Below are positions 1 through 64,000 of a DNA stretch of 64,000 nucleotides, piece by piece. The translations under genes and the position numbers were made by a program. How positions within the stretch are numbered: position 1 is the stretch's first letter; every line of letters begins with the position of its first letter. This DNA is from Alphaproteobacteria bacterium (GTDB lineage: Bacteria > Pseudomonadota > Alphaproteobacteria > UBA2966), in assembly GCA_964291395.2 (NCBI GenBank), contig OZ219858.1, forward strand, positions 992,001 to 1,056,000, in the 5' to 3' direction. Under the pieces are notes generated by a model. That model did not search any database. It was not told the origin of the DNA and saw only the letters and a program-made list of their open reading frames with translations.

Positions 1-693
1 CTGCTCGGACAAGGCGTGCCCAGGGACCCGGCCACGGCCGCGCGATGGTTCGGTCGGGCGGCCAGACAGGACCACCCCATCGCGCAATACAACCTCGGCC
101 TGATGTACGAGAACGGAATCGGGATGAGCCGGGACGACGTCGCCGCGCTCGGCTGGTACTTCCGGGCCTCCAAGGCAGGGCACCGCAAGGCGGCGCAACG
201 GCTGGCGCGGCTCGTGGCGCGGGGCGCGCCGCCGCCCGCGAACGCGGATGAGCGCCCGCGGCTCGCCGGCGCGCAACGGGGCGAACCCGCGCTGCCGCCG
301 TCCGGTGATCCCGAACGCGCACGGCCCGGCGGCCTGAGCCCCGAAGAGCCGGCCCCCGCGCGAGATACCGCGTCCGCGGCCCCTGAGGAAACGCCGGATG
401 CGGGGCTCGGCGTTGCGCTGGATGCGGGCATGTCCGCTTACCGGGCACACGACTATGAATCGGCGTTCCGGCATTGGCTGCCGCGCGCCGAAAGCGGGGA
501 TTCGCATGCCCAGTTCTTCGTCGGCGGCCTTTACCGGGACGGTGCCGGCGTTCCCGTGGACCCGGTCAGGGCCTATCACTGGTGGGCATTGGCGGCGGCT
601 CAGGGACACCCGCAGGCCGACAGGCTCCTGGCTGGACTCAGGGCTGAAATGCTGCCCAAGGAGATCGCCGCGGCACGAGAGCTGAGCGAATAG
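1..693 (+). CDS. Sel1-repeat (tetratricopeptide-like) protein, 5' end outside window
   Basis: Sel1 motifs AQYNLGLMYENGIG, AQFFVGGLYRDGAGV; frame is open back to base 1. Confidence 0.85.
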   Translation: MLGQGVPRDPATAARWFGRAARQDHPIAQYNLGLMYENGIGMSRDDVAALGWYFRASKAGHRKAAQRLARLVARGAPPPANADERPRLAGAQRGEPALPPSGDPERARPGGLSPEEPAPARDTASAAPEETPDAGLGVALDAGMSAYRAHDYESAFRHWLPRAESGDSHAQFFVGGLYRDGAGVPVDPVRAYHWWALAAAQGHPQADRLLAGLRAEMLPKEIAAARELSE

Positions 694-816
694 GACGGTC
701 CTTCCTCGTCGGTTCGTGACGAAACCGGTCGTAACCTCGTGACGGTTTTTGACGGGTTTTGGCTTTCATGTAGGATACCGCCGCCTTTCCGGAGATCTCT
801 GTGTTGAGAGGAGTGT

Positions 817-1647
817 ATGGGCGATTCTGCGCCGCTGCTGGCCGGGAAGCGGGGTTTGATCATGGGCGTGGCGAACGAGCGGTCGATCGCCTGGGGTATT
901 GCGCGCGCCTTGTCGGAACATGGGGCGGAACTCGCCTTCACGTATCAGGGCGATACCATGGCGAAACGCGTCAAACCTCTGGCGGAGTCCCTCGGTTCTT
1001 CGATCGTCGAGGACTGCGACGTGACCGATGCGGCCAGTATCGACGCGGTGTTCGATACGGTCGGGAAGGCGTGGGGCACGCTCGACTTTCTCGTGCACGC
1101 GATCGCGTTCTCCGACCGGAAGGAGCTGAGCGGTCGCTACGTCGACACCAGCCCGGACAACTTCGCCATGACGATGAACGTCAGCTGCTACTCGTTGACC
1201 GCCGTCTGTCAGCGGGCCGAAGCCCTGATGGGCAACGGCGGCAGTATCCTGACCATGACTTACTATGGCGCGGAAAAGGTAACGCCCCATTACAACGTGA
1301 TGGGGGTCGCAAAGGCCGCCCTCGAGGCAAGTGTCCGCTATCTCGCCGCCGACCTTGGCGGCAAGAACATCCGGGTGAACGCGGTTTCCGCGGGACCGAT
1401 CAGGACGCTGGCGGCGTCGGGTATTGGAGACTTTCGGTATATCCTGAAGTGGAACGAGTTGAATTCTCCGTTGAAGCACAACACGACGACGGACGAAGTC
1501 GGCGGCGCTGCCGTCTACCTCTTGAGCGATCTGAGTCGCGGCGTGACGGGAGAGATTCACCACGTCGACAGCGGCTACCACGTCGTCGGTATGAAAGCCG
1601 TGGACGCGCCCGACATCTCCGTGGTCCAGGGAACCGGGAACGGCTGA
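817..1647 (+). CDS. fabI: Enoyl-ACP reductase (NADH)
   Basis: GVANERSIAWGIA, YNVMGVAKAALE, NAVSAGPIRTLAASGI motifs; GAGGAG RBS. Confidence 0.97.
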   Translation: MGDSAPLLAGKRGLIMGVANERSIAWGIARALSEHGAELAFTYQGDTMAKRVKPLAESLGSSIVEDCDVTDAASIDAVFDTVGKAWGTLDFLVHAIAFSDRKELSGRYVDTSPDNFAMTMNVSCYSLTAVCQRAEALMGNGGSILTMTYYGAEKVTPHYNVMGVAKAALEASVRYLAADLGGKNIRVNAVSAGPIRTLAASGIGDFRYILKWNELNSPLKHNTTTDEVGGAAVYLLSDLSRGVTGEIHHVDSGYHVVGMKAVDAPDISVVQGTGNG

Positions 1648-1730
1648 GATCGATTGCGATGGCCCGCGTTTGCGCGCCGGCGATTCAGGCGCCATCCACG
1701 ATGCCTTGACCCCCAGGACACTTTGACCTC

Positions 1731-2801
1731 ATGTCCCACAACACCTTCGGTCATCTGTTCCGTGTCACCACTTGGGGTGAGAGCCATGGGACGGCTATCG
1801 GCTGCGTGGTCGACGGGGTCCCGCCCCGGCTCCCCCTGGCCGAGCCCGACATCCAGCACTGGCTGAATCGGCGCCGTCCCGGCCAGAGTCGCTATGTGAG
1901 TCAGCGCCGGGAACCCGATACTGTCCAGATCATGTCCGGCGTGTTCGATGGCCAGACGACCGGAACGCCGATCAATCTGATGATCGAGAATCTCGACGCG
2001 CGGTCCAAGGATTACGGCGACATCAAGGACAAGTATCGGCCGGGACACGCGGATTTCACCTACCGGCAGAAGTACGGCATCCGGGACTGGCGCGGCAGCG
2101 GCCGGGCGTCCGCGCGTGAGACGGCCTGTCGCGTCGCCGCCGGTGCGGTCGCGCGCAAGGTGCTCGGGGACAAGATCGCCGTGCGCGGCGCCCTGGTGCA
2201 ACTGGGACCGCATGCGATCGATCGGGAGCGCTGGGACTGGGAGGCTACCGAAGACAATCCCTTCTGGTGCCCGGATCCCGGTGCCGAGGCGGAGTGGGCC
2301 GGGTTTCTCGAGTCCGTGCGCAAGCGGGGATCATCCGTCGGGGCCGTCGTCGAGGTCGTTGCGAGCGGGGTGCCGCCGGGACTGGGCGCCCCTCTCTACG
2401 GCAAGCTCGATGCCGACCTGGCGGCCGCCATGATGAGCATCAATGCCGTCAAGGGCGTGGAAATTGGCGCCGGTTTCGGCGCCGCCGCGCTCGGCGGAGA
2501 AGAGAACGCCGACGAGATGCGGATGCGGGGGCGCAAGCCGGTCTTCCTGTCCAACAACGCGGGCGGCGTGCTCGGCGGCATCTCGACCGGCCAGGATGTG
2601 GTGGTGCGGTTCGCCGTCAAACCGACGTCGAGCATCTCGGTTCCCGGCCGCACCGTCGACGAGCGGGGACGGAACGTCGATGTCGCGACCAAGGGCCGCC
2701 ATGATCCCTGCGTCGGCATTCGCGCTGTCCCGGTGGGTGAAGCCATGATGGCCTGCGTCCTCGCCGATCACCTGCTTCGGCATCGGGCGCAGTGCGGCTA
2801 G
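1731..2801 (+). CDS. aroC: Chorismate synthase
   Basis: [27 protein letters not shown] signatures. Confidence 0.98.
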
Positions 2802-2905
2802 GGGCCGGACCGGGGCGTTTCCGCGTCCGGTATCTCGGTCGATTTCGTGTCCCCTGGATGCCGGGGGTGTCGCTGGCAAGTGGAATTGTCCGGCGCTCTT
2901 TCGCT

Positions 2906-4678
2906 TCACGGGCTCTCGCGTTCGTCCTGGACGAACATCTCTTCCAGCTCGCGGGTCCAGTGCCTGGCCTCCTCGGCCATGCGGTCGATATCGTGCGCGA
3001 TCTCGTGCTGCTGGATCAGGTGCGCGGTATCGTGCTCGCGGAAGGTATCGACCGTGTGCCGGCTTTCGAAGTCGCCGAGGCCCAGCTCCATCAGGACTCC
3101 GTGGGCAAGCTCGAGGCTCGAATGGAACGTGTCACGCACGACGTGGGCGATGCCGAGATCCATCAACGCATAGGCGTGCTGGCGGTTGCGCGCGCGGGCG
3201 AAGACCGTCAGATGGGGGAAGTGCTTGCGCACGGCCCGCGCCGTGGCAAGCGAGCGCTCGACGTCCTCGATCGCGAGCACGAAGAGCACGGCCTTGTCGG
3301 CCCTGGCGGCGCGCAGCAGCTCCACGCGGGTCGCGTCGCCGTAGTAGACCTTGTTGCCGAAGCGGCGCACGAAATCGACCTGTTCGGCGCTGGTCTCCAG
3401 CGCCGTGAAGCCGATGCGGCGGACCCGCAGGATGCGGCCCACGATCTGGCCGACCCGGCCGAAGCCGGCGATGATGACCCGGTTCTCCTCTTCGATGTGG
3501 CGCTCGTACGCCGGCTCCGTCTCCCGCCTGATGCGGGCGTTCAGCCAGTCGTTCGCCTTGAAGGCGAGAGGCGTCGCCGCCATCGAGAGCGTCACCACGA
3601 CGATCAGCAGGTCGGCCGTGCGTTCGTCCATCAGCGAGGAGCCCACACCGACGGTGAGGATCACGAAGGCGAACTCGCCGCCTTGCGCGAGCGTCACGGC
3701 CGTGCCGCGGACGGTCCGCCAGCTCGGCGTGTCGAGGCGCACGATGGCGAACAGGCAGAGCGTCTTCACGAGCATGAGACCGAGGGCGAGGCCGAGCACG
3801 GTGAGCGGGGTCTCGATCACCAATCCGATGTTGACGGTCATGCCGACCGCCATGAAGAACAGTCCCAGAAGCAGGCCCTTGAAGGGTTCGATGTCGGCTT
3901 CCAGCTCGTGCCGGTACTCGGATTCGGCGAGCAGCACTCCCGCCAGGAACGCGCCCAGCGCCATCGAGAGACCGACGAGTTCCATCAGAAGCGCGACGCC
4001 CACCACCGTGAGAAGCGTCGTGGCGGTGAACACTTCATGCGTGCCGAACCGCGCCACGAGCCTCAGGACATAGCGCAAGAGATAGCGGCCGCCGAAGACC
4101 ACGAGCGCGATCATGCCCACTGCCTTGGCGACGCCGAGCCAGACCATCCCGCCCTCGGCGCCTCCGGACGCGGGCGCCAGCAGCGGCAGGAGGGCCAGCA
4201 TCGGGATCACCGCGATGTCCTGGAACAGCAGGATCGAGAACGACAGGCGGCCGTGGCGGGTCGCAAGCTCGTTGCGCTCGGCCAGCGTCTGCAGGCCGAA
4301 GGCGGTCGAGGACAGCGACAGGGCAAGCCCTGCCACCACGGCGGTCTCCAGGGGCAGCCCGAACGCCATGGCGAGGCAGGCGAGGGCGGCTGCGGTCAGC
4401 GCAACCTGTCCGCCGCCCAGCCCGAACACCGCCCGGCGCATCGCCCACAGGCGGCGCGGCTGCAGTTCGAGACCGATGACGAACAGCAGGAGGACGACGC
4501 CGAACTCCGCGAAATGGAGGATCTCCTGCTCGTCGTGGACCAGGTCCAGCGCCCAGGGTCCCACGATCACGCCCGCCAGCATGTAGCCCAGCACCGAGCC
4601 CAGCCCGGCTCGCCTGGCGAGCGGGACGACGATCGCGGCGGCGGCGAGAAAGATCGCGACCTGTTCGAGAAAAGCCAT
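2906..4678 (-). CDS. kefC: KefB/KefC-type CPA2 potassium efflux protein with KTN domain
   Basis: Multi-TM N-terminus, HELEADIEPFKGLLLGLFF loop, GFGRVGQ KTN motif; kefB versus kefC cannot be distinguished by eye. Confidence 0.88.
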   Translation of the reverse strand: MAFLEQVAIFLAAAAIVVPLARRAGLGSVLGYMLAGVIVGPWALDLVHDEQEILHFAEFGVVLLLFVIGLELQPRRLWAMRRAVFGLGGGQVALTAAALACLAMAFGLPLETAVVAGLALSLSSTAFGLQTLAERNELATRHGRLSFSILLFQDIAVIPMLALLPLLAPASGGAEGGMVWLGVAKAVGMIALVVFGGRYLLRYVLRLVARFGTHEVFTATTLLTVVGVALLMELVGLSMALGAFLAGVLLAESEYRHELEADIEPFKGLLLGLFFMAVGMTVNIGLVIETPLTVLGLALGLMLVKTLCLFAIVRLDTPSWRTVRGTAVTLAQGGEFAFVILTVGVGSSLMDERTADLLIVVVTLSMAATPLAFKANDWLNARIRRETEPAYERHIEEENRVIIAGFGRVGQIVGRILRVRRIGFTALETSAEQVDFVRRFGNKVYYGDATRVELLRAARADKAVLFVLAIEDVERSLATARAVRKHFPHLTVFARARNRQHAYALMDLGIAHVVRDTFHSSLELAHGVLMELGLGDFESRHTVDTFREHDTAHLIQQHEIAHDIDRMAEEARHWTRELEEMFVQDERESP

Positions 4679-4841
4679 TTGTGTACCCCTTCGTCTCGGT
4701 CTGCGCCGGCCGTTCCGTCCAGCCCGTCACCGAAGTCCTGTCGGACTCCTACCGGGACTGAGCGAGGCGGCGGCCCGGGCGAACGTGATGATACGGCCCG
4801 GGGATCGGTCGGTGGCAGGGCGCCGTCGCGCCACCGCGGAG

Positions 4842-5597
4842 TCAGGCGGCGGCGCCGAGCTTCGCCGCGACCAGAAACTCCCGGTTTCCTTCGGGTCCCC
4901 GGATGGGACTCTCCGAAACCCCCAACGCCCGCCAGCCGGATTGGCGTTCGATGAAGCCTTGAATCCGCTCGCATACCTCGTCGTGCAGGCGGGGATCGCG
5001 CACGACGCCGTTCTTCCCGATCCGGTCCCGGCCGACCTCGAACTGCGGCTTGATCAAGGCGACGAGCGTGGCGGGAGATGCCGCCAGCTTCATCGCCGGC
5101 GGCAGCGCGAGTTCGAGGCCGATGAAGCTGACGTCGCAGACGATCAGGTCCACGGGCTCGGGGACGTGCTCCCGTGACAGGTAGCGGGCGTTGGTGCGTT
5201 CCAGGACCACCACCCGGTCGTCCTGTCGCAGCTTCCATGCGAGCTGACCGCGGCCGACGTCGACGGCGTAAACCTTGCGGGCGCCCCCTTCGAGCAGCAC
5301 GTCCGTGAAGCCGCCCGTCGAGGCGCCGATATCGACGGCGACGGCGCCCGATGCGGAGAGACCGAAGTGCTTCAAGGCGTGCGCCAGCTTGATGCCGCCC
5401 CGGCTGACCCAGGGATGCGCCGCTCCCCTGACGGTCAGCGGCGTGTCCCGGGGAAACGCGGCGCCGGGCTTGTCGATTCGCCGCTCTTCGCAAAACACGT
5501 TGCCGGCCATGACCAGCGCCTTGGCCTTTTCGCGGGACGCCGCCAGTCCCCGCTCCACGAGAAGCTGGTCGACCCGAACCTTGGCGGGCTTTGCCAT
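4842..5597 (-). CDS. tlyA: TlyA family rRNA 2'-O-methyltransferase
   Basis: S4-like RVDQLLVERGL, VSRGGIKL, DIGASTGGFTD, LIKPQFE, GNREFL. Confidence 0.95.
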   Translation of the reverse strand: MAKPAKVRVDQLLVERGLAASREKAKALVMAGNVFCEERRIDKPGAAFPRDTPLTVRGAAHPWVSRGGIKLAHALKHFGLSASGAVAVDIGASTGGFTDVLLEGGARKVYAVDVGRGQLAWKLRQDDRVVVLERTNARYLSREHVPEPVDLIVCDVSFIGLELALPPAMKLAASPATLVALIKPQFEVGRDRIGKNGVVRDPRLHDEVCERIQGFIERQSGWRALGVSESPIRGPEGNREFLVAAKLGAAA

Positions 5598-5661
5598 ATG
5601 CGCGATTCTACGTCACGGTCGGAGGGAACCGGGAGAGACGAACGGCCTCGCCCGGGCGCTC

Positions 5662-5715
5662 GGCAAGGATCTCGAACGCAAGCGTGAGCAGCGCGGCACC
5701 GGAAAGAATGGCGGT
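5662..5715 (-). pseudogene. ispA: Short internal remnant of a polyprenyl (farnesyl) diphosphate synthase gene
   Basis: Translates [18 protein letters not shown], matching the IspA motif xAILAGDALxTLAFxIL, at the position where ispA normally follows xseB. Confidence 0.75.
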
Positions 5716-5984
5716 CAGGACAAGTCCGCGGGCTCCGAGGCCACATCGCCATCCGGGCTGAGCACGATCCTCTCGATTTTCTCCTCGGCGGCGCGGAGCT
5801 TGGCCTCGCAATGACGCTTGAGCTGGGCGCCGCGCGTGTAGATTTCGATGGACTCTTCGAGACTCGCGTCGCCCGCCTCGAGCCGCCGGACGATGTCCTC
5901 GAGCTCCGCCAGTCCTTCTTCGAAGCTGAGCTTCGCGATCTCGGCGGGGACGGGCGCGTCGTCGTCCGATTTCGCCTTCGCCAT
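5715..5984 (-). CDS. xseB: Exodeoxyribonuclease VII small subunit
   Basis: [18 protein letters not shown]...[11 protein letters not shown]...C; AGGAGG RBS. Confidence 0.96.
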
Positions 5985-6051
5985 GCAACCTCCTGATTTT
6001 CCGGGAGTTTAGGCCCGGCGGCTGTACCGGACAAGGAAACGCCCGTGAGCG

Positions 6052-6107
6052 CGCGCTACGCGCCCGTCGATTCCAAGGACGCACGCCTCCGTCGGGCGGG
6101 CCGGCGC
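6052..6107. repeat. Degenerate direct-repeat copy of the HDAC gene 3' end (19882-19936)
   Basis: About 47/56 identical by manual alignment, including the stop codon. Confidence 0.85.
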
Positions 6108-6159
6108 GCGCGCCGGGCTCGAGGGGTGGGACTGCAGGCCGGGCCTCGGCGGAGCGCCT

Positions 6160-6975
6160 TCAGCGCGCCCGTCTCAGGCTGGTCTGGCTGAAATCGCGGT
6201 CCGTCAGATCGGTCCGGAACTTGAAGTCCGTCCAGGTCAGGAGCGTGCTCTTGCCGGTAAGGTGGTTGACCATCGACATTTCCGCCGCCCGCCAGTAGCG
6301 CTCCAGAAAGCGTTCGTACTTGCCGAGCGTCAGCGTCTTCAGATGCGCGTCCTTGCGATCGTAGTACTCGATTTTCCAGATGCGGAGCTCGTCCCGGTCG
6401 CGCCAGACGACCTGCCGGCGGTAGCCGGATCCTTTCTCCACCGGCACGGCCTCGACGAGCGTGCACGTCGACTCCCCACACGCCTCGTCGCGCAGATGGC
6501 GGTACCTGTACTTCTCCACCTCCGGGGCGCCGAGATCCTCATAGGAGAATTCGCTGCCCATGAAGGAGCCGGACCGGTTCGACGAGCTGATGCGCTTGAC
6601 CCGTTTCAGCGCAGGCAGGTAGAGCCACTGGTCGTCCGCTCCTTCCCGGTGGGCGTGAATGAGTAGCGCGGTCCCTTTGACGCCCCGCGGCTCGTCGAAC
6701 ACGAACAGGCTCTTGTTGCCGTCGTCGGCAACTTCGAGGACTTTGATCCGAAGCTGCCGCCGGCTTTCCTGCCCCTGCTTGTTGCGCAGCACCATGGTTT
6801 GGCTGGCCGTGAAGTTGCCGAACCCCGTGTCCCGTTCGCGAGCCTCGGTGGCGATCCTGAGGCCGGCTTCCTCGGCGCTTTCCGCGCTCGCCGGCGCCGG
6901 CATCGAGAGGACCGCCGGCAGGGTCAGGCAACACGCGGCAAACACGGACCAGACGAAACGGGCTCGGGCGGTCAT
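6160..6975 (-). CDS. Outer membrane lipoprotein-sorting (LolA-like) protein
   Basis: Signal peptide; DDQWLYLPALKRVKRI...SFMGSEFSYED motif; overlaps the MMPL gene stop. Confidence 0.9.
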   Translation of the reverse strand: MTARARFVWSVFAACCLTLPAVLSMPAPASAESAEEAGLRIATEARERDTGFGNFTASQTMVLRNKQGQESRRQLRIKVLEVADDGNKSLFVFDEPRGVKGTALLIHAHREGADDQWLYLPALKRVKRISSSNRSGSFMGSEFSYEDLGAPEVEKYRYRHLRDEACGESTCTLVEAVPVEKGSGYRRQVVWRDRDELRIWKIEYYDRKDAHLKTLTLGKYERFLERYWRAAEMSMVNHLTGKSTLLTWTDFKFRTDLTDRDFSQTSLRRAR

Positions 6976-9263
6976 GGCTTCCTCCGATCAAGAGCCATCA
7001 GCAAGGGTGGGAGCAGCAGAAAATCGGCAAGGAGGGCGAAGACGATCGTGAGCGTGACCAGGAGGCCGAGCGCCCAGCTGACCTCGAACCCCGATGAGGC
7101 GAACACCAGGAATCCGAGGGCCAGGATAGCGGTCGTGGTCCACAACGCGTGACCGACGGTCTGAAAAGCGGTACGCACCGCCTCGGAGGCGGAAAGGCCC
7201 TCGCGGCGGGCCTTCAGGTACTTGCTCAGAAAATGGATCGTATCGTCAACGATGATACCGAAGGCGATCGCGGTCATGACCGAACCGGCGAGACCCACAC
7301 GGCCGACCATATGGCCCCACAGGCCCAAGCTCGCGGCCGCAGGGATGAAGTTGGGCACGAGACTGAGCAGACCGACGCGCACGTTCCTGAAGACGACGAT
7401 CAACAGCAATGAAATGAGGCCCATCGCGATGATCGTGCCGGTGAGCATGCTTTTGATGTTCCGCTGGGACAGATGAGCGAAAACGATACTGACACCCGAC
7501 GCCTCGGACGCCAGGTCGGGCGCGTTGGCCCGGATCCATGCCTGCGCGCGCGCATCCAGCTCGCGCTGGCCCTGAGAGGTGAGGCTGCGGAGCACGACGG
7601 TCATCCGGGTTGCGGATTTGGCGACGTCTATGCGGTTGTTGAGGTCCCGGCCGAAGGGCAGCGAAAGCTCGTAAAGCAGCAAATATTGCGCGGAGAGTTC
7701 GGGATCGTCCGGCAGCCGGTGATAGGCCGGGTCGTCGCCGTGCATGTTCTTGTTCAGACGCTTCATGATGTCCGGAAATGCCTGGACATGGCTGACTTCA
7801 GGCTGCTTTCGGTACCACTCGGCGAAGGAATCGACCTTCTGCAGATATGCGGGATCGGTGACACCCTCTTCGCGCCCCGACCTCAGCGAGTATTCCAGCG
7901 TTTCCATGCCGGTCAGGTTTTCGATGACGAAGTCCGTGTCCTGTCGGAACTGATAACGCTCGCTGAGGTATTGCGTCCAATTGTCGGTCAGCTCGAGGCG
8001 GGGAACGCCGGTGACCAGAGCGACCGCCAGGACGGCGGAGCACCAGAGCAGAATCTTGCGGCGCGCGACGACGAAGGCGCCGAAGCGGTCGAAGAACCCG
8101 GCCTTTCCGGTGCCGGCGGGTCGCGCGCGCAACGGCAGGATCGAAAGCAGCGCCGGCAGGAGTGTCATGGAATAGACGTAGGCGCAGAACACGCCGAACG
8201 CCACGAGATTGCCGAGGACGCGGAAAGGCGGCGAGTCGGAGGCGTTCAGGCTGAGGAAGCCGATGACTGTCGTGGCCGTGGTGAGAAACACCGGCCAGGC
8301 ATTGACGCGAAGCGAGTCGGTGACCGCCGCATTCCGGTCCAGACCCCGGCTCATACCCGACAGGGTCGTCTCGACGATGTGGACCGAGTGTGCGACAGCC
8401 ACCGTCATCACGATTATGGGTACGCCGGAATTGGCCGGATTGAACACCGTACCGAGCCAGCCCGCGAAGCCCACCGTGGTGTTGATGACGAACACCAGCA
8501 CGGCGGCGATCGCCGCTGTTCCGAATACGGAACGTAGAAGGACGGCCGCGACGACCGTGATGATCAGGAACACGATCGGCGCAAGCGATTCGAGATCGTC
8601 CTTCGTGGCGTCGGCGAATGCGCGGTTCAGGGGAACGTCGCCGGTCAAGTAATAGGCGATGTCGGGATGGCTGGTTCTGGCCTCGTCGAGAATGCCGTCG
8701 AGATAATCGGTGATCTCGATCACTGCGGCGTCGGGGTTTTCGGGCAGGGCGAAACTGATCGCCAGCCCGGCCGCTCTTCCGTCGTGCGAAACCAGTCGCC
8801 CGGCAATGTCGACGGCGTTCAGCGCGGTCTCCTCGACCCGGGCCAGGTCGGCGTCCTTCAGCGTGCTCGCGCCTTCGACGAGCGGCTCGACGATCAACTC
8901 GTCGCCGTTCGCCCGACTGTGGGAATAATTGGTGAGCGAATCGACCCGGGTGGAATGAGGTGCGCGCCACGCTGCGTCGGTCAGTTCTTCTATGGCTCCC
9001 AGCGTCTCGCGGCTGAACACCGAGCCCTTTCGGGGTGCGATGGCGATCAACGCCGTATTGGATGCGCCGTAGGTATTCTCAAAGGCATTCAATGCGGAAA
9101 GCTGCGGATTGTCCTGGTCGAACAGACTGCGGTAGTCATTGGTGACGCTGACGAAACCGACGCCCGCCGTCACGGCCAGCATGATCAGCGCGGCGAGCAG
9201 GAGGACCGGCCAGCGATAGCGCAGGATGAAGGCGGTGTAACGGCCCAGGCGCTCAGCGGTCAT
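6972..9263 (-). CDS. MMPL/RND superfamily transporter
   Basis: Two repeated TM blocks, GIIVDDTIHF motif; start taken at MTAERL. Confidence 0.9.
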   Translation of the reverse strand: MTAERLGRYTAFILRYRWPVLLLAALIMLAVTAGVGFVSVTNDYRSLFDQDNPQLSALNAFENTYGASNTALIAIAPRKGSVFSRETLGAIEELTDAAWRAPHSTRVDSLTNYSHSRANGDELIVEPLVEGASTLKDADLARVEETALNAVDIAGRLVSHDGRAAGLAISFALPENPDAAVIEITDYLDGILDEARTSHPDIAYYLTGDVPLNRAFADATKDDLESLAPIVFLIITVVAAVLLRSVFGTAAIAAVLVFVINTTVGFAGWLGTVFNPANSGVPIIVMTVAVAHSVHIVETTLSGMSRGLDRNAAVTDSLRVNAWPVFLTTATTVIGFLSLNASDSPPFRVLGNLVAFGVFCAYVYSMTLLPALLSILPLRARPAGTGKAGFFDRFGAFVVARRKILLWCSAVLAVALVTGVPRLELTDNWTQYLSERYQFRQDTDFVIENLTGMETLEYSLRSGREEGVTDPAYLQKVDSFAEWYRKQPEVSHVQAFPDIMKRLNKNMHGDDPAYHRLPDDPELSAQYLLLYELSLPFGRDLNNRIDVAKSATRMTVVLRSLTSQGQRELDARAQAWIRANAPDLASEASGVSIVFAHLSQRNIKSMLTGTIIAMGLISLLLIVVFRNVRVGLLSLVPNFIPAAASLGLWGHMVGRVGLAGSVMTAIAFGIIVDDTIHFLSKYLKARREGLSASEAVRTAFQTVGHALWTTTAILALGFLVFASSGFEVSWALGLLVTLTIVFALLADFLLLPPLLMALDRRKP

Positions 9264-9422
9264 CGCTTCGGCTCTCGCTGGCGGAGAGGGGTAGCCGGCC
9301 TGCCGGATTGAGCGCAGGGCGGCCTGCACGCGGCGGGCTGTGGACCGCGTGGTGCCAAACGGTCGGTTCCTCGGCTTCCCGTCATCGCAGGGAGGACATC
9401 ACGATCGCAATGCAGGCGGTGC

Positions 9423-10598
9423 TCACCACGGGCTTGATTCCGAATGTTTTGCGTGATCGGGCAGCTTGTCGCTCAAACCCTCGTCGTCGTAGGACGATAT
9501 CTGGAGAAGCTGGGTAAAATTATTCGCCCGCACCAGTTGTTCCTGCTTCAACAACCGTTGAATGCGTTGCTTCATTCGGAAGAAGAACAGCGTCCCGAAG
9601 GTCGATGATTTGGGATACTGGTACTGATCGGAGAGTTCGTTGCCGAGCAGCGCGCGTGAGAGCCGATAGGCAAGCTCGAGAACATTTTGTTTCTCGACCG
9701 GATCGTCTAAACCGGCGACTCCTGGAATGGCGTTGATCAACGCGTTCGCCATGACTACCGAATCGGTGTCCGCCGGCGGCTCACACAGGTAGCCTATCCT
9801 GTATATCCTCTTTGCGTCGGCGCCGTCGGTATAGAGAATGGTTTCCGGAATTCCCATGAGAAAGCCGGTGTAGCGCCAGACGCTGAGAACGCTCTCCTGT
9901 TCTTCGGCGCTGAATCGGCCGCCGAGAAACGAGGTATAGTCCAACAGGCGGCGGGAGAAAATCGAGATGGCAAGGCCCAGGTTCGCCGCGCTTAGCGGAG
10001 TGCCCCAGGCTTCGTGGTCCCATTCGTCCGATTTTGCCAGCAGGTTCCTTACCCGGGCATGGACGAAGCGTACCCGCACCGAAGTCCTCCACCCGTCGTT
10101 CTCCCGGCACAGGCCGTTTGGATAGAATATTTCGATCAGTTGACGGTTGTTCTGTCGAAGCCGTCTTGTGGTCGCCGCCACTCGTCCGGTCATGTTGAAG
10201 GACTTGGCGATAAGCGTCGAGAACCCCTCCACCAGCACGCCCGTAACGAACGCGATGAGCATGAGATCCGCCTGTGCGTGGAAGGTTCTGACTCCCGGCC
10301 GGAAAGACTCGTGGTCGAGCCACGGAGGATCTTCCATGTTTTGGAAGAAGTCGCGCAAACTTTGGGGGGCGTCACGCAAGAGTTCGTGCTGATGCTTCAG
10401 GCCCGCTCCGAAGAAGCGATGCAGGTCATCCGCGGCGAGAGAGGAGACATCCTCCATCACCGGATCCAACACGGGATCACCGATGGTAGTGTGCCGGATG
10501 TAGTTGTCGGCGGCCTCCCGATCGACGGCGCGCGCCTTGGTGTAGCCGTCGGCATATGCCGATGGGACGTTCGCTATCGGCGGCGGAACGTTTGTCAT
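9423..10598 (-). CDS. MpaB/DUF2236 (Lcp-like) oxygenase family protein
   Basis: RVRFVHARVR, WDHEAWGTPL, WRYTGFLMGI motifs. Confidence 0.8.
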   Translation of the reverse strand: MTNVPPPIANVPSAYADGYTKARAVDREAADNYIRHTTIGDPVLDPVMEDVSSLAADDLHRFFGAGLKHQHELLRDAPQSLRDFFQNMEDPPWLDHESFRPGVRTFHAQADLMLIAFVTGVLVEGFSTLIAKSFNMTGRVAATTRRLRQNNRQLIEIFYPNGLCRENDGWRTSVRVRFVHARVRNLLAKSDEWDHEAWGTPLSAANLGLAISIFSRRLLDYTSFLGGRFSAEEQESVLSVWRYTGFLMGIPETILYTDGADAKRIYRIGYLCEPPADTDSVVMANALINAIPGVAGLDDPVEKQNVLELAYRLSRALLGNELSDQYQYPKSSTFGTLFFFRMKQRIQRLLKQEQLVRANNFTQLLQISSYDDEGLSDKLPDHAKHSESSPW

Positions 10599-11237
10599 GT
10601 CGATCTCTCAAACCCGTCGCACGGAGGGCTCAGGCACGGGACCCGACTGTATGTTTCCAACTACGATCAGGAGATACTCAAGTATACCGACAGCCGGAAC
10701 ATAACACTCCACGATCGGCTGATAACAGCCCCACCAGGAAGGCAGCGCGCTGTCTGTCCGCCATGCGTGCTGCCGCAGGAGGAATCTCGATCCCACTTGG
10801 TGCCGCTCTTGACCGATGGCCCAGAAAGATGGACGAACGGACCAGGGATAACGACCGTCGACGTGAATCCGGTTCCGGGCAGGAAGATCTCTATCCATAC
10901 TTGTGCAAGCTGTCGCTTGCGGGGTTGATGTTGGGGCGTCGCGGTCTCGACACGGTTGTCGAACTGTACACGTATTGGATCGATCATTCTACATGGAAGG
11001 AGCCGGCTCCCTGCACAGCCGCGGGGCGGTGACGGAGCGGTGAGCGACTCGACCGAAAATCCGGCAGGGGCACGCACCGGCTCACTGTCGTCGGTGCGGG
11101 GATGCGAAAGATTTTGGAGTTCCACAGAAATACGTTCGTAAGCTGGCGCTGTATGCACGAGTACATGCGTGGCAGGGTTTGGCTGACAGAGCTCGACGAG
11201 ACCTTGGCGGCGACCGTCGAGACTTATGATGATCCGA

Positions 11238-11265
11238 CCCTGACAGCCCTGACAGCCCTGACAGC
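11238..11265. repeat. 9-bp tandem repeat CCCTGACAG x3
   Basis: Seen directly, inside a degenerate ORF. Confidence 0.9.
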
Positions 11266-11304
11266 ATCGACAACGGGTCCACCCGCGGTGGAAGGACAAC
11301 GGCG

Positions 11305-11886
11305 TTGAAGCTCCCAAACGGAGACCGTTCCATCATTGATCGGCGGAAGATCACGGATTACTGCCTCAGCCTCGATCACGACGATGGCAATCGCAAGGTC
11401 CGTTTGTTCCAGGAACTCATCGGTCTGAACCAGAACAGCTCAACGCTGTTGCTTGACGCGCTCCGCACAGTGGCCGCAACCGATGATGCGATCGTTGGCA
11501 AAGTGGACGAGTACGGTCGCCGGTACATCATCGACTTCGAGCTCGAAGGTCCGCGGGGCATGGCCATGACTCGTTCGGCATGGATCGTGAGAGCCGATGA
11601 AGAGGTACCTCGGCTGGTCACCTGCTGTATTCCGAGCTCGCTGACTCGCACATGGATGATTGACGTGGCCGAAACACGACAACTGCTGTTGGATCTGGTA
11701 GCCGTGGTCCGCAGCTCTGGCGATCCGGAAATCCAGGCGGGCGACGTGGGGACCATTGTCGAGCTGCCCCCTTCCGACGCTCTGGAAGTCGAGTTCCTGA
11801 GCCGTGACGGCCGAACCCGGCACATCGGCACGCTCTCCACCGATGACGTGCTCGTTCTCAACCGCGAGCGGACCCGCGTCGCCTGA
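11305..11886 (+). CDS. Fused DUF6883-like and DUF4926-like proteins (putative toxin/immunity pair, probably degenerate)
   Basis: MKLPN..R.II...KI..Y.L...H..G..K and PRLVT N-half; GDVGTIVE...EVEF...DGRT C-half; family names from recall. Confidence 0.65.
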   Translation: MKLPNGDRSIIDRRKITDYCLSLDHDDGNRKVRLFQELIGLNQNSSTLLLDALRTVAATDDAIVGKVDEYGRRYIIDFELEGPRGMAMTRSAWIVRADEEVPRLVTCCIPSSLTRTWMIDVAETRQLLLDLVAVVRSSGDPEIQAGDVGTIVELPPSDALEVEFLSRDGRTRHIGTLSTDDVLVLNRERTRVA

Positions 11887-12091
11887 ACCGTCAAGGGATC
11901 GCAGGCGGCGCACCGTCTATCCTGGTGCGGACTCGGACGGTGCCTGAGGGAGGATCTCAGCGCCCGCCTGAAGATGCCCAGGCAGCCGTGATCGGCCCAC
12001 CCCGGTCGAGACGGCGGCATGGAGCCGACCTCTTGGCCGGGCGCGCGTCCGCCTCCGGCAACTCTCCAGAACCGGTTCCGGAGAAGTCGGG

Positions 12092-13492
12092 CTAGCACTC
12101 CGGCAGGTTCACGGCGAGGCCGCCGAGGCTCGTCTCCTTGAACTTGGAGCTCATCTCCCGGCCCGTTTCCCGCATCGCGGCGATGCAGTTGTCCAGCGGC
12201 ATGAAGTGCGTGCCGTCCCCGCGCAGCGCGAGCGATGCGGCGGCCACGGCCTTCGTCGCGCCGATGCCGTTGCGCTCGATGCACGGCACCTGAACGAGAC
12301 CGGCGACCGGGTCGCAGGTCATGCCGAGGTGGTGCTCCAGCGCGATCTCGGCCGCGTTCTCCACCTGCTCCGGCGTGCCGCCCAAGACCGCGCACAGGCC
12401 GGCCGCCGCCATGGCCGCCGCGGACCCGACTTCCGCCTGGCACCCCGCGTCGGCGCCCGAGATCGAGGCGTTGTACTTGATCAGGCCGCCGATGGCCGCG
12501 GCGGTGAGCAGGAATTCCGGGACGCGCCCCTCGTCGGCGCCGACGCAATGGTCGAGGTAGTAGCGCAGCACCGCCGGAACGACCCCGGCGGCGCCGTTGG
12601 TGGGCGCCGTGACGACCCTGCCCCCGCTGGCGTTCTCCTCGTTGACCGCCATCGCGTAGACGTTGAGCCAGTCCGAGAAGACGTGCGGCTGAAGCCTGTT
12701 GGAACCCTGCTCGCGGCGGAGCTGCTCGAAGAGCTTCCCGGCCCGCCGCACGACGCGGAGTCCGCCGGGGAGCTCGCCGTGGCTGGACAGCCCGCGGTCG
12801 ATGCACCCGGCCATCGCGGACCAGATCGCCGACAGCCCGGCATCGATCTCGGTGTCGGAGCGGTGGACGCGTTCGTTGGCGCGCTTCATCCCGGCGATGG
12901 ACGTCCCGCTCTCGCCCGCCATCCGCAGCATGGCCGCGGCGGTGTCGAACGGGAAGGGGACCCGCGGGTCGTGCTCGTCGGCCGTCCCGTCCGCCGCCTT
13001 GGCGAGGTCTTCCTCCGTCGCGATGAAGCCGCCGCCCGTCGAGTAGTAGATCTGATCGAGATGGTGCGCGCCGCGCCGGTCCGTCGCCGTGAACCGCAAC
13101 CCGTTGGGATGCCCCTGCAGCGGCGGACCGATGTCGAAGACGAGGTCCTCGTCCGGGTCGAACGCGAGGACCGGGCCTTCATGCGAAGGCAGGCGTCGGT
13201 TCGCCCGAAGGCCGGCGAGATCCTCCTCGGCCCGGTCCATGTCGAGGTCTGCCGCTCCGTGGCCGAGCAGGCCCAACATGACCGCCCGGTCCGTCGCGTG
13301 GCCCTTTCCGGTGAAGGCCAGCGAGCCGTGGAGGGTGACGCGCACGCGCAGCCACGCCTCGGCGGGAGGAGTGGCCCGGCGCGCCTCCGAGAGCAGCTCG
13401 AGAAAGGCGGCGGCGGCGGCCATCGGCCCCATGGTGTGGGACGAGGACGGACCGATGCCCACCTTGAAGATGTCGAAGACGCTCAGGAACAT
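12092..13492 (-). CDS. sdaA: L-serine ammonia-lyase (Fe-S dependent)
   Basis: [54 protein letters not shown]. Confidence 0.96.
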
Positions 13493-13524
13493 GGGGACCC
13501 AAATGGCCCGAACGAAGGCTCCCG

Positions 13525-14679
13525 TCAAGCGGCGTCGGCGGAATGGAGCCCGGAGGATCTTTCTCTGTGGGCCGCGGCAGCGCGGCCGACCGCGTCGGGG
13601 TCCAGCTCGAAGCCCAGCCCCGGTCCGCCGAGCACGGGGAGCCTTCCGCTCTGCAGCGTCAGATCGGGCCGGCGGACGATGTCCCAGGCCAGCAGGTCGT
13701 TCATGTACTGGTTGCCGTCGTCCAGGTTGGGTGTGACCGCCGCCGCCTGGTTCGAAGCTGCCGTCGTGATGCCCGTCTCGAAGAGGCCGTGAATGCAGAC
13801 GTCGATGTCCGCCGTCGCCGCGACGTGGGCGACCTTGCAGAAGCGCAGCAGACCGCCGCTCTCGTGGAGACCGACGGTGATCAGGTCCGCGGCTTCATGG
13901 CGGCAGACCTCGAAGGTGTCCTGCGGCGTAAAGACGCTCTGGTCCGCCGCGATCGCGACGGGACTGCCTGCCCGGACGTTGGCCAGCGCCGCGATGCTCT
14001 CCGCATGGGTGGGTTGCTCCACGAGCTCGATGTCGAAGCGGGACAGCCTGTGGATCATGCGGACGGCCCGGGCGGGCTGCCAGTGCTCGTTTGCGTCCAC
14101 CCGCAGGCGCTTGTCCGGCCCGATGGCCGCCCGGACCTGGGCGACGATCTCCGTGTCGAGATCGTCGCCCCGGCCCACCTTGACGTAGATGACGTCACAA
14201 CCCGAGTCCGTCAGCCGCCGGGCGTCGGCAGCGACGTCTTCCGGAGTCCCGCCCTGCGGGAACCCGAAGTACCGCACCTCGTCGCGCACCGCGCCCCCCA
14301 GCAGCTCATGGACCGGCCGGCCGACCGCCTTGCCCATGACGTCCCAAAGCGCCATCTCGAGCCCGGCCAGCACCTGCCCGGCGAACCTCGGGGCGCTGCA
14401 GTTGCCCTCGAGTTCGAACAGGGTGTGGTAGGCCTCGCCCATCAGGCGGGTGTTCTCGAACGGACTACGGCCGATGCAGGGGCCGGCTGCCAGGGACAGG
14501 TAGGCCCCGATCGCCTCGGCCGACGGCGTGGCCAAGGACTCGCCGTATCCGGTCACGCCCTCGTCGGTACGGACCTCGACCAGGATCACGCCCGCGCCGT
14601 GGGTGACGCCTTGGGCCCAGTGGTAGGGCACGGTGTAGGGGATCCACAGCGGCGTCGTCACAATCTCGCTAATCCTCAC
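13525..14679 (-). CDS. Mandelate racemase/muconate lactonizing enzyme family (enolase superfamily)
   Basis: VRTDEGVTGYGE, EMALWD..GK..G.PV.ELLGG, DAN, EQP. Confidence 0.9.
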   Translation of the reverse strand: MRISEIVTTPLWIPYTVPYHWAQGVTHGAGVILVEVRTDEGVTGYGESLATPSAEAIGAYLSLAAGPCIGRSPFENTRLMGEAYHTLFELEGNCSAPRFAGQVLAGLEMALWDVMGKAVGRPVHELLGGAVRDEVRYFGFPQGGTPEDVAADARRLTDSGCDVIYVKVGRGDDLDTEIVAQVRAAIGPDKRLRVDANEHWQPARAVRMIHRLSRFDIELVEQPTHAESIAALANVRAGSPVAIAADQSVFTPQDTFEVCRHEAADLITVGLHESGGLLRFCKVAHVAATADIDVCIHGLFETGITTAASNQAAAVTPNLDDGNQYMNDLLAWDIVRRPDLTLQSGRLPVLGGPGLGFELDPDAVGRAAAAHRERSSGLHSADAA

Positions 14680-14756
14680 GTGCTTCCTCCAACGGTCGGC
14701 AATTCGGCGTCACGTGCGGGAGCCCGCCTCCGACAAGGAAGACGCGGATAGCCGCC

Positions 14757-16049
14757 CTACTTGCCGAGCAGCAGTTCGGGCAGCCAGAGCGACACCTCGG
14801 GGATGTAGGTTGTGATGATCAGCGTCGGGATCCATGCGAACGCGATGAGGATGAGGGTCGGGCCGATCATTTCGTTGACCGGCGTGCGGCCGACGCGTGC
14901 GCCGAGATAGAGGAGCGGGGCGGTCGGCGGCGTGATGTTCCCCATGCCCAGGTTGACGCCGATGATGGCCGCGAACTGGATGGGGTCGATGCCGAGGTCC
15001 AGCACTATCGGGAACAGCAGCGGCGCGCCCAGCAGGATGCCCGACACGTCGTCCATCAGCATGCCGATCAGGATCAGTACGAAATTGATCATGATGAGGA
15101 TGACGATCGGGTTCTCCGAGACGGCGTAGATGATCTCCTGCGCGATGCCGGGGATGTCCTCGAAGATCAGCATGCGGCTCACGATCATCACCATGAAGAA
15201 CATGACCATGACGACGCCCGTCGTGGTCGCTGTCTCCAGCAGGGCCTGCACGAAGTTGCCTCGGTTGAGGCCCTTGTAGACGAAGAAGCCGACCGGGATC
15301 GCGTAGATCACTGCGATGCCGGCGGCTTCGGTCGGAGTCATGATGCCGCCATAGATGCCGCCGAGGATGATCACCGGCATCAGGAAGGCCGGGACCGCGT
15401 GCCAGCCCTTGCGGGCGACGTCGGCGGCGAAGGTGGGCGACGGCGGCAGCGTCTTGATGTTCTTGTGCTTGCGCAGCATGACGAAGTTCACCGCCACGAT
15501 GAGGAGCACCAGGATGAGACCGGGGATTACCGTGGCGAGGAAGCACTTGAGAACGGACTGCCGCGTCACCCAGGCATAGATGATCTGGATGGCGCTCGGC
15601 GGGATGAGGAGGCCGAGCGGCGCCGAGTTGGCGATCACTGCGGAAGCGATGCCGCGCGGGTAGTTGGCCTCGCGCAGTTGCGGCATCATGATCGCGCCGA
15701 TGCAGGTGAGCGTCGCCGAGGCCGAGCCGGAGATCGAGCCGAAGATGGCGCTCGCGACCACCGCCGCCGCGCTGAGGCCGCCGCGGAAGCGGCCGACGAA
15801 CATCTCGGCGAGCGACGCGAGCGGCGCGGCGATCTTTCCCCGTTCCATGATGCCGCCCGCCATGATGAAGAGCGGGATCGCCAGCAGCACCAGAGCGTTC
15901 ATGCGCCAGTGCCCGGAGGGCAGCAGCGTCGTGAAGTCGTGGCCGCCGGCGAAGGCGACGTAGATCATGGTGAGCCCGAAGGCCAGTGGCACAGAGAGCC
16001 CGAGGATGAGGGCGCCACAGAGGATGACGAGCGTGAAGAGAAGGAGCAT
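14757..16049 (-). CDS. dctM: TRAP transporter large permease
   Basis: LLAIPLFIMAG, FGSISGSA, LIPPS, TPTEA, ITPP. Confidence 0.95.
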   Translation of the reverse strand: MLLLFTLVILCGALILGLSVPLAFGLTMIYVAFAGGHDFTTLLPSGHWRMNALVLLAIPLFIMAGGIMERGKIAAPLASLAEMFVGRFRGGLSAAAVVASAIFGSISGSASATLTCIGAIMMPQLREANYPRGIASAVIANSAPLGLLIPPSAIQIIYAWVTRQSVLKCFLATVIPGLILVLLIVAVNFVMLRKHKNIKTLPPSPTFAADVARKGWHAVPAFLMPVIILGGIYGGIMTPTEAAGIAVIYAIPVGFFVYKGLNRGNFVQALLETATTTGVVMVMFFMVMIVSRMLIFEDIPGIAQEIIYAVSENPIVILIMINFVLILIGMLMDDVSGILLGAPLLFPIVLDLGIDPIQFAAIIGVNLGMGNITPPTAPLLYLGARVGRTPVNEMIGPTLILIAFAWIPTLIITTYIPEVSLWLPELLLGK

Positions 16050-16052
16050 CTC

Positions 16053-16583
16053 TCAGACCTCCCGTGTCTCGACTGGGCCGCGCCGGACGCTGACGTAGAG
16101 GTGCAGCGCGGTATAGAGGCCCATCAGAACGAAGCCGAGGAAGATTCCGAACCGGGGCACGACGAAGGGAATGTTCCAGGCCACGGTCTTCGGCCAGCCG
16201 GGGTATTCCGCAACGTCCTCGAGGACCATCACCGCGCCCCACCAGGACATGACGATGAGCACGGCGAGTTCCAGCGCGAGGGTCAGGTTGGCGAGCAGCC
16301 AGCGGGCGCGGGCGCTCGAGACCATCGCCGCCATGAAATCGGCCTTGATGTGGGTGTTGTCGAAGCTGCCCTGCGCGCCGCCGACGAAGTAGAGCCAGAA
16401 CGCCACCACCAGGACCCATTCCTCGTAGGCGAACAGGTCGGCCTCGAAGCCGTAGCGCAGGATCACCACGAAGAAGAACACGAGCGCCAACGCCATGCTG
16501 GCGGCCACCAGCAGGACCTTCTGGAGCGCCAGCATGAGGCGCACCGGACCGTGAAGCCCCCGTGGGATATCGTCGATCACCAT
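16053..16583 (-). CDS. dctQ: TRAP transporter small permease
   Basis: Four TM helices, EE..L...W..F.G...HI..D; lies between dctP and dctM. Confidence 0.9.
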   Translation of the reverse strand: MVIDDIPRGLHGPVRLMLALQKVLLVAASMALALVFFFVVILRYGFEADLFAYEEWVLVVAFWLYFVGGAQGSFDNTHIKADFMAAMVSSARARWLLANLTLALELAVLIVMSWWGAVMVLEDVAEYPGWPKTVAWNIPFVVPRFGIFLGFVLMGLYTALHLYVSVRRGPVETREV

Positions 16584-16727
16584 TGACCCCCTCCCCGTCG
16601 TCTCAGTGAGAGATCGGCCCGCGATCGCCAGCCGGGAACGCGATGCGGGCCGATCCCCCGTCCCGACCGGGACCGTTCCAATGATCGTCCGTACCGTCGC
16701 CCGTTGACGGCACGGCCACGGGCGGGC

Positions 16728-17741
16728 CTACTGCGCGTCCGCCTTGAGCTCGTCCAGAAGTTCCTTGCCGAAGGCGTCTTCCAGCTTCGGCCAGGTCGTG
16801 GCCCGCACGTGGTCCGCGATCGCGCCGCGCTCCTCGTCGGTGAGCGCGATCACCGTCACGCCGGCTTCCGACAGCTTGCCCATGAACTCCTCGTCGATGG
16901 TCTCGGAGGCGTCGAAGGACGCGATCGCGGCCTTGGCGAAGGTGCTCTCGACCGCCGCCTTCTGGGCGTCGTCGAGCTTGTTCCACGACTTTCGGCTCAT
17001 GTAGTAGGCGGTGTTTTCGACGAAGCTGTTGTAGGGGACGTAGTACTTGATGGCGTCGCGGAACGAGGTGTAGTTCGCCTCCGGCGTTCCGCCGATGGCG
17101 CCGTCCACCACGCCCTGCTGGAGCGCGGGGAACACGTCGCCCCAGTCGATCGTGGTGGTGTTGAAGCCGATGTCCTGGGCGGTCTCCTTTGCGACGTTCG
17201 CGCTCCAGACGCGGATCGTCAGGCCCTTGTCTCCGACACCCTTCGCATCCTGCGGCTCCTTCGAGGTGCCCACGCCGATAAAGCCCTCGCCGAAGATGCC
17301 GAGCAGCTTGATGTCCTGTTTGGCGAGCAGCTCGGAATAGATGCGGTAGAAGTTCGATCCCGGCGTGAAGACCTTCTTCATCTGGGCATAGTTCTCGACC
17401 AGGTACGGGATCGAGTTGATCTCGAGCAGCGGATCGTTGTGGCTGTAAATGAAGGTGTGCGCGATGTCGATCGCGCCCTTGCGAACGTCGCCGAATACCT
17501 GCTCGCCGGTGCCGAGCTGCCCCGAGGGGAAGAGCTGCACTTTCAGGCCGACGTCGGCCCCTTCGAGGTCCTTCTCGATCTGCTTGAGGGTGACGGTGGC
17601 GTTGTGGTCGGCCGCATGCTGGCCGGCGATGCGCAGCCGCGTGTCGGCGGAGGCGGTGGTTGCGAGGACCGAGAGCGCGAGCGCGGCGGCGCCGAGCCCG
17701 GCGAATGTCCTGCGCGAGATGTCGAACGTGACGTGTTTCAT
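16728..17741 (-). CDS. dctP: TRAP transporter substrate-binding protein
   Basis: FPSGQLG, GLTIRV, ALQQGVVDG; signal peptide with SRRTF (possible Tat). Confidence 0.93.
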   Translation of the reverse strand: MKHVTFDISRRTFAGLGAAALALSVLATTASADTRLRIAGQHAADHNATVTLKQIEKDLEGADVGLKVQLFPSGQLGTGEQVFGDVRKGAIDIAHTFIYSHNDPLLEINSIPYLVENYAQMKKVFTPGSNFYRIYSELLAKQDIKLLGIFGEGFIGVGTSKEPQDAKGVGDKGLTIRVWSANVAKETAQDIGFNTTTIDWGDVFPALQQGVVDGAIGGTPEANYTSFRDAIKYYVPYNSFVENTAYYMSRKSWNKLDDAQKAAVESTFAKAAIASFDASETIDEEFMGKLSEAGVTVIALTDEERGAIADHVRATTWPKLEDAFGKELLDELKADAQ

Positions 17742-17921
17742 GGCGGTTCCTCGTCTGGCTGTCGCCGCGGTGCATGACGCGGCATCCAACCCTGACCCCA
17801 TGACGCGAACACGAATAGAATTTATGCGTCGATTTGCGGTATAATCGCGCATCACGGCGATTTTGTGCCCCGGTTCGGCCGAAATGCGTCTCCTCATCCC
17901 GTACCACGAACGCATAGGCCG

Positions 17922-19013
17922 TTACTCGCGACGTCCGGAATCCTCCACGAAGTGCAGCTTGCGAACGTCGGCCCGCAGCCCCTCGCCGTGCTCCTGCACC
18001 GCGACCCGTTGCCGCCGCGCCTCCCGCGGGGTCTCTCCGTAGACGCGCCGGAACCATCTTATGAAGTGGGAGCTGTCCGAGAACCCGCATTCATGGGCGA
18101 TGCGGATGATTGGGATGCCGGTGTTGAGCACGCGCCACCGCGCGTGCTGCAGGCGCATGGTGCGCCAGATCTCCGCGGGCGAGAGCTTCGTGTGCGCCTT
18201 GAAGGCCCGGTCGAGCTGGCTGACGCTGACGCGGAGCTGCCGGGCGATGTCCTTGACCGTACCGCCTTCCGAAAGGCTTTGCCGCATGAGCTTGATCGCA
18301 TGTTCGACACGTTCGTCGCCGCAACACTCCAGGTCATTGAAGGGGTGGCGGGGCACGTGGAACGCGGCGCGGTGCTCGTCGACGATCAGGTCGGCGAGTC
18401 CCTTCGTCGCGCGCGCCCGGCCGCTGTAGCTGGAGATGATGTCGACCGCGAGGTCGATGGCCGCCGTCCCGCCCGGACAGGTCGCCAGGTTCCGGTCGAA
18501 CACGTAGATCTCATGGGTGATGGGTTCCACGTCCGGGAACGAATCCTCGAACTCCTGGGCGTGGCGGAAGTGAACCGCGCACCGGCGGTCGTCCAGCAGA
18601 CCGGCGTTGGCCAGGGTGAAACAGCCGGTGCACAGCCCCACGATCAGGAGGTTCTCCCGGTCCGCCTCCCTGAGGAAGTCCAGGGTCTCGGGCGCGTGCT
18701 CCCTTGACGCCGGCAGGAGGCCGCCCACCACGACGATGCAGTCGAAGCGGACCGGGTTTCCCAAAAGCGCCTGCGGCACCACGTCTACTCCGCCGCTCGA
18801 GGACACCGGATCGAGCGTCGGACCGATGACCTCCCAGGCGCAGTAGACCTGCCGGCTCCGGTCCCCCTCGTCGGCCGCGTGGCGCAGCACGTCCAGGAAC
18901 CCCGCGAAGGGCAGCATGGTGAAGCGCGGCGAGAGGATGAAGCCGACGCGGATGTCGGGTTCGATCGGGGGCGCGCCGGTCGGCACCGGCGTCGGGTCCG
19001 GGGCGGTTTCCAT
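17922..19013 (-). CDS. GlxA-family AraC transcriptional regulator
   Basis: DJ-1/PfpI-like N-domain (GLCTG, TCPGGTAAID) and AraC HTH (CGFSDSSHF). Confidence 0.92.
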   Translation of the reverse strand: METAPDPTPVPTGAPPIEPDIRVGFILSPRFTMLPFAGFLDVLRHAADEGDRSRQVYCAWEVIGPTLDPVSSSGGVDVVPQALLGNPVRFDCIVVVGGLLPASREHAPETLDFLREADRENLLIVGLCTGCFTLANAGLLDDRRCAVHFRHAQEFEDSFPDVEPITHEIYVFDRNLATCPGGTAAIDLAVDIISSYSGRARATKGLADLIVDEHRAAFHVPRHPFNDLECCGDERVEHAIKLMRQSLSEGGTVKDIARQLRVSVSQLDRAFKAHTKLSPAEIWRTMRLQHARWRVLNTGIPIIRIAHECGFSDSSHFIRWFRRVYGETPREARRQRVAVQEHGEGLRADVRKLHFVEDSGRRE

Positions 19014-19401
19014 CTCCCGTCACGTGTTCGAGGGGCCAGAACCTTCCTTTTCCGGGACTGGTATCGCTGGACGACGAGGCAATCGGTCCTTGCTCATCGC
19101 CTCGGCAGCAGGCCGACACGTAGGTCCTCAGACATAGGCATCGTATGCGCTCATGGCGCGTTTGGAGAGAAGATTTTGTCTGAATTAGGGAACGAAAGTA
19201 GCCAAACGATGTGTTTTTGTCGTCAAGGAATACAAATCTTCTATCTCTGTGCATCGCAAGGCACTCATCGAATCGATGAGGATTTCATGAGATCGGGACG
19301 GCGATCATTGAGAGACGAAAGGGGGAACGATCTCGGAAAGCTTGATGTAACCGCACGTATGATCACCTCTGCAGACTGGCCGAAACGATGGACCGAGTGC
19401 G

Positions 19402-19692
19402 TCAGGCCGCTTCCAGAGGCGTGATGCCCGAAAGATCGACGGTTTCCCGGGCGCGGGCGACGTCATGGGCTCGCTGCAGGTTTATCCAGAGCTCCGGCGT
19501 GTTGCCGAAAAACCTTGAGAGCCGCGTAGCGGTGTCTACCGTCAGAGAGGTTTCGCCCTTCACCAGCCGTTCGATGCGCGTCCTGAGCACATTCGGGCGT
19601 TTGGCGAGCGTGATCGCGCTCATACCAAGCGGCTCAAGATACAACTCCACGAGCACCTCGCCCGGGTGACAGGGGTTATCAATCAGCATCAT
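19402..19692 (-). CDS. higA: HigA family antitoxin
   Basis: HPGEVL.E.YLEP, TATRLSRFFGNTPELWINLQ. Confidence 0.88.
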   Translation of the reverse strand: MMLIDNPCHPGEVLVELYLEPLGMSAITLAKRPNVLRTRIERLVKGETSLTVDTATRLSRFFGNTPELWINLQRAHDVARARETVDLSGITPLEAA

Positions 19693-19877
19693 CTTCCGCC
19701 CCTCCGGTGGCAGTCCGTGATCTCGACATCCGCCGGTCCCTGATCTGTCCACACAAAGCGGATACGCCATTGATCGTTGATGCGTATCGAATGCTGGTCT
19801 GCCCGGTCGCGCTTGAGCTCCTCCAGGTGGTTTCCGGGTGGAAATCTCAAATCCTCAAGAACCACAGCGGCGTCCAT
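19689..19877 (-). pseudogene. higB: 5'-truncated HigB (RelE-family) toxin
   Basis: DLRFPPGNHLEELK.DR..QHSIRINDQWRI.F.W; N-terminal third missing at the island boundary; usual DYH-stop reads through. Confidence 0.85.
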
Positions 19878-19885
19878 CGGACGCG

Positions 19886-20815
19886 CTACGCGTCCATCAG
19901 TTCCAGGACGTGCGCCTCCGTCGAGCGGGCCAGCGCCCCGAGGTCGTAGCCTCCTTCGAGGGCGGAAACCATGCGCCCGTCGCAACACTCCTTCGCGACG
20001 GCGAGCAGTTCGCGGGTGATCCACCGGTAGTCGTCCTCGGTCAGCCGCAGCTGCGCCAGGGGGTCGTCGGCGTGCGCGTCGAAGCCCGCGGAAGTGAACA
20101 GGATGTCGGGATCGAATCGCCGCAGGCCGGGAAGGATCCTGTCCTCGTAGGCGGCCCGGAACTCGGCGGACCCCGACCCCGCCGCGAGCGGCGCGTTGAA
20201 GATGTTTCCCACGCCCGTCTCGTTTTCGGACCCGGTTCCCGGATAGAACGGTGCCTGGTGCGACGACGCGTAGAACAGATCCTCGTCGTTCTCGAACATG
20301 TGCTGCGTGCCGTTGCCGTGATGGACGTCGAAATCGACGACGGCTGCCCGCTGCAGCCCGTGTTCGGCGCGGCCGTGAAGGGCGCCGACGGCGACGTTGT
20401 TGAACAGGCAGAACCCCATGGAGCGTGCCCGTTCGGCATGGTGTCCCGGTGGACGCACGGCGCAGAACGCGTTCTCGGCGCCCTGCTCGGTCATGATCGC
20501 GTCGACGGCCGCCACGACGGCGCCGGCGCCGCGCCGCGCCGCCTCGCCGGAAGCCGGAGACACGACGGTATCCGGATCGAGATGCCGGTGTCCCGTCTTC
20601 GGGATCGCAGCCAGCACGGCATCGACGTACTCGGGTTCGTGAACCAGCGAGAGTTGCTCGCGGCTCGCCTCGGGTGCTTCACGGCGAACCAGGCCGTCGA
20701 AACTCTCGCCGGCCAGCACCGCCTGCACCGAGCGTAGGCGATCCGGGCTCTCGGGGTGACGGTCGCCCGTGTGGTGGTCGATGCAGACCCGATGGGTATA
20801 CAGGAGTGTTGCCAT
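19886..20815 (-). CDS. Histone deacetylase family protein (AcuC/AphA-like)
   Basis: HPESPDR, RPPGHHAE, GFCLFNN, DFDVHHGNGTQ, LEGGY. Confidence 0.95.
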   Translation of the reverse strand: MATLLYTHRVCIDHHTGDRHPESPDRLRSVQAVLAGESFDGLVRREAPEASREQLSLVHEPEYVDAVLAAIPKTGHRHLDPDTVVSPASGEAARRGAGAVVAAVDAIMTEQGAENAFCAVRPPGHHAERARSMGFCLFNNVAVGALHGRAEHGLQRAAVVDFDVHHGNGTQHMFENDEDLFYASSHQAPFYPGTGSENETGVGNIFNAPLAAGSGSAEFRAAYEDRILPGLRRFDPDILFTSAGFDAHADDPLAQLRLTEDDYRWITRELLAVAKECCDGRMVSALEGGYDLGALARSTEAHVLELMDA

Positions 20816-20991
20816 TGTCCGCCATCGAACTCCTCTGTTTGACTTCACGAACCGTCGAGCCGGCGGAACGCTGTCTATTTGAAGATTTTCGCGGTTAAAT
20901 GACGCCCTGACAATGGAGGGCCGGTGCGTCGCCGGAACGGTCCGCCGGATTCCGGCACTCCGGTCGCGAAGCATGACGGGCGTCGGGTGGA

Positions 20992-22092
20992 ATGCGGACC
21001 TCGACACAGATCATCGTCGTCGCCGTCCTGGCGGGGCTTGCCGCGGGGGCGTGGTACGCCCGGGATCGCCTGCCCTGGAGCGAAGCGCCTGCCCAGGGCG
21101 CTCAGGGAAAGGGAGGCGGTCAGCGTCCGACCCTGGTCGAGACCACGCCGGCGCGCCGGGGCGACGTGACCGTCATCATCGAGGCCGTGGGCACGGCACA
21201 TGCCGACGAAGCCGTGATCGTTACCTCGAAAGTCGCCGGACTCGTGTCCGCCGTCCGCTTCCGGGAGGGTGGACGGGTCGAGGCCGGCGACGTCCTGGTC
21301 GAGCTCGACTCCCGGGAAATGCAGGCGCTGCTGGAAGAGCAAAAGGCGGATCGGGATAACGCCGCCAGGCTGTACGAGCGGGCACGCAGGCTCTACGAGG
21401 GCCGGAACGTGCCGCGCGCCAGGGTCGACGACCTCTACGGCGAATTGCTGAGCGCCGAGGCTCGGGTCAAGGCCGAAGAGGCGCGCATCGAGGCATACTA
21501 CGTCCGGGCGCCGTTCGGCGGCCGGCTGGGCCTGCGTCGGGTGAGCGTCGGCGCGCTCGTCGGTCCCGGCACGGAGATCACCACGCTCGACGATACCTCC
21601 AGGATCAAGGCGGATTTCCGCGTTCCCGAAACGGCTCTGGCGCATATCGCCGCGGGTCAGGGCGTCACGGCCGTCAGCGCCGCCTATGCCGGCCGCACGT
21701 TCACCGGCACGGTCGCCACGGTCGATACTCGGGTGGATCCCGTGACCCGTTCCGTCGAGGTGAGAACCGTCTTCGAAAACCCGGACGAGCGCATTCGGCC
21801 CGGCATGTTTCTCACGGCCGAGTTCGTGGCCGTCGTCCGCAAGGACAGCGTCCTGATCCCCGAGCAGGCGGTCGTCGCCGGCGGGGACCGGCAGTACGTC
21901 TTCGTCGTCGTCGACGGGAAGGCGGCGCGACGGGACGTCACCACGGGCGAGCACGTCGACGGTGACATCGAGATCCTCGCGGGACTGTCGCCCGGCGACG
22001 TCGTGGTCACTGCCGGTGTCCAGAAGATCCGCGACGGCGCCCCCGTCGCGGTGGCGCCGCCGCCGGGCGGGGCCAGGCCCGGCATGAGCTGA
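20992..22092 (+). CDS. RND efflux periplasmic adaptor (MFP) subunit
   Basis: N-terminal anchor, RAPFGG lipoyl motif, RPGMF; upstream of RND permease. Confidence 0.93.
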   Translation: MRTSTQIIVVAVLAGLAAGAWYARDRLPWSEAPAQGAQGKGGGQRPTLVETTPARRGDVTVIIEAVGTAHADEAVIVTSKVAGLVSAVRFREGGRVEAGDVLVELDSREMQALLEEQKADRDNAARLYERARRLYEGRNVPRARVDDLYGELLSAEARVKAEEARIEAYYVRAPFGGRLGLRRVSVGALVGPGTEITTLDDTSRIKADFRVPETALAHIAAGQGVTAVSAAYAGRTFTGTVATVDTRVDPVTRSVEVRTVFENPDERIRPGMFLTAEFVAVVRKDSVLIPEQAVVAGGDRQYVFVVVDGKAARRDVTTGEHVDGDIEILAGLSPGDVVVTAGVQKIRDGAPVAVAPPPGGARPGMS

Positions 22093-22100
22093 GCGCGCCG

Positions 22101-25100
22101 ATGATCCTGTCCGACACGTCCATCAAGCGGCCGGTGTTCGCGACCGTGGTCAATCTCGCGCTGATGATCGGCGGACTGTTCGCCTTCGACCGCCTGACCG
22201 TGCGGGAAGTGCCGGACATCGACCGGCCGGTCGTTTCGGTCACGACGACCTACCGGGGCGCCTCGGCCAACATCATCGAATCCCAGGTGACTCAGGTCAT
22301 CGAGGATGCCGTGGCGGGGATCGAAGGAATCAATATCCTCACCTCGACGAGCCGCGAGGAGTCGTCCGCCGTCTCCATCGAGTTCGATATCGGCCGCGAC
22401 ATCGACGCCGCGGTGGGCGACGTGCGGGACCGGGTCGGCCGCGCCATCCGGAATTTGCCCGTCGAGGCGGACCCGCCGCGCATCGCCAAGAGCGATGCCG
22501 ATGCGCGGGCCATCATGTGGCTGACTCTGACCAGCGACCGCCTCGACCATCTCGAGCTCACCGATTATGCCGACCGTTACCTGACCGACCGGCTGTCGAT
22601 CGTGCCGGGCGTGGCCTCCGTGCGCATCGGCGGGCAACGGCGCTACGCCATGCGGCTGTGGTTGAACAAGCGCGCCATGGCGGCTCGGCGGATCACCGTC
22701 CAGGACGTGGAAGATGCGCTGCGCCGGCAGAACGTGGAGCGCCCGTCCGGGCGCATCGAGTCGTTTCAGCGCGAGATGGCGGTCAGAACCGACTCGGACC
22801 TGCGGACCGAGGAACAGTTTCGCGATGTCGTCGTCAGGGAACGCGAAGGCTACTTCGTGCGGCTGGGAGAGATCGCACGGGTCGAATTCGGCGCCGAGGA
22901 CGACCGGAGCGAACTGAGGATCAGCGGCGTGCCGGCCGTGGGACTGGGAATCATCAAGCAGTCGAAGGCCAACACGCTCGACGTCGCGAACGGGGTCAGC
23001 GACCAGGTGGATCTTCTGCAGGATGGATTGCCGGAAGGCGTCAACCTCGAGGTCGCCTACGACCAGTCGCGCTTCATCGGCCGCGCGATAGAGGAGGTCT
23101 TCATCGCCATCGGCATCGCCTTGTTCATGGTCATCGCCGTGAACTACGTCTTCCTGCGGTCCCTGCGGGCGACGGTCATCCCGGCGGTGGCGATCCCGGT
23201 GTCGGTGATCGCGTCGTTCATGGTGCTCGCCGCGCTCGGCTTCTCGATCAACATCCTCACTCTGCTGGCGCTCGTGCTCGCCATCGGTCTCGTCGTCGAC
23301 GACGCCATCGTCGTTCTCGAGAACATCCACCGCCGGGTGGAGGCCGGCGAGCCGCCGCTTCTGGCGGGCTTGCGCGGCGCCCGGCGGATCGCTTTCGCGG
23401 TCATCGCCACGACGGTGGTGCTGGTGGCCGTGTTCGTGCCGATCTCCTTCATGGAAGGGGAAACGGGACGGCTGTTTCGGGAATTCGGCATCGCGGTCGC
23501 CGCGGCCGTGATCTTCTCGAGCTTCGTCGCCCTCACCCTGACCCCGATGATGTGCACCAAGCTCCTCAGGAAACCCGGAGAGGAAGGACGGTTCTTCCGG
23601 TGGACGGAACGTGGCTTTCAAGGCCTTCACGGAGCCTACCGCTGGGCCCTCGTCCGGGCCCTGGACATGCCCGTCGTCGTGATCGCCCTGACCGTCGGCG
23701 TTTCCGCGATCGCCTTCGTCATGTTTCAGGCGGCGCCCAAGGAATTCGCGCCGGTCGAGGATCGGGGCGTGATCTTCATCCCCATTTCCGCGCCGGAAAG
23801 CGCCAACATCGAGTACACGCGCCGCTACGTCCGCACCATCGAGCAGCGTCTGCAGCCCGTCATCGATCGCGGCGACGCGAAAAATTTCCTCGCCATCGTG
23901 GCGCCGAGCTTCGGGCGCCCCGGCGCCGTCAACCGGGCCTTCGCCATCCTGCGTCTGAAGCCTTGGGATGAGCGCGACGTCAAGCAGCAGCAGGTCACCC
24001 GGGAGATCTTCCCGAGGCTTCTGAGCGTTCCGGGCGTCCGCGCCTTCGCCGTCAATCCGTCGAGCCTTGGAAGGCGGCGATTCGGCGCCCCGATCCAGAT
24101 GGTGCTTGGCGGCCAGGATTACGAGGAGCTTCTCGACTGGCGCAACCGGGTCATGGCGCGCGCCCGCGAGAACCCGCGCCTGCTCGGCGTGCAGTCCGAT
24201 TTCCAGGAAAACCGGCCGCAACTGCTCGTTGACATCCACCGGGACCGTGCCGCCGATCTCGGCGTTTCGGTCGACGACATCGGGCGGGCGCTCGAAACCA
24301 TGCTGGGAGCGAGGTTCGTCACCACGGTCGAGGTCGGGGGCAAGCTCTACAACGTCGTGGTTCAGGCGCGCGCGGAGGACCGTACCCGTCCCGGCGACCT
24401 GAGCGGCATCTACGTGCGGTCGAGGACCGGCGAGGAACTGATCCCGTTGTCCAACCTGGTGTCTCTGCGCGAGACGGCCGGAGCCCGGGAGCTGAAGCGT
24501 GTCGACCGCATGCGCGCGATCACGGTCACGGCGTCGCTCGCGCCGGGTTACACGATGGGAGAGGCGATCGCTTATCTCGAACGGGTCGGCGTCGAAGAGC
24601 TGCCCGTGACCGCGCGGGTCAGTTGGGACGGCGCCTCGCGAGAGTTCAACGAGTCGTCCAGCTCGCTGTACGTGACGTTCGGACTCGCGTTGCTGATCGT
24701 GTTTCTGGTCCTGGCCGCCCAGTTCGAGAGCTTCATCCACCCGCTCGTCATCATGCTGACGGTGCCCCTCGCGGTCACCGGTGCCCTGGGATCCATCCTC
24801 TTGCTGGGACTCTCCCTGAACATCTACAGCCAGATCGGCATGGTCATGCTCATCGGGCTGACGGCCAAGAACGGCATCTTGATCGTTGAGTTCGCCAATC
24901 AGATGCGGGACGAGGGCCGTGAACTTCGGGAAGCCATCCGCGAGGCTTCCATCGTCCGGTTGCGGCCCATTCTGATGACCAGTATCGCGACGGCGTTCAG
25001 CGCCGTTCCGCTGGCCACGGGCAGCGGCGCGGGGGCGGAAGCGAGACGGGCCCTCGGCACGGTGATCATCGGTGGCGTAAGCTTCTCGACCTTGCTGAGC

Positions 25101-25226
25101 CTCTTCGTCATCCCCGTGCTTTATCTGCTGCTCGCCCGCTACACGCGGCCCGCGGGTTACATCGCGCGCCGGCTGTCGTCGCTCGAAAGCGCGCACCGCA
25201 ACGAGGGCGTCCGGGCGGCGGAATGA
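22101..25226 (+). CDS. RND efflux permease (AcrB/AcrD/AcrF family)
   Basis: 1041 aa; GLVVDDAIVVLENI, KNGILIVEFA, RLRPILMT. Confidence 0.96.
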   Translation: MILSDTSIKRPVFATVVNLALMIGGLFAFDRLTVREVPDIDRPVVSVTTTYRGASANIIESQVTQVIEDAVAGIEGINILTSTSREESSAVSIEFDIGRDIDAAVGDVRDRVGRAIRNLPVEADPPRIAKSDADARAIMWLTLTSDRLDHLELTDYADRYLTDRLSIVPGVASVRIGGQRRYAMRLWLNKRAMAARRITVQDVEDALRRQNVERPSGRIESFQREMAVRTDSDLRTEEQFRDVVVREREGYFVRLGEIARVEFGAEDDRSELRISGVPAVGLGIIKQSKANTLDVANGVSDQVDLLQDGLPEGVNLEVAYDQSRFIGRAIEEVFIAIGIALFMVIAVNYVFLRSLRATVIPAVAIPVSVIASFMVLAALGFSINILTLLALVLAIGLVVDDAIVVLENIHRRVEAGEPPLLAGLRGARRIAFAVIATTVVLVAVFVPISFMEGETGRLFREFGIAVAAAVIFSSFVALTLTPMMCTKLLRKPGEEGRFFRWTERGFQGLHGAYRWALVRALDMPVVVIALTVGVSAIAFVMFQAAPKEFAPVEDRGVIFIPISAPESANIEYTRRYVRTIEQRLQPVIDRGDAKNFLAIVAPSFGRPGAVNRAFAILRLKPWDERDVKQQQVTREIFPRLLSVPGVRAFAVNPSSLGRRRFGAPIQMVLGGQDYEELLDWRNRVMARARENPRLLGVQSDFQENRPQLLVDIHRDRAADLGVSVDDIGRALETMLGARFVTTVEVGGKLYNVVVQARAEDRTRPGDLSGIYVRSRTGEELIPLSNLVSLRETAGARELKRVDRMRAITVTASLAPGYTMGEAIAYLERVGVEELPVTARVSWDGASREFNESSSSLYVTFGLALLIVFLVLAAQFESFIHPLVIMLTVPLAVTGALGSILLLGLSLNIYSQIGMVMLIGLTAKNGILIVEFANQMRDEGRELREAIREASIVRLRPILMTSIATAFSAVPLATGSGAGAEARRALGTVIIGGVSFSTLLSLFVIPVLYLLLARYTRPAGYIARRLSSLESAHRNEGVRAAE

Positions 25227-25413
25227 CCCGGGGCTCGTGTCAGGCGGCCGGTGTCTCGGTCGGGTACGGCCATGGTCGTCAATAGTTGATCTCTTTCTTC
25301 GTCACTCATGAGAAGTTTCCTTTCTCGTGGGTTGAGAGCCCCCGCGCCGCGCCACCGGCCGGGGATTTTCTAAGGCCTTTCGCTATAGCGCACATACATG
25401 CGCTTAGCTCTGT

Positions 25414-26188
25414 TTAAGGTCTTTCCGAGAATGGAACCTCGTACCAGCGCACCTGCCCGACCAGGAGAAGGGCGTACACCCACGCCTTCCGGGCATAGCT
25501 CCTCACGCGCAGATGACGGGGGATGCGGTTGCGGAATTTCCCGGCTCTTTTCCGCTCAGCCTCAATATCCGAGCCTTCGTGGTCGTGGATGGCCATCGCC
25601 GGAAGGACCTGAAGCGGGCGAAGTATTCTGGCGGTCTCCGACAGCCGAAGATCGAACAGGACGTGGTCGATCGGCAGGGTCAGGGGCCAATTCTCCTCCC
25701 GTATCCACATGGCGGCGTACCGATCCACCAGATACGCCCCGGCCCCGATCTGCCGCCACATCACCCGATGAAGGGAACGGCCCGTCGGGGTCCGGCCGCA
25801 GGCCCGTCCCATGATGCGCTTGCCCCTTTTTTCTCGAGGAATGTCGAGCTTGAAGAGATGGACCTGCCGGACTGCCTACCGTGCGGTGGCTCGGCCACCA
25901 ATCCGTGCCCGCCAGCAGGTCCACGACGTCGGAAGACAACGTCACGTCGTCTTCCAGGATCAGCGCGGCCTTGTGGTCGCTGGCGAGGAAGATGCGCAGG
26001 GCCTCGAAGTGGCTCCTCGCGCATGCCGCCTCGCCCTTGGTCAAGGGGCCGTTGTATTGGATGCACTGCGCATCGTCGGCGGGGACGCGCTCGAAGCTGA
26101 GGCCGAGCTGGTGGAGATCGCGGGTGATCGTCACCAGCCGGTCCGGCCGGCGGTCCAGATTGATGACGTAGATCGGGAGTTGCTTCAT
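25414..26188 (-). pseudogene. Glycosyltransferase family 25, frameshifted near 25860-25885
   Basis: YVINLDRRPDR, GEAAC..SH, ILEDD in one frame; GAGAYLV...PIDH in another. Confidence 0.82.
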
Positions 26189-26940
26189 CAAGATCGCCAG
26201 TAGGAGTGAATCCACGGAACAGGGCGCACGTGCTTGTACAAACGCTTGTGCCAGGGCGCGGGCCACTGACCCATGCGTGCCTCACGCGGCCGCGGATGGC
26301 CGTGGAACACCACTATGTGCGCACCCGCCGGAATGCTGGCGGGCCGCACGAAGTTGAGCGGCCATCTCGGCAAGCAATGCTTCTTGAAGCTTACGCACCA
26401 GCCCTTCGGCCAGTACGTCATGCGCTCCGGTCCCAAAGCGTGCGACAGGAAGGTTTGCGAGTTCCCGTAGAGGTCCACCCAATGCCGGGTTGGCTGGGTG
26501 TTGTAGAGATCGAGCACGACGCCAAGCGTTCCTATCTCGAAACGGAAAACGCTCGAATTGCCGGTGATTCGCCTGGGGTGCGTCCAGTTGTGGATGATGC
26601 AGAATTCGCCGGGGTACTCGAAGAACGGATCGAGTGGGCCGACGATCACGACATCCAGGTCCAGGTAGAGTGCCGTTCCCGAGAGACCGGCAAGCTCCCG
26701 TTGGTAGAGGGCGAGTTTCCGCCACGGGAGATCGCTCCACGGATGATCGACGGCGAGCTCTGGGATCGGCACGCACTCGACTTCGCCCCGAATCCCGCTC
26801 GCGTCGTCGGTCAGGCAGACGAAACGAAACGGACGCGACAGCTTCCTGGAGACCGCACGATAGAGCCGGTTGACGTATTCAGGGCCGTACAGCGTCCCCC
26901 ACTTCATGCAAAGCACGTTGACCGGATTTTCGTCGGACAT
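26188..26940 (-). CDS. Putative glycosyltransferase (GT-A-like, DxD motif)
   Basis: CMKWGTLYGPEYVNRL, LYLDLDVVI, VVFHGHP; ATGA overlap with the GT25 gene. Confidence 0.8.
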   Translation of the reverse strand: MSDENPVNVLCMKWGTLYGPEYVNRLYRAVSRKLSRPFRFVCLTDDASGIRGEVECVPIPELAVDHPWSDLPWRKLALYQRELAGLSGTALYLDLDVVIVGPLDPFFEYPGEFCIIHNWTHPRRITGNSSVFRFEIGTLGVVLDLYNTQPTRHWVDLYGNSQTFLSHALGPERMTYWPKGWCVSFKKHCLPRWPLNFVRPASIPAGAHIVVFHGHPRPREARMGQWPAPWHKRLYKHVRPVPWIHSYWRS

Positions 26941-27143
26941 GGCCCAGACCTGCTGGCGTTCCGGCGCCGGCGGGTGCCGGGCCGTTGCAAACCAACATGG
27001 ATGTCATGAGGTCCCGCTTATTCGCCAAGCGCGGGGAGCTACCCCGCACCGGGTCTGAGGGCTGTTATATTCAGCGGGCGACCCGGCCAAGGCCGAGTCC
27101 ATGTCGGTTTGCAAGGGGAAGTGTAGCAGGCAGGCGGGATCAG

Positions 27144-27167
27144 TTTGTCAAAAAAATTTTTGACAAA
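27144..27167. promoter_or_regulatory. AT-rich inverted repeat, candidate operator
   Basis: TTTGTCAAAAA-AA-TTTTTGACAAA, 11-bp arms, contains TTGACA on both strands. Confidence 0.5.
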
Positions 27168-27514
27168 TGACGTGCGGTCCATAGGTCGGAGATCGCCGCT
27201 CAGGCCGCAAAGGCGCGGTGGGAGGAGTGATCTGTCTGACACCATCACTCTTGCTGGGGTCGGCATTGCCTGTCTGGAGAATGCTGTCCTTGAAGCTCTT
27301 GGATCGTCCGGTCGTGCTCAACCGTACAGACTGGCCGAGCGTCTCGATCTGTATCCAAAGGATCGGGTGCACGACAGCCCTGCAGGAAGCTTGGTCGTTA
27401 AGGCAATCCTGGAGGCATGTGCGTGAGGGCCGGGTGCAGAGGGTCTCTTACCCCGATGGTGCTTGGGAGTTGACGGAAAGAGAGCGCGGACTAAGGGGTT
27501 TGTGACTTACGACT

Positions 27515-27537
27515 GATTTCAAGCTGAGTCACTGCCC
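27515..27537 (-). repeat. 23-nt motif shared (inverted) with 33221-33243
   Basis: Reverse complement GGGCAGTGACTCAGCTTGAAATC, 21/23 identical. Confidence 0.75.
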
Positions 27538-29222
27538 TCGGTCGGGGAGGTTTGTAGCTTCGCCTCCTCCTCGGCCACGAGCTCCTTCTTGGACAGCTTG
27601 CCGATCATGGTCTTGGGCAAGGTATCCCGGAACTCGATGTGCTTGGGCACCTCGTGCCGGCCGAGCCTGTCCTGAAGGAATGCCCTCAGTTCCTCTTCCC
27701 CGAGCGCCTGGCCTTCCCTCAGCTTGACGAACGCCTTCACGCTCTGGCCCTGGTATTCATCCGCTACGCCGATCACCGTCACTTCCTCGACCGCGGGATG
27801 CTGGTAGATCCCGTCCTCGACGTGACGCGGATAGACGTTGAAGCCGCTGACCAGGATGAGGTCCTTGATGCGGTCGATGATGAACGTGTAGCCGTCTTCG
27901 TCCGTGTAGCCCACGTCACCCGTGCGCAGCCGGCCGTCGGCGATGACGTCCCGCGTCGCCGCCTCGTTCCGCCAGTAGCCGGCCATGACCTGGGGACCCG
28001 AGACGCAGATCTCGCCGGTCTCGCCTTGGGGCAGCACCTTGCCGGGATCGTCGCGATCGACGATCTCGATCACGGTTCCGGGCATGGGCAGGCCGATCGA
28101 TCCCGCTTTGGCGTCGTCCGAGAACGGATTGCACGTGGCGACCGGGGAACATTCGGTCAGTCCGTAGCCCTCCACCAGCTTGCATCCGGACAGCTCCTCG
28201 AACCGCTGCTTGACCTCGACCGGGAGCGGCGCGCCGCCGGAGATGCAGGCCTTGATGGACTTGAGGTCGAAGTCCTGCAGCTTGGGGTGGTTGTTGATGG
28301 CGCCGAACATGGTCGGCACGCCGTCGAACACGGTAGGCCTCTTCTTGTTGACGTCCTTGAGCACCGCGTCGAGCTCGAACCGCGGGTGCATGATGATGAC
28401 GGCGCCGAGATGGATGCTCATGTTCATCACGGCGGTCATGGCGAACACGTGGAAGAACGGCAGCACGCCCATGATGCGTTCGGCGCCCGGTTCCAGGGCG
28501 GGGAACCAGACTCCGCACTGCATGGTGTTGATGAAGATATTCGCGTGCGTCAGCATGGCGCCCTTCGGTACGCCCGTCGTGCCGCCCGTGTACTGAAGCA
28601 CCGCGACGTCGTTCTCGGGATCGATCGTGGCGGGTTCGTGTCCGCCTTCGTTGTTGATCAGTTCCTCGAACGGGACGTGGCTCGCGTCGTTGGGCGCCCG
28701 AACGACGTCGCGACGCTTCACCAGCGGAAAAAGCCAGTTCTTGGGGAAGGGCAGCACCTCGCTCATGGTGCCGACGACCAGGAGCCTCAGGCGGCTCTGC
28801 TCCAGCATGGCCTGTGCCTTCGGATAGAGCGCCGTGAGATTGAGCGTCACCATGATGTCGGTCTGGGAATCCTCGATCTGTTGCAGCAGTTCCGGCTCGG
28901 AGTAGAGCGGGCTGTAGTTCACCACGGTGCCGCCCGCCTTGAGGATGGCGTAGTAGCAGATCACGAATTGCGGACAGTTCGGCAGGAACAGTCCGACCTT
29001 CGTTCCCTTCTCGACGCCCAGACCTTGGAATCCGGATGCCGCCCGGTCGACCAGCATGTCGAGTTCGCCGTAGGTATAGACCCGGCCCAGGAAATCGATG
29101 CAGGGCCGCTGCGGGAACCGGGCGACCGCGTCGTCCAGCAGCTTGAAGAGCGGCTTGGCGGGGATCGGCATGTTCCAATCCACACCCTCGGGATAGCTCT
29201 TGAGCCAACTGTGGTCTGTCAT
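27519..29222 (-). CDS. fadD: Long-chain fatty acid--CoA ligase
   Basis: YTGGTTGVPKG, EGYGLTE, RTGD, IGKL motifs. Confidence 0.93.
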   Translation of the reverse strand: MTDHSWLKSYPEGVDWNMPIPAKPLFKLLDDAVARFPQRPCIDFLGRVYTYGELDMLVDRAASGFQGLGVEKGTKVGLFLPNCPQFVICYYAILKAGGTVVNYSPLYSEPELLQQIEDSQTDIMVTLNLTALYPKAQAMLEQSRLRLLVVGTMSEVLPFPKNWLFPLVKRRDVVRAPNDASHVPFEELINNEGGHEPATIDPENDVAVLQYTGGTTGVPKGAMLTHANIFINTMQCGVWFPALEPGAERIMGVLPFFHVFAMTAVMNMSIHLGAVIIMHPRFELDAVLKDVNKKRPTVFDGVPTMFGAINNHPKLQDFDLKSIKACISGGAPLPVEVKQRFEELSGCKLVEGYGLTECSPVATCNPFSDDAKAGSIGLPMPGTVIEIVDRDDPGKVLPQGETGEICVSGPQVMAGYWRNEAATRDVIADGRLRTGDVGYTDEDGYTFIIDRIKDLILVSGFNVYPRHVEDGIYQHPAVEEVTVIGVADEYQGQSVKAFVKLREGQALGEEELRAFLQDRLGRHEVPKHIEFRDTLPKTMIGKLSKKELVAEEEAKLQTSPTEGSDSA

Positions 29223-29270
29223 GACGAATTCCCTCCGGAGTGGCGGTCAGGATACGGGCATGGCGGTCGG

Positions 29271-30278
29271 TCACGCCGTCGCGCGCCGGGGTGCTGCCGG
29301 CGTCAGGGTTCCCAGGCGGTGGTTCACGATGTCCGCTGCCTCCAGGACGATGCGGTCGATGAGTTCCTTGACCGTGGGGATGTCCCGGATGAGGCCGACG
29401 GTCTGTCCTCCCCAGATGATTCCGTGGTCGAGGTCGCCGGTCTCCAGCACCTGCCGGCTCTTTTCGCCCGAGACGTATTCGATCAGGTCTTCGATGGTGT
29501 GATCCGGGTTCGACGTCTCCACTTCCTGGATCTTTTCCGCCACGCTGTTCTTCAGGATTCGGGCGGTGTTGCGCAGTTTGCGGAAGATCAGCATCGTGTC
29601 GCGCTCGGAACACTGCACCATGAACTGTTTCACGTTGTCGTGAACCGGCGCCTCCCGGGTTGCCACCATCCGTGATCCCATGTTGATCGCGTCGGCACCC
29701 AACGCCAGTGCCGCGACGAGGCCTCTTGCGTCCGCGAATCCGCCGGAGGCCACGATCGGAATGTCGATCTGGTCGGCCGACGCCGGCAGAAGCACGAGTC
29801 CCGGCACGTCGTCCTCGCCCGGATGACCCGCGCATTCGAGACCGTCGATCCCGACGGCGTCGCATCCGATGCTCTGTGCCTTCAGGCCGTGCCGAACCGA
29901 GGTGCACTTGTGCAGCGTCTTGGCGCCGGCTTCCTTGAAGATGGGCATGAAGGGTTCCGGATTGCGTCCTGCCGTCTCGATGATCCTCACACCGGACTCG
30001 ACGGCTGCCCGCGCGTACTCCTCGTAGGGGACCGGCGTCAGGGTCGGCAGGATCGTCAGATTGACGCCGAACGGCTTGTCCGTCATGTCGCGCGTGCGCT
30101 GAATTTCCTTGACCAGGTCCTCGGGCGTCGGTTGCGTCAGCGCGGTGAGGAACCCGAGGGCGCCCGCGTTCGCGACCGCCGACACGAGTTCGGCCGTGCC
30201 CACGCCCTGCAGGCCGCCCTGGACGAGCGGATGCTCGATGCCGAACAACTCGGTTACGCGCGTCTTGAACATGGTCAT
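29271..30278 (-). CDS. Nitronate monooxygenase / FabK-like flavin oxidoreductase
   Basis: PFGVNL, ECAGHPG, ASGGFAD.RG. Confidence 0.9.
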   Translation of the reverse strand: MTMFKTRVTELFGIEHPLVQGGLQGVGTAELVSAVANAGALGFLTALTQPTPEDLVKEIQRTRDMTDKPFGVNLTILPTLTPVPYEEYARAAVESGVRIIETAGRNPEPFMPIFKEAGAKTLHKCTSVRHGLKAQSIGCDAVGIDGLECAGHPGEDDVPGLVLLPASADQIDIPIVASGGFADARGLVAALALGADAINMGSRMVATREAPVHDNVKQFMVQCSERDTMLIFRKLRNTARILKNSVAEKIQEVETSNPDHTIEDLIEYVSGEKSRQVLETGDLDHGIIWGGQTVGLIRDIPTVKELIDRIVLEAADIVNHRLGTLTPAAPRRATA

Positions 30279-30476
30279 CTCCGGTCCGTCACGTCGAGTG
30301 GATCGCCAGTCCGGCCGCAACGACCGCAGACCCCGCCGATGGCGCCGGACGGCGAGCCTGGGAGTTTGGGGACCCGATCGACTAGACCATGCCGCTCTTC
30401 CGAATTCAACTCGGGCCGGCCGGACGGCAACGGTCTCCCTCCTCCCCGGCAGGGGCAGGGTCGGGGCGGCGCGGGC

Positions 30477-31274
30477 CTACCGTCCCTTGAATTCCGGCGC
30501 CCGTTTCTCCGTGAACGCGTTCAGCCCTTCGGTGAAATCCTCCGTGGCCGCGCAGCGGGCGAAGCTCTCCTTTTCGCGGTCGAGCTGGGTGCCCAGGTCC
30601 GACGTGAGCGACGAGTGAAGCAGCGCCTTGGTCCGGCCGAGGGCGGCCGTGGGGCCTTCCGCCAGCCGTGCCGCGAGCGCGCGGGTTTCCCGCTCCCGCT
30701 CCTCCGCCGGGACGACCTTGTTGACGAGCCCCAGCGACAGCGCCGTTTCCGCATCGAACCGGTCTCCGAGCATGGCGACCTCCATCGCCCTTTTCAGGCC
30801 GACGATCCGCGGCAGACCGTACGTTCCGCCGCCGTCGGGGCTGGTGCCGATCTTGATGTAGGCGAGGGTGAACACGGCGTCTTCCGCCGCGACCGCGAGA
30901 TCGCTGCCCATGGTGATGGACAGGCCCGCGCCCGCGACCGCTCCGTGGACGCTGGCGACGACCGGTTTGGGCAGCGCCTGCATGCCGGTCACGACCACAT
31001 GGAACCTGGAGATGAAGGAGCGGAACTGCTCCTGCCGGGCGTCGACGTCCATGGCCGCCCATTCCTGCATGAGCCGGATGTCGCCGCCCGCGCAAAAGTG
31101 CTTGCCCGCCCCTTGGAGGACGACGCAGCGGACATCGGGGTCGCGGCCCGCGCGGCCGAATGCGTCCGCCAGTCCGTCGACCATCTCGCCGCCCAGGACG
31201 TTGAGGCGGTCGGGCCAGTTCATCGTGATTGTCAGGACGCCGTCGGAAACGTCCTGCATAACCGCATCCGGCAT
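30477..31274 (-). CDS. Enoyl-CoA hydratase/isomerase family protein
   Basis: FCAGGD, GAVAGAG, PDGG, DFTEGLNAFTEKRAP; start at MPDAV within a longer spurious ORF. Confidence 0.92.
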   Translation of the reverse strand: MPDAVMQDVSDGVLTITMNWPDRLNVLGGEMVDGLADAFGRAGRDPDVRCVVLQGAGKHFCAGGDIRLMQEWAAMDVDARQEQFRSFISRFHVVVTGMQALPKPVVASVHGAVAGAGLSITMGSDLAVAAEDAVFTLAYIKIGTSPDGGGTYGLPRIVGLKRAMEVAMLGDRFDAETALSLGLVNKVVPAEERERETRALAARLAEGPTAALGRTKALLHSSLTSDLGTQLDREKESFARCAATEDFTEGLNAFTEKRAPEFKGR

Positions 31275-31333
31275 GGGTTCCTCCGAAGCCGCGGGGTGGG
31301 GGGTGCCGGGCGCGCGCGGCCCGGCGGCTGTCC

Positions 31334-33133
31334 TTAGTGCGTCATGTGTTCGGGATCGATGGCGAACAACAGTTCCGACCCTCGCGTCACGGGTCCGAGC
31401 ATGGCGGCGGCACGCGGCAGGATGTGGTCGGCGTAGAACCGGGCCGTCGTGATCTTGGCGGCCAGAAACGCGTCGTCCCGGCCGCCGTTCGACAGATCCC
31501 GCTCCGCGGCCATTGCCGCGCGGGCCATCAGGTACCCTCCCGTCGTGACACCCAGCATGCGCTGATAGTCCGTAGCCCCGGCCGCCCATTCGTTGGCGTT
31601 CCCCGAGGCCCGCGTCTCGATCATCCAGTCCGTCGCCGCCGCGAGCCCGTCGACGGCGGCGGTCAGGCGAGCGGCCACCCCCGAAAGACCGTTGGACGCG
31701 GTGCCGAGCCGGTCGGCGGTCGCCCGCATGTCGTCCAGCAGCCCGCGGATGTGGCTGCCGCCGTCGAACGCCAGCTTTCGGCCCACGAGATCGAGCGCCT
31801 GAATCCCGTTCGTCCCCTCGTAGATTGGCGCGATCCGTGCATCGCGATAGTGCTGCGCGGCCCCGGTTTCCTCGATGAAGCCCATTCCGCCGTGAACCTG
31901 GATGCCGATCGACGCCACGTCGACGCCGACGTCGGTCGACCAGGACTTGACCACCGGGGTGAGGAGGTCGACGAGTCCCCGGCTGCGCCGGCGGCGTTCC
32001 TCGTCCGGGTGACGTTCGGCGATATCGAGGTGGACGGCCGTGAAATAGGCGAGCGCCCGGGTGGCCTCCGTATGCGCCTTCATGGTCATCAGCATGTGAC
32101 GGACGTCGGGGTGCTGCACGATGGGCACGGCGTCCGCGCTCGATCCGTCCACAGGACGTCCCTGCACGCGCTCGCGCGCGTAGGCGAGCGCCTGCTGGAA
32201 GGCGCGCTCGGCGATCGCGATTCCCTCGAGCCCGACGTCGAGGCGGGCCATGTTCATCATCGTGAACATGCAGCGCATGCCGTCGTTCTCTTCGCCGATG
32301 AGGTATCCGATGGCGCCTTCCGACTCCCCGAAGGACATGACGGCCGTGGGGCTTGCGTTGATTCCGAGCTTGTGTTCGAGCGAGACGCACCTGAGGTCGT
32401 TCCGTCTGCCGGGGCTGCCGTCCGGATCGACGAGGAACTTCGGCACGATGAAGCAGGATATCCCCTTCGTGCCGGGTGGCGAGTCCGGAGTCCGGGCCAA
32501 CACCATGTGGATGATGTTGTCGGCCATGTCGTGCTCGCCCCAGGTGATGAAGATCTTGGTGCCTTTGATGCGATAGTGATCTCCCGCGGGCACGGCGCGG
32601 GACCTCAGAGCGCCCACATCGGACCCGGCGTGCGGTTCGGTCAGGTTCATGGTGCCCGACCATTCGCCGCTGATCAGTTTCGCGAGATAGGTCCGCTTCT
32701 GCTCTTCGCTGCCATGATGGACGAGCAGGTCGACGGCGCCGTGGGTGAGCATCGGGCACAGGCTGAAGGACAGATTTGACGCCGCGACCATCTCGTTCAC
32801 CGCCGTGCCGACGGCGCGCGGCAGGCCCTGGCCGCCGTAGTCCGGATCGAACGGGACGCCTCCCCAACCGCCTTCGATGAATTTCGCGTAGGCCTCCTTG
32901 AAGCCTTCCGGCGTGGAGACCACGCCGTTCTCCAGACGGGTGCCCGCCTTGTCGCCGGAATGGTTGAGCGGTGCCAGTTCGTTGGCCGTGAAGCGTCCCG
33001 CCTCGCCCAGGATGGCATCTATGAGATCGGAAGAGAGATCTTCGAATTCCGTGAGCTCGGATAGCGCCTCGACGCCCGCGACCGCGTCGAGCACGAATCG
33101 CATCTCGCGAAGGGGGGCTGTGTATCCGCTCAT
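31334..33133 (-). CDS. Acyl-CoA dehydrogenase (DmdC-like subfamily)
   Basis: MNLTEPHAGSD, GTKIFIT.GEHD, QVHGGMGF, IYEGTNGIQ. Confidence 0.93.
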   Translation of the reverse strand: MSGYTAPLREMRFVLDAVAGVEALSELTEFEDLSSDLIDAILGEAGRFTANELAPLNHSGDKAGTRLENGVVSTPEGFKEAYAKFIEGGWGGVPFDPDYGGQGLPRAVGTAVNEMVAASNLSFSLCPMLTHGAVDLLVHHGSEEQKRTYLAKLISGEWSGTMNLTEPHAGSDVGALRSRAVPAGDHYRIKGTKIFITWGEHDMADNIIHMVLARTPDSPPGTKGISCFIVPKFLVDPDGSPGRRNDLRCVSLEHKLGINASPTAVMSFGESEGAIGYLIGEENDGMRCMFTMMNMARLDVGLEGIAIAERAFQQALAYARERVQGRPVDGSSADAVPIVQHPDVRHMLMTMKAHTEATRALAYFTAVHLDIAERHPDEERRRRSRGLVDLLTPVVKSWSTDVGVDVASIGIQVHGGMGFIEETGAAQHYRDARIAPIYEGTNGIQALDLVGRKLAFDGGSHIRGLLDDMRATADRLGTASNGLSGVAARLTAAVDGLAAATDWMIETRASGNANEWAAGATDYQRMLGVTTGGYLMARAAMAAERDLSNGGRDDAFLAAKITTARFYADHILPRAAAMLGPVTRGSELLFAIDPEHMTH

Positions 33134-33172
33134 GGCAAGCCTCGAGAGTGCAAGACCGTCCGCTTCGGGCCG

Positions 33173-33221
33173 GATACATATGGCATGGAAGCCCGCACGG
33201 GGCAAAGAGACGGAAACGGGG
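33173..33221. repeat. 49-bp direct repeat (copy at 35293-35341)
   Basis: 48/49 identical. Confidence 0.95.
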
Positions 33222-33243
33222 GGCAGTGACTCGGTTTGAAATC
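33221..33243 (+). repeat. 23-nt putative element-end motif
   Basis: GGGCAGTGACTCGGTTTGAAATC exactly at the insert boundary. Confidence 0.75.
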
Positions 33244-33262
33244 TGACGCTTGCGGTAGGTCT

Positions 33263-33430
33263 TCAGACGGTTCGGTCCACGAGCCGTTCAGCCGACGTGC
33301 ACATCGAAGCCTCCACGAGATTCCTGCACCGTGCGATGGTCTTCACCTGCTTGTCGTCGAGCCGTTCCCCGATCGTCGGCAGGTTTTCGCCGAAGCGGAG
33401 ACCCCGAGGAGAGCCTGCGAACCATGCGAA
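33263..33430 (-). pseudogene. C-terminal remnant of a tyrosine recombinase/integrase
   Basis: Translates FGENLPTIGERLDDKQVKTIARCRNL, a decayed GExLPxIGxLLGHxQVxTTARYAHL box II. Confidence 0.7.
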
Positions 33431-33442
33431 TCACGACCGTCG

Positions 33443-33766
33443 TCATTTCGCCGCCACCGCCTCGCCCTCATGTCCCGCGTCGACGCGAACCGTAACCCGT
33501 AGATTGCCGTCGAGCGCCGCGAGCATCTTCATCAGCCGGTCCAGCGTGAACCGGCCGAGATCGGCGCTGCGAATGCGCGAGAAATCCGCCGCCGCAAACC
33601 GGGTCAGCTCACCGGCCTTTCGGACAGACAGCCCGCGGTTTTCCAGAACCGCGACGATGCGGGCCGCGACGATGGCCTTGGCCTGCTTCAGGTCCGCGTC
33701 GGGATCCCCGAGGTCGCGGAACACGTTGCCGCTCCCCTCGACCAGTTCGAAGTCGCTCTCGGTCAT
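33443..33766 (-). CDS. XRE-family HTH antitoxin
   Basis: GSGNVFRDLG..DA, ADFSRIR.A.LGRFTLDRL; ATGA overlap with toxin. Confidence 0.9.
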   Translation of the reverse strand: MTESDFELVEGSGNVFRDLGDPDADLKQAKAIVAARIVAVLENRGLSVRKAGELTRFAAADFSRIRSADLGRFTLDRLMKMLAALDGNLRVTVRVDAGHEGEAVAAK

Positions 33767-34113
33767 GATGACAGTTCCCTTCTCAAGCGCGCCAGCCGGC
33801 TACCGATAAGGTCGATTTCCGCTTTCGGCGTCCTGATTCCGGATTTCGACTTCTTCCGGAACGCGTGGATCACCCAAAGGCAGTCTGCCACTTCCGTCAC
33901 GTAGACCACCCGTCAAGCGTCCGTCCGGTATCGGATGGCGATCTCCATGACGTCCGACCCGAAGCCCTTCAGCGGCTTCGCGATATCGGCCTTGCCGCCC
34001 TCTGCCGCGATCGTCAACGCCGTGTTGACCCGATCCCGTACGGCCAAAGGAAATGACTCGAACACCTTCCGTGCCGCGCCGACCCAACCGATCGGTCTCG
34101 TGTCGTGGTTCAT
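33763..34113 (-). pseudogene. RelE/ParE (Gp49-like) toxin with in-frame TGA at 33913-33915
   Basis: KPLKGFGS.VMEI...DA*RVVYV...WVIHAFRKKSKSGIRTPKAEIDLI continues in frame after the stop. Confidence 0.88.
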
Positions 34114-34226
34114 GGCCTACGTTGTCAATAATGACTACACCTGTCAATGGACCAGGCGCCGGGCGCGTCGTTTCGATGGACGTGCCCCCAAGGTATTCTC
34201 GTCATTGTGTCGACCCGGCATTCGGC

Positions 34227-34319
34227 GTTTGGCCGGTGGCCGGAAATGGGCCGAAGCAAACGGACGGGATCGGCGTCGTGGCTGCAACGCCGGAGTCCAT
34301 CTCGCGGGCGGCCCGACGC
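34227..34319. repeat. 93-bp diverged copy of the sua5 5' region (35341-35433)
   Basis: About 86/93 identical by manual alignment. Confidence 0.92.
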
Positions 34320-34436
34320 TTTTCCTCCGGGCCCCGCATGGTGCCGATTGTCATTTCCGAGGGACCGCCGACGGCCTGAACGGGCGTAGCGCGAACCCGA
34401 TCGCCGACACGCCGGCGCTTGCACGCCGTCCGGACA

Positions 34437-34456
34437 TTTGATAACAATTTGATAAC
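34437..34456 (+). promoter_or_regulatory. Candidate antitoxin operator
   Basis: TTTGATAAC-AA-TTTGATAAC direct repeat 20 bp upstream of the RHH antitoxin. Confidence 0.5.
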
Positions 34457-34476
34457 CGACGCCTGGAGGCCAACCG

Positions 34477-34737
34477 GTGGTGACAATCAATGTGCGGCGG
34501 CTCGACGAAGACGTGGTGGACCGCCTCAAGCGGCGCGCTGCGCTGAACAACCGCTCCCTGGAGGGCGAGGCGCGCCACATTCTGCAATGCGCGGCCGACG
34601 ACGACATGGCGGCGAAACGCGCCGCGTTCCTGGAGGCGTCGGCTCGGCTGCGTAGAAAGACCAAGGGTCGCAAGCAGACCCCGGCGGAAGTGCTGATCCG
34701 CGAGGACCGTGACCACGGTCATCGCGACAACTTCTGA
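34477..34737 (+). CDS. FitA-like ribbon-helix-helix antitoxin
   Basis: INVRRLDEDVV.RLK.RAA.N.RSLE.E.R.IL; GGAGG RBS. Confidence 0.88.
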   Translation: MVTINVRRLDEDVVDRLKRRAALNNRSLEGEARHILQCAADDDMAAKRAAFLEASARLRRKTKGRKQTPAEVLIREDRDHGHRDNF

Positions 34738-35165
34738 TGCGCTTCGTCGTCGATGCGAGCGTGGCGGTCAAGTGGCTGGTCGAGGAGCCCGATTCGGATG
34801 CCGCGCAGGAACTGGCGGAGAGCGGGGAAGACCTGCACGCACCGCGCCTGATGGCTTCCGAGGTCGCCAATGCGCTGTGGCACAAGGCGCGGCTGGGTCA
34901 GATCGAACGCGCCGATGCAGGCGCCGCCCTGGCTTGGGCGCCCGACATGCCGGTGCGCTGGAACGACGATGAGACCGTCAGCGCGGATGCGGTCCGTCTG
35001 GCGCTGGCCCTCGACCGCCCGGTCTACGACTGCGTGTATCTCGCGCTCGCGCACCGCATCGGCGCGGTCGTGCTGACGGCGGATCTTCGCTTCGCGAATG
35101 CGCTTGCCCCGACCGAACATGGCGAGTCCGTTCTGACGCTGACCGACTACGCCGGGACACGGTGA
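34737..35165 (+). CDS. vapC: VapC PIN-domain toxin
   Basis: VVDASVAVKW, EVANAL, YDCVYLALA, LTAD. Confidence 0.92.
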   Translation: MRFVVDASVAVKWLVEEPDSDAAQELAESGEDLHAPRLMASEVANALWHKARLGQIERADAGAALAWAPDMPVRWNDDETVSADAVRLALALDRPVYDCVYLALAHRIGAVVLTADLRFANALAPTEHGESVLTLTDYAGTR

Positions 35166-35304
35166 TGCGCCTCGCCCGGCTGCTCGGGCGCCGGATCGCG
35201 CGCGAGCGCTTCGAGGCGGCCCGAACCGCCAACGACAACACGCCGGCCTGGGGGCCGTTATTATTCACGCGTATTTTCGGGACGGAACACTAGATACACA
35301 TGGC

Positions 35305-36345
35305 ATGGAAGCCCGCACGGGGCAAAGAGACGGAAACGGGGTTTGGCCGGTGACCGGAAATGGGCTGAAGCAAGCGGACGGGACCGGCGTCGTGGCGGCG
35401 ACGCCGGAGTCCGTCTCGCGGGCGGCCCGACGCCTTCGGGATGGGGAGATCGTCGCGTTCCCCACCGAGACGGTGTACGGCCTGGGGGCGGACGCCACGA
35501 ACGACGATGCGGTCGCCGCCGTCTACGCGGCCAAGGGCCGGCCCGCGTCCAATCCGTTGATCGTCCATGTCGCGAAGCCCGATGCGGCCAGGGATCTCGC
35601 GCGCTTCGACGGGCGGGCCGAGGCGCTGGCCGCGACGTTCTGGCCCGGCCCTCTCACGCTCATCCTCTCGAAGCAGGCGGGGTGCGCGATTGCGGGACGC
35701 GCGTGCGCCGGGCGGGATACCGTCGCCCTGAGAGTGCCCGGCGGCGACGTCGCCCTTGCCCTGATCCGCTCGGCCGGCCGGCCGATCGCCGGGCCCAGTG
35801 CCAATCTCTCCGGACGACCGAGCCCGACCACGGCCCGACACGTTCATGAAGGCTTGGGCGATGCGGTCTCGATGATCCTGGATGGCGGTCCATGCACCGT
35901 CGGGATCGAGTCCACGATCATGGACCTGACCGGCGGCGAGCCGTTGTTGCTGCGCCCGGGCGGGGTGCCCGTCGAAGCGATCGAAGAACTCATCGGTCCC
36001 GTCGGCCGGCCGCACGGCGCGGGCCAGGCGGTCCCGACCTCCCCCGGGCGGGCGGAGAGCCATTACGCGCCGAATCTGCCTGTCCGGCTGGGAGCCACCC
36101 ATGCGGATCCGGATGAAGCGTTGCTTGCGTTCGGTCCGGCGGTCCCCGGCGGCGCGGCGAAGACGCTCAACCTCAGCGCCGCGGGCGACGTCATCGAAGC
36201 GGCGACGAACCTGTTCCGCATGTTGCTGGAACTCGATGCGCCCGATTTCAAGCGCATCGCCGTGATGACGGTCCCGGAGACCGGGGTGGGCCGCGCCGTC
36301 AACGACCGGCTCCGGCGCGCCGCGGCGCCCCGGCCGGACTCCTGA
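35305..36345 (+). CDS. sua5: L-threonylcarbamoyladenylate synthase (Sua5 type); start may be GTG 35350
   Basis: PTETVYGL, KGRP.SNPLIVH, PSAN.SG, GIESTI, HYAP and Sua5 C-domain. Confidence 0.95.
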   Translation: MEARTGQRDGNGVWPVTGNGLKQADGTGVVAATPESVSRAARRLRDGEIVAFPTETVYGLGADATNDDAVAAVYAAKGRPASNPLIVHVAKPDAARDLARFDGRAEALAATFWPGPLTLILSKQAGCAIAGRACAGRDTVALRVPGGDVALALIRSAGRPIAGPSANLSGRPSPTTARHVHEGLGDAVSMILDGGPCTVGIESTIMDLTGGEPLLLRPGGVPVEAIEELIGPVGRPHGAGQAVPTSPGRAESHYAPNLPVRLGATHADPDEALLAFGPAVPGGAAKTLNLSAAGDVIEAATNLFRMLLELDAPDFKRIAVMTVPETGVGRAVNDRLRRAAAPRPDS

Positions 36346-36393
36346 GCCGTCACCCGGCTTGTCCCGGCCCGGGTCATCGGATACACCGGAGAG

Positions 36394-37842
36394 ATGAGCG
36401 AACAGGCGAACCGGAAATTCGCTCTTCAAGGCCTGGAACGGGCAGTGTCCCGGATCACCGCCGTCGTCGGCCCCAAGGGGTGGACCGACGACCCGCGGGT
36501 CCTCGCGCCCCATCTCGAGGAACGGCGGGGCCTGTTCCATGGCGTGACCCCGGTCATGGTGTCGCCCGCCAGTACCGGGGACGTCGCGGAGGTCGTCCGG
36601 ATTTGCGCGGCGGCGGGCGTTGCCGTTGTGCCCCAGGGGGGTAATACGGGCCTCTGCGGGGGCGCCGTTCCCGACGAAAGCGGTGTCCAGATCCTGCTGT
36701 CTTTGGCCCGGCTCAATCGAATCCGCGAGATCGACGCCGCCGGCGGCACCATGACGGTGGAGGCCGGTTGCATCCTCGCCGACGTACAAGCCGCCGCTGC
36801 GGATGCCGATCGCCTGTTTCCCCTGAGCCTTGCGGCGGAGGGTAGCTGCCAGATCGGCGGCAACCTCTCCACGAACGCCGGAGGCACGGCGGTCCTGCGC
36901 TATGGAAACGCGCGCGATCTGGTGCTCGGCCTGGAGGTCGTGCTGCCCGATGGGCAGATATGGAACGGGCTCCGAAAGCTGAGGAAGGACAACACGGGAT
37001 ACGATCTCAAGCAGATGTTCATCGGCAGCGAGGGAACGCTGGGAATCGTTACGGCCGCGGTGCTCAGGCTGTTTCCTCGGCCGCGCTCGGTGGTGACGGC
37101 GTTCGCCGGCATGCGGGACGTCGCGAGTGCGCTGGAACTCCTCGACAGGACGCGCGCGGCATGCGGCGACGCGATTACGGGTTTCGAGCTCATGTCCCGC
37201 ATCTGTCTCGACTTCTGCTTCCGCCACATCCCGAACACGCGCGATCCCCTGGAAGAGGAACACCCGTGGTACGTGCTCGTCGAGCTTCAGTCGGGAGTCG
37301 CGGGAACCGGCCTGAAGGAGGCCGTCGAGGAGGCCTTCGCCGCCGCTTTCGAGGCCGGTGTGATCGGGGATGCCGCGATCGCGGCAAGCGAAGCGCAGGC
37401 CCTCGCCATGTGGAAGCTGCGGGAGTCGATCCCCGAATCGGAGCTGCACGAGGGCGGCAGCATCAAACACGACGTTTCCGTCCCTTTGCCCGATATTCCT
37501 GCCTTTCTGGACCGGGCCGAACGGGCCGTGGAGAAGGCCGTCCCGGGCGTCCGTATCGTAGCGTTCGGGCACCTCGGGGACGGCAACATCCACTTCAACG
37601 TCGGTCAACCGGTGGGGGCCGACAAGGAAGCGTATCTTGCCCGCTGGAACTGCGTGAACGAAATCGTTCACGATATCGTCGCGAGCTTCGACGGTAGCAT
37701 CAGTGCCGAGCACGGACTGGGCCGCCTGAAGCGCGACGAGATCACCCGTTACAAGTCGACGCTGGAGATCGATCTCATGACCAGGATAAAGGCGGCACTG
37801 GATCCCGACGGAATCCTGAACCCGGGCAAGGTCGTTCAATGA
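36394..37842 (+). CDS. FAD-binding oxidoreductase (D-2-hydroxyacid dehydrogenase/GlcD-like)
   Basis: PQGGNTGL.GG, KDNTGYDL, GHLGDGNIH, SAEHG. Confidence 0.93.
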   Translation: MSEQANRKFALQGLERAVSRITAVVGPKGWTDDPRVLAPHLEERRGLFHGVTPVMVSPASTGDVAEVVRICAAAGVAVVPQGGNTGLCGGAVPDESGVQILLSLARLNRIREIDAAGGTMTVEAGCILADVQAAAADADRLFPLSLAAEGSCQIGGNLSTNAGGTAVLRYGNARDLVLGLEVVLPDGQIWNGLRKLRKDNTGYDLKQMFIGSEGTLGIVTAAVLRLFPRPRSVVTAFAGMRDVASALELLDRTRAACGDAITGFELMSRICLDFCFRHIPNTRDPLEEEHPWYVLVELQSGVAGTGLKEAVEEAFAAAFEAGVIGDAAIAASEAQALAMWKLRESIPESELHEGGSIKHDVSVPLPDIPAFLDRAERAVEKAVPGVRIVAFGHLGDGNIHFNVGQPVGADKEAYLARWNCVNEIVHDIVASFDGSISAEHGLGRLKRDEITRYKSTLEIDLMTRIKAALDPDGILNPGKVVQ

Positions 37843-37868
37843 CCGCCCGTGCCGGATACGGGATCTGA

Positions 37869-39965
37869 ATGTCCGTGGGGGACGCGCACGCTTCGCCGCC
37901 GGCTGCCCCGTGGCGCATCGGGGTCGACGTCGGCGGGACCTTTACCGACATGGTGCTGGCGGACGCGGCGGGCGTGACGCGTTCGTTCAAGGTGCCGTCG
38001 GTGCCCGACGACCCGAGCGAGGGCGTGCTGCGCGTGCTCCGGGCCGCGGCGGACGCCTTCGGAGAGCCGGTCGAGGCGCTTCTGGAATCCTGCGGCCTCT
38101 TCGTTCACGGCTCCACGGTGGCGACCAACACGATGCTGGAAGGCGCGGGCGCGACGGTCGGTCTTCTGACCACCCGCGGATTCCGTGACAGCCTGGAAAT
38201 CCGACGAGGCTTCCGCGAAAACCAGTGGGATCACCGCCGGCCGTTCCCGCCGGTTCTGGTGCCCCGCTACCTTCGGCTGTCGGTGGGAGGGCGGATTGAT
38301 CGCGACGGCCGCGAGATCGAGCCGTTCGTAGCCGCGGACGTCGAGGCGGCCCTCGAAGAGTTCAGGCTGGAACGGGTCGAGGCGATTGCGGTCGCGCTGA
38401 TCAACAGTTTCCTGAACCCGATCCACGAACAGGCGTGTGCCGAGATCATTCGCGGTACATGGGATGGCGACCCGGATCTCGTGTCCCTGTCGAGCGAGAT
38501 CATGCCCATCATGGGAGAGTATGAGCGCACCTCCACGACGGTTGTGAACGCCTATCTGGCACCGCGGGTCGTGCCCTATTTGAAGGAATTGAATGCCCGT
38601 CTGGCGGCGCTGGGGCTCAGGCGTCCCTTCCTGCTGGTCCAGAGCAACGGCGGCATGACGTCCGTGGAACGCATCGCCACGCGGCCCGTAAATCTCCTGC
38701 TTTCCGGTCCGGCAGCCGGTGTCGGCGCGCTGAACGCCTACCGAAAGGCCTCGAAGACCGGAAACCTCATCTCGATGGAGATCGGCGGCACCAGCTGCGA
38801 CGTCATGCTGATGGGGCGGGGCGCCGTCCCCGTGCACGACGAGCTCATGGTCGCCGGGTACCACGTCGCCACCCCGTCCGTGGACATTCATACGATCGGT
38901 GCGGGCGGCGGCACCATCGCCGGAGTCGACGAGGGTGGCATGCTGTTCGTCGGACCCCGTGGTGCCGGCGCCCAGCCGGGACCGGCCTGTTACGGGTTCG
39001 GTGGAACCGAACCCACCGTCACGGACGCGCAGCTCGTTCTGGGCCGGTTGCGGCCCGGGTCTTATGCGGACGGTTCGATCTCGCTTGACCGGGACTTGGC
39101 CGACTCCGCCATAAAGCGCCTCGTCGCCGAGCCGCTGGGGTTGAGCGTCGAAGACGCCGCCGTCGGCATCGTCCGCGTCGTCGAGCAGCATCTCCTGCTC
39201 GCCGTTCAACGCATCAGTATCGAGCGGGGACGGGACCCCCGGGAGTTCACCCTCGTTGCCGCCGGCGGGGCGGGCCCCATGCATGGCGCCCCGGTCGGTC
39301 GAACCCTCGGCTGCGCCCGCGTCTACGTGCCGCGGCATTCGGGCGTGTTCTGTGCCCTGGGCATGCTCCATACGAACGTCCGCCACGACATCACGCGCGT
39401 GTTCCTGTCGACGATCGACGACGCCGATCCCGACGAGTTGGAAGCCGGGTTCGGCCGGTTGGAAGACGAGGCGCGGGCCATGCTGGCGGGGGAGGGCTTC
39501 GACGGGGACGCGGTCCGTCTCGCACGGGAGCTCGATCTCTCCTACCGCGGCCAACAGTGGGTCGTGCGCGTCGCCCTGGGTGACGGGGGCGGCCGGGATG
39601 CGGCGGACGTCCGGAAGCGGTTCGAAGAGGAATACGATCGCCTGTACGGGCATACCCAGCCCGAGGGAATAATCGAGGTCAGCAATCAACGCGTGGTCGG
39701 AACCGGCATGCTGCCCGGGTTGACACTCGGCGGTGTCCGGAAGGCCGCCGGCGATCCGGAGCCTTTGGAGACCCGGTCGGCGTTCGTGAGTCCCGAGATC
39801 GGCTGGCGGGACATTCCCGTCTACGCCGGCGCCGATCTCCAACCGGGCCACGGTATCGACGGACCGCTGCTCGTCGAGGAGCGGACCACGACCGTGCTGG
39901 TGGGCGCGGGTGATCGCCTCGAGATCGACGAGGCCGACAACCTCGTCATACGTCTGTCGACGTGA
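37869..39965 (+). CDS. Hydantoinase/5-oxoprolinase subunit A family
   Basis: DVGGTFTD, HGSTVATN, EYERTST, SGPAAGV, GAGGGT. Confidence 0.93.
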   Translation: MSVGDAHASPPAAPWRIGVDVGGTFTDMVLADAAGVTRSFKVPSVPDDPSEGVLRVLRAAADAFGEPVEALLESCGLFVHGSTVATNTMLEGAGATVGLLTTRGFRDSLEIRRGFRENQWDHRRPFPPVLVPRYLRLSVGGRIDRDGREIEPFVAADVEAALEEFRLERVEAIAVALINSFLNPIHEQACAEIIRGTWDGDPDLVSLSSEIMPIMGEYERTSTTVVNAYLAPRVVPYLKELNARLAALGLRRPFLLVQSNGGMTSVERIATRPVNLLLSGPAAGVGALNAYRKASKTGNLISMEIGGTSCDVMLMGRGAVPVHDELMVAGYHVATPSVDIHTIGAGGGTIAGVDEGGMLFVGPRGAGAQPGPACYGFGGTEPTVTDAQLVLGRLRPGSYADGSISLDRDLADSAIKRLVAEPLGLSVEDAAVGIVRVVEQHLLLAVQRISIERGRDPREFTLVAAGGAGPMHGAPVGRTLGCARVYVPRHSGVFCALGMLHTNVRHDITRVFLSTIDDADPDELEAGFGRLEDEARAMLAGEGFDGDAVRLARELDLSYRGQQWVVRVALGDGGGRDAADVRKRFEEEYDRLYGHTQPEGIIEVSNQRVVGTGMLPGLTLGGVRKAAGDPEPLETRSAFVSPEIGWRDIPVYAGADLQPGHGIDGPLLVEERTTTVLVGAGDRLEIDEADNLVIRLST

Positions 39966-40181
39966 GCCCGCGTCGTGGCTGAAGAGCGACGCCACCCACG
40001 CGCCGGGCTGCCCGAGAGCCAGGCGGGGCGGTGCTTGATATTCATAAAACTAGATATATAGTTATTTATTTCTGTCGTCGACTGCCGGTGCACGGCGTGG
40101 CTTGGGCAGGCTGCCATGTGTTCCCTCCGGCGGATTTTCGGTTTCCGCGCCGTCCGCCTAGTCTCGGCTAGTCTCGCCTAG

Positions 40182-41457
40182 TCACGCTTGATTCCCCGGC
40201 AGGGTCGTCGCGGCGACCGACAGCGTCTCCCGATCGAATGCGATGGACTTGACCAGCGCGTATACCGGCAGCCCCGGCGCGAGCCGGAGGTCGGCGACGG
40301 ATTGGCGGGTTATGCGCGCCCGAAGCCGTCCGCCGCCGATGTCGATCAGGGTTTCCGCGTAGGCCGTCTCCGGGTCTTCGGCGATTTCCATGATCGTTCC
40401 CGAGAGAACGTTGCGCACGCTGATCGATCCTCGCCTTCGGGTCTGCGCGTGGCGAGCGACACGTCGCGCGCCCGGACGCGGAGCCTCACCTCGGCGCCGA
40501 TCGCAAGTCGGCCGGATTGGCGGGTTATGCGCGCCCGAAGCCGTCCGCCGCCGATGTCGATCAGGGTTTCCGCGTAGGCCGTCTCCGGGTCTTCGGCGAT
40601 TTCCATGATCGCGAGAGAACGTTGCGCACGCTGATCGATTCGGGTCTGCGCGTGCCCGTGGTGATCCAGATGCGTTACGTTACGTTGAATTTCTCGTCGT
40701 GACCCGTTACCCGCGCGGTGAGAATGACGCCGGCCTCGAATCGTCCCGTCTCGGGCTGCAGGTCGAGGCGTTCCAGCAGGTCCCGTACCGGTCCTTCCGC
40801 CAGTTTCCGGCCGGATGACAGGATGATCATCCGGTCCGCCAGGCGAGCCACTTCCGTGATGTCGTGACTGACGTAAAGAATGGGGATCGAGAGTTGTTCG
40901 TGGAGTGCCTCGAAGTACGGCAGAATCTCGTCCTTCGCCATCTGATCGAGGGAAGACAGCGGCTCGTCCATCAGCAGGAGGCGCGGTTGGGAGAGCAGGG
41001 CGCGGCCGACCGCGACGCGCTGACGCTCGCCGCCCGACAACGCCGCCGGGGCGCGGTCGAGAAGGTGTCCGATTCCCAGCAACCGGATGACGTCGTCCGA
41101 ACGAATGGTCGGCGGGGCACCCGAACGTTCGGCGCGCCGGGCCCCGTACAGCAGGTTCTTGTGCACCGACAAGTGTGTGAACAGGCTCGCGTCCTGAAAA
41201 ACGACCCCGATCGGCCGTTTGTGAGTCCCGAGGAACACGCCCGCGCCGTCGTCCTGCCAGGTCTCTCCGCCGACGACCAGCCGGCCGGACAGGCGCTGCA
41301 ATCCGGCGATACAGCGAAGGGTCGTGGACTTCCCGCAACCGGACGCTCCGAACAGGGCAGTGATGCCCCGCATCGGCGTTTCGAATGCGATATCGAGGGA
41401 GAAGGTGCCGAGGGCCCCCGCGAACGCCGCCCGAATCCGGTGCGGGTCCGCGGTCAC
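40182..41457 (-). pseudogene. modC: Molybdate ABC ATPase with disrupted and duplicated TOBE region
   Basis: GASGCGKS, LSGGERQR, MDEP; premature stop at 40675; SVRNVLSG...YALVKS tail in another frame. Confidence 0.85.
40298..40654. repeat. Internal duplication in modC 3' region
   Basis: 40298-40396 identical to 40513-40611 (99 bp), continuing with small indels. Confidence 0.95.
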
Positions 41458-42134
41458 GATCCCGACCGTCCCATACGCTTTTCGACGGCCATCATGGTCG
41501 CGACGACGACGAAGGAAAACACCAGCAGTCCGCCGGCAAGGAGGTGGGCCTCCGCCCAACGCAAGGTCTCGACCAACTCGAAGATGGCGATGGACAGGAC
41601 CCGGGTCTCCTCCGGAATGCTGCCCCCGATCATCAGGACGACCCCGAACTCACCCACCGTGTGGGCGAAGCCCAGGACCGCGCCAGTGACGTAGCCGGGA
41701 CGGGCCAGGGGCACGGCAACCGTCCAGAACGCGTCCCACGGCGAGGCGCGCAGGGTTGCGGCGACCTCGAGCGGCCGGTCGCCGACGGATTCGAAGGCGT
41801 TGCGGATCGGTTGCACGACGAACGGCATCGAATAGATGATCGACCCGATCACCAGACCTTCGAAGGTGAACGCCAGGGAGCGCGCGCCGAACATGCCTGC
41901 GACCCATCCGCCGGGGCCGTCCGGTCCCAGCAGGATCAGCAGATAAAATCCGAGCACGGTTGGCGGCAGAACCAGGGGCAATGCCACGATGGCGGCAACC
42001 GCCTCCTTCCAGAGTACCTTCGACCTCGCCAGCCACCAGGCGATGGGCGTCCCGATCAGAAGAAGCGACACGGTCGTGACGACCGCCAGTTCCATGGTCA
42101 GACGGATGACCGGCCAGAGTTCCGAGGCTTCCAA
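41454..42134 (-). CDS. modB: Molybdate ABC permease
   Basis: [31 protein letters not shown]. Confidence 0.95.
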
Positions 42135-42145
42135 GGCCGGCTACC

Positions 42146-42931
42146 TCACTCGCCCGCGCCGTAGCCGTATGTTTCCTTGATGGCCCGCGCCTCGGGCCCG
42201 CGCAAGAAAGCCATGAAAGCCCGTGCCGCGGCGTTGCCGACCCCCCGGTTCAGGAGCACAGCATCCTGAGCGATGGCCGCATGGAGGTCGGTGGGCACGA
42301 CCCAACGCGACCCGGCGACGCCGTTGCCGACCTGCGAGAGGGCGACGAAGCCGAACTCGGCGTTGCCGGTGGCGACGAACTGGTAGGCCTGGCCGATGTT
42401 GATGCCTTGGACGAGCCTGGGCGCGAGGTGTTCGTATACGCCGAGCGCCCGCATCGCTTGAACGGCCGCGGCTCCATAGGGAGCCGTCGTTGGATTCGCG
42501 ATGGCGATTCGGTCGAACGACCGGTTTCGGAGCGTTGCCTTGCCGAGCTGGAGACCCGGTTCGCGGCTATATAGCGCCAAGCGGCCCACCGCGTAGGTAA
42601 ATCGGGTTCCGGGCACGGCGTATCCCTCTTCGACCGCCTTTCGGGGACGCTCCCGGTCGGCCGCGAGGAAGACCTCGTGGGGCGCGGCTTGCGTGATTTG
42701 TGCGAAGAGCTGCCCGGTCGATCCGAAGCTGAGGCTGGCCTTCTGTCCCGTCGCCTTCTCGAACGCCGCACCGATGTCGCGGGCGGCGAGGTTGAAGTTG
42801 GTGGCCACTGCTGCCCGAACCTCTTCCGCCCGAGCCGTGGCGGTGGCCCATGCCGGAACGAGTGATGCCCCCAGGAACAAGATCCCCGCCGTGAAGGGGA
42901 AAATGCCCGATCGTCCCGCTCGATCGGTCAT
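42146..42931 (-). CDS. modA: Molybdate ABC substrate-binding protein
   Basis: AVATNF, GSTGQL.AQI, ANP.TAPYG. Confidence 0.93.
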   Translation of the reverse strand: MTDRAGRSGIFPFTAGILFLGASLVPAWATATARAEEVRAAVATNFNLAARDIGAAFEKATGQKASLSFGSTGQLFAQITQAAPHEVFLAADRERPRKAVEEGYAVPGTRFTYAVGRLALYSREPGLQLGKATLRNRSFDRIAIANPTTAPYGAAAVQAMRALGVYEHLAPRLVQGINIGQAYQFVATGNAEFGFVALSQVGNGVAGSRWVVPTDLHAAIAQDAVLLNRGVGNAAARAFMAFLRGPEARAIKETYGYGAGE

Positions 42932-43095
42932 CAGAAGGGTTTCCCGGCCCCTCAAGCGAGCTGAATGCAACCGCTCATGTCAAGTGCATCTTCCTTCATT
43001 GCGGTCTCCCGTGCCAGTCATCCCCTGAGACATGACCCTTGAATTTCCCCGGACCGACCGTCGTTCCCGCGCCGACCGCGACCGTCTGACACGGC

Positions 43096-43791
43096 CTATT
43101 CTCCGGCGGCGGCCGTGCGCGCTGCCGCCAGGTTGGCGGCGAGGAATTCGGACGTCCGTTTCTGGGCCAATACCGCCGATTCGGCGTCGTAGTCGGCCCG
43201 CTGATCGCAGTTGAATCCATGGTTGGCGTCATACATATAGACCGGGACGCCAGGGTGATGCCGCTGCACCATGGCGGCGCTTTCGGGCGGAACGTGGACA
43301 TCGTGCTCCGCGAAGTGCGCCATGAACGGACATCCGGGCCGTTCGTCGATGAACTGAATGATCTGGCCGCCATAGTAGCTGACCGCCGCATCGGCTCCGC
43401 ACCGCGTCGCCGCGAGCCATGCCAGCGAACCGCCCCAGCAATAGCCGACGACGCCGACTGCGCCCGCCTCCCGCGCAAGGCCGATGACCGTTCTCATGTC
43501 CGCGACCGAAGGTTCCCACTCGACTCCCTGGCGCAATTCGCGTCCCCGAACCAAGTCCTCGTCGCCGTAGCCCGGGACTTCGACGCCCTTCTCCACCCGG
43601 TCGTAGAGTGCGGGCGCCAGCGCAAGGTACCCCTCGGCGGCGTACCGTTCGCACATGTCCCGGATATGATCGTTCATGCCGAACGCCTCGTGCATGATCA
43701 CGATGCCGGCGCGAGGCGACTCTCGAGAGCCGGCGCGATAGACGCGGATAAAGACCCCGTCGTGCATTCTCGCTTCCATCATCTGTCCCAT
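43096..43791 (-). CDS. Dienelactone hydrolase family protein
   Basis: HEAFG, GYCWGG, HGFNCD. Confidence 0.93.
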   Translation of the reverse strand: MGQMMEARMHDGVFIRVYRAGSRESPRAGIVIMHEAFGMNDHIRDMCERYAAEGYLALAPALYDRVEKGVEVPGYGDEDLVRGRELRQGVEWEPSVADMRTVIGLAREAGAVGVVGYCWGGSLAWLAATRCGADAAVSYYGGQIIQFIDERPGCPFMAHFAEHDVHVPPESAAMVQRHHPGVPVYMYDANHGFNCDQRADYDAESAVLAQKRTSEFLAANLAAARTAAAGE

Positions 43792-43913
43792 GGCGTACCT
43801 CCCGGTCCGAATTTTCCGATCGACTATAGAGGCCGTACTCCCGCGTCGCCTTCACGTGCCCCGATTATGCTAACATCACTCCCACCGAGCCCGCCGGAAG
43901 AGGACCTCGCGAC

Positions 43914-45128
43914 ATGTCCCGGAATGCGACCGAATGGAGCCAGCGGCCGAATCTCGCGCCGACACACTACGTCGACCCCCGCATCTATACCGATCAAACC
44001 CTGTTCGAGGAGGAGCGGGAGAAGATCTTCAAGAAGGTGTGGTCGGTCGTTTGCCACGAAAGCGAGGTGCCGAACGCTTGCGATTACCGGCGCTGCCAGC
44101 ATATGAGCGGCAAGGAACTCCTCGTCGTCCGTGGCAACGACATGAAGATCCGCACCTTTTACAACCACTGTTCTCACCGCGGGAATCTGCTGGCCATGGA
44201 GCCTTCTGGCAATGCCAAGCGGATCACCTGCATCTTCCACCAGTGGTCCTACGACACCAAAGGCAACTGCCTGGAGATCACGCGCCAGAAGGAAGGGTAT
44301 CAGGACCGGATCTCGAAGAAGGACATGGGCCTGAGGGAAGTCAGGACCGAAGTGGGTCTCGGCGGGTTCGTATGGGTCAACGCCGACGACGACTGCGGGC
44401 CGCTCGAGGAGTTCGTGGGCGATTCGCTGGACTACCTGAAGGAGGAGCTGTCCACGAAGCCGCTCGAGATCATCAGCTACCACAAGGCGATCGTGAACTC
44501 GAACTACAAGCTGTGGTACGACACCAACAGCGAACTCTACCATGACTTCCTGCACCACCATAACCGCAAGATCGCCCTCGTCCAGCCCGGGTACTGGGAT
44601 CGCCGGGTGCACACCCACGACCATGGGCACATCAGCGTCGATTCGATGGAATGCCGCTACGACGCTTACGAGGGCAACGACGGCTTGCAGCGGCGGCTGG
44701 GCTGGCCCGGCGGCGAGGTAGCCTGCCACAAGTTGATCGACCTGTTCCCGACCATGACCTTCATCCTCCGGGCGCCGGCCTTCCGCCTAGACACCATGGT
44801 GCCGCTGGCGCCGGACAAGGTCGTCATCGAATTCCGTGGTTTCGCCGTCAAGGGGGATTCGGCCGGAGATCGCGAGGCGCGCGTGAGGGATCACAACTCG
44901 ATCTGGGGCCCCTTCGGGCGCAACCTGCCGGAGGACGAGATCGCCATCGTCGGCCAGATGATGGCGATGAGAAACGGCGACGACAGCACCTACGTCCTGC
45001 ACGGCCGGGAAGAGCCCTCCATCCAGAACGAGATCGGCATGCGCCATTACTACGGCGAATGGAGCAGATGGATGGAACGCAGCGCCTCGGACCCGTTCGG
45101 CAATCGGTCCATCGCCGCGGCCGAATAG
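43914..45128 (+). CDS. Rieske oxygenase alpha subunit, MsmA (methanesulfonate monooxygenase)-like
   Basis: CSH-x17-CIFH Rieske motif, DTNSELYHDFLH iron site, WGPFGRNL; MsmA likeness from recall. Confidence 0.85.
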   Translation: MSRNATEWSQRPNLAPTHYVDPRIYTDQTLFEEEREKIFKKVWSVVCHESEVPNACDYRRCQHMSGKELLVVRGNDMKIRTFYNHCSHRGNLLAMEPSGNAKRITCIFHQWSYDTKGNCLEITRQKEGYQDRISKKDMGLREVRTEVGLGGFVWVNADDDCGPLEEFVGDSLDYLKEELSTKPLEIISYHKAIVNSNYKLWYDTNSELYHDFLHHHNRKIALVQPGYWDRRVHTHDHGHISVDSMECRYDAYEGNDGLQRRLGWPGGEVACHKLIDLFPTMTFILRAPAFRLDTMVPLAPDKVVIEFRGFAVKGDSAGDREARVRDHNSIWGPFGRNLPEDEIAIVGQMMAMRNGDDSTYVLHGREEPSIQNEIGMRHYYGEWSRWMERSASDPFGNRSIAAAE

Positions 45129-45197
45129 GCCGGGGACTCCCTACCCCCGCCGCCACGTAACCGCTCGGAATTGAAGGAAGATCGAGGACAACGCGAG

Positions 45198-45773
45198 ATG
45201 GCGACGACCAAGACCGTGACCGGGAAGCCGCGTGGCAAGCCGGCTGTGGCCGCCAAACCCGGCCGCAAGAAGGCGGCCGGCTCCGGGTTCGATTCCCCGG
45301 CGGAGCGGGAAAAGGCGGTGCGGGAGCTCGTCGCCCGGACCTGCCTGACGATGGACGCCTACGACTTCGACGGCTATCTCGATCTCTGTCATCCGGATTT
45401 CCGGTACACGATCACGACCTACAGCCCCGAGCTGCGAAAGGATATCACGTGGCTCGACCACGATTTCGCCGGCATGAAAACCCTGCTGGAGGTGCTGCCG
45501 CTGCACGCGAGCGACCACTTCCTGCGCCTGACCATGTCCCGGCACCTCAGCGTCTACACCGTCGACTGCATCGAAAACGACACGCGTGCCGCGGTCGTCT
45601 CGGGGCTGCAGGTCTTCAACACGGCCAGGGATGGCGGAGTCACCGAGCTTCTCGCCGTGGCGAAGTATCACGACGTCGTCGCCCTCGAGGGCGGTAGGGC
45701 CTCGTTGCTCAACCGGGAGGTCCGCCTCGATACCCGGATGCTCGGCGAAACCGGTTCCCTGATCCCGTTTTGA
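45198..45773 (+). CDS. Rieske oxygenase beta subunit, MsmB-like
   Basis: DFDGYLDLC...F.Y.I.TYSPELRK...W, REVRLDTR; sits between the alpha subunits. Confidence 0.8.
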   Translation: MATTKTVTGKPRGKPAVAAKPGRKKAAGSGFDSPAEREKAVRELVARTCLTMDAYDFDGYLDLCHPDFRYTITTYSPELRKDITWLDHDFAGMKTLLEVLPLHASDHFLRLTMSRHLSVYTVDCIENDTRAAVVSGLQVFNTARDGGVTELLAVAKYHDVVALEGGRASLLNREVRLDTRMLGETGSLIPF

Positions 45774-45910
45774 TGGACCGCCCCGGTTCGGGGAAAGAGC
45801 CGGGTACGGTAGAATAGGGTTTAGCAGTATGGACCGGGTGTGAAGGCGTTCCGATAACGTTCGGGGTGACGGGATGCCTGAATGTAGAACTTTCGATAAG
45901 GGTTAGAGGC

Positions 45911-47125
45911 ATGCCGCGTACTGGTACCCAATGGGAAGCGAGACCGAACCTTCCGCCGACTCACTACGTCGACCCCCGTGTCTACACGGACCAGTCGATC
46001 TTCGAGGAAGAGCGCGAGAAGATCTTCGAGAAGGTGTGGGCGATCGTCTGCCACGAGAGCGAGGTGCCCAACGCTTACGACTTCCGCCGCTGCCAGCATA
46101 TGAACGGCAAGGAGCTTCTGGTCGTGCGCGGCAAGGACATGAAGGTCCGCGTCTTCTACAACCAGTGCCCGCACCGGGGGAATGTGCTGGCCTTCGAGCC
46201 GTCCGGAAACGCGAGGCGCATCACCTGCATCTTCCATTTGTGGTCGTTCGACACGCAAGGCAACTGCGTCGAGATCACGCGCGAGAAGGAAGGTTTTCAG
46301 GATCGCCTGTCCAGGAAGGACGTGGGGCTGCGCGAGGTGAAGTCCGAAATGGACGTGGGCGGGTTCGTCTGGGTCAACGTCGACGACGACTGCGAACCGC
46401 TCGACGAGTTCCTGGGTGATTCGGTCGAGTTCCTGTGCGGCGAGCTGACCACGGCGCCCTTGGAAATCATGTGCTACCACAAGGCGATCGTGCCCACGAA
46501 CTACAAGCTCTGGCATGACACCAACCGTGATCTCTATCACGAGTTCCTGCATCGCCAGAACCGCCTGATCGCGATGGGCCAGCCCGGGTACCTGGACCGC
46601 CGGTATCACATGCACGTCCACGGCCACGTTACTGCCGATCCCTCGGTCAACAGCTACAAGAACATCGAGAAGGACAGCGGTGCCAAGAGACAGATGGGTT
46701 GGCCGGGCGGTGAGGCCGCGCTGCACAAGCTCTGCAATCTCTTCCCCACGGTGACCTACAACATGCGGCCGCCGGCGTTGCGCATCGACACCATGGTGCC
46801 GCTCGGGCCCGAGGAGACGATCGTCGAATTCCGGGGCTTCGGCATCAAGGACGATTCGCCCGAAATACGCCGGGAGCGTCTCCGGGACTACAATTCCTTC
46901 TGGGGGCCCTTCGGGCGGAACCTGCCCGAGGATTTCATCGCCATCGTGGGCCAGTCGATCGGCCTCAACCATGGGCGTGGCAGCCCTTACATCCTGCACG
47001 GGCGCGAGGAAGAGACGCCCCACAGCGAGGTCTGTATCCGCCACTATTTCGCGGAGTGGAGCCGGATGATGGGCCGCAGTGCCTCGGATCCCTTCAACGA
47101 GCTTCCGGCCGTCGCCGCCGAATGA
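45911..47125 (+). CDS. Second Rieske oxygenase alpha subunit, MsmA-like paralog
   Basis: CPH-x17-CIFH, DTNRDLYHEFLH; collinear with 43914-45128. Confidence 0.85.
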   Translation: MPRTGTQWEARPNLPPTHYVDPRVYTDQSIFEEEREKIFEKVWAIVCHESEVPNAYDFRRCQHMNGKELLVVRGKDMKVRVFYNQCPHRGNVLAFEPSGNARRITCIFHLWSFDTQGNCVEITREKEGFQDRLSRKDVGLREVKSEMDVGGFVWVNVDDDCEPLDEFLGDSVEFLCGELTTAPLEIMCYHKAIVPTNYKLWHDTNRDLYHEFLHRQNRLIAMGQPGYLDRRYHMHVHGHVTADPSVNSYKNIEKDSGAKRQMGWPGGEAALHKLCNLFPTVTYNMRPPALRIDTMVPLGPEETIVEFRGFGIKDDSPEIRRERLRDYNSFWGPFGRNLPEDFIAIVGQSIGLNHGRGSPYILHGREEETPHSEVCIRHYFAEWSRMMGRSASDPFNELPAVAAE

Positions 47126-47147
47126 TCCCGGAGGCCAGCAGCGGAGA

Positions 47148-47891
47148 TCACAGCGTCAGGGCGCTGACGCCGATCCCGGCGAGGAGCCACAACACGAACC
47201 TGCGGTAAACGGCCTTCGAGGCGCGTCGTACCAGTAGCGATCCCAACCGCACCCCCGCGGAATAGGGGATCAGCAGCACAAGCATGCGGAGAACCGTGGT
47301 CAGGCTGACCGTTCCCGCGATGATCAGAGCTGCCGCCATGAGGACGGCCAGACTGTAGGTCACGACGTAGATGTTGGCCCGGGTCTCGACCAGCTCGCCG
47401 GGCCACGAGATGAAATACAAACTGACGATCGACCCGCCGCCCGACATGAAGCCGCTGAGGGCGCCGCTCGACACGCCGACGGCCAGGTTCATGGCGAGAT
47501 TGCGCGGGCCGCTATATGTCCAGCCGGACAGCATGATCAGCGCGAAGACGACGATGAGGCCGCCGATCACGCGTCTCACGGTCTCCGGCTCGTTGATCAG
47601 CAGCATCACGGTGCCGCACGGCACCCCGATCAGGGCGGCCAGGAGGATCGGCCCCACGACCGGCCAATTGGCGTTGCGGACGCCGTGCGGTAGAAGCTGG
47701 ACCGCGCCGATGGTGACGGCCATGCCCACGATCGCGAGTGCCGACGCCGGGTTATAGACCCATGCCAGCAACGGTACCATGCTGAGGCCGGCGCCGAAGC
47801 CCGCGAATCCGTAGATCAAGCCGCCCATCAGGGCGATCCCAATGGCCAGCGCGAATCGCAGGGTAAGGAAGTCGGCCAGCAGCTCGGGCAT
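47148..47891 (-). CDS. TauE/SafE sulfite exporter family protein
   Basis: G.IYGFAGFGAG motif, about 8 TM helices. Confidence 0.85.
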   Translation of the reverse strand: MPELLADFLTLRFALAIGIALMGGLIYGFAGFGAGLSMVPLLAWVYNPASALAIVGMAVTIGAVQLLPHGVRNANWPVVGPILLAALIGVPCGTVMLLINEPETVRRVIGGLIVVFALIMLSGWTYSGPRNLAMNLAVGVSSGALSGFMSGGGSIVSLYFISWPGELVETRANIYVVTYSLAVLMAAALIIAGTVSLTTVLRMLVLLIPYSAGVRLGSLLVRRASKAVYRRFVLWLLAGIGVSALTL

Positions 47892-47956
47892 CAAGGGATC
47901 AGGCGTTCCCCGGCAACGGAGGTTTGCCGGCATCGATCCCGATATTCGAGGCGACC

Positions 47957-48730
47957 CTAGTCCTTGAAAGATGGATCGGCGCGCTCCGCTTGGCGCATAA
48001 GGCCGGCAAAATCCCGCTCGCAGTGCCCCGGACCAAAACTTTCGAACTGCTTGGCCGTATGCTCCGCGATGTCCTCCGGAACCTCCAGGATCCTGGCGCC
48101 GGTCGACATGGCGTCGATCTGAACCTGACTGCAAGTCTCCAGATAAAACATGAGCTGCATGCTGTGGGCGATGCTCACGCCCGCCGTCAGAAGACCGTGA
48201 CTCCGCAGGATCATTGCGTAATGCGGGCTGAGGTCGCGGATCAGGCGTTGCCCTTCGCTCAGGTCATGCGCGATGCCCTCGAACGGGTGATAGCCGATTC
48301 GGTTGTGAAAACGGCACGATTGCTGGTCGATGGTCAGCAGACCACAGTCCATCGCGGAGATCGCCATGCCCGCCCGCGTGTGGGTATGCATCACCGAGTT
48401 GACATCCGGCCGGCCCGCAAGAATGCCGCTGTGGATCGTGAAGCCCGCCGGGTTCACACTGTAGTCGGACTCGGTGAGTTGATTGCCGTCGTAGTCGACC
48501 TTGATCAGGCTCGACGCCGTGATCTCCTCGAAAAAGACGCCATGGGGATTGAGGAGGAGCGTACCTTCCTCGCCGGGCACCCGTGCCGAAATATGAGACG
48601 CGCCCAGATACGTCCAGCCTTGCAAGGCCGTAATGCGGTAGGCCGCCGCCAGTTGAACCCGAGTCTCCCATTCCACCTCCGAAACGCCGTCGCGTACCGA
48701 TTTCGACGCATCCACCGCCCTGATCGACAT
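47957..48730 (-). CDS. Class II aldolase/adducin family protein
   Basis: HISARVP, NPAGFTIHS, MHTH, LRSHG. Confidence 0.92.
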   Translation of the reverse strand: MSIRAVDASKSVRDGVSEVEWETRVQLAAAYRITALQGWTYLGASHISARVPGEEGTLLLNPHGVFFEEITASSLIKVDYDGNQLTESDYSVNPAGFTIHSGILAGRPDVNSVMHTHTRAGMAISAMDCGLLTIDQQSCRFHNRIGYHPFEGIAHDLSEGQRLIRDLSPHYAMILRSHGLLTAGVSIAHSMQLMFYLETCSQVQIDAMSTGARILEVPEDIAEHTAKQFESFGPGHCERDFAGLMRQAERADPSFKD

Positions 48731-48810
48731 GCATCTTCCCCTGAATTCGACTTCTCCCACCTAGCCACTATAGCATCTTGCGGGTGCCGTCGAACGGCGG
48801 GGAAAGAGGG

Positions 48811-49605
48811 TCAGGACCACGGCAGATCGCCACCGCCGGTGACGTTGACATTGGCCCCGGTGATGAAGCTTCCGGCATCCGAACACAGCAAGAGCGCGGC
48901 CCCCACGAGGTCCTCCGGCAGTCCGGCGCGGCCCATCGGGCTCGTCCGTTCGATCATGGCCTGCCAGTCCGCCTTGTTTCGTCGCCGAAAGCGGTTGCGA
49001 TCGGTATCGATGAGCCCCGGAGAGAGGTTGTTGATGGTCACTCCCGACTTCACGTATTGGCGGCTCAAGTTCACGACCAGGTTGTACTGAGCGCTCTTAA
49101 GGCCCGCGTAGACCGCCAGTTCGATGATCGGGTTGGCCTGCTGGACGCTTCCGAGCGTCAAGACCCGGCCCCAGCCGCGTTCCGCCATCGCAGGCAGCGC
49201 CCGCTGGAGAAGTTGAATGGGGACGCGGTAATTCATGCGGCATTGGAGATCGATCTGCTCGACCGTGACGTCCGCGAAGGCGCTGGGGATCTGGATATTG
49301 GCGTTGCTCACGAGGATATCGACGCGCCCCAGGGCCGAGACCGCCTGGTCGTACGCGTCGAGGATGGCGCCGTCGACCGAGAGATCCCCCTCGATCGCGA
49401 AGGCCTTCACACCATGGGACCGCGCTTCGTCGACGAACTCCCTTGCGGCGTCCGGGAAGCCCACCTCGGCATCGAACGCCGACGTGTGATTGATCGCCAC
49501 ATGGGCGCCGTGCTCGGCCAACGCCATCGCGATGGCGCGGCCTATGCCCCGGCTCGCGCCGGTCACGAATGCGGTTCGACCGGAAACGTCAAAACGGTTA
49601 TCCAT
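48811..49605 (-). CDS. SDR family oxidoreductase
   Basis: TGASRGIG, YAGLK, NNLSPG. Confidence 0.92.
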   Translation of the reverse strand: MDNRFDVSGRTAFVTGASRGIGRAIAMALAEHGAHVAINHTSAFDAEVGFPDAAREFVDEARSHGVKAFAIEGDLSVDGAILDAYDQAVSALGRVDILVSNANIQIPSAFADVTVEQIDLQCRMNYRVPIQLLQRALPAMAERGWGRVLTLGSVQQANPIIELAVYAGLKSAQYNLVVNLSRQYVKSGVTINNLSPGLIDTDRNRFRRRNKADWQAMIERTSPMGRAGLPEDLVGAALLLCSDAGSFITGANVNVTGGGDLPWS

Positions 49606-49801
49606 GTTCCTCTCCCGGTTTGCGACCTGACGTAAGCCCCACTATGCCACACGAACCGGGTCGCCGACCGGCAATCCGGCCACGAGTCCGACGCGGGGCT
49701 TGGCGCCGCGGCCGGTCATCGCCGTGTTGCGGCAATGTTCTGCTGCCAATGCCGCCAAACACGATGCTAGAGTAGCGCTGGCATTCACGGGGGGTACGAA
49801 C

Positions 49802-50065
49802 ATGCCAAAACCGGGTTCCATCAAGAAGCAACCGGAGGAAGGCACGCTTGTACGAGCCAATGAAGCGGCGCTGGTCGTGGGCGAGGATAGCGAACTGCGG
49901 CTGATTTTGCCGGACTACGAGGATGACAACGATATTCCGCAGGGCGCGCTGCTTCTCGCGGCGGTGCTGGTCCGCGCGGAGGACGAGGAATGGATCAACG
50001 AGATGTCGGCATTCCTTTTGGAACGTTACGCTGACGACGAAGAGAGCGGCCCGCCGCTCCAATAA
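49802..50065 (+). CDS. Small acidic hypothetical protein
   Basis: Plausible ATG and protein composition; no family recognised. Confidence 0.55.
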   Translation: MPKPGSIKKQPEEGTLVRANEAALVVGEDSELRLILPDYEDDNDIPQGALLLAAVLVRAEDEEWINEMSAFLLERYADDEESGPPLQ

Positions 50066-50108
50066 TCCGTCCGAAGCCCCGAATTCCGGCTGCGCGAGGT
50101 TCGTCATC

Positions 50109-51242
50109 ATGGCGCTCATCAACTATCTGACGAGGATCCAGTTCGACTACGGTGCGGTCCAGCTCCTGAAGGAAGAACTCGAGGCGCTGGGAGTGAACAG
50201 ACCCATGATCGTGACGGATGAGGGGGTCCGCAGTGCTGGCCTCCTCGAGCCCGTTCTTTCCTCCATCGTCCAGGATCCGGAACCGACGATTTTTGACGAG
50301 ACGCCCGGGAACCCGACGGAAGAGGCGCTTGAGGCGGCTCTCGCGCTCTATGGGGAGCGCGGGTGCGACGGCCTGATCGGAGTCGGCGGCGGCTCGTCGA
50401 TCGACCTCGCCAAGGGTGTCGCCCTCATGGCGACCCACGAGCCTCCTCTGGAACGGTATGCGGCCATACTCGGTGGCGTGGAGAGGATCGCATCGGACGT
50501 CGCGCCGGTCATCGCCATTCCCACGACCGCCGGGACGGGAAGCGAAGTCGGCCGCGCTGCCCTGCTCACGCTCCGGGACGGGCGAAAACTTGCATTTGTC
50601 GCGCCCAACATGATCCCGCGCGCGGCCATCTGCGATCCGGAGCTGACACTGGGCCTGCCGCGCGGCCTCACCGCGGCAACGGGTATGGACGCCTTGACGC
50701 ATTGTATCGAGACCTTCCTGTCGCCGCGCGTGAATCCACCCGCCGATGCGATTGCCCTCGACGGAGTCAATCGCGTGATGCGGTTCATCCAACGCGCCGT
50801 CGGGGATGGGACGGATGGCGAAGCCCGTTGGAATATGATGATGGCCTCCCTCCAGGGCGGCATGACGTTTCAGAAAGGCCTTGGCGCCGTTCACGCCATG
50901 TCCCACCCCCTCGGGGGATTGAGCGAGCCGGTGCTGCATCACGGGACGCTGAATGCCGTGATCCTGCCTGCAGTACTCCGATTCAATGCCAACCACGTCG
51001 GCGACAAGTACGATCGGCTTCGCGATGCCATGGGGCTGGCCGCCGGCGCGGACGTGGCGGCGGCGATCGAGGCACTCAACCGGCGAATCGGCATGCCCGC
51101 GAACCTGAGGGAGATGGGCGTTACGGACGAGGTCCTTCCCCGCATGATCGAAGGCGCGGTGGTCGATCACTGTAACGCATCGAATCCGCGGCCCACGGAT
51201 GCTTCGGCCTACGAACGCTTGTTTGCCGAGGCCATGGGTTGA
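50109..51242 (+). CDS. Iron-containing alcohol dehydrogenase
   Basis: GGGSSID, PTTAGTGSE, DALTH, HAMSH, HHG. Confidence 0.95.
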   Translation: MALINYLTRIQFDYGAVQLLKEELEALGVNRPMIVTDEGVRSAGLLEPVLSSIVQDPEPTIFDETPGNPTEEALEAALALYGERGCDGLIGVGGGSSIDLAKGVALMATHEPPLERYAAILGGVERIASDVAPVIAIPTTAGTGSEVGRAALLTLRDGRKLAFVAPNMIPRAAICDPELTLGLPRGLTAATGMDALTHCIETFLSPRVNPPADAIALDGVNRVMRFIQRAVGDGTDGEARWNMMMASLQGGMTFQKGLGAVHAMSHPLGGLSEPVLHHGTLNAVILPAVLRFNANHVGDKYDRLRDAMGLAAGADVAAAIEALNRRIGMPANLREMGVTDEVLPRMIEGAVVDHCNASNPRPTDASAYERLFAEAMG

Positions 51243-51286
51243 GCCGTGCCGGGTTCACCGAAACGCCTTTCACGGGAGTCGCCGCG

Positions 51287-52183
51287 ATGACGAACAAGCT
51301 GGGATTCATTGGCCTCGGTAGTATGGGAATGCCGATGGCGCGGCATCTGATGAAGGCCGGGCACGACGTCGTCGTTTACGATTTGAATCGAGAAGCGATG
51401 AAAGAGGCGGAGCGAGGCGGTGGAGAGGCGGTAACGTCACCGATGGACGTAGGGTCGCGCGCGGAAATCGTGTTCGCGTGCGTGAACACGCCCCGAGCCC
51501 TGTTCGATATCGTGCTCGGCGAAGACGGCGCATGTCATGGGGACCGACTGCGCGTCTTCGTCGATCTTTCGACCACGGGTCCGCCCACGGAACGGGAAGT
51601 CGCGGCCGGACTCGAAGGAACGGGCATCACGCTCGTGGACTCGCCGATCAGCGGCGGCAGGCGCGGCGCGATCGCCGGGACCCTGGCCGTCATGATGGCA
51701 GGTCAGGATGCGGCATGCGACGAGATTGAGCCGCTCGTCGGAACGTTCGCCAGGAACATCTTCCGTATCGGCGATACGCCCGGGCAAGCGCAAACCATGA
51801 AGGTCGCCAATACCTTGATGTCGAGCACTGCGTCCGCCGTTACCGCCGAGGTTCTGGTTATGGGCGTCAAAGCGGGGCTCGATCCGAATCTGATGATCGA
51901 CGTGTTCAACACGAGCACGGCCCGCAATTCCGCGACCCTGGAGAAGTTCCCCGACGCCGTGTTGACTCGAACCTTCGATTTGGGATCGATGCACGCCATC
52001 GTGCTGAAGGATCTCAATTTATACCTGGAGGCTGCCAAAGACGTTGACGCCCCGCTCATGCTGGGTCCTGCGGTCGTCGACATGTGGGAGAAGAGCATGG
52101 CCGCCAACGGTGAGAGGTCGGACAACTCGACCATCGTGAAGTTCATCGAGTCGCAGGGCGGCGTCATCGTCGGCTCGGAATAG
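51287..52183 (+). CDS. NAD(P)-dependent beta-hydroxyacid dehydrogenase (3-hydroxyisobutyrate DH family)
   Basis: GFIGLGSMG, DSPISGG, MKVAN. Confidence 0.92.
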   Translation: MTNKLGFIGLGSMGMPMARHLMKAGHDVVVYDLNREAMKEAERGGGEAVTSPMDVGSRAEIVFACVNTPRALFDIVLGEDGACHGDRLRVFVDLSTTGPPTEREVAAGLEGTGITLVDSPISGGRRGAIAGTLAVMMAGQDAACDEIEPLVGTFARNIFRIGDTPGQAQTMKVANTLMSSTASAVTAEVLVMGVKAGLDPNLMIDVFNTSTARNSATLEKFPDAVLTRTFDLGSMHAIVLKDLNLYLEAAKDVDAPLMLGPAVVDMWEKSMAANGERSDNSTIVKFIESQGGVIVGSE

Positions 52184-52265
52184 AGCACCGATATCCCTGT
52201 CGCCGTGAGCGATGAGGAGTGTCAGAGCGGTTTCAGTCGAACGGGAACCGCTCTAGCGTTTACCG

Positions 52266-53012
52266 ATGAGTTTCCCCTGGGACGACCTGTACACGATCGA
52301 AACGCTTATTGCGCTTATCGTTGCCGTTGTTGCCGGCGTCTCCCGCGGATTCACTGGCTTTGGTTCGTCGCTGATCATGGCCCCCATCTATGCCGTGATG
52401 TACGGGCCGGTCGTGACGGTGGGAACGGTTCTGGCCCTCGAAGTGGCGGTCTCCGTCGACTCCGTGACACGCGTGGCCCGTATCATTCCGTGGCGGACGA
52501 TGATCCCCGTTTGGATAGCGGCGTGGATCGCGGTTCCGTTCGGGACGTGGGTGCTCCTGATCGCCGACGCGGATGTCATGCGCCGGGCTATCTCGTTGAT
52601 CGTGGCTCTTCTCGCGATTCTGCTGATGGCAGGCTGGCGCTACCCCGGCCCTCACCGCCTGATTCCGAACCTCTGTGTCGGAACGCTGAGCGGCATCTTG
52701 AATTCATCGACCAGCCTCGGCGGGCCACCCCTCATTTTCTATATGCTGATGGGACCCGGCTCGACGGCCGCCGCCCGCGCTGCTTTGATCGCCAACGTCT
52801 TCGTAGTCAGCGTTCCAACCGTCGTCATACTGCTGTGGAACGGGACGCTGGACGCACTCGCGTTGTGGCGAACCGCGATCGTGTTTCCCTTCTTCCTGGT
52901 CGCGACCCAGATCGGCAACCGCATTTTTCACGCGTCGCGGGAAAAGACCTATCGCCGCGCCTCGGCGTGGCTCTTGCTCATCGTCGCGGTCGGTACCTTC
53001 GTCGCGGAATGA
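52266..53012 (+). CDS. TauE/SafE sulfite exporter family protein
   Basis: GVSRGFTGFGS, LGGPP; multi-TM. Confidence 0.87.
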   Translation: MSFPWDDLYTIETLIALIVAVVAGVSRGFTGFGSSLIMAPIYAVMYGPVVTVGTVLALEVAVSVDSVTRVARIIPWRTMIPVWIAAWIAVPFGTWVLLIADADVMRRAISLIVALLAILLMAGWRYPGPHRLIPNLCVGTLSGILNSSTSLGGPPLIFYMLMGPGSTAAARAALIANVFVVSVPTVVILLWNGTLDALALWRTAIVFPFFLVATQIGNRIFHASREKTYRRASAWLLLIVAVGTFVAE

Positions 53013-53116
53013 GTAGCGGCCGCGACGCGTCCGGTCCGGTCGGTTGAATTCCGTCGATGTTGTCGACATCATCGAGGAGAACGGCGTATCCGCCGTATCG
53101 CTCAAGGAACTCCGGG

Positions 53117-54682
53117 ATGGTGTCGCCAAGCAGGAGCAATTCGACGAGCCGACCCAGCCGGGCGGCGAAAATCCGTGCAGGCCTTGACCATCCGGTGGTC
53201 GACGCGGATGGGCACATGCTGGAATATGCCCCGGTCTTTCTCGACTTCCTCAAGCAGGTGGCGGGAGCGGATACGGTCAAGCGTTACGCGGCGAACTCCA
53301 AGAGGTCGCGGGCCAATCTCTGGCACACGATGTCGAGGCGCCAAGTTCGGGATTACCGGATCGGGCGGCCGCCGTTTTGGGCCGTCGCCGCCGCCCACAC
53401 GCTCGATCGGGCGACGTCCATGCTGCCCGGCTTGCTGCGCGACAGGCTCGACGAACTCGGATTCGACTACACCATCGTGTATCCGACGTTCGGATTCTTC
53501 TTGATCGATGAACCGGACGAAGAACTGCGCCGGGCGTGTTGCCGGGCTCACAACACCATGACCGCCGATATGTTCGGCCCGCACGCCGATCGCATGACTC
53601 CGGCGGCCTGCATCCCAACGGGCACGCCGGTGGAGGCCGTCGAGGAACTCGAGCATGCCGTAAAGACACTCGATCTCAAGGTTGCGATGGTGGCCAGCCT
53701 GTTTCATCGGCCGATCAAGGCGGCTCCTCACGTCGAAGACGACCCGCGTCTGCAGGCGTACTGGATCGACAACCTCGCCGTCGACAGCGAGTACGATTAC
53801 GACCCTTTCTGGGCGAAATGCGTTGAACTCGGCATTGCGCCGACCGCTCATTCTCACCTCCAGGGACACGGACACCGCCGTTCGGTGAACAACTATCTTT
53901 ACAATCAGATCGGCCACTTCGCGGATGCCGGTGAAGCGTCCGCCAAGGCGGTGTTCCTTGGCGGTGTGACCCGGCGATTCCCCGAGCTCAATTTCGCATT
54001 TCTCGAAGGCGGAGCGGTCTGGGCGTGCGGCCTGTATGCCACGCTGGTCAGCGCATGGAGAAAACGGGGGGCGCACGCCATCGGCCAGTTCGATCCTTCC
54101 AGGATCGACTTCGACGAACTCGGCGAGTATTTCGACAAGTACGGCGGGGAGTCGTTCTCGCGTGCGCTCGGTGGGCGGGTCACCAACGAAACCAAGCGGC
54201 TCGGGTATGTCAACGTGTCCTCCGACGGCACGACCAGCAAGGCCGATCTGGACCGTCTGGATGATTTTGCGGCCTGTCAGATCGAAAAGGCCGAGGACAT
54301 CATCGATCTTTTCGTCGAGCCGTTCTACTTCGGCTGCGAGGCGGACGATCCCATGGCCGCGGTCGCCTTCCGCGGCAAGGGACTCCCGTTCGATGTCAAG
54401 CTGAAAGCCGTGTTCGGTTCGGACATCGGCCACTGGGACGTGCCCGAAATGCGGGAGGTGCTGGAAGAAGCCTTCGAACTGGTAGAGGACGGGCTCATGG
54501 AAGAGGACGATTTCCGAGATTTCATGTTCACCAATCCCGTCACGCTGCACGCACGGGGCAATCCCAGCTTCTTCAAGGGTACCATCGTCGAGGACGCGGT
54601 GGACAAGCTATTGATCGAGGAGGCCGGCAAAACCGGGAAGAGACGGTCCAAGGGAAAGAAAGCGATCGCGCAGTCCGCGTGA
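53117..54682 (+). CDS. Amidohydrolase family protein
   Basis: VVDADGH, FAFLEGG..W, FGSDIGHWD. Confidence 0.88.
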   Translation: MVSPSRSNSTSRPSRAAKIRAGLDHPVVDADGHMLEYAPVFLDFLKQVAGADTVKRYAANSKRSRANLWHTMSRRQVRDYRIGRPPFWAVAAAHTLDRATSMLPGLLRDRLDELGFDYTIVYPTFGFFLIDEPDEELRRACCRAHNTMTADMFGPHADRMTPAACIPTGTPVEAVEELEHAVKTLDLKVAMVASLFHRPIKAAPHVEDDPRLQAYWIDNLAVDSEYDYDPFWAKCVELGIAPTAHSHLQGHGHRRSVNNYLYNQIGHFADAGEASAKAVFLGGVTRRFPELNFAFLEGGAVWACGLYATLVSAWRKRGAHAIGQFDPSRIDFDELGEYFDKYGGESFSRALGGRVTNETKRLGYVNVSSDGTTSKADLDRLDDFAACQIEKAEDIIDLFVEPFYFGCEADDPMAAVAFRGKGLPFDVKLKAVFGSDIGHWDVPEMREVLEEAFELVEDGLMEEDDFRDFMFTNPVTLHARGNPSFFKGTIVEDAVDKLLIEEAGKTGKRRSKGKKAIAQSA

Positions 54683-54733
54683 CGGCATTCCCGGTGACGT
54701 CGCTTCACAAGCAACAAACCAGGGAGGAGAGAC

Positions 54734-55366
54734 ATGGCCGCCAATCTGAACGTCAGCATGGAAGCCTGGAACGACGGCGAGCCCATCCCGGAAGAGTACG
54801 CATTTTGCGTGCCTGCCGACGAAGGCCACGTCACCATGGGCGCCAACCTGAGCCCGGCGATGCGCTGGTCGGGCGCACCCGACGATACCAAGTCGTACGC
54901 CATCATCTGCAACGATCCTGACGTTCCCTCCGTCGCCGACGACGTCAATCAGGAGGGCAAGATCATCCCGGCCGACTTGCCTCGGGTCGATTTCTGCCAT
55001 TGGGTGCTTGTCGACGTGCCCGCCGACGTCACGTCGCTGGACAAAGGTGCGGAGTCCGGGGGCGTCGCGCCCGGGGGTAAACCCCACGGGCCAACGGACC
55101 ATGGCGTTCGCGGAATCAACCGCTACACGGAATGGTTCGAGGGCGACGAGCAGATGGCGGGTAGCTACGGGGGGTACGACGGTCCCTGCCCGCCCTGGAA
55201 CGACACCATCCTGCACCACTACGTCTTCACGGTGTATGCCCTTGATGTCGAAAGCCTCGGCTTGAGTGGGACCTTTAGCTGCAAGGAGGCACTCGAGGCG
55301 ATGGAAGGGCATGTCCTGGCGGAAGGGTCCTGTACCGGGACTTACACCCTCAATCCCGATTTGTGA
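54734..55366 (+). CDS. YbhB/YbcL (PEBP, Raf kinase inhibitor-like) protein
   Basis: DPDVP, HWVLVD, YDGPCPP, HHYVFTVYALD. Confidence 0.93.
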   Translation: MAANLNVSMEAWNDGEPIPEEYAFCVPADEGHVTMGANLSPAMRWSGAPDDTKSYAIICNDPDVPSVADDVNQEGKIIPADLPRVDFCHWVLVDVPADVTSLDKGAESGGVAPGGKPHGPTDHGVRGINRYTEWFEGDEQMAGSYGGYDGPCPPWNDTILHHYVFTVYALDVESLGLSGTFSCKEALEAMEGHVLAEGSCTGTYTLNPDL

Positions 55367-55445
55367 TAGCCGTCGAACGGATTGCGTCCGTTAACTGCCA
55401 TGAAGGCCGCGACGTGGTTCGCCGCTGACCGCTGGAATAGTCGTC

Positions 55446-56300
55446 TCAGGCGGCGATGATCGCGGCTCCGGTCACTTGGGTCCGGTGCATCGTGCGGCGT
55501 GAGTCCGCGGGAAACGCGTTTCGACGGTGCATGACACAGCGATTGTCCCAAATGATCAGGTCACCCGTCCGCCACTCATGGGTCCACACGTACTTCCGTT
55601 GGGTGGCATGTGCCCAAAGCGCATCGAGGAGCTTCTCGCTTTCCTCCGCGTCCATGCCAACGATGTATTGCTTGGGGCGGCGCCCCAAATAGAGAACCGG
55701 CCGGTCAGTGTCGGGATGACGGCGCATCAGCGGATGGCGCGCGTGCGGTGACTCTGTTCGCACCCCCGCCACCTCCACCGAACGTTGCGGGGCGCCGGCG
55801 CTGTCATAGGTGCCATCCTGGTGCGCCGATTTGCCTGCGATCGCCGACCGCAAATGCTCGGGCAGCTCCGACGTCGCCGAGTACATATTGCAGAATTCGG
55901 TCTCGCCGCCCTCTGACGACACTTCCAGGGCATGGAGAATGCTGGCCTTGGGTGGCACGGGGTGGTTGGACATGTCCGTATGCCAGCGCAGCTCTCCGTC
56001 GCCCAGGCTACCCATCGGCTCGCCGTCGACGATGACGTTGGAAACGATGATGAGTTCCGGATGTTCCGCCGAGTACTGCTTTCCCGTCGCATTGGGGGGA
56101 CAAAGATCCAAGTCGCCGAAGTAACGGCTGAAACTGATCAGTTCCGGGTCGGAGATGAACTGGTTGCGGAAAAGCAAGACCAGGTGTTCGGACCAGGCGT
56201 CCATGATTGTCCCGGCGTCCGCCGGGTCGAGCGCTTGAGAGAGATCCGCGCCGCGAATCTCGGCTCCCAGTGCCTTGCCGGTGGGAATCACTTCGATCAT
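55446..56300 (-). CDS. TauD/TfdA family 2-oxoglutarate dioxygenase
   Basis: WHTD, GGETEF, WDNRCVMHR. Confidence 0.93.
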   Translation of the reverse strand: MIEVIPTGKALGAEIRGADLSQALDPADAGTIMDAWSEHLVLLFRNQFISDPELISFSRYFGDLDLCPPNATGKQYSAEHPELIIVSNVIVDGEPMGSLGDGELRWHTDMSNHPVPPKASILHALEVSSEGGETEFCNMYSATSELPEHLRSAIAGKSAHQDGTYDSAGAPQRSVEVAGVRTESPHARHPLMRRHPDTDRPVLYLGRRPKQYIVGMDAEESEKLLDALWAHATQRKYVWTHEWRTGDLIIWDNRCVMHRRNAFPADSRRTMHRTQVTGAAIIAA

Positions 56301-56415
56301 GACCTTGTCCTTTGACGACTACGATGGTCGGTGCGCAACGCCGGCTGCCGAGCATACGATTTTTCCAGATCTGACGGCCCGGTTAAAGGGGCCAAAGACG
56401 AAACGAGTTGTGCGC

Positions 56416-57948
56416 TCACTGGCCTACGCTTCGCGCAACGCGGAACCCGAAATTGTAATTGCGGTACTCCAGGATGTACCGGGCTCGCTTGGCGGATCGG
56501 ACATTCTTCGGATGGCTCCCCCAGGCACCGCCTCGCATCACGCGGCGCCCGCAGTTTCCGCTCAACCAGGGCGAACCGTCCCGGGGCGCGCCCCGATAGC
56601 TGTCGTTCCAGCAGTCTTCGACCCATTCCCAGACGTTTCCATGAACGTCGTGCAAACCGAATTCATTTGGTGCAAAGCTGCCGACGGGAAGCGTTCGCTT
56701 GCGGTACACGCCTCTCTCGCCTTCCCCATATGACGACGTCCCGTTGTAGTTCGCTTGGTCCGACGTGATTGTCTGGCCCACGTGGAATGGTGACCGCGTG
56801 CCCGCCCGGGCCGCGTATTCCCATTCCGCTTCGCTCGGCAGCCGATAGATCTGGCCGGTCTTCTCGCTAAGCCAAGCGGCGTACGCCTTCGCCGTGTTCC
56901 AGCTGATGCAGACGACGGGATCGTTCTCGCCCTGCGGATACCCGGGATCGCGCCAGCTCTTCGACGTGTCCAAGCGGCCGCCCGAGCCGACCCGCACGAA
57001 GCAGGAGCCTCCCCCTGCGTGTCCCGTTTCTTCGACGAAGGATGTGAATTCTCCTCGCGTCACCTCGAATCTGCCCATGGCGAACGAGGCCACCATGACT
57101 TCGTGCTTCGGTCCCTCCACGTCGTCCCGAAACGGCTCGTCCGGCGGCGAACCCATGACGAATGCGCCGCCCGGCACCACCACCATCTCCGGGCACACGT
57201 CGCAGTCTCTGAATGTCGTGCCGGGTGGCAGATCCGGCAACAGCAGCAGGAAGGTCCCGAGAGCGGCGAATACCAGGAGCGATATGCCCATCGCCACCAG
57301 CCGCCACCTCGGGAGACGGACAGGTCCCGTCGCCAGGGGGACAAGATCCCCCGTGCCTTGAAGCGCGCCGGTGGCCGGGGCGGTCACGGGTTCGAGCCCC
57401 ACGTGACGCAGGACTTCGTCGGCGTTGCGCACGCCCAGGATCCCTTCAACGCCGGCTATGCCGTGATCGGCGACGTCCTCCAGATTCGCTGCGGGAACGA
57501 CCAGCGTGACGGGAGATTTCTCCGCGACGCGGCCGGAAAAATGCTCGCGCGTCGCGTGAAGCTTCTCTCTCATGAAATCCGCTTTTCCCACCCGCAGATC
57601 AACGTCGACGGTTCCGGTGATCCACAGGGTTGCGCCTGCGTCCTCACCGGGTCCCGCAAGGCGACCCGCCCTATCCAACGCGTGCGCGACCAATACGGGC
57701 AGCTGCCAGGAATTGCCGTCGCCGATTTCGCCCGAGGCGTCCAACCGGAAGCCACCGGGCTCGAACGGGCCCAGGACCCGCTCGATCACACCCGAGGGTT
57801 GGCGAACGAAATCATCGTAATCGGAGCTGATGGGCAGAACCGATGTCGTCCGGCCCAGGCAAACCTGCGAAATGGGCGCCGCCTCGCGCGTGATCCGCTC
57901 GATCTGAACGGGCTCTTTCGTGGTTGCGGCGAAGACGTGAACCTTCAT
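56416..57948 (-). CDS. Lon-like (S16) protease domain + TM helix + formylglycine-generating-enzyme (SUMF1/C-lectin fold) domain
   Basis: FGE motifs RLPSEAEWEYAARAG, GNVWEW, GFRVAR are clear; N-domain has DGNS, ITG.V, REK, VVPAAN; hydrophobic segment at about aa 217-237. Confidence 0.8.
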   Translation of the reverse strand: MKVHVFAATTKEPVQIERITREAAPISQVCLGRTTSVLPISSDYDDFVRQPSGVIERVLGPFEPGGFRLDASGEIGDGNSWQLPVLVAHALDRAGRLAGPGEDAGATLWITGTVDVDLRVGKADFMREKLHATREHFSGRVAEKSPVTLVVPAANLEDVADHGIAGVEGILGVRNADEVLRHVGLEPVTAPATGALQGTGDLVPLATGPVRLPRWRLVAMGISLLVFAALGTFLLLLPDLPPGTTFRDCDVCPEMVVVPGGAFVMGSPPDEPFRDDVEGPKHEVMVASFAMGRFEVTRGEFTSFVEETGHAGGGSCFVRVGSGGRLDTSKSWRDPGYPQGENDPVVCISWNTAKAYAAWLSEKTGQIYRLPSEAEWEYAARAGTRSPFHVGQTITSDQANYNGTSSYGEGERGVYRKRTLPVGSFAPNEFGLHDVHGNVWEWVEDCWNDSYRGAPRDGSPWLSGNCGRRVMRGGAWGSHPKNVRSAKRARYILEYRNYNFGFRVARSVGQ

Positions 57949-58496
57949 CCGTCGATGAATATCTCGCTTCCGGGATCACGAAGCGCCGCCAGCACTTCCG
58001 AATCGTTTTCGACGAGAATTTGGATCAATCCGGCGTGGGGTTCCGGCAGCGCAACCCGTCGGCACGTATTGTCGCCGACGAACACCGCCAGCCATCTCGG
58101 ATGACGGCCCGGATCATCCAAGGAGATGATGATGTACGTCTGCGCCGGCTCGGCGCGTGATTCTTCAAAACGAATGCGGCAGCCGGGGGCCACGCGTTGC
58201 GCGACGCCTCCCGCGGCTGCGGCGGCGAGTTCGGGGATATGATAGCAGGCAATCTTTTCGGTGAGGCGCCGCAATTCGGCGCGAAGTGCGGAACTTTCCC
58301 GAAGTGCGGTCTCGAGGTTCGGGTCTCTTGGGCGCGCCTCGGTAACGTAAACGTAGAGACGCCGCAGCGTGACGTGCTCACCGAACTCCATTCCATCGAT
58401 CGAGACGCCCAGCGCCGCTTCCGTCGCAAGCACGTCGAATGTCCGCTCGGCAACCGCAAGAGTGTCATCGTCGGGTAGCTCAAACCGTTCGCTCAT
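57945..58496 (-). CDS. Hypothetical protein, anti-sigma-factor-like
   Basis: ATGA overlaps with both neighbours; LYVYV...LETALRESSALRAELRRL pattern; central LAAAAA. The gene is well supported, the function is inferred. Confidence 0.6.
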   Translation of the reverse strand: MSERFELPDDDTLAVAERTFDVLATEAALGVSIDGMEFGEHVTLRRLYVYVTEARPRDPNLETALRESSALRAELRRLTEKIACYHIPELAAAAAGGVAQRVAPGCRIRFEESRAEPAQTYIIISLDDPGRHPRWLAVFVGDNTCRRVALPEPHAGLIQILVENDSEVLAALRDPGSEIFIDG

Positions 58497-60004
58497 CGTT
58501 CGACCCCATAGATACGAGCAAACTGTTTGCTGAACACGTCATGATCGTATGCGAACTGATCGTCGAGATCAGTCCCTTCCTCCACCGATTGTTTCAATAC
58601 CCGCAGAAATGCATGGATTTGATCGCTAATCGCCGCCAGTGCTCCGGCACCGACTTCGTACACGACACCCGATCCGCGTTCACCCACGACCGCGTCCTCG
58701 AAGCCCCTGCGCGAGATTCCCGCAAAGGCCCGTTTCGCTACATCCCGCGCCTCCTCGAGCCGCTCGTCTTCGGACGCTCGTTCCGCAGCGTCATCCGCCT
58801 GGAGAGCCACGTGGAGCGCTGCCCGCAATGCGTTGTTCACGCGCTCGTCCAGCACGACGAGCCGGTCATGCCATTCCCGGTACGTCTCGGCGCCGGCGCA
58901 GGCGATGAGCTCGCTCAAGGTGTCGCCAGTATCCCGCCGCCTTGCAGCTTGTGAAAGCCGGGCCTGTACATCCCCGAAGACTTCGGCACGCAACAGAGAC
59001 CAGGGCAGCCGATGCACGCGCGGTCCGTGCTCCATCAGACGATCCAGAGCCGTCAGGTCCACCTTGTTCAGGAACCGAACGTTCTCGAAGGGCGGCTCTT
59101 GCAACGTCGAAAGCGGGGAGGTCCACAAGGCGGCTGCTTCCGCGTCATCCAGAAGTAGAGCAACGTCGACCTCACCCGCATCCCGATCGGAGCCGATTGA
59201 ACGGGCGCGTTCGACGGCCTCGCGGTCCGTCGCGATCTCGAGGGCCGAGAGGAAAGCCATGTAGGCGTCGAACACGCTCCGAAACAGACGGAAGTTTCCG
59301 GTTTCGCCGTTCAGAGATTTCTCCCGCCAGAACGCCAGGACGGTGGCGTCCTCGACGACCAGCGTTTTCGACTCCGACCTCGCGTAATCGAGCAGCTCCT
59401 GAAACTTGCCCTGCATCTGAACGCTTGGAAGGTGTTCCTTCAGGTACGCATACAGGCGCCGTTCGATTCCATTCGCTGCGCTCCGGACGCCGCGGTCCGT
59501 CATGGGTGGTTCCAGCATGGTGTGGAACTCATCGTCGACAGCGGCGTAACCGATGGTGCCGCAGAGAAATTCGAACAAGGCGGCGAGAACCGGCATTCCG
59601 GCAAATCCCACGTTGAAGACACCGTCGTCGTAGCGCACGGCAACGCCGTCTGCCGTCAGTTCGCATCCGGGACGCCGCCAACCCCGATTAGTCACGGCGT
59701 TCTGGATCCAGCCTCGGAATCCGGAACCGGTAGCACGTTCCGGTCCCAGCAACAAATGCTCGTAGGCGCCGCGGCGGGGCGCGCACGAGTCGGCCACGTT
59801 GATCAGGTGGCAAAGCTGCAGGACGGGTACCGCATAGGCGCGGCAGACGACGAGCCGGTTGAGACGACGGCACACCTTGGTGGGATAGTGGGCCGCACCG
59901 TCCGGGGTGGTGGAGTCCGCCACCGCTTGGAGGGCGGCTCGCAGCTCGCCACTCTGTCCCGCCTCCAGGACGAGGCTTGCCGCGCGTTCTATTTCGAGCG
60001 ACAT
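58493..60004 (-). CDS. Hypothetical protein (~503 aa), possibly a divergent sigma-factor-like protein
   Basis: Long ORF with AGGAGG RBS 7 nt before ATG 60004; function speculative. Confidence 0.6.
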   Translation of the reverse strand: MSLEIERAASLVLEAGQSGELRAALQAVADSTTPDGAAHYPTKVCRRLNRLVVCRAYAVPVLQLCHLINVADSCAPRRGAYEHLLLGPERATGSGFRGWIQNAVTNRGWRRPGCELTADGVAVRYDDGVFNVGFAGMPVLAALFEFLCGTIGYAAVDDEFHTMLEPPMTDRGVRSAANGIERRLYAYLKEHLPSVQMQGKFQELLDYARSESKTLVVEDATVLAFWREKSLNGETGNFRLFRSVFDAYMAFLSALEIATDREAVERARSIGSDRDAGEVDVALLLDDAEAAALWTSPLSTLQEPPFENVRFLNKVDLTALDRLMEHGPRVHRLPWSLLRAEVFGDVQARLSQAARRRDTGDTLSELIACAGAETYREWHDRLVVLDERVNNALRAALHVALQADDAAERASEDERLEEARDVAKRAFAGISRRGFEDAVVGERGSGVVYEVGAGALAAISDQIHAFLRVLKQSVEEGTDLDDQFAYDHDVFSKQFARIYGVER

Positions 60005-60245
60005 GTTCACGCCTCCTGCATGGTCAGATCACGTTCAACGCCGGTGGAATTCCTCCTGCCTGCTTTAGTCGGAGGCCGGCCTTCTTGGCAACAGCGGCAT
60101 CGAACTCACGGCCATGGGCCTGGGCGACGCCCCGCTCGGTGACATCCTGGCGCGCGTGGCGCGACTGCCGTGGGTGGGCTAATTTTCGCCATCGGGTGAC
60201 GGATCCGTACCCAATTCAAGCCCGAAAACATCGGAGGGAGCATCT

Positions 60246-60494
60246 ATGTCGTTCTACAAACCGGACCTTGGCGCAAATCCGGACGATCCCTTTGCCCGCG
60301 ATGCCGATGGAAAGCTGGTCAGGCGAGCGTTTTGGCTCGATATGAGCGACCGCTCTCTGGTGCTCGCCATGACCCGGGGAGTTGGCGCCCCTTTGACCGC
60401 GTCGGAAAAACGCGCTCATCTCGAGGACGTCGACCGTTCCCACTTGATCGATGAGGTCTGTACACAGGAAATCCTGCCACCCGAGGGGGAATGA
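60246..60494 (+). CDS. Small hypothetical protein (82 aa)
   Basis: GGAGGGAG RBS, natural-looking sequence; divergent from the 3-gene operon. Confidence 0.65.
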   Translation: MSFYKPDLGANPDDPFARDADGKLVRRAFWLDMSDRSLVLAMTRGVGAPLTASEKRAHLEDVDRSHLIDEVCTQEILPPEGE

Positions 60495-60638
60495 CCCCCG
60501 ATCGTGCACGGCAGAGCTGGGCCTGCGGTCGTTGCCGACTGCCGAGGGTTTGTGGACAATGGTGTCGGTGCGGGCTAGAAGGGTGTCGCTGTTTCGGGGT
60601 GTCCGGGATGGTTGAGAGGATTTTGGAGGGGTGGAGCG

Positions 60639-60977
60639 ATGGATGTTGCGACGGAACGGCAGGACGACGTCTTGTCGGTCCTGGTGAGCGGTCGCATTGA
60701 CGGTTCCAATGCTGCGGCGTTCGAGGAGTCGGTTAGAGCGGCGATTTCGGACAGCGACCGAGCGGTGATCATGGACCTTGAGAAGCTTTCTTATATCAGC
60801 AGCGCGGGTCTTCGTGTTTTGCTGATGATTGCCAAGAATCTTTCGGGTCGGGACGCCAAGCTGGCGCTTTGCGCCATGTCGGATCAGATTCGGGAGGTTA
60901 TCGAGATAAGCGGTTTCGACAAGATCATCCCGGTTCACCCGTCCAAGGCCGAGGCGCTTGCGTCCCTGGACGGCTGA
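60639..60977 (+). CDS. STAS-domain anti-sigma factor antagonist (RsbV/SpoIIAA-like)
   Basis: GRID, DLEKLSYISSAGLRVLL, EISGF. Confidence 0.93.
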   Translation: MDVATERQDDVLSVLVSGRIDGSNAAAFEESVRAAISDSDRAVIMDLEKLSYISSAGLRVLLMIAKNLSGRDAKLALCAMSDQIREVIEISGFDKIIPVHPSKAEALASLDG

Positions 60978-61045
60978 TCTGGTGGGGTGGGCGTTTTCTG
61001 CGCCTTGTTTGTGGTTCTGGGTGCCGCGACGCGGGGGTCTGAGGG

Positions 61046-61468
61046 ATGGTCGCTGAGGTGTCCTTGCGCATGGGGGCGGCCCGGGAGGAGCTTCCGCGCG
61101 TACACGCGGCGCTTGAGGCGTTTGCGCGGGATGAGGGCTGGCCTTCTCGGCTTGAGTTTCAGATCAAGCTGGTCATCGAGGAGGTGGTCATGAACATCCT
61201 GAGTCATGGGTACGAGGATGGCGGCGATCACGACATCCTGATCGAGCTTGCCTCGGATGCGGAGAAGATCGGCATCGAGATTGTCGACGACGGTCGCCCG
61301 TACGATCCTCTGACGGAGGCGCCGGCACCGGATACCGAGGCGTCTCTCGCGGACCGTCCCGTGGGCGGGCTAGGCGTGTATCTCGTATGCGCGTTGATGG
61401 ACGAGGCCAGCTATCGGCGGGAGGACAACCTCAACCGCCTCGCCCTTACCAAACAAAAACCCGCGTAA
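61046..61468 (+). CDS. RsbW/SpoIIAB-like anti-sigma kinase (HATPase)
   Basis: EEVVMNILSHG, DDGRPYDP, GGLGVYL. Confidence 0.92.
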   Translation: MVAEVSLRMGAAREELPRVHAALEAFARDEGWPSRLEFQIKLVIEEVVMNILSHGYEDGGDHDILIELASDAEKIGIEIVDDGRPYDPLTEAPAPDTEASLADRPVGGLGVYLVCALMDEASYRREDNLNRLALTKQKPA

Positions 61469-61630
61469 CCAGACGTTCAGGCCGGTTGCATCCGACAACA
61501 AACAGAAACGCAGACGGCGCATGCCGCAGCGAAGGTATGCTTAAATCCTCCGGTTAATGAATGTTTAGATGGAAACGGAGAGCGAACCGGCGTATACGCA
61601 TATCCCTCTTGCCGCATGAGGAGCAGTGTC

Positions 61631-63016
61631 ATGCCCGGGAAATGGACGCCGGATAGCTGGCGCGGCCTGCCGATTCGGCAGCAGCCGGATTATCCGGATG
61701 CTGCCGCGCTGGAGGAGGCCCTGGATCGGATACGACGGCAGCCGCCGCTCGTCTTCGCGGGCGAGGCGCGCCGGTTGCGTTCGGCGCTGGCGGGTGTGGC
61801 GGAGGGACGGGCCTTTCTGCTGCAGGGCGGCGACTGCGCCGAGAGCTTCGCCGAATTCAGCGCGGACAACATCCGCGACACGTTCCGGGTTTTGATGCAG
61901 ATGGCGGTCGTCATGACGTTCGCGGCGGCCTGCCCCATCATCAAGGTCGGGCGCTTGGCGGGTCAGTTCGCCAAGCCGCGCAGCGCGCCGACGGAGGTCC
62001 AGGACGACGTGGAGCTTCCGAGCTATCGCGGCGATATCGTGAACGGCATGGAGTTTACGGCCGAGGCTCGGGCGGCCAACCCTTCCAGGCTTCTTCAGGG
62101 CTACCACCAATCTTCCGCGACCTTGAATCTGTTGCGGGCGGTCGCGCACGGCGGCTATGCCGACCTTCGCCGCGTTCACGGCTGGAATCTGGATTTCGTT
62201 TCCCGCACCGCTCAGGGCGAGAGATACGCCGGCCTCGCCGACCGTATCACTGAGGCCCTGAGCTTCATGGAGGCATGTGGCATCACCGGTGAGTCCGTGC
62301 CGGCCGTAAGAGAGGTGGACTTCTATACCTCGCATGAGGCCTTGCTGCTCGGTTTCGAGGAGGCCATGACCCGCGTCGATTCGACGACGGGCGACTGGTA
62401 CGACACCTCGGCTCACATGCTGTGGATCGGCGACCGTACCCGTCAGGAAGATGGTGCCCACGTCGAGTTCATGCGCGGGGTCTCCAATCCCATCGGCATA
62501 AAGGCGGGTCCCACGATCGCCCCCGACGAACTGTTGCGGTTGATCGATATCCTCGACCCGGCCGTAGAGCCTGGCCGCCTCACGGTCATCGTGCGCATGG
62601 GCGCCGACAAGGTTGGTGAGCGTCTGCCACCGCTCGTTCGCGCGGTTCGGCGGGAGGGCCGCAAGGTCGTGTGGTCTTGCGATCCGATGCACGGCAATAC
62701 GGTGAAGTCGGCGAACGGTTACAAGACCAGGATGTTCGATCGGATTCTGTCGGAGGTCCGGCAATTCTTCGACGTCCACATTGCGGAGGGAACTTACGCC
62801 GGCGGTGTGCATTTCGAGATGACGGGCCAGGACGTTACGGAATGCCTCGGCGGCGCGCAGGACATCACCGAGCGCTCGCTCGCGGATCGTTACCACACCC
62901 ATTGCGACCCGCGCCTCAACGCATCTCAGGCACTGGAGCTGGCGTTTCTGATCGCCGACTCCCTGAAGGAACAGCGCGCCAACGGTCAGCCCCCGATCGC
63001 CGCCGAGGCGTCCTGA
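61631..63016 (+). CDS. Class II DAHP synthase
   Basis: [39 protein letters not shown]. Confidence 0.97.
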
Positions 63017-63228
63017 GTGTTGTTCCCGGCGCGAAACGACCGGCCGCGCACGGTGACTTATTAGGGCATGCCAGGCGCTTTCGGTTACGAGGTCTGCGGA
63101 CGGGCCGAACCCGATCCCTATGCAGTTCCCCGCACGGGTTTCGAAGAGGCCTTGGAGGCCTGCCGCGCCGGCCGCGACCCGCAGTGGGGATGATGGCGCC
63201 CGGAGTTGGCCGGCGTCAGCTCGAGGGA

Positions 63229-63696
63229 TCAGAACACCCCTGCTTCGAGGCCCGCAGCCACTGCCATTCCAAGCTCTTCGCATTGATCGACAAAGGTGTC
63301 CTGCCACTCTCCACGGCAGATCAACGGATCCTGGACGGCGCGCCATCTCAATCCCGTGACGATCGTTTCGACGCCCCGGCGCGTTCCAGTACCGTCCTGA
63401 CCCGCACGGATATAGAGGGCGTAGGGCAGCCCCTGAGTGTGTTCGAGGCAGGGATAGTAGCTTCGGTCGAAAAAATCCTTCAGCGCGCCGCTCATGTATC
63501 CAAGGTTCTCCGTCGTGCCGAGGATCACGGCCTGGGCCGCGAGGACATCGTCCGCCCCCGCTTGGAGAGGCGGGATCATCCGGACCGTCACGTTCCCGAT
63601 GTCGGGGTTCGTGGCGCCGCGTACCACCGCCTCTCTCAGCCGTTCCGTGTTGGGCGAGGGCGCATGGGCGACGATGAGCAAGCGGCGGAGGGTCAT
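63229..63696 (-). CDS. Flavodoxin family protein
   Basis: HAPSPNT, GTTENLGYMSGALKDFFDR, DGTGT. Confidence 0.88.
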   Translation of the reverse strand: MTLRRLLIVAHAPSPNTERLREAVVRGATNPDIGNVTVRMIPPLQAGADDVLAAQAVILGTTENLGYMSGALKDFFDRSYYPCLEHTQGLPYALYIRAGQDGTGTRRGVETIVTGLRWRAVQDPLICRGEWQDTFVDQCEELGMAVAAGLEAGVF

Positions 63697-63896
63697 GGAA
63701 GCGTGTCATCCTCTGGAACGATGCGGCCTCTACTCCGCCCGAATGAAATACCCACTCCGGACCCGTTTGGCGCCGTTGCCGGCCGCGAATGCTCCGGTCG
63801 GCACGAGCATTCCGACAAGCACTACGACAAGCCACGGCCCGACCGGTACACGAACCGTTTTCCCTTGTCTTCCGGTCCCCATTGATGCCGGCGCGG

Positions 63897-64000
63897 TCAC
63901 GCCATGCCCACGGGGGTCGGCTTGACCGCGATTTCATCATCCGGGCGAGAGGCGATCATGTCCTCCAATTCCTTGCGGACGGACCGGGCGCCGCCGTCGT
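63897..64000 (-). CDS. 3' end of an unidentified CDS entering from beyond the window
   Basis: Open frame ...RKELEDMIASRPDDEIAVKPTPVGMA-stop. Confidence 0.4.
   Translation of the reverse strand, partial: DGGARSVRKELEDMIASRPDDEIAVKPTPVGMA

Follow-up and report, generated by a model that had tools for sequence, protein, structure and literature searches.

The operon at positions 56416 to 60004 of the window (the whole 64,000-nt stretch of alphaproteobacterial DNA analyzed here) encodes, in our reading, a CalpL-CalpT-type relay for proteolytic signaling across the membrane, an interpretation to which we assign a probability of about 0.55. It consists of three minus-strand genes, here called g1, g2, and g3 in operon order. 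The last encodes a single-pass membrane protein whose one helix separates a Lon-fold protease domain from an FGE-sulfatase-like domain; g2 encodes the predicted partner of the Lon domain and probably its substrate; and g1 encodes a cytoplasmic, mostly helical protein that is presumed to act as the output or as a partner component. The features are listed below with the evidence from which each was assigned.

58493-60004, minus strand: g1, 503 aa from ATG (ORF, upstream AGGAGG).
57945-58496, minus strand: g2, 183 aa (ORF, alignment of 37 homologues).
58212-58229, minus strand: LAAAAA, g2 residues 90-95, where cleavage is proposed; motif Φ-x-A-A-[AS]-[STA].
57948-58181, minus strand: conserved C-terminal half of g2, residues about 106-183, with predicted docking on the protease domain.
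56416-57948, minus strand: g3, 510 aa (ORF, Pfam, PDB match, fold model, hydropathy).
57379-57948, minus strand: CalpL-type Lon proteolytic domain, g3 residues 1-190 (fold and conserved dyad).
57709-57711 and 57562-57564, minus strand: S80 and K129 of g3, the putative catalytic dyad.
57238-57300, minus strand: single transmembrane helix, g3 residues 217-237 (hydropathy).
56431-57195, minus strand: PvdO-like FGE-sulfatase (C-type-lectin-fold) domain, g3 residues 252-506 (Pfam, PDB, NCBIfam).

An initial annotation, made from the DNA alone, had described three minus-strand genes chained by ATGA overlaps, and the ORF listing agrees with it in the coordinates of all three genes and at both junctions, where the upstream stop overlaps the downstream start by 4 nt. 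The ATG of g1 is preceded by AGGAGG at a distance of 8 nt, and an alternative GTG start lies at 60010. Related loci preserve these overlaps: of the 54 with colinear genes, 47 permit a 4-nt overlap at the g1/g2 junction and 46 at the g2/g3 junction. The positions of the start codons are compatible with translational coupling of the three genes, without amounting to proof of it. In a Pfam scan of the nine neighboring ORFs (52266-63696), the families represented are TauE, Amidohydro_2, PBP, TauD, STAS, HATPase_c_2, DAHP synthase, and FMN_red; the neighboring ORF at 60246-60494 has no Pfam match, and no CRISPR genes were found among the nine.

The N-terminal domain of g3, in which the initial annotation had recognized Lon-protease-like motifs, adopts the Lon proteolytic fold. 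Its AF2 model has a pLDDT of 92, Foldseek returned 162 PDB matches at E ≤ 0.001 with Lon proteolytic domains at the top, and the fold comparison shows that the Lon_C fold spans the whole domain. An alignment of 42 N-domains shows no variation at S80 and K129, nor at G78, W81, Q82, H89, or G112. The TG...K spacing of g3 aligns with the TGE...K motif of Lon, such that K129 occupies the position of the Lon lysine, and the motifs G-x-S-[WY]-Q-L and H-x-E-E-K find their best alignment in CalpL (G-x-S80-W-Q-L and H-x-x-E-K129 against G-K-S152-Y-Q-L and H-L-E-E-K193). Sequence profiles give a fainter signal. The best Lon profile match is weak (E 0.0028), the CalpL profile match (E 0.21) falls below a chance match to carbonic anhydrase (E 0.16), and Pfam Lon_C matches neither g3 (E ≤ 1) nor any of the 42 homologous N-domains (E ≤ 10). 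An AAA+ ATPase module is absent, as Pfam finds FGE-sulfatase only and the Lon domain begins at residue 1. Judged by model and alignment, this is a Lon-fold domain with a conserved Ser-Lys pair at the catalytic positions, and it is a putative protease.

Downstream of this domain, L217-L237 forms the sole hydrophobic helix of g3, with a Kyte-Doolittle value of 2.44 in a 19-residue window, and three arginines (R211, R214, and R216) precede it. Positively charged residues flank the cytoplasmic side of membrane helices (the positive-inside rule), and thus the N-terminus of g3 would be cytoplasmic and the FGE domain periplasmic. That domain matches FGE-sulfatase (PF03781) over residues 252-506 at 1.9e-64 and PvdO in the PDB (5hha) at 4e-63. 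Both the single transmembrane helix and the FGE/C-lectin-fold domain of the initial annotation hold. Because g3 scores 257.6 bits against the NCBIfam PvdO model, for which the cutoff is 500, it does not qualify as a PvdO equivalog by that model. Inspected by eye, the C-terminal stretch of g3 has no Cys pair at what we take to be the position of the FGE catalytic cysteines, and the domain is presumed to be a periplasmic sensor. Within the window, the FGE region has no diversity-generating retroelement repeat, a STAND NTPase is absent from the g3 of the window by Pfam, and the SAVED family is found neither in g3, which comprises Lon, helix, and FGE-sulfatase, nor among 44 g3 homologues.

The three genes also co-occur elsewhere, as the initial annotation would have it. 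With g1 and g2 profiles whose source sequences came in part from the very loci being scored, all three components (g1, g2, and the Lon domain) were detected in 61 of 80 related loci: the order g1>g2>Lon is colinear in 54, g1 is divergent in 5, and g1 and g2 lie elsewhere in the locus in 2. A tblastn search with the window's own proteins places g1 and g2 in 60/80 loci each. The g2 gene stands directly upstream of the Lon domain in 67/80 loci (the 54 colinear and 5 divergent cases, 5 that lack g1, and 3 in which the upstream DNA is too short for g1 to be called). In a further 8 loci the Lon domain has neither g1 nor g2 nearby; taken with the 5 that have g2>Lon without g1, these indicate that g1 is not obligatory.

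The outer C-terminal domain is exchanged between homologues while the Lon domain is kept, in line with the swapping for which the initial annotation had suggested a survey. Among the 44 g3 homologues, DUF4384 occurs in 7, FGE in 3, and DUF4189 in 2. The Lon domain also heads nSTAND1+TPR, WD40, RHS+PDZ, and TPR proteins; among these relatives are one with nSTAND1 at 4.4e-71 plus TPR (L076) and one with WD40 (L062). The joining of the protease and g2 to STAND NTPase, TPR, or WD40 sensors in other bacteria would mark the pair as a sensor-independent output module.

In an alignment of 37 homologues, the N-half of g2 varies, whereas the Ala-rich linker and the C-terminal half are conserved. Within the central LAAAAA, already noted in the initial annotation, A92 and A93 are invariant in 37/37 homologues, and P88 is nearly invariant. 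By analogy with CalpT, cleavage may fall within residues 90-95 of this conserved sequence, and a hypothetical cut after residue 93 would give fragments of 10.5 and 9.8 kDa. We also modeled g2 with the Lon domain of g3, a prediction called for by the initial annotation. The complex reached an ipSAE of 0.87, and the best of three controls 0.00; the ipSAE mark is attained by 58/80 solved complexes vs 2/110 mismatched pairs. The runs share at least 97% of contacts, with a partner pLDDT of 76 or more. In the model, the C-terminal half of g2 docks on the protease domain through residues 111-116, 119, 121, 123, 151-152, 154, 157, and 159-163. Conserved residues at this interface include R68 and D70 of g3 and the SRAE stretch, Q119, Y121, and P151 of g2, and the Ala motif of g2 lies away from S80/K129. 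The g2 profile has no PDB match to CalpT at E ≤ 10, and the MazF/PemK Pfam family was not found in the 37 homologues.

As for g1, the initial annotation's label of a large unknown is apt for this 503-aa protein, which has no match in Pfam, NCBIfam, or PADLOC. Its AF2 model has a pLDDT of 88 and finds no fold match in the PDB or BFVD, the matches listed being non-specific, and its profile has no PDB sequence match. The family comprises 958 clusters at E ≤ 1e-3 (50% identity clusters), and a hydrophobic stretch at residues 129-156 (Kyte-Doolittle 1.74) is conserved.

The fold, the dyad, the gene linkage, the exchange of sensor domains, and the predicted docking of g2 are computed features; from them we infer the following sequence of events. 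The g3 protein would sit in the inner membrane, its Ser80-Lys129 Lon domain on the cytoplasmic face and its PvdO-like FGE/lectin-fold domain, presumably non-catalytic, in the periplasm, and the C-terminal half of g2 would tether g2 to the protease domain. Binding of a ligand to the outer domain would gather g3 molecules, allowing one protease domain to cut the g2 bound to a neighbor at the Ala-Ala motif (residues 92-93, probably just after). The N-terminal fragment of g2, about 10 kDa, would then end in x-Ala-Ala, a ClpXP-type degron, and its loss may free or activate g1 as the output protein. The initial annotation had envisaged an analogous relay, without SAVED and triggered by the outer domain; the Lon fold, linkage, swapping, Ala motif, and predicted docking speak for this scheme, but not for the sigma and anti-sigma roles it assigned. 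Weighing against the scheme are the missing Pfam Lon_C match, the weak profile matches to Lon and CalpL, the distance of the Ala motif from S80/K129 in the modeled complex, the lack of sequence likeness between g2 and CalpT, and the loci in which g1 is missing.

A broader reading is more tentative, and we rate it somewhat short of even odds. A CalpL-type, ATP-independent Lon protease and a docked, Ala-Ala-cleavable g2 may form a portable output cassette used by unrelated sensors, among them cytoplasmic receptors of the STAND NTPase, TPR, and WD40 kinds and single-pass membrane receptors whose ectodomain is a lectin fold, DUF4384, or DUF4189, with type III CRISPR CalpL as one branch. In each, sensor-driven oligomerization would lead to trans cleavage, removal of the partner via its Ala-Ala end, and release of g1, which would found a large (about 10^3 clusters), structurally novel family of effectors or regulators.

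The proteolytic steps are common to the relay and to a conflict (anti-phage or abortive-infection) module, a rather unlikely alternative that differs in purpose and output. Here g1 would be a toxic effector, possibly membrane-active, silenced by g2, and the protease would destroy g2 once a sensor of the lectin-like or STAND kind recognizes an invader. The nSTAND1+TPR, WD40, and RHS+PDZ proteins headed by the Lon domain are in keeping with such a role, as are the conserved hydrophobic stretch of g1, the three paralogues in one MAG (L064 to L066), and the patchy spread of the system (15/401 genomes of the class, 13/308 genera); PMC8195603 describes FGS, TPR, and STAND architectures as conflict systems. 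However, PADLOC has no match for g1, g2, or g3, the Pfam scan of the nine neighboring ORFs shows nothing mobile or defense-related, and the fold matches of g1 are non-specific. Also against this alternative, the operon adjoins the same TauD gene both here and in its five nearest loci (L001-L005), G+C is ordinary, and the genome carries a single copy.

The remaining alternatives concern the roles of the individual proteins. It is improbable, in our estimate, that g2 is itself the output and g1 an accessory, with the released g2 fragment acting alone or g2 serving as a pseudosubstrate inhibitor that shields other targets from the protease. The strong predicted docking would fit this arrangement, as would the invariant pairing of g2 and the Lon domain, with g2-like genes directly upstream of Lon-nSTAND1-TPR in five loci that have no g1 within 7 kb; yet g1 stays linked through rearrangement (divergent in five loci, displaced with g2 in two) and overlaps g2 by 4 nt in 47/54 colinear loci. 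More improbable still is the initial annotation's own version, in which g1 is sigma-like, g2 is an anti-sigma factor, and cleavage lets g1 bind RNA polymerase. Analogy with CalpL-CalpT-CalpS recommends it, and two search results could be cited in its favor. For g2, the nearest Pfam-bearing ESM Atlas neighbor is a cluster that has zf-HC2 in 15% of its members, at a chance-level score of 0.79 that a third of shuffled proteins attain by the tool's own figure; for g1, a phage sigma factor stands at rank 8 of the BFVD list, but its E of 0.49 and TM of 0.12 amount to noise. Set against these, neither sigma (Sigma70_r2/r4) nor anti-sigma (e.g., zf-HC2) Pfam families occur in 34 g1 or 37 g2 homologues even at E ≤ 10, neither the g1 nor the g2 profile has a PDB sequence match, and the confident model of the 503-aa g1 matches no sigma factor in the fold search, a result that would not decide the matter alone. 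These searches gave no support to the sigma-like label for g1, to an anti-sigma-like N-half in g2, or to an ECF sigma/anti-sigma pairing. Scarcely credible is a Lon-fold domain that acts as a non-catalytic scaffold, as in RadA, so that g3 would chiefly be a PvdO-like protein of the periplasm anchored on the cytoplasmic side. The missing Pfam Lon_C match would suit it, but Ser and Lys are invariant at the catalytic positions in 42/42 domains and the Lon domain is retained while the outer domain is swapped.

The CalpL-CalpT-CalpS system has so far been known as a CRISPR accessory triggered by a cyclic nucleotide. The present analysis suggests that, in Alphaproteobacteria and some Gammaproteobacteria, the same chemistry also serves ordinary transmembrane signaling and sensing of the STAND type: a free-standing Lon-fold Ser-Lys protease cleaves a docked partner within an Ala-rich stretch. 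If the relay is correct, it would represent a new class of one-component-like membrane receptors with a proteolytic cut, not phosphorylation, as output, and it offers a testable model for the oligomerization-driven activation of such proteases. The Lon-like domain, g2, and g1 represent three protein families outside Pfam, NCBIfam, and PADLOC, and a site-specific, ligand-gated protease/substrate pair is of interest as a tool.

[quoted passage not shown] CCaCalpL cuts CalpT in 202-LAAA between A204 and A205, exposing an LAA degron, and CalpT10 is reported to dock on CalpL away from the active site, which led to a model of trans cleavage within oligomers. The window's operon is likewise a three-gene unit. 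Its protease is, like CalpL, a Lon-fold Ser-Lys domain without an AAA+ module whose catalytic motifs align, and g2 resembles CalpT in being small, in carrying an Ala-rich motif between two halves, and in the predicted docking of its C-terminal half (about 10 kDa) away from the active site. In contrast, g3 has neither a SAVED domain nor a cyclic-nucleotide sensor and is membrane-anchored with a periplasmic FGE/PvdO-like domain, its relatives being joined to STAND, TPR, or WD40; sequence searches detect in g2 no likeness to CalpT and no MazF-like domain; g1 is a 503-aa uncharacterized protein and not an ECF sigma factor; and the nine neighboring ORFs lack CRISPR genes by Pfam. Compared with canonical Lon (LonA, LonB, LonC; MEROPS S16), g3 has no AAA+ or N-terminal substrate domain, lies beyond detection by Pfam Lon_C, and carries the family-specific invariant residues W81, Q82, and H89; unlike canonical Lon, it is probably a site-specific protease and not a processive one. 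The likeness to RseA (DegS/RseP, then ClpXP) is one of logic only: a stimulus at the envelope brings about a cleavage that exposes a C-terminal Ala-Ala degron and sets a bound partner free. Cleaved RseA ends in VAA. There, however, the proteases are a PDZ-trypsin and a site-2 metalloprotease and the substrate is itself a membrane protein, and g1-g2-g3 includes no sigma factor. Kaur, Burroughs, Iyer, and Aravind describe STAND/NLR-like and FGS conflict systems and propose (PMC8195603) that the FGE-sulfatase ("FGS") domain senses foreign molecules; a text search of the main body of two papers on these systems returned no Lon-fold effector. The g3 of the window differs from such systems as a membrane receptor without an NTPase, whereas its relatives resemble them in placing an N-terminal effector-type domain before nSTAND1 and TPR/WD40, and DUF4384 and FGE alternate as C-terminal domains in g3 homologues.

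Three minus-strand open reading frames, located by ORF calling, occupy positions 56416-60004 of the window:

58493-60004, minus strand: g1, 503 aa from an ATG with AGGAGG 8 nt on its 5' side
57945-58496, minus strand: g2, an ORF of 183 aa
56416-57948, minus strand: g3, an ORF of 510 aa

ATGA at both the g1/g2 and the g2/g3 junction gives a 4-nt stop/start overlap, and the G+C content of the operon (0.61-0.65) is similar to that of its surroundings. A scan for promoters and terminators gave 1 and 4 sites where 0.6 and 3.6 were expected, an uninformative result, and the FGE-coding region of g3 has no repeat within the window of the kind looked for as a sign of a diversity-generating retroelement. 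The flanking genes are ordinary; Pfam identifies TauD, PEBP, amidohydrolase and TauE downstream, and STAS, HATPase_c_2 and class-II DAHP synthase on the opposite strand upstream. The STAS (5.2e-22) and HATPase_c_2 (2.6e-25) proteins, encoded divergently upstream of g1 (60612-61468, plus strand), are by domain content a putative RsbV/RsbW-like partner-switching pair. We rejected a functional link between this pair and the operon because neither gene was detected at the 80 related loci of other genomes; the two are probably unrelated. The assembly itself (4.16 Mb, 3 contigs, stated completeness 98.1%) has a stated contamination of 9.01%, which is rather high given only three contigs.

The N-domain of g3 (residues 1-190) is the best conserved part of the protein and has no match in Pfam. 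Residues 1-215 matched 43 proteins in a database search; in species-representative genomes, a scan picked up 98 loci, and we kept 80 of them. Over 42 aligned N-domains, T9, Y44, F47, R68, G78, S80, W81, Q82, A88, H89, G112 and K129 are invariant. An AlphaFold2 model with this 42-sequence alignment as input reached a pLDDT of 92 and a pTM of 0.89, and Foldseek matched it to 162 PDB chains at E<=0.001 with Lon proteolytic domains at the top (E 5e-7), bearing out the fold that the initial annotation had proposed for checking. When a profile of the 42 N-domains was compared with the PDB, 26 of the 27 sequences at E<=10 were Lon or CalpL and the other was a designed protein; the best E value, 0.0028, is weak, and in the alignment K129 coincides with the TGE...K lysine of Lon. 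A catalytic-core profile aligns G-x-S80-W-Q-L with G-K-S152-Y-Q-L of CalpL, the SAVED-Lon protease of the CRISPR-associated CalpL-CalpT-CalpS relay, and H-x-x-E-K129 with H-L-E-E-K193, at an E value of only 0.21 and below a chance carbonic anhydrase match (0.16). The CalpL dyad is S152/K193 (bioRxiv 10.1101/2024.05.08.593097), and S80 and K129, which align with it and are both invariant, had been correctly picked from the sequence as the protease residues. We conclude that the N-terminal part of g3 is a Lon protease domain of the CalpL type, free of an AAA module, in which the putative catalytic Ser-Lys pair is intact.

Residues 252-506 of g3 form an FGE-sulfatase domain (1.9e-64), the sole Pfam match in the protein. 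The nearest solved protein is PvdO (5hha, 4e-63), with true formylglycine-generating enzymes behind it at ~1e-24; the PvdO model of NCBIfam has a cut-off of 500 bits, of which g3 reaches 257.6, so we describe the domain as PvdO-like and not as PvdO. A single hydrophobic helix (L217-L237) is preceded by an Arg-rich stretch, which under the positive-inside rule for membrane protein orientation suggests a cytoplasmic N-domain and a periplasmic FGE domain. The C-terminal domain is swapped among relatives, a point that the initial annotation had marked for survey: in the C-terminal part of 44 full-length g3 homologues, Pfam identifies DUF4384 in seven, FGE-sulfatase in three, DUF4189 in two and a VHL-beta-like domain in one, while one further homologue has a low-complexity Trypan_PARP match only and the remainder have no Pfam match. 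The commonest C-terminal region, which is among the latter and occurs at most triad loci (e.g., loci L011-L016, proteins P0012-P0033), has two nearly invariant cysteines and is presumed to be an uncharacterised periplasmic ectodomain family. At six loci (L006, L007, L009, L010, L018 and L024), g3 has another C-terminal domain and a separate PvdO-like FGE gene lies within ~7 kb of the triad, its FGE domain 40-53% identical to that of the window; five of these are MAGs labelled Gammaproteobacteria or gammaproteobacterial groups, and L010 is labelled Rhizobiaceae. Such neighbors may reflect a functional link, other than fusion, of the FGE domain to the cassette, or chance. Proteins of 1000-1360 aa from other lineages begin with this same domain and continue with nSTAND1 plus TPR, WD40, RHS plus PDZ, or TPR. 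One MAG encodes three paralogous giant proteins (L064, L065 and L066; 1064-1332 aa), each with an N-terminal Lon-like domain and one with RHS repeats and a PDZ domain; g1 and g2 are absent within 7 kb of them.

Using the window's proteins alone, tblastn detected g1 in 60/80 loci, g2 in 60/80 and the Lon domain in 78/80. Co-occurrence of the three genes, likewise put forward for checking, is evident from the 54/80 loci in which they are colinear, as classified with profiles built partly out of the same 80 loci that they scored.

Table. Arrangement of the 80 related loci, by profiles built partly from these loci
g1>g2>Lon colinear: 54
g2>Lon, g1 divergent: 5
g1 and g2 elsewhere within the locus: 2
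g2>Lon, no g1 (Reyranella-type nSTAND1-TPR fusions): 5
g2>Lon, upstream DNA too short to judge g1: 3
Lon domain alone: 8
Upstream DNA too short for any judgement: 1
No Lon domain, FGE-only match: 2

Within the colinear loci, a 4-nt overlap is possible at g1/g2 in 47/54 and at g2/g3 in 46/54. In a sample of the class, the Lon-like domain is present in 15/401 genomes (14/336 of good quality) and 13/308 genera, and its distribution is therefore patchy. A Pfam check for g1-like genes 5' of the STAND-type loci gave nothing but weak TraG/TraD-like (type IV coupling protein) matches in L074. There, the ORF of a 705-aa protein with these matches (L074:4129-6246) runs into the 5' end of the g2-like gene that precedes the Lon-nSTAND1-TPR gene.

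Searches of Pfam, NCBIfam, PADLOC and PDB sequences gave no match that names g2, and the ESM Atlas returned only its own kind (0.95-0.96). Across 37 homologues the N-half is variable, and the strongest conservation lies in a central P-x-x-[Φ]-x-A-A-[AS]-[STA] motif, with A92 and A93 invariant and P88 almost invariant. R101 comes after the motif, and the C-terminal half shows conservation too (an SRAE stretch, Q119, Y121, L150 and P151). A split after A93 would yield computed pieces of 10.5 and 9.8 kDa. CalpT, the anti-sigma of the CRISPR relay, is reported to be cut by CalpL within 202-LAAA, at A204/A205, which exposes an LAA degron for further degradation; its C-terminal fragment of ~10 kDa is the part bound to CalpL, at a distance from the active site, suggesting in-trans cleavage within filaments (bioRxiv 10.1101/2024.05.08.593097). 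We modeled g2 with the Lon domain, as the initial annotation had advised, and docking is predicted with a score of 0.87 against 0.00 for the best of three controls, a pass that may partly reflect likeness to CalpL-CalpT if a similar complex was in the training data. The mark applied to this score is reached by 58/80 solved complexes and 2/110 mismatched pairs; agreement between runs covers at least 97% of contacts, with a partner pLDDT of 76 or more. The predicted interface pairs g2 111-123 and 151-163 with g3 18-45, 68 and 70, taking in conserved positions on both sides, and excludes the Ala motif and S80/K129, so the model backs docking and not the cut itself.

The g1 protein is acidic (pI 5.15) and mostly helical, and its AlphaFold2 model is confident (pLDDT 88). 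No family match was obtained from Pfam, NCBIfam, PADLOC, a PDB profile or the ESM Atlas, where the best score (0.89) falls on unnamed clusters, and Foldseek with the model gave 0 matches at E<=0.001 against either the PDB or the viral folds of BFVD. At E<=1e-3, a g1 profile run against 1.84 billion representatives matched 958 proteins, and at E<=1e-30 it matched 573; those listed, 150 of the 958, measure 375-699 aa and include no obvious fusions. Residues 129-156 (59548-59631, minus strand) make up a hydrophobic segment that is conserved (Kyte-Doolittle mean over 19 residues 1.74), F130, M137, L140 and A142 being almost invariant. A small beta-sheet precedes this segment, the rest of the protein being helical; the segment may be either a helix of the buried core or a latent membrane-spanning one. 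The initial annotation had read g1 as sigma-like and g2 as anti-sigma-like. Pfam, NCBIfam and PADLOC returned nothing pointing to either function in g1, g2 or g3, no sigma or anti-sigma Pfam family appeared among 34 g1 and 37 g2 homologues even at E<=10, and comparison of g1 and g2 with PDB sequences, as single proteins and as profiles, gave nothing relevant. We therefore abandoned both assignments.

From the fold, dyad, docking prediction, linkage and sensor swapping, all obtained by computation, we infer a possible relay. Ligand-driven receptor clustering, by a periplasmic ligand in the window's version and by STAND oligomerisation in relatives, would bring Lon domains together, and g2 docked on one subunit would be cut by its neighbor at the Ala-Ala motif. 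The g2 N-fragment, with its new x-Ala-Ala end, would be degraded by ClpXP-type proteases, for which ssrA, RseA and the CalpT degron are precedents, and its loss would release or activate g1. The purpose may be either envelope signaling or defence. Housekeeping signaling in the window's genome is favored by a TauD gene that keeps its place beside the operon in the five closest loci (L001-L005), by the single copy of the Lon-like domain in that genome and by the lack of PADLOC matches for g1, g2 or g3. These same observations weigh against a role of the cassette in conflict or defence, for which a case can also be made: the STAND-fused relatives of the Lon domain and its patchy spread favor it, and the FGE ('FGS') domain, STAND NTPases and TPR/WD40 arrays are described as conflict-system sensors (PMC8195603).

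The literature searched holds no description of the g1-g2-Lon/FGE architecture. The main texts of PMC8195603 and PMC7159879 make no mention of a Lon-type effector; as a word, 'Lon' is missing from the main texts of PMC8195603 and two preprints, and in that of PMC7159879 it occurs inside other words only. Since g3 lacks an AAA+ module and has no Pfam Lon_C match, it is not a canonical Lon, and the operon is not a member of the CalpL-CalpT system because it has no SAVED domain, no detectable CalpT homology and no sigma factor. Its two partner families, g1 and g2, are both wholly uncharacterised; by analogy, we propose that the operon works like CalpL-CalpT.

Follow-up and report, generated by a model that had tools for sequence, protein, structure and literature searches.

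Gene content and distribution of the A-B-C locus

The window, meaning the whole 64,000-nucleotide stretch of alphaproteobacterial DNA analysed here, carried three adjoining genes on its minus strand, designated A, B and C.

58493..60004, minus strand: gene A, encoding a 503-aa protein, first in the operon (open reading frame list, homologue length, ribosome-binding site)
57945..58496, minus strand: gene B, encoding a 183-aa partner, the proposed substrate of the protease domain, to which it was predicted to dock (open reading frame list, synteny, complex prediction)
56416..57948, minus strand: gene C, encoding a putative 510-aa receptor-protease with a Lon-like domain, one transmembrane helix and a PvdO-like domain (open reading frame list, domain searches, structural model)

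According to the open reading frame list, the limits of gene C (56416-57948, minus strand, 510 aa) were exactly those given in the initial annotation. The same list started gene A at a GTG at 60010, whereas the ATG at 60004 had an AGGAGG 7 nt ahead of it and the homologues of A were 503 aa in length; the ATG at 60004 was the more likely start. Both the A/B and the B/C junctions were ATGA start-stop overlaps, and the three genes form a translationally coupled operon with C as the last gene. A promoter and terminator scan gave results at chance level. Short contigs from a sponge metatranscriptome matched parts of A and C as well as the B/C junction, with 0-1 differences and patchy cover, a hint that the operon may be expressed, although carry-over of DNA could also account for them.

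Within the family, 11 of the 12 further genomes had the system, in single copy and with identities (48-81%) that tracked kinship, and A and C shared the same 12 of the 23 genomes of the order. Gene B adjoined C in 64/74 eligible loci, and A and B were adjacent and on the same strand as C in 51/65. Since B was missing at 10/74 eligible loci, mostly those with long DUF4189, RHS/PDZ, TPR or NB-ARC forms of the protein, it was not a universal partner of the N-terminal domain of C. Carriers of the operon included two members of the cultured genus Terasakiella, T. pusilla DSM 6293 (locus L032) and T. brassicae (L040). In the window the operon had metabolic neighbours, namely TauD, PEBP and an amidohydrolase. 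About 30 loci had genes D-H and U next to A-B-C; tblastn with the copies from locus L012 did not find these in the genome of the window at E<=1e-3, and they were not counted as parts of the system here. Separate genes with an FGE domain lay less than 6 kb from A-B-C at loci L007, L008, L010, L011, L019, L025 and L075. Motifs found by eye weakly suggested that the N-terminal parts of some such neighbouring FGE proteins are peptidoglycan-binding-like (L007, L009) or caspase-like (L011, L019), which may be incidental.

The products of A and B had no Pfam or NCBIfam family, and none of the three proteins matched a PADLOC-DB 2.0 family at E<=1. Scans of all the individual sequences aligned for A and for B gave only scattered matches, each in one or two members. 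The profile of A had no match in the PDB and that of B had one chance-level match (Trm112, E 0.18). The ESM Atlas gave no usable result for A or for the homologue P0188. Homologues of A were unnamed or called 'hypothetical', and they lacked Pfam domains.

A predicted Lon-type domain at the N-terminus of C

The only Pfam family in C was FGE-sulfatase at aa 252-506, and the NCBIfam matches were likewise FGE-fold families. The first 190 residues had no model in Pfam, NCBIfam or PADLOC. It had been claimed from the DNA letters and the translation that this region is a Lon-type Ser-Lys protease domain with no AAA+ module, and that annotation pipelines would likely label the protein by its FGE part only. 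The absence of AAA+ was borne out at E<=1 in both Pfam and NCBIfam. The guess about labels also held: one relative was titled only 'formylglycine-generating enzyme required for sulfatase activity', and PF03781 was the only precomputed Pfam family of the fused forms of the N-terminal domain.

57379..57948, minus strand: predicted Lon-fold Ser-Lys protease domain, aa 1-190 (AF2 model, VIA-align, Foldseek, profile against the PDB)

The Lon-like motifs quoted for this domain were all found in their places, namely DGNSWQL at 77-83 (with S80), WITGTVD at 109-115, REKLH at 127-131 (with K129), LVVPAANLED at 149-158 and ILGVRNADEVL at 170-180, and the Ser-Lys spacing read from the translation was 49, as claimed. 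The suggested search with Pfam Lon_C (PF05362) went the other way, for this profile missed the domain in a protein scan at E<=1; used against the organism's own genome, it matched three other places and gene C was not among them. With phmmer, aa 1-220 had zero matches in the PDB at E<=10. A profile of 149 sequences of the family had 26 matches in the PDB at E<=10, of which 24 were Lon-protease chains (E 2.5e-4 to 0.4), and hhalign of the domain against 14 LonA C-domains gave a probability of 90.6% (E 1.3e-6), the confident alignments to Lon from both HMMER and hhalign spanning aa 107-191 only.

When AF2 was run on the single sequence of aa 1-220, the pLDDT was 30.7; with an alignment the N-terminal domain reached a pLDDT of 91.1 and a pTM of 0.83. 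VIA-align comparison of this model with 48,161 chains placed 1xhk_B, the proteolytic domain of M. jannaschii Lon, at the top (Z 15.0, rmsd 2.7 Å over 157 residues), and ranks 1-16 were all occupied by Lon-fold chains (Lon, RadA, ComM and BrxL). CalpL followed at rank 17 (Z 9.6), and the Ser-Lys proteases VP4 of birnaviruses had Z 7.1-8.4. The top Foldseek matches were mostly Lon proteolytic domains together with RadA/BrxL Lon-fold chains (best E 6.7e-7, 1z0e). Given the profile search against the PDB, the hhalign result and the model matches at Z 13-15, the likeness of this domain to Lon exceeds chance. The model supported a Lon proteolytic fold and, with it, the prediction that C has a Lon-type serine-lysine protease domain which had so far escaped recognition.

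At E<=1e-3 the family of the N-terminal domain comprised 854 clusters (50% identity), mostly alphaproteobacterial. One match of 4041 aa (P0110, E 2.5e-32) was set aside as an artefact, in which a marginal 95-residue match at a TSP1/VWA junction was repeated 11 times. In relatives the domain preceded FGE, DUF4384, PKD, DUF4189, RHS+PDZ, TPR or NB-ARC+WD40 modules, a variety that would suit an output module whose sensor can be exchanged.

Our literature search found no paper joining a Lon-like protease with an FGE-sulfatase domain, and queries on the Lon protease domain in a transmembrane, periplasmic, anti-sigma or Ser-Lys context returned nothing relevant. The word 'Lon' was absent from the main texts of PMC7159879, PMC8195603 and PMC13581612, whose supplementary domain tables may list such a domain.

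The predicted catalytic dyad

57709..57711, minus strand: codon of S80, the predicted nucleophile in the motif G-x-S-W-Q-L (conservation and extended hhalign alignment; codon checked)
57562..57564, minus strand: codon of K129, predicted to act as general base (conservation and Lon alignment; codon checked)

Lack of conservation of S80 and K129 in homologs had been named as an outcome that would speak against the protease reading. Serine was found at the first position in 149/149 relatives and lysine at the second in 148/149, the lone miss being a 119-aa fragment that ended upstream of it. The neighbouring positions G78 and G112 were also invariant (149/149 each), and T111 was Thr in 135 relatives and Ser in 14. 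In the profile search against the PDB and in hhalign, K129 aligned confidently with the catalytic Lys of the Lon G-G-x-x-E-K motif, and S80 stood opposite the Ser of the Lon DGPS motif in extended hhalign alignments, with low confidence in that stretch. Across the family the Ser-Lys spacing was 47-55. Superposition of the model on Lon (rmsd 2.7-3.2 Å) implied that S80 and K129 lie close to each other. Taken with this conservation, the reading of the domain as a Ser-Lys protease was supported, and catalysis by it is probable.

Membrane helix and the PvdO-like domain

57238..57306, minus strand: predicted transmembrane helix, aa 215-237 (Kyte-Doolittle maximum 2.44)
56431..57195, minus strand: PvdO-like FGE-fold domain, aa 252-506, predicted to be periplasmic, without the FGE catalytic residues (PF03781, 5hha)

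A membrane anchor had been placed between the two domains of C, and a hydrophobic helix was indeed located there, at aa 215-237. There was no hydrophobic segment at the N-terminus, in agreement with the reported lack of a signal peptide. The helix was flanked by R211, R214 and R216 on its N-terminal side and by D240 on its C-terminal side. We infer that the protease domain is cytoplasmic and the FGE-fold domain periplasmic, since this topology fits both the charge distribution around the helix and the relatives in which NB-ARC/WD40 or TPR modules follow the N-terminal domain. Such modules are usually cytosolic.

The FGE part of the earlier description stood as to fold only. The match to FGE-sulfatase (PF03781) at aa 252-506 had an E of 1.9e-64, and the closest sequence relative was the structure of PvdO (5hha, E 8.1e-64 over aa 5-271 of the fragment searched), while the score with the NCBIfam model PvdO (NF051459) was 257.6 bits, under its equivalog cut-off of 500. 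In alignment with the FGE chains of T. curvata and human, Ser478 occupied the position of the first of the two active-site cysteines, and a 3-residue gap took in the position of the second. To judge from its residues, the domain is PvdO-like, lacks the cysteine pair and is not a formylglycine-generating enzyme.

The predicted B-C complex and a candidate cleavage site

All three predictions of the complex of B and C reached an ipSAE of 0.87, compared with 0.21 for the best of three controls, although the predictor may favour pairs of Lon and a partner that it remembers from solved complexes such as CalpL-CalpT. The ipSAE mark used was attained by 58/80 solved complexes and by 2/110 mismatched pairs. 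Contact agreement between the runs was at least 100% and the partner pLDDT at least 75. The predicted interface joined residues 18-45, 68 and 70 of C with residues 111-123 and 151-163 of B, and it included residues invariant in the family, namely E22, C30, R68 and D70 of C and S113, A115, Q119, Y121, P151 and Q159 of B. Thus, B was predicted to dock on the protease domain of C.

58209..58235, minus strand: motif P-E-L-A-A-A-A-A-G of B, aa 88-96, proposed cleavage site (conservation, analogy with CalpT)

The two central columns of this motif were Ala-Ala in 65/67 homologues of B, and at the next position stood Ser (47 homologues), Ala (15) or Asp (4). In the A3 alignment A92 and A93 were invariant. 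The motif lay outside the confident contacts of the predicted complex, and the link between enzyme and substrate was accordingly drawn by analogy: B may be the substrate of C, cut within aa 88-96.

Comparison with known systems

The N-terminal domain of C had the same fold as the Lon proteases (MEROPS S16; 1xhk, 1rr9 and 1z0e; Z 13.7-15.0, rmsd 2.7-3.1 Å over 157-165 residues), with the Ser and the Lys aligned and a T-G motif ahead of the Lys helix in both. Unlike Lon, C had no AAA+ module, its Lon-like domain began at residue 1 instead of being C-terminal, and this domain appeared to be membrane-tethered and coupled to an extracytoplasmic domain; the identity was about 14-18%, and PF05362 did not recognise the domain. 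In E. coli Lon the Ser-Lys spacing is 43. The Lon-like domains of RadA/Sms (Z 14.6, 5lkq), ComM (Z 12.9, 8rxd) and BrxL (Z 12.5, 8eil) also shared the fold. These accompany ATPase or helicase modules and RadA is not known to have the Ser-Lys dyad, whereas the family of C retained it. Proteases of the YlbL/SdrC type, built from a transmembrane anchor, PDZ and Lon_C, are membrane-anchored, Lon-like and without AAA+, as is C. However, the Lon domain of YlbL is C-terminal and extracytoplasmic, is accompanied by PDZ and is recognised by Pfam Lon_C, while the protease domain of C was N-terminal and predicted to be cytoplasmic. PvdO (5hha), a periplasmic FGE-fold protein of pyoverdine maturation, resembled the C-terminal part of C in having no FGE cysteine pair, but in C the domain shared one polypeptide with a membrane anchor and a protease.

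The nearest parallel in organisation was CalpL-CalpT-CalpS, likewise a three-gene system, which consists of a type III CRISPR SAVED-Lon protease, an anti-sigma factor and a sigma factor. Both CalpL and C combined an AAA-less Lon-fold Ser-Lys protease with a sensor domain, and both had a small partner with an Ala-rich site. Passages of the CalpL preprint (bioRxiv 10.1101/2024.05.08.593097) state that CCaCalpL cuts the LAAA motif of CalpT between A204 and A205, that the docking site of SsCalpT is away from the active site, and that the Ser-Lys spacing of CalpL is 41 (49 in C). The sensor of CalpL is a cytoplasmic SAVED domain that binds cA4, whereas that of C was PvdO-like and predicted to lie across the membrane in the periplasm, and no match to SAVED was found in C. 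The profiles of A and B had no CalpT or CalpS chain among their PDB matches at E<=10, and A had no sigma-factor domain in Pfam or in the scan of its alignment members.

Proposed mechanism and alternative explanations

We consider it somewhat more probable than an even chance that C is a single-pass receptor-protease in an A-B-C signalling module, in which B is cut to act on A. The AAA-less Lon-fold domain with its Ser80-Lys129 dyad (aa 1-190) would be cytoplasmic, the helix at aa 215-237 would span the membrane, and the non-catalytic PvdO-like domain (aa 245-510) would serve as a periplasmic sensor. The C-terminal, beta-rich half of B would dock on the protease domain at its N-terminal beta-sheet. 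A periplasmic signal might then activate the protease, perhaps through the gathering of receptor molecules, and the protease might cut the linker P-x-h-h-A-A-(S/A)-(S/T)-G that is conserved in B. Cleavage of B could free A or alter its state, with A as the output protein.

The same biochemistry could serve a different role in conflict or defence, with the Lon-like domain as a death or immunity effector protease, the FGE fold as a lectin-like sensor of invader molecules, a role already proposed for FGS domains of bacterial conflict systems, and A and B as accessory or immunity parts. The NLR-like architectures headed by the N-terminal domain (NB-ARC+WD40, TPR and RHS/PDZ proteins) and the occurrence of DUF4384 as an alternative C-terminal module pointed in this direction, and passages of PMC7159879 and PMC8195603 describe FGS domains as common sensor or effector modules of bacterial conflict systems. 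We regard this role as unlikely: A, B and C had no PADLOC match, the single-copy, kin-tracking distribution in the family looked vertical and not patchy like that of defence islands, the flanking genes were metabolic, and the sensor was predicted to be periplasmic, not intracellular. Similarly improbable, in our judgement, is a part in the quality control of membrane proteins or in self-cleavage, as with AAA-less membrane proteases of the YlbL type and viral VP4, where B would be an adaptor or inhibitor. The fold and dyad of the domain, which it shares with Lon and VP4, would agree with this, and the predicted interface with B, being distant from S80/K129, would suit an adaptor or regulator. 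However, a dedicated, co-distributed three-gene operon with interchangeable sensors fits regulation better than housekeeping, and a near-invariant small-residue motif within a B linker of variable length is hard to explain for an adaptor.

It is also conceivable, but very unlikely, that the Lon-like domain does not cut at all and serves for oligomerisation or binding as in RadA, ComM and BrxL. The domains of these proteins scored nearly as high as true Lon proteases (Z 12.3-14.6), and the domain of C escaped Pfam Lon_C. On the other hand, the conservation of Ser (149/149), Lys (148/149), G-x-S (149/149) and T-G (149/149) is what marks active S16 proteases, and scaffolds would not be expected to show it.

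Beyond the receptor-protease reading of C itself, we put forward a broader and more doubtful proposal, which we hold to be possible but rather less than probable. A-B-C may represent an undescribed type of trans-membrane signalling, in which a PvdO-like, DUF4384 or other extracytoplasmic ligand domain controls the Lon-fold protease, B is cut at its Ala-Ala-Ser linker and the 500-aa output protein A is released. The same protease head would also act as the effector of NLR-like NB-ARC/WD40 proteins and of TPR proteins. This head could in that case be a 'receptor-protease' module of general use, which parallels CalpL but depends on neither CRISPR nor cyclic nucleotides.

Most of what has been established about regulated proteolysis by Lon-like proteases without AAA+ concerns, to our knowledge, the CRISPR-linked CalpL. 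If our proposal is true, the family of the N-terminal domain would carry the CalpL principle to extracellular sensing and to NLR-like proteins. The source organism was present in sponge metagenomes, which raises the possibility that the cue has to do with association with a host. Current pipelines give A and B no name and label C as a sulfatase-modifying enzyme; the proposal would provide three protein families with a testable function that these pipelines have missed. Terasakiella, as a cultured carrier, makes experiments feasible.

Gene C and the architecture of its product

Gene C was the last gene of an operon with two upstream genes, A and B, and the three genes were laid out as follows:

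56416-57948, minus strand: gene C, a single open reading frame with an ATG start (ORF calling), 510 aa
57945-58496, minus strand: gene B, 183 aa, upstream of C
58493-60010, minus strand: gene A, upstream of B; likelier start at ATG 60004, 503 aa

Stop and start codons overlapped as ATGA at the A/B and B/C junctions. The ATG at 60004 was the most likely start of gene A since its homologues had 503 aa and an AGGAGG lay 7 nt upstream.

Every motif quoted for C in the initial annotation was found at its residues, and the Ser-Lys spacing was indeed 49, with S80 in DGNSWQL (77-83) and K129 in REKLH (127-131) as the predicted catalytic dyad. The proposed membrane anchor coincided with the top hydrophobic segment of C (aa 215-237, Kyte-Doolittle 2.44), which had Arg 211, 214 and 216 on its leading side and D240 after it. 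An N-terminal hydrophobic stretch was not found in C, in agreement with the claimed absence of a signal peptide. The sole Pfam family in C was FGE-sulfatase (aa 252-506, E 1.9e-64), its NCBIfam matches were FGE-fold families only (top PvdO, 257.6 bits vs the 500-bit cut-off), and PADLOC gave no match. Thus, aa 1-220 had no curated model.

A search of aa 237-510 against PDB with phmmer placed PvdO (5hha) at E 8.1e-64 and true FGEs at 3e-25 or weaker. In the printed alignments, Ser478 of C stood at the position of the T. curvata FGE active-site Cys, and the second Cys of human FGE was opposite a 3-residue gap in C; we take both cysteines to be catalytic. PvdO likewise had no Cys at these positions. 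The suggested FGE domain was therefore retained as an FGE fold (FGE-sulfatase) but not as an FGE enzyme, being PvdO-like and without the Cys pair. Its most plausible role was that of a ligand-binding or sensor module. The main texts of two papers (PMC7159879, PMC8195603) proposed FGE-fold ('FGS') domains as lectin-like sensors of bacterial conflict systems, and these main texts did not mention Lon.

Lon fold of the N-terminal domain

Without an alignment, the model of the N-domain (the Lon-like head, ~aa 1-190) was useless (pLDDT 30.7). With A2, an alignment of 149 relatives, it reached pLDDT 91.1 and pTM 0.83, and aa 1-185 were well ordered. The top Foldseek hits in PDB were mostly Lon proteolytic domains (1z0e at E 6.7e-7, 1xhk, LONP1, E. 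coli Lon); Lon-fold chains of RadA and BrxL were interspersed among them. An independent VIA-align run against 48,161 representative chains gave 1xhk_B as the best match (Z 15.0, rmsd 2.7 Å, 157 residues), and its ranks 1-16 were Lon-fold throughout (Lon A/B/C, RadA, ComM, BrxL; Z 12.3-15.0). CalpL came next, at rank 17 with Z 9.6, ahead of the VP4 Ser-Lys proteases of birnaviruses (ranks 18-20, Z 7.1-8.4); below rank 20 were unrelated Rossmann-like folds with Z of ~6 or less.

The A2 profile matched 24 Lon chains in PDB (E 2.5e-4 to 0.4, profile positions 107-191 aligned), and K129 aligned with the Lys of G-G-x-x-x-K in Lon. Comparison by hhalign with the LonA C-domains of 14 Lon genes from related genomes gave a probability of 90.6% (E 1.3e-6) and put K129 on the Lys of G-G-L-K-E-K; in the extended alignment (global or mact 0.01) G-D-G-N-S80 fell on K-D-G-P-S, with low per-column confidence there. 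The Pfam Lon_C scan of C did not match the N-domain, and the whole-genome Lon_C search found LonA and two other places, gene C not among them. The Lon-fold matches of VIA-align and Foldseek, together with the dyad on Lon positions, substantiated the Lon-type Ser-Lys domain that had been proposed: according to the model and the alignments, the N-domain adopts the proteolytic fold of Lon, and its Ser and Lys fall on the catalytic residues. Proximity of S80 and K129 was implied by superpositions of the model on Lon.

Conservation of the N-domain family

A word-indexed search limited to aa 1-220 matched 43 proteins: 11 had the FGE fusion as in C and 32 had other C-terminal parts (DUF4384 in one, no Pfam family in the rest). 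An exhaustive HMMER search against 1.84 billion representatives gave 854 proteins at E<=1e-3; tightening the threshold to E<=1e-10 left 562 of them, and E<=1e-30 left 90. Among the 150 matches listed, the match nearly always began at hit residue 1-8. By these matches, the N-domain is a genuine and large family. One apparent relative, P0110 (4041 aa, eukaryote-like, VWA/TSP1 repeats, E 2.5e-32), was rejected as repeat-inflated; its score was owed solely to a weak 95-residue match, with a D-A-S-G-x-x-G-D-G-N stretch, repeated 11 times, a case of repeats being able to inflate phmmer scores.

Over the 149 sequences of A2, S80 was present in 149/149 and K129 in 148/149, the sole exception being a 119-aa fragment that ended earlier. 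Also invariant (149/149 each) were Y44, R68, G78, W81 and G112; H89 was found in 148/149, and T111 was Thr in 135 and Ser in 14. The Ser-Lys spacing was 49 (n=109), 51 (n=29), 50 (n=8), 47 (n=1) or 55 (n=1).

Synteny and distribution

When 185,579 species genomes were scanned by pattern, 80 loci emerged, mostly from Alphaproteobacteria (e.g., Rhodospirillales, Terasakiella) and some from Gammaproteobacteria. Every ORF of these loci was then searched with HMMs for the N-domain, A and B. The N-domain was present in 78. B was immediately upstream and in the same orientation in 64/74 loci with at least 700 bp upstream, and A and B were both upstream on the same strand in 51/65 with at least 2300 bp. 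Ten loci were without B (L045, L047, L061, L066, L067, L069, L072-L074, L079), and six of these had long forms, namely DUF4189 (L067), NB-ARC+WD40 (L069, L072), RHS+PDZ (L073, L074) and TPR (L079).

In soil alphaproteobacteria, we observed NLR-like proteins of 1000-1330 aa with an N-terminal Lon-like head and NB-ARC+WD40, TPR or RHS+PDZ, an architecture in which the Lon-fold head would be the effector. Their coding frames were:

L069:5998-9972
L072:5998-9978
L079:5998-8997
L073:5998-9324

Within the window's order, A and C co-occurred in the same 12/23 genomes, with a single C-domain match per genome and identities that tracked kinship. Outside the window's genome, they were found in 11/12 genomes of its family and 0/10 of the sister family, whose genomes were small (1.3-2.5 Mb). 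Judged by frame lengths and the 11 FGE-fused clusters, the FGE fusion was confined to the window's genus; thus, the putatively periplasmic module was swapped on a conserved A-B-protease core.

Proteins A and B

Protein A had no match in Pfam, NCBIfam or PADLOC, a scan of all 35 members of its alignment gave no recurrent family, its profile found no relative in PDB, and the Atlas offered no usable neighbour. Its homologues were unnamed or 'hypothetical' only, and it had no strong hydrophobic segment (maximum 1.74). We regarded A as the pathway output solely because of where it lies and its co-distribution with C.

In A3, the alignment of B homologues, B consisted of a helix-rich N-terminal half and a conserved C-terminal half rich in beta structure, joined by a linker. 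The predicted complex of C aa 1-200 with B, from our own alignments, reached ipSAE 0.87 in 3/3 runs (best of three controls 0.21), with contact agreement of 100% and partner pLDDT of at least 75. This mark was reached by 58/80 solved complexes and 2/110 mismatched pairs, an approximate calibration as own alignments were supplied here. The confident part of the predicted interface was:

C side: 18, 20-26, 28, 30, 33, 35, 37, 42, 45, 68, 70; (near-)invariant E22, C30, R68, D70
B side: 111-116, 119, 121, 123, 151-152, 154, 157, 159-163; (near-)invariant S113, A115, Q119, Y121, P151, Q159

The linker of B carried the motif P-x-h-h-A-A-(S/A)-(S/T)-G, which was P-E-L-A-A-A-A-A-G in the window (B aa 88-96). 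The Ala-Ala pair was present in 65/67 homologues, and the residue after it was Ser (n=47), Ala (n=15) or Asp (n=4). Insertions just after the motif were as expected for a flexible linker, and aa 88-96 were absent from the confident contacts of the predicted complex.

To our knowledge, among signalling proteases with a Lon fold but no AAA module, CalpL alone had been studied well. A preprint describes how CalpL cuts CalpT in an LAAA motif, at the A204-A205 bond, so that a ClpXP degron remains, and how SsCalpT docks opposite the active site, so that cutting is in trans within a filament (bioRxiv 10.1101/2024.05.08.593097). B was a close parallel to CalpT by analogy, in partner docking and the Ala-rich motif; the B profile matched no CalpT chain in PDB. 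Thus, B was a predicted docked partner of the protease domain and, by this analogy, a candidate substrate of C.

Genes around the operon

The TauD gene downstream (55446-56300) was rejected as a member of the system, being collinear in close relatives (L002-L006) only. In ~30 loci from several alphaproteobacterial genera, conserved ORFs D-H followed A-B-C and ORF U preceded it, and the C-D gap ranged from 80 to 2800 bp:

L012:7355-11511: D-H (also L016, L021, L029, L039)
L012:1888-2412: U (also L016, L021, L029, L039)

These ORFs had no convincing Pfam family, the only match being a sub-threshold MRP-L28 in ORF E (E 3.5e-4, 21.3 bits, cut-off 28.4), and tblastn with the L012 copies found none in the window's genome. 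U, A-B-C and D-H may form a larger uncharacterised cluster. Upstream of A were:

61046-61468, plus strand: HATPase_c_2 protein, 140 aa, E 2.6e-25, RsbW-like anti-sigma-factor kinase type
61565-63940, minus strand: 791-aa ORF, no Pfam family
60216-60938, minus strand: 240-aa ORF, no Pfam family

The HATPase_c_2 gene was ~1 kb upstream of A on the opposite strand. The other two ORFs overlapped long plus-strand ORFs in DNA of 62-65% GC, and may be spurious or further unknown genes.

A separate FGE-domain gene was found within ~6 kb of the protease gene in L007, L008, L010, L011, L019, L025 and L075, some of them gammaproteobacterial, where the protease had a different C-terminal part. Motifs recognised by eye suggested that some of these FGE proteins have a peptidoglycan-binding-like part (L007) or a caspase-like part (L011, L019) at the N-terminus. 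The two genes may be recurrently associated, or their proximity may be coincidental.

Proposed function and novelty

The most likely reading, which we favored somewhat beyond even chances, was that C forms a receptor-protease relay with B and A, in which a sensed signal would cause the Lon-fold protease of C to cut B, with A as the output. The same biochemistry could serve a conflict or defence effector, as the NLR-like fusions of the N-domain would suggest; vertical inheritance as a single copy, metabolic neighbour genes and the lack of any PADLOC match made this unlikely. A protease role of C in quality control or self-processing, with B serving as an adaptor, was similarly improbable. A non-catalytic scaffold role for the N-domain was quite improbable given the invariant Ser-Lys dyad.

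Among the 24 runs listed, 20, from 14 studies, contained at least part of 56300-60100, and 13 of these contained at least half of its sampled words. Most runs with the stretch were labelled sponge metagenome, and the organism of the window appears sponge-associated. In one sponge metatranscriptome, short contigs with 0-1 differences covered parts of C and of A and spanned the B/C junction (57794-57993). This is a weak indication of expression of the A-B-C region, since DNA carry-over is possible and a transcript cannot be demonstrated from contigs.

Ser-Lys proteases of the Lon fold were already known, as were versions that, like CalpL, lack AAA and are fused to a sensor. We found no published description of the N-domain family or its architecture, including in three relevant main texts, the supplements of which may list it. 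The new elements were an N-domain sequence family unseen by curated libraries, its membrane-receptor architecture, in which extracytoplasmic or NLR-type sensors can be exchanged, and A and B as dedicated partners of protease C.

Follow-up and report, generated by a model that had tools for sequence, protein, structure and literature searches.

A three-gene module pairs a membrane-anchored Lon-type protein with a putative adaptor whose conserved alanine motif is probably its cut site

The closest precedent for the locus described here is, by analogy, the CalpL-CalpT-CalpS relay, which consists of the SAVED-Lon protease of a type III CRISPR system, a cleavable anti-sigma adaptor and an ECF sigma factor. 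As described in a preprint (bioRxiv 10.1101/2024.05.08.593097), the Lon-type protease CalpL cuts CalpT inside the sequence LAA↓A. The cut exposes the C-degron PEDTLQLAA, which is likened there to RseA, and an A204D change prevents release of the sigma factor. In the homologous Sulfurihydrogenibium system, the same preprint reports that the C-terminal fragment of CalpT remains on CalpL, with the cleavage site opposite the active site; an overlay via the CalpL N-domain brings the cut site close to the active site of the next subunit in the filament, so that cleavage is taken to occur in trans. A second likeness is to RseA/sigma-E and the ssrA tag, where an envelope signal leads to the cutting of an inhibitor and to a C-terminal x-A-A degron (VAA in RseA, LAA in ssrA) for ClpXP. 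We propose below that a similar course may be followed here.

The window, meaning the whole 64,000-nucleotide stretch that was analysed (contig OZ219858.1 of assembly GCA_964291395.2, Alphaproteobacteria bacterium), encodes on its minus strand three genes in the operon order A-B-C, with ATGA overlaps at both the A/B and the B/C junctions. Their features, in window coordinates, are as follows.

58493 to 60010, minus strand: gene A, 505 aa (probably 503 aa), predicted helical, the candidate payload of B (ORF and co-occurrence)
57945 to 58496, minus strand: gene B, 183 aa, cytoplasmic, the proposed cleavable adaptor (ORF call, family, model and docking prediction)
58236 to 58496, minus strand: B residues 1-87, helical half plus strand 83-87, which may hold the gene A product (AlphaFold2 model)
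58206 to 58235, minus strand: B residues 88-97, PELAAAAAGG, the proposed scissile region, in a loop with block pLDDT about 80 (sequence, conservation and model)
58218 to 58223, minus strand: codons of A92-A93 of B, the near-invariant Ala-Ala core, proposed as P2-P1 and as the future C-terminal AA (alignment conservation)
57948 to 58199, minus strand: B residues 100-183, beta domain, on which gene C's product is predicted to dock at 111-123 and 151-163 (model and complex prediction)
56416 to 57948, minus strand: gene C, 510 aa, single-pass membrane protein, the proposed receptor-protease (ORF, Pfam, PDB profile and conservation)
57349 to 57948, minus strand: C residues 1-200, cytoplasmic, an N-terminal subdomain (about 1-70) and a putative ATPase-less Lon-type Ser-Lys core (profiles and conserved dyad)
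57709 to 57711 and 57562 to 57564, minus strand: candidate catalytic residues S80 and K129 of C, respectively (conservation and alignment to the Lon Ser and Lys)
57229 to 57297, minus strand: C residues 218-240, the sole transmembrane helix (Kyte-Doolittle and sequence)
56431 to 57195, minus strand: C residues 252-506, periplasmic FGE-sulfatase/PvdO-like domain, the presumed sensor (PF03781, E 1.9e-64; PvdO 5hha, E 4e-63)

The three genes travel together well outside this genome. All-against-all clustering of ten distant loci recovered an A homologue, next to the B gene, and a B/C-N-domain homologue in all ten, and a search for a fourth universally conserved gene across these loci found none, so that only A, B and C recur throughout. 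When the window's own proteins were used as blastp queries at 15 loci, the C N-domain was found at 15, A at 14 and B at 10, with no shared gene besides these three. A-B-C is a widespread and apparently undescribed three-gene module; among the papers listed by literature searches, none gives an account of it. In one genome B and C are naturally fused, the C-terminus of B being joined to the N-terminus of C, and the AAA motif of B is retained. A 668-aa frame around the B match in G269, considered as a second such fusion, was ruled out; B and C have their own genes there, and the long frame is only a stop-free stretch of GC-rich sequence. CRISPR genes were absent from the 14 kb scanned around the module (ORF list, and Pfam for six neighbouring ORFs), and PADLOC returned nothing for A, B or C.

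Five to six of the ten distant loci have envelope genes around A-B-C. These encode one or two lytic transglycosylases of the SLT type (E 1e-14 to 1e-22), a lipoprotein, a small and a polytopic membrane protein (the small one with a transmembrane segment) and two secreted proteins. This envelope-gene neighbourhood hints at a structural or assembly role over signalling.

Like CalpL, gene C appears to encode a Ser-Lys protease of the Lon type that lacks the ATPase and carries an additional domain at its N-terminus. A profile of the C N-domain searched against the PDB returned Lon proteases as 23 of its 24 matches (best E 3.7e-4), CalpL itself not being among them, and hhalign against 12 LonA protease domains gave a probability of 81.6% (E 1.1e-5). 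The alignment with the proteolytic domain of the Lon family (MEROPS S16) runs along DGPSAG...MTGE...KEKLLAA...IP..N and places S80 of C on the Ser of DGPSAG and K129 on the Lys of KEKLL, both catalytic residues being kept. S80 is invariant in 12/12 and in 43/43 sequences; K129 is invariant in the 12 and present in at least 90% of the 43. The protease core begins near residue 75, past a subdomain of approximately 70 residues, and the named protein-atlas clusters nearest to C carry Lon_C. Pfam Lon_C matches neither the C N-domain nor 11 tested relatives, even at E<=10, and the Lon assignment therefore needed custom profiles with modest statistics. On profile and conservation evidence, the C N-domain is an ATPase-less Lon-type Ser-Lys domain with conserved catalytic residues.

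Gene C differs from the Lon family in that it has no AAA+ module and is fused to a transmembrane helix and a periplasmic domain. The 19-residue Kyte-Doolittle maximum of the protein is 2.44 at residue 218, and the N-terminus is placed in the cytoplasm because RLPRWR precedes the helix (positive-inside). The C-termini of its relatives are variable, with the FGE-sulfatase-like domain swapped for others (DUF4384 or other domains). The putative sensor, the transmembrane helix with its periplasmic domain, differs from that of CalpL, which is a cytoplasmic cA4-binding SAVED domain.

Gene B is a genuine gene, given the ATGA overlaps at both of its junctions and 432 representative relatives (clusters at 50% identity, E<=1e-3). 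The frame marked by the sequence-only reading was confirmed, being 183 aa long and on the minus strand, and the strings quoted from it fall where they were placed (HVTLRRLYVYV...LETALRESSALRAELRRL at aa 41-78, PELAAAAAGG at aa 88-97). Within the window's own family, 12 of 13 genomes carry the gene. Pfam (E<=1), PADLOC and NCBIfam scans gave no family for B, and its family profile produced a single chance match (E 1.3) among PDB sequences. The MazF-like and DUF2080 domains of CalpT, in which B differs from that protein, match none of 62 B family members at E<=1.

As in CalpT, B seems to be composed of two domains. An AlphaFold2 model built from a 62-sequence alignment (m001bda04dc0c; mean pLDDT 90.4, pTM 0.76) is confident and bears out the beta-rich C-terminal half that had been read from the sequence. 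It supersedes an earlier model from 11 close homologues, which was poor (pLDDT 60.7) and uninformative in Foldseek. Helices are predicted at residues 10-32, 44-52, 59-67 and 69-82, followed by a strand at 83-87, a loop at 88-99, and seven strands and one short helix within residues 100-182. Conserved residues of the helical half are mostly hydrophobic (F20, L29, L47, Y48, A64, L65, L71 and L78) plus D58, and those nearly invariant in the beta domain are S113, Q119, Y121, L150, P151, G156 and Q159. Foldseek of the model against the PDB gave no matches at E<=1e-3. The best results of two VIA-align searches, a wide one (Z 4.3, rmsd 3.2 over 72 residues, CBM56) and a second one (Z 4.3, rmsd 3.4 over 97 residues, SPOP MATH domain), lie below the stated background of that method, where the typical best Z is 7-8. 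Neither an anti-sigma structure nor a CalpT chain is among the fold-search matches listed, which mostly cover B residues 80-183 and barely sample the helical half.

Between strand 83-87 and the remainder of the modelled beta domain, the loop carries the alanine motif. A run of five alanines is by itself unremarkable; B is 13% Ala, approximately 0.006 such runs are expected per protein of this size, and a genome of some 4,000 proteins should hold a few dozen by chance. The motif stands above chance because of its conservation, and not because of the length of the run. Aligning homologues, which had been put forward as a check on the run, gave Ala at A93 in 153/153 sequences, at A92 in 151/153 and at A91 in 112/153 (the query and 152 of 159 stored homologues, seven outside 165-200 aa having been left out). 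Among the 153, position 90 holds A (65), V (43) or L (33), position 94 holds S (115) or A (31) in most, and 124 have S or T at position 95. The Gly of G96 is kept in 109/153, and R101 is Arg in every sequence. The family motif is P-x-[AVL]-A-A-A-[SA]-[ST]-G, of which PELAAAAAGG is the local form. Its columns, together with R101, are the most conserved in the family alignment, and its AAA is invariant even among homologues at 35-39% identity. Placed between the parts of the partner protein, [AVL]AAA[SA] recalls the LAA↓A of CalpT, and the A, V or L at position 90 followed by Ala-Ala recalls the VAA of RseA and the LAA of ssrA.

The neighbouring Lon-type protein is predicted to bind B. Complex prediction for B and C scored 0.86 (median of three runs) against 0.00 for the best control. 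Solved complexes attain that mark in 116 of 157 cases and mismatched pairs in 2 of 215. The runs share at least 97% of contacts, with partner pLDDT of at least 75. In the predicted interface, B residues 111-123 and 151-163 meet C residues 18-49, 68 and 70, which are the most conserved motifs of each partner. The prediction thus sets the beta domain of B against the N-terminal subdomain of C and, as in CalpT, the C-terminal domain of the partner would sit on the protease away from the dyad. The predicted interface leaves out both the Ala loop and S80/K129, and so the motif is not placed in the active site of C.

Gene A, the third member, yielded no Pfam, PADLOC or NCBIfam family, and its profile found no relatives in the PDB at E<=10. 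All 28 of its homologues are unnamed or 'hypothetical'. Sigma70 domains were absent in domain scans, and none of the tests run marks A as a sigma factor. An Ala-zipper match on A is at chance level (E 0.085; 13.4 bits, cut-off 43). Where CalpS is an ECF sigma factor, the payload candidate here is thus a 505-aa protein with no known family.

We tentatively favour, with somewhat less than even confidence, the view that B is a cleavable adaptor and substrate of a three-gene proteolytic signalling module headed by the membrane Lon-type protease C. With the beta domain of B docked onto the N-terminal subdomain of C, a periplasmic cue could be sensed by the swappable C-terminal domain of C (here FGE-sulfatase/PvdO-like) and passed to the ATP-independent Lon domain. 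This domain would then cut B in the loop with the A-A-[SA] core (...PELAAA↓AAGG), possibly in trans after oligomerisation of C, as in CalpL. The helical N-terminal fragment would end in -AA-COOH, a degron of the ssrA/RseA/CalpT kind, and could be cleared by ClpXP or another protease of that kind; the window's genome encodes ClpX (667.8 bits, cut-off 370.75). Removal of the fragment would set free the cargo of the helical half, most likely the gene A product, which would thus be a payload freed via a new C-terminal AA degron, as CalpS is. The module differs from RseA/sigma-E in that it lacks both a DegS/RseP-type site-1/site-2 protease and a sigma factor, in that profile searches show no anti-sigma domain, and in that the Lon-type domain is on the receptor itself.

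The idea of a cryptic cleavage site and degron in the Ala run came from the sequence-only reading. It gains from the conservation of the motif, its position in a loop, the adjoining Lon-type gene whose product is predicted to bind B, and the CalpT precedent; the cleavage of B, the position of the cut, the degron step and the role of A are what we infer. The conserved motif is probably the cut site of the neighbouring protease. Its near-invariant small residues could equally reflect tight packing or a pseudosubstrate loop.

The latter would suit B as a stable regulatory or adaptor subunit of C that is never cut, its helical half recruiting a substrate (e.g., the A product) and its AAAS loop serving as a pseudosubstrate, as an inhibitory element or as a purely structural one. 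This is a credible account that we nonetheless consider rather unlikely. The predicted docking is through the beta domain alone, with the Ala loop outside the interface, as a stable subunit would allow. The confidence of the loop is fairly high, and strand 83-87 seems to belong to the beta domain, with fold-search alignments covering residues 81-183; the loop may therefore be ordered and belong to the fold. The natural B-C fusion is also what a permanent subunit would predict. However, that fusion keeps the AAA motif, and cutting would therefore still free the helical half. In addition, an invariant Ala-Ala followed by Ser/Ala and preceded by A/V/L suits a cut-and-expose C-degron and the CalpT site better than it suits packing.

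It is quite unlikely that A-B-C is part of an envelope-spanning machine in which B is an assembly factor or chaperone for C and the conserved motifs serve assembly. The SLT transglycosylases and envelope genes that flank A-B-C in five to six of the ten distant loci are consistent with such a machine. However, two queries from one of these loci (L014) did not find the envelope flanking genes in the window's genome, which is 98.1% complete and in which A-B-C is intact. The invariant Ser-Lys dyad of C points instead to catalysis, and the exchange of its periplasmic domain between lineages is sensor-like.

The sequence-only reading saw a Cys-less version of anti-sigma helices in B. It is very improbable that B is an anti-sigma factor of the zf-HC2 type without the Cys residues, holding an ECF sigma factor until proteolysis inactivates it, since the likeness (RLYxYxxG...AL...LRxxLxxL) is local and non-significant: hhalign pairs HVTLRRLYVYVTEAR of B with HVSEDLLLEYAAGGL of ChrR-like zf-HC2 domains at a probability of 0.09% (E 0.6, 15 columns, with a thin template of three sequences from one genus) and zf-HC2 occurs in 15% of members of the nearest named protein-atlas cluster (score 0.79, graded 'often chance'), but none of 62 B family members matches zf-HC2 or other anti-sigma Pfam families at E<=1, a six-frame search of the genome with PF13490 (zf-HC2) gave no matches, aa 41-78 lack Cys and His in the positions required by the H-x3-C-x2-C zinc motif, and the conserved module includes no sigma factor gene, gene A being without Sigma70 domains.

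Returning to B as a cleavable adaptor, its fullest form would make A-B-C a non-CRISPR counterpart of CalpL, in which a transmembrane receptor-protease cuts the adaptor at AA↓S, a ClpXP degron is unmasked and an effector of approximately 500 aa is released; we regard this as possible but doubtful. If true, it would be a new envelope-to-cytoplasm route, different both from two-component systems and from regulated intramembrane proteolysis of the DegS/RseP type, and a compact transmembrane device that signals by proteolysis, with an outer sensor driving an inner Lon-type protease. The principle of making an AA degron by a cut, familiar from RseA and CalpT, would reach a new class of receptors. 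Pfam, PADLOC and NCBIfam scans gave no family for the C N-domain either, so that Pfam/NCBIfam families are absent from A, B and C save for the swappable outer domain of C. The 500-aa family of gene A is functionally uncharacterised, and the same mechanism would offer a handle on it. In one B homologue (P0150), a Gly/Ser-rich insert of approximately 20 residues lies directly after the alanine motif.

Gene B is the middle member of a three-gene operon in the window, in which each ORF overlaps the next:

58493-60010, minus strand, gene A, upstream of B (ORF, 505 aa)
57945-58496, minus strand, gene B (ORF, 183 aa)
56416-57948, minus strand, gene C, downstream of B (ORF, 510 aa)

ATGA overlaps occur at both ends of B (its start with A and its stop with C), and thus the three genes are likely translationally coupled. 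Gene A has no family and no PDB relative, and all of its homologues are labelled 'hypothetical'. The listed GTG start of A (window 60004-60010) gives 505 aa; since seven homologues at 77-98% identity have 503 aa, translation probably begins at the ATG two codons further on (MSLEIERA...).

The sequence-only reading had proposed B as an anti-sigma-like protein with a cryptic poly-Ala degron. The strings that it quoted are exact (HVTLRRLYVYV...LRAELRRL at aa 41-78 and PELAAAAAGG at aa 88-97). B is 13% Ala and the window 65% G+C, and with this composition a run of five Ala is by itself not rare on a genome scale, so interest in it must rest on conservation and context. A word-indexed search recovered only 11 close relatives of B, among which LAAAA[AS]G is invariant. 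With HMMER, 1.84 billion representatives yielded 432 homologues at E<=1e-3 (254 at E<=1e-10), nearly all of about 180 aa. We aligned B with 152 of 159 stored homologues, leaving out the seven outside 165-200 aa. Ala is present at A93 in 153/153 sequences, at A92 in 151/153 and at A91 in 112/153; at position 90 there are 65 A, 43 V and 33 L; position 94 carries S in 115/153 and A in 31/153; position 95 is S or T in 124/153; G96 is Gly in 109/153; and R101 is Arg in all 153. By these counts, the poly-Ala run is the form that a motif of the whole family, P-x-[AVL]-A-A-A-[SA]-[ST]-G...R, takes in the window, and nothing in the protein is better conserved than the Ala-Ala core. The run, whose loss among homologues was to count against the degron, is thus conserved, and AAA is retained in genus-level relatives at 35-39% identity.

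The anti-sigma label fared differently, and all tests run were negative. B has no Pfam match at E<=1, none of 62 family members matches zf-HC2 or another anti-sigma family, and a six-frame search of this genome with the zf-HC2 model gave no match. With hhalign, the B-family profile aligned over 15 columns (probability 0.09%) to three ChrR-like zf-HC2 domains, a thin template of three sequences from one genus. A protein atlas leads to zf-HC2 only via a cluster with a score of 0.79, of which 15% of members carry the domain. There is no sigma factor gene within the conserved A-B-C module. The apparent local resemblance of B to anti-sigma helices is present and carries no statistical weight. Divergent from gene A, about 600 bp upstream and outside the conserved module, are genes for a STAS-domain protein (window 60612-60977, plus strand; PF01740, E 5e-22) and an RsbW-like HATPase_c_2 protein (61046-61468, plus strand; PF13581, E 3e-25), which look like a partner-switching pair (anti-sigma antagonist and anti-sigma kinase).

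An AlphaFold2 model of B (62-sequence alignment; mean pLDDT 90.4, pTM 0.76) has four helices (10-32, 44-52, 59-67 and 69-82), a strand (83-87), a loop carrying the motif (88-99, block pLDDT about 80) and a beta domain (100-182). In the homologue P0150, some 20 residues rich in Gly and Ser are inserted directly after the motif, which fits a tolerant linker. Foldseek gave no match at E<=1e-3, and two VIA-align searches, one wide (best Z 4.3, rmsd 3.2 over 72 residues) and a second look (best Z 4.3, rmsd 3.4 over 97 residues, the SPOP MATH domain), stayed below the tool's stated background. Thus neither tool gives the model a convincing fold neighbour, with rows that cover residues 80-183 and barely sample the helical half. 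Because the fold-search alignments span 81-183, strand 83-87 appears to belong to the beta domain, in which case the two halves of a cut B may stay together until an unfoldase pulls them apart.

The C-terminal domain of C is an FGE-sulfatase (PF03781, E 1.9e-64), with PvdO as its closest solved relative (E 4e-63). From its one strong TM helix (218-240), with RLPRWR just before it, residues 1-215 are predicted to be cytoplasmic and the FGE domain periplasmic. The N-domain matches no Pfam family. Across 12 diverse N-domains S80, W81, G112 and K129 are invariant; among 43, S80 is still invariant and K129 is kept in at least 90%. Lon proteases make up 22/22 PDB matches of the 12-sequence profile (best E 0.019) and 23/24 of those of the 43-sequence profile at E<=10 (best E 3.7e-4), the latter alignment running through MTGE...G.V.PIGG.KEKL..A...IP..N. 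An hhalign comparison with 12 LonA protease domains from same-class genomes gave a probability of 81.6% (E 1.1e-5, 95 columns). In it, S80 falls on the DGPSAG Ser and K129 on the second KEKLL Lys, the residues that are catalytic in E. coli Lon (Ser679 and Lys722). The protein atlas points the same way for this domain. Given the conservation of S80 and K129 and the Lon profile matches, C is best read as a Lon-type Ser-Lys protease that lacks the ATPase and is tethered to a periplasmic domain. The extracytoplasmic part varies by lineage: here it is an FGE-sulfatase domain, one Magnetospira protein has DUF4384 instead, and elsewhere it is unassigned. By eye, a C-x-x-C pair lies just outside the membrane helix (DCDVC, window 57160-57200, residues ~250-262), as in the homologues of L033, L035, L036 and L042 (QCDVC, SCQSC, SCNGC); many other homologues have in its place a small shared periplasmic domain that bears a C...LCG pair.

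The complex predicted from C(1-215) and B has a score of 0.86, the median of three runs, where the best control reaches 0.00. This mark was reached by 116/157 solved complexes and 2/215 mismatched pairs, counts that are only rough, as we supplied the alignments ourselves. Between runs, at least 97% of contacts agree (partner pLDDT at least 75). The predicted contacts lie between B 111-123 and 151-163 (the motifs SRAEP.Q.Y and LP..G.IQ.L) and C 18-49, 68 and 70 (RITRE...LPIS..YD..VR region), the most conserved surfaces of each protein. The Ala loop and the S80/K129 dyad lie outside the reported interface. As a prediction, the model supports B-C binding. The predicted contact also fits the orientation of a natural fusion of 668 aa in one genome, in which the B C-terminus is joined to the C N-terminus and the AAA motif is kept:

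L034:4540-6546, minus strand, B-C fusion P0139, with a different, unassigned periplasmic domain

We consider it very probable that B is a dedicated partner of C. In the mechanism that we propose, B would dock on C via its beta domain, a periplasmic cue would switch on the Lon-type domain, cleavage would fall at the Ala-Ala core of B, ClpXP would degrade the helical fragment with its new AA end, and the cargo of that fragment, probably A, would be set free. That the Ala motif is the cleavage site is close to an even call, and the chain as a whole is tentative. The main rival, in which B is a non-cleaved adaptor or pseudosubstrate, is less likely. Within the proposed relay the degron step is doubtful. 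ClpX is encoded in this genome, and the Lon protease domain near it is the only Pfam-detectable one:

G000:C1:1346801-1350469, canonical clpX and, same strand, ~1.9 kb further on, the Lon protease domain

The parallels with the CalpL-CalpT-CalpS relay are close, in logic and in site chemistry. According to one preprint, CalpL combines an N-terminal domain, a Lon domain (S154/K195) and a SAVED domain and cuts CalpT inside LAA|A, and in the homologous Sulfurihydrogenibium system the CalpT C-terminal fragment is bound to CalpL with the cleavage site opposite the catalytic centre (bioRxiv 10.1101/2024.05.08.593097). The same preprint describes the new CalpT C-terminus, PEDTLQLAA, as a degron, A204D as blocking sigma factor release, and the cut halves as staying together until an unfoldase separates them (bioRxiv 10.1101/2024.05.08.593097); a second preprint summarises the same relay (10.1101/2024.05.08.593092). 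B has no detected homology to CalpT's domains, and CalpL is absent from the PDB matches of the C profile. A literature search found no description of the A-B-C module; in the proposed reading it is one more protease-adaptor-payload relay, a kind already known. The earlier intuition of a degron largely holds up as a hypothesis, and the anti-sigma label does not.

B is found in 12/13 genomes of the window's family and, phylum-wide, in 12/401 sampled genomes (the window's own counted), and thus the module is patchy. In all-against-all clustering, homologues of A and of B/C-N-domain occur in the same order in 10/10 distant loci, with no fourth universal gene beside them. With the window's own proteins, blastp recovered the C N-domain in 15/15 loci, A in 14/15 and B in 10/15; the weakest B copies were recovered by the family profile, not blastp. 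SLT lytic transglycosylases and four envelope proteins flank the module in 5-6 of the 10 distant loci; two queries did not find these genes in the window's genome. Loci concerned in this larger conserved cluster are:

L014, L015, L033, L035, L036, L038 and L040 (e.g. L014:1554-3460 and L014:7634-10097), larger cluster around the module

Upstream of A the cluster has a small TM protein along with one or two SLT lytic transglycosylases. Downstream of C come a lipoprotein, two secreted proteins (one a coiled-coil protein of ~300 aa, the other of ~135 aa) and a polytopic membrane protein of ~188 aa with a tail that looks, by eye, MotA/TolQ/ExbB-like.

In the window, a 791-aa ORF (61565-63940, minus strand) has no Pfam family at E<=1e-4. 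The downstream neighbours, a TauD/TfdA-family dioxygenase (55446-56300, minus strand; E 3e-66) and a PEBP-family protein (54734-55366, plus strand; E 4e-38), are kept in the closest relative (L013) alone and do not follow the module. One MAG appears to carry a degraded copy of the module (L019:3613-5758): A is split over two ORFs, one running into the C-terminal half of B, and the C N-domain is matched over its first 68 residues only, in a 153-aa ORF.
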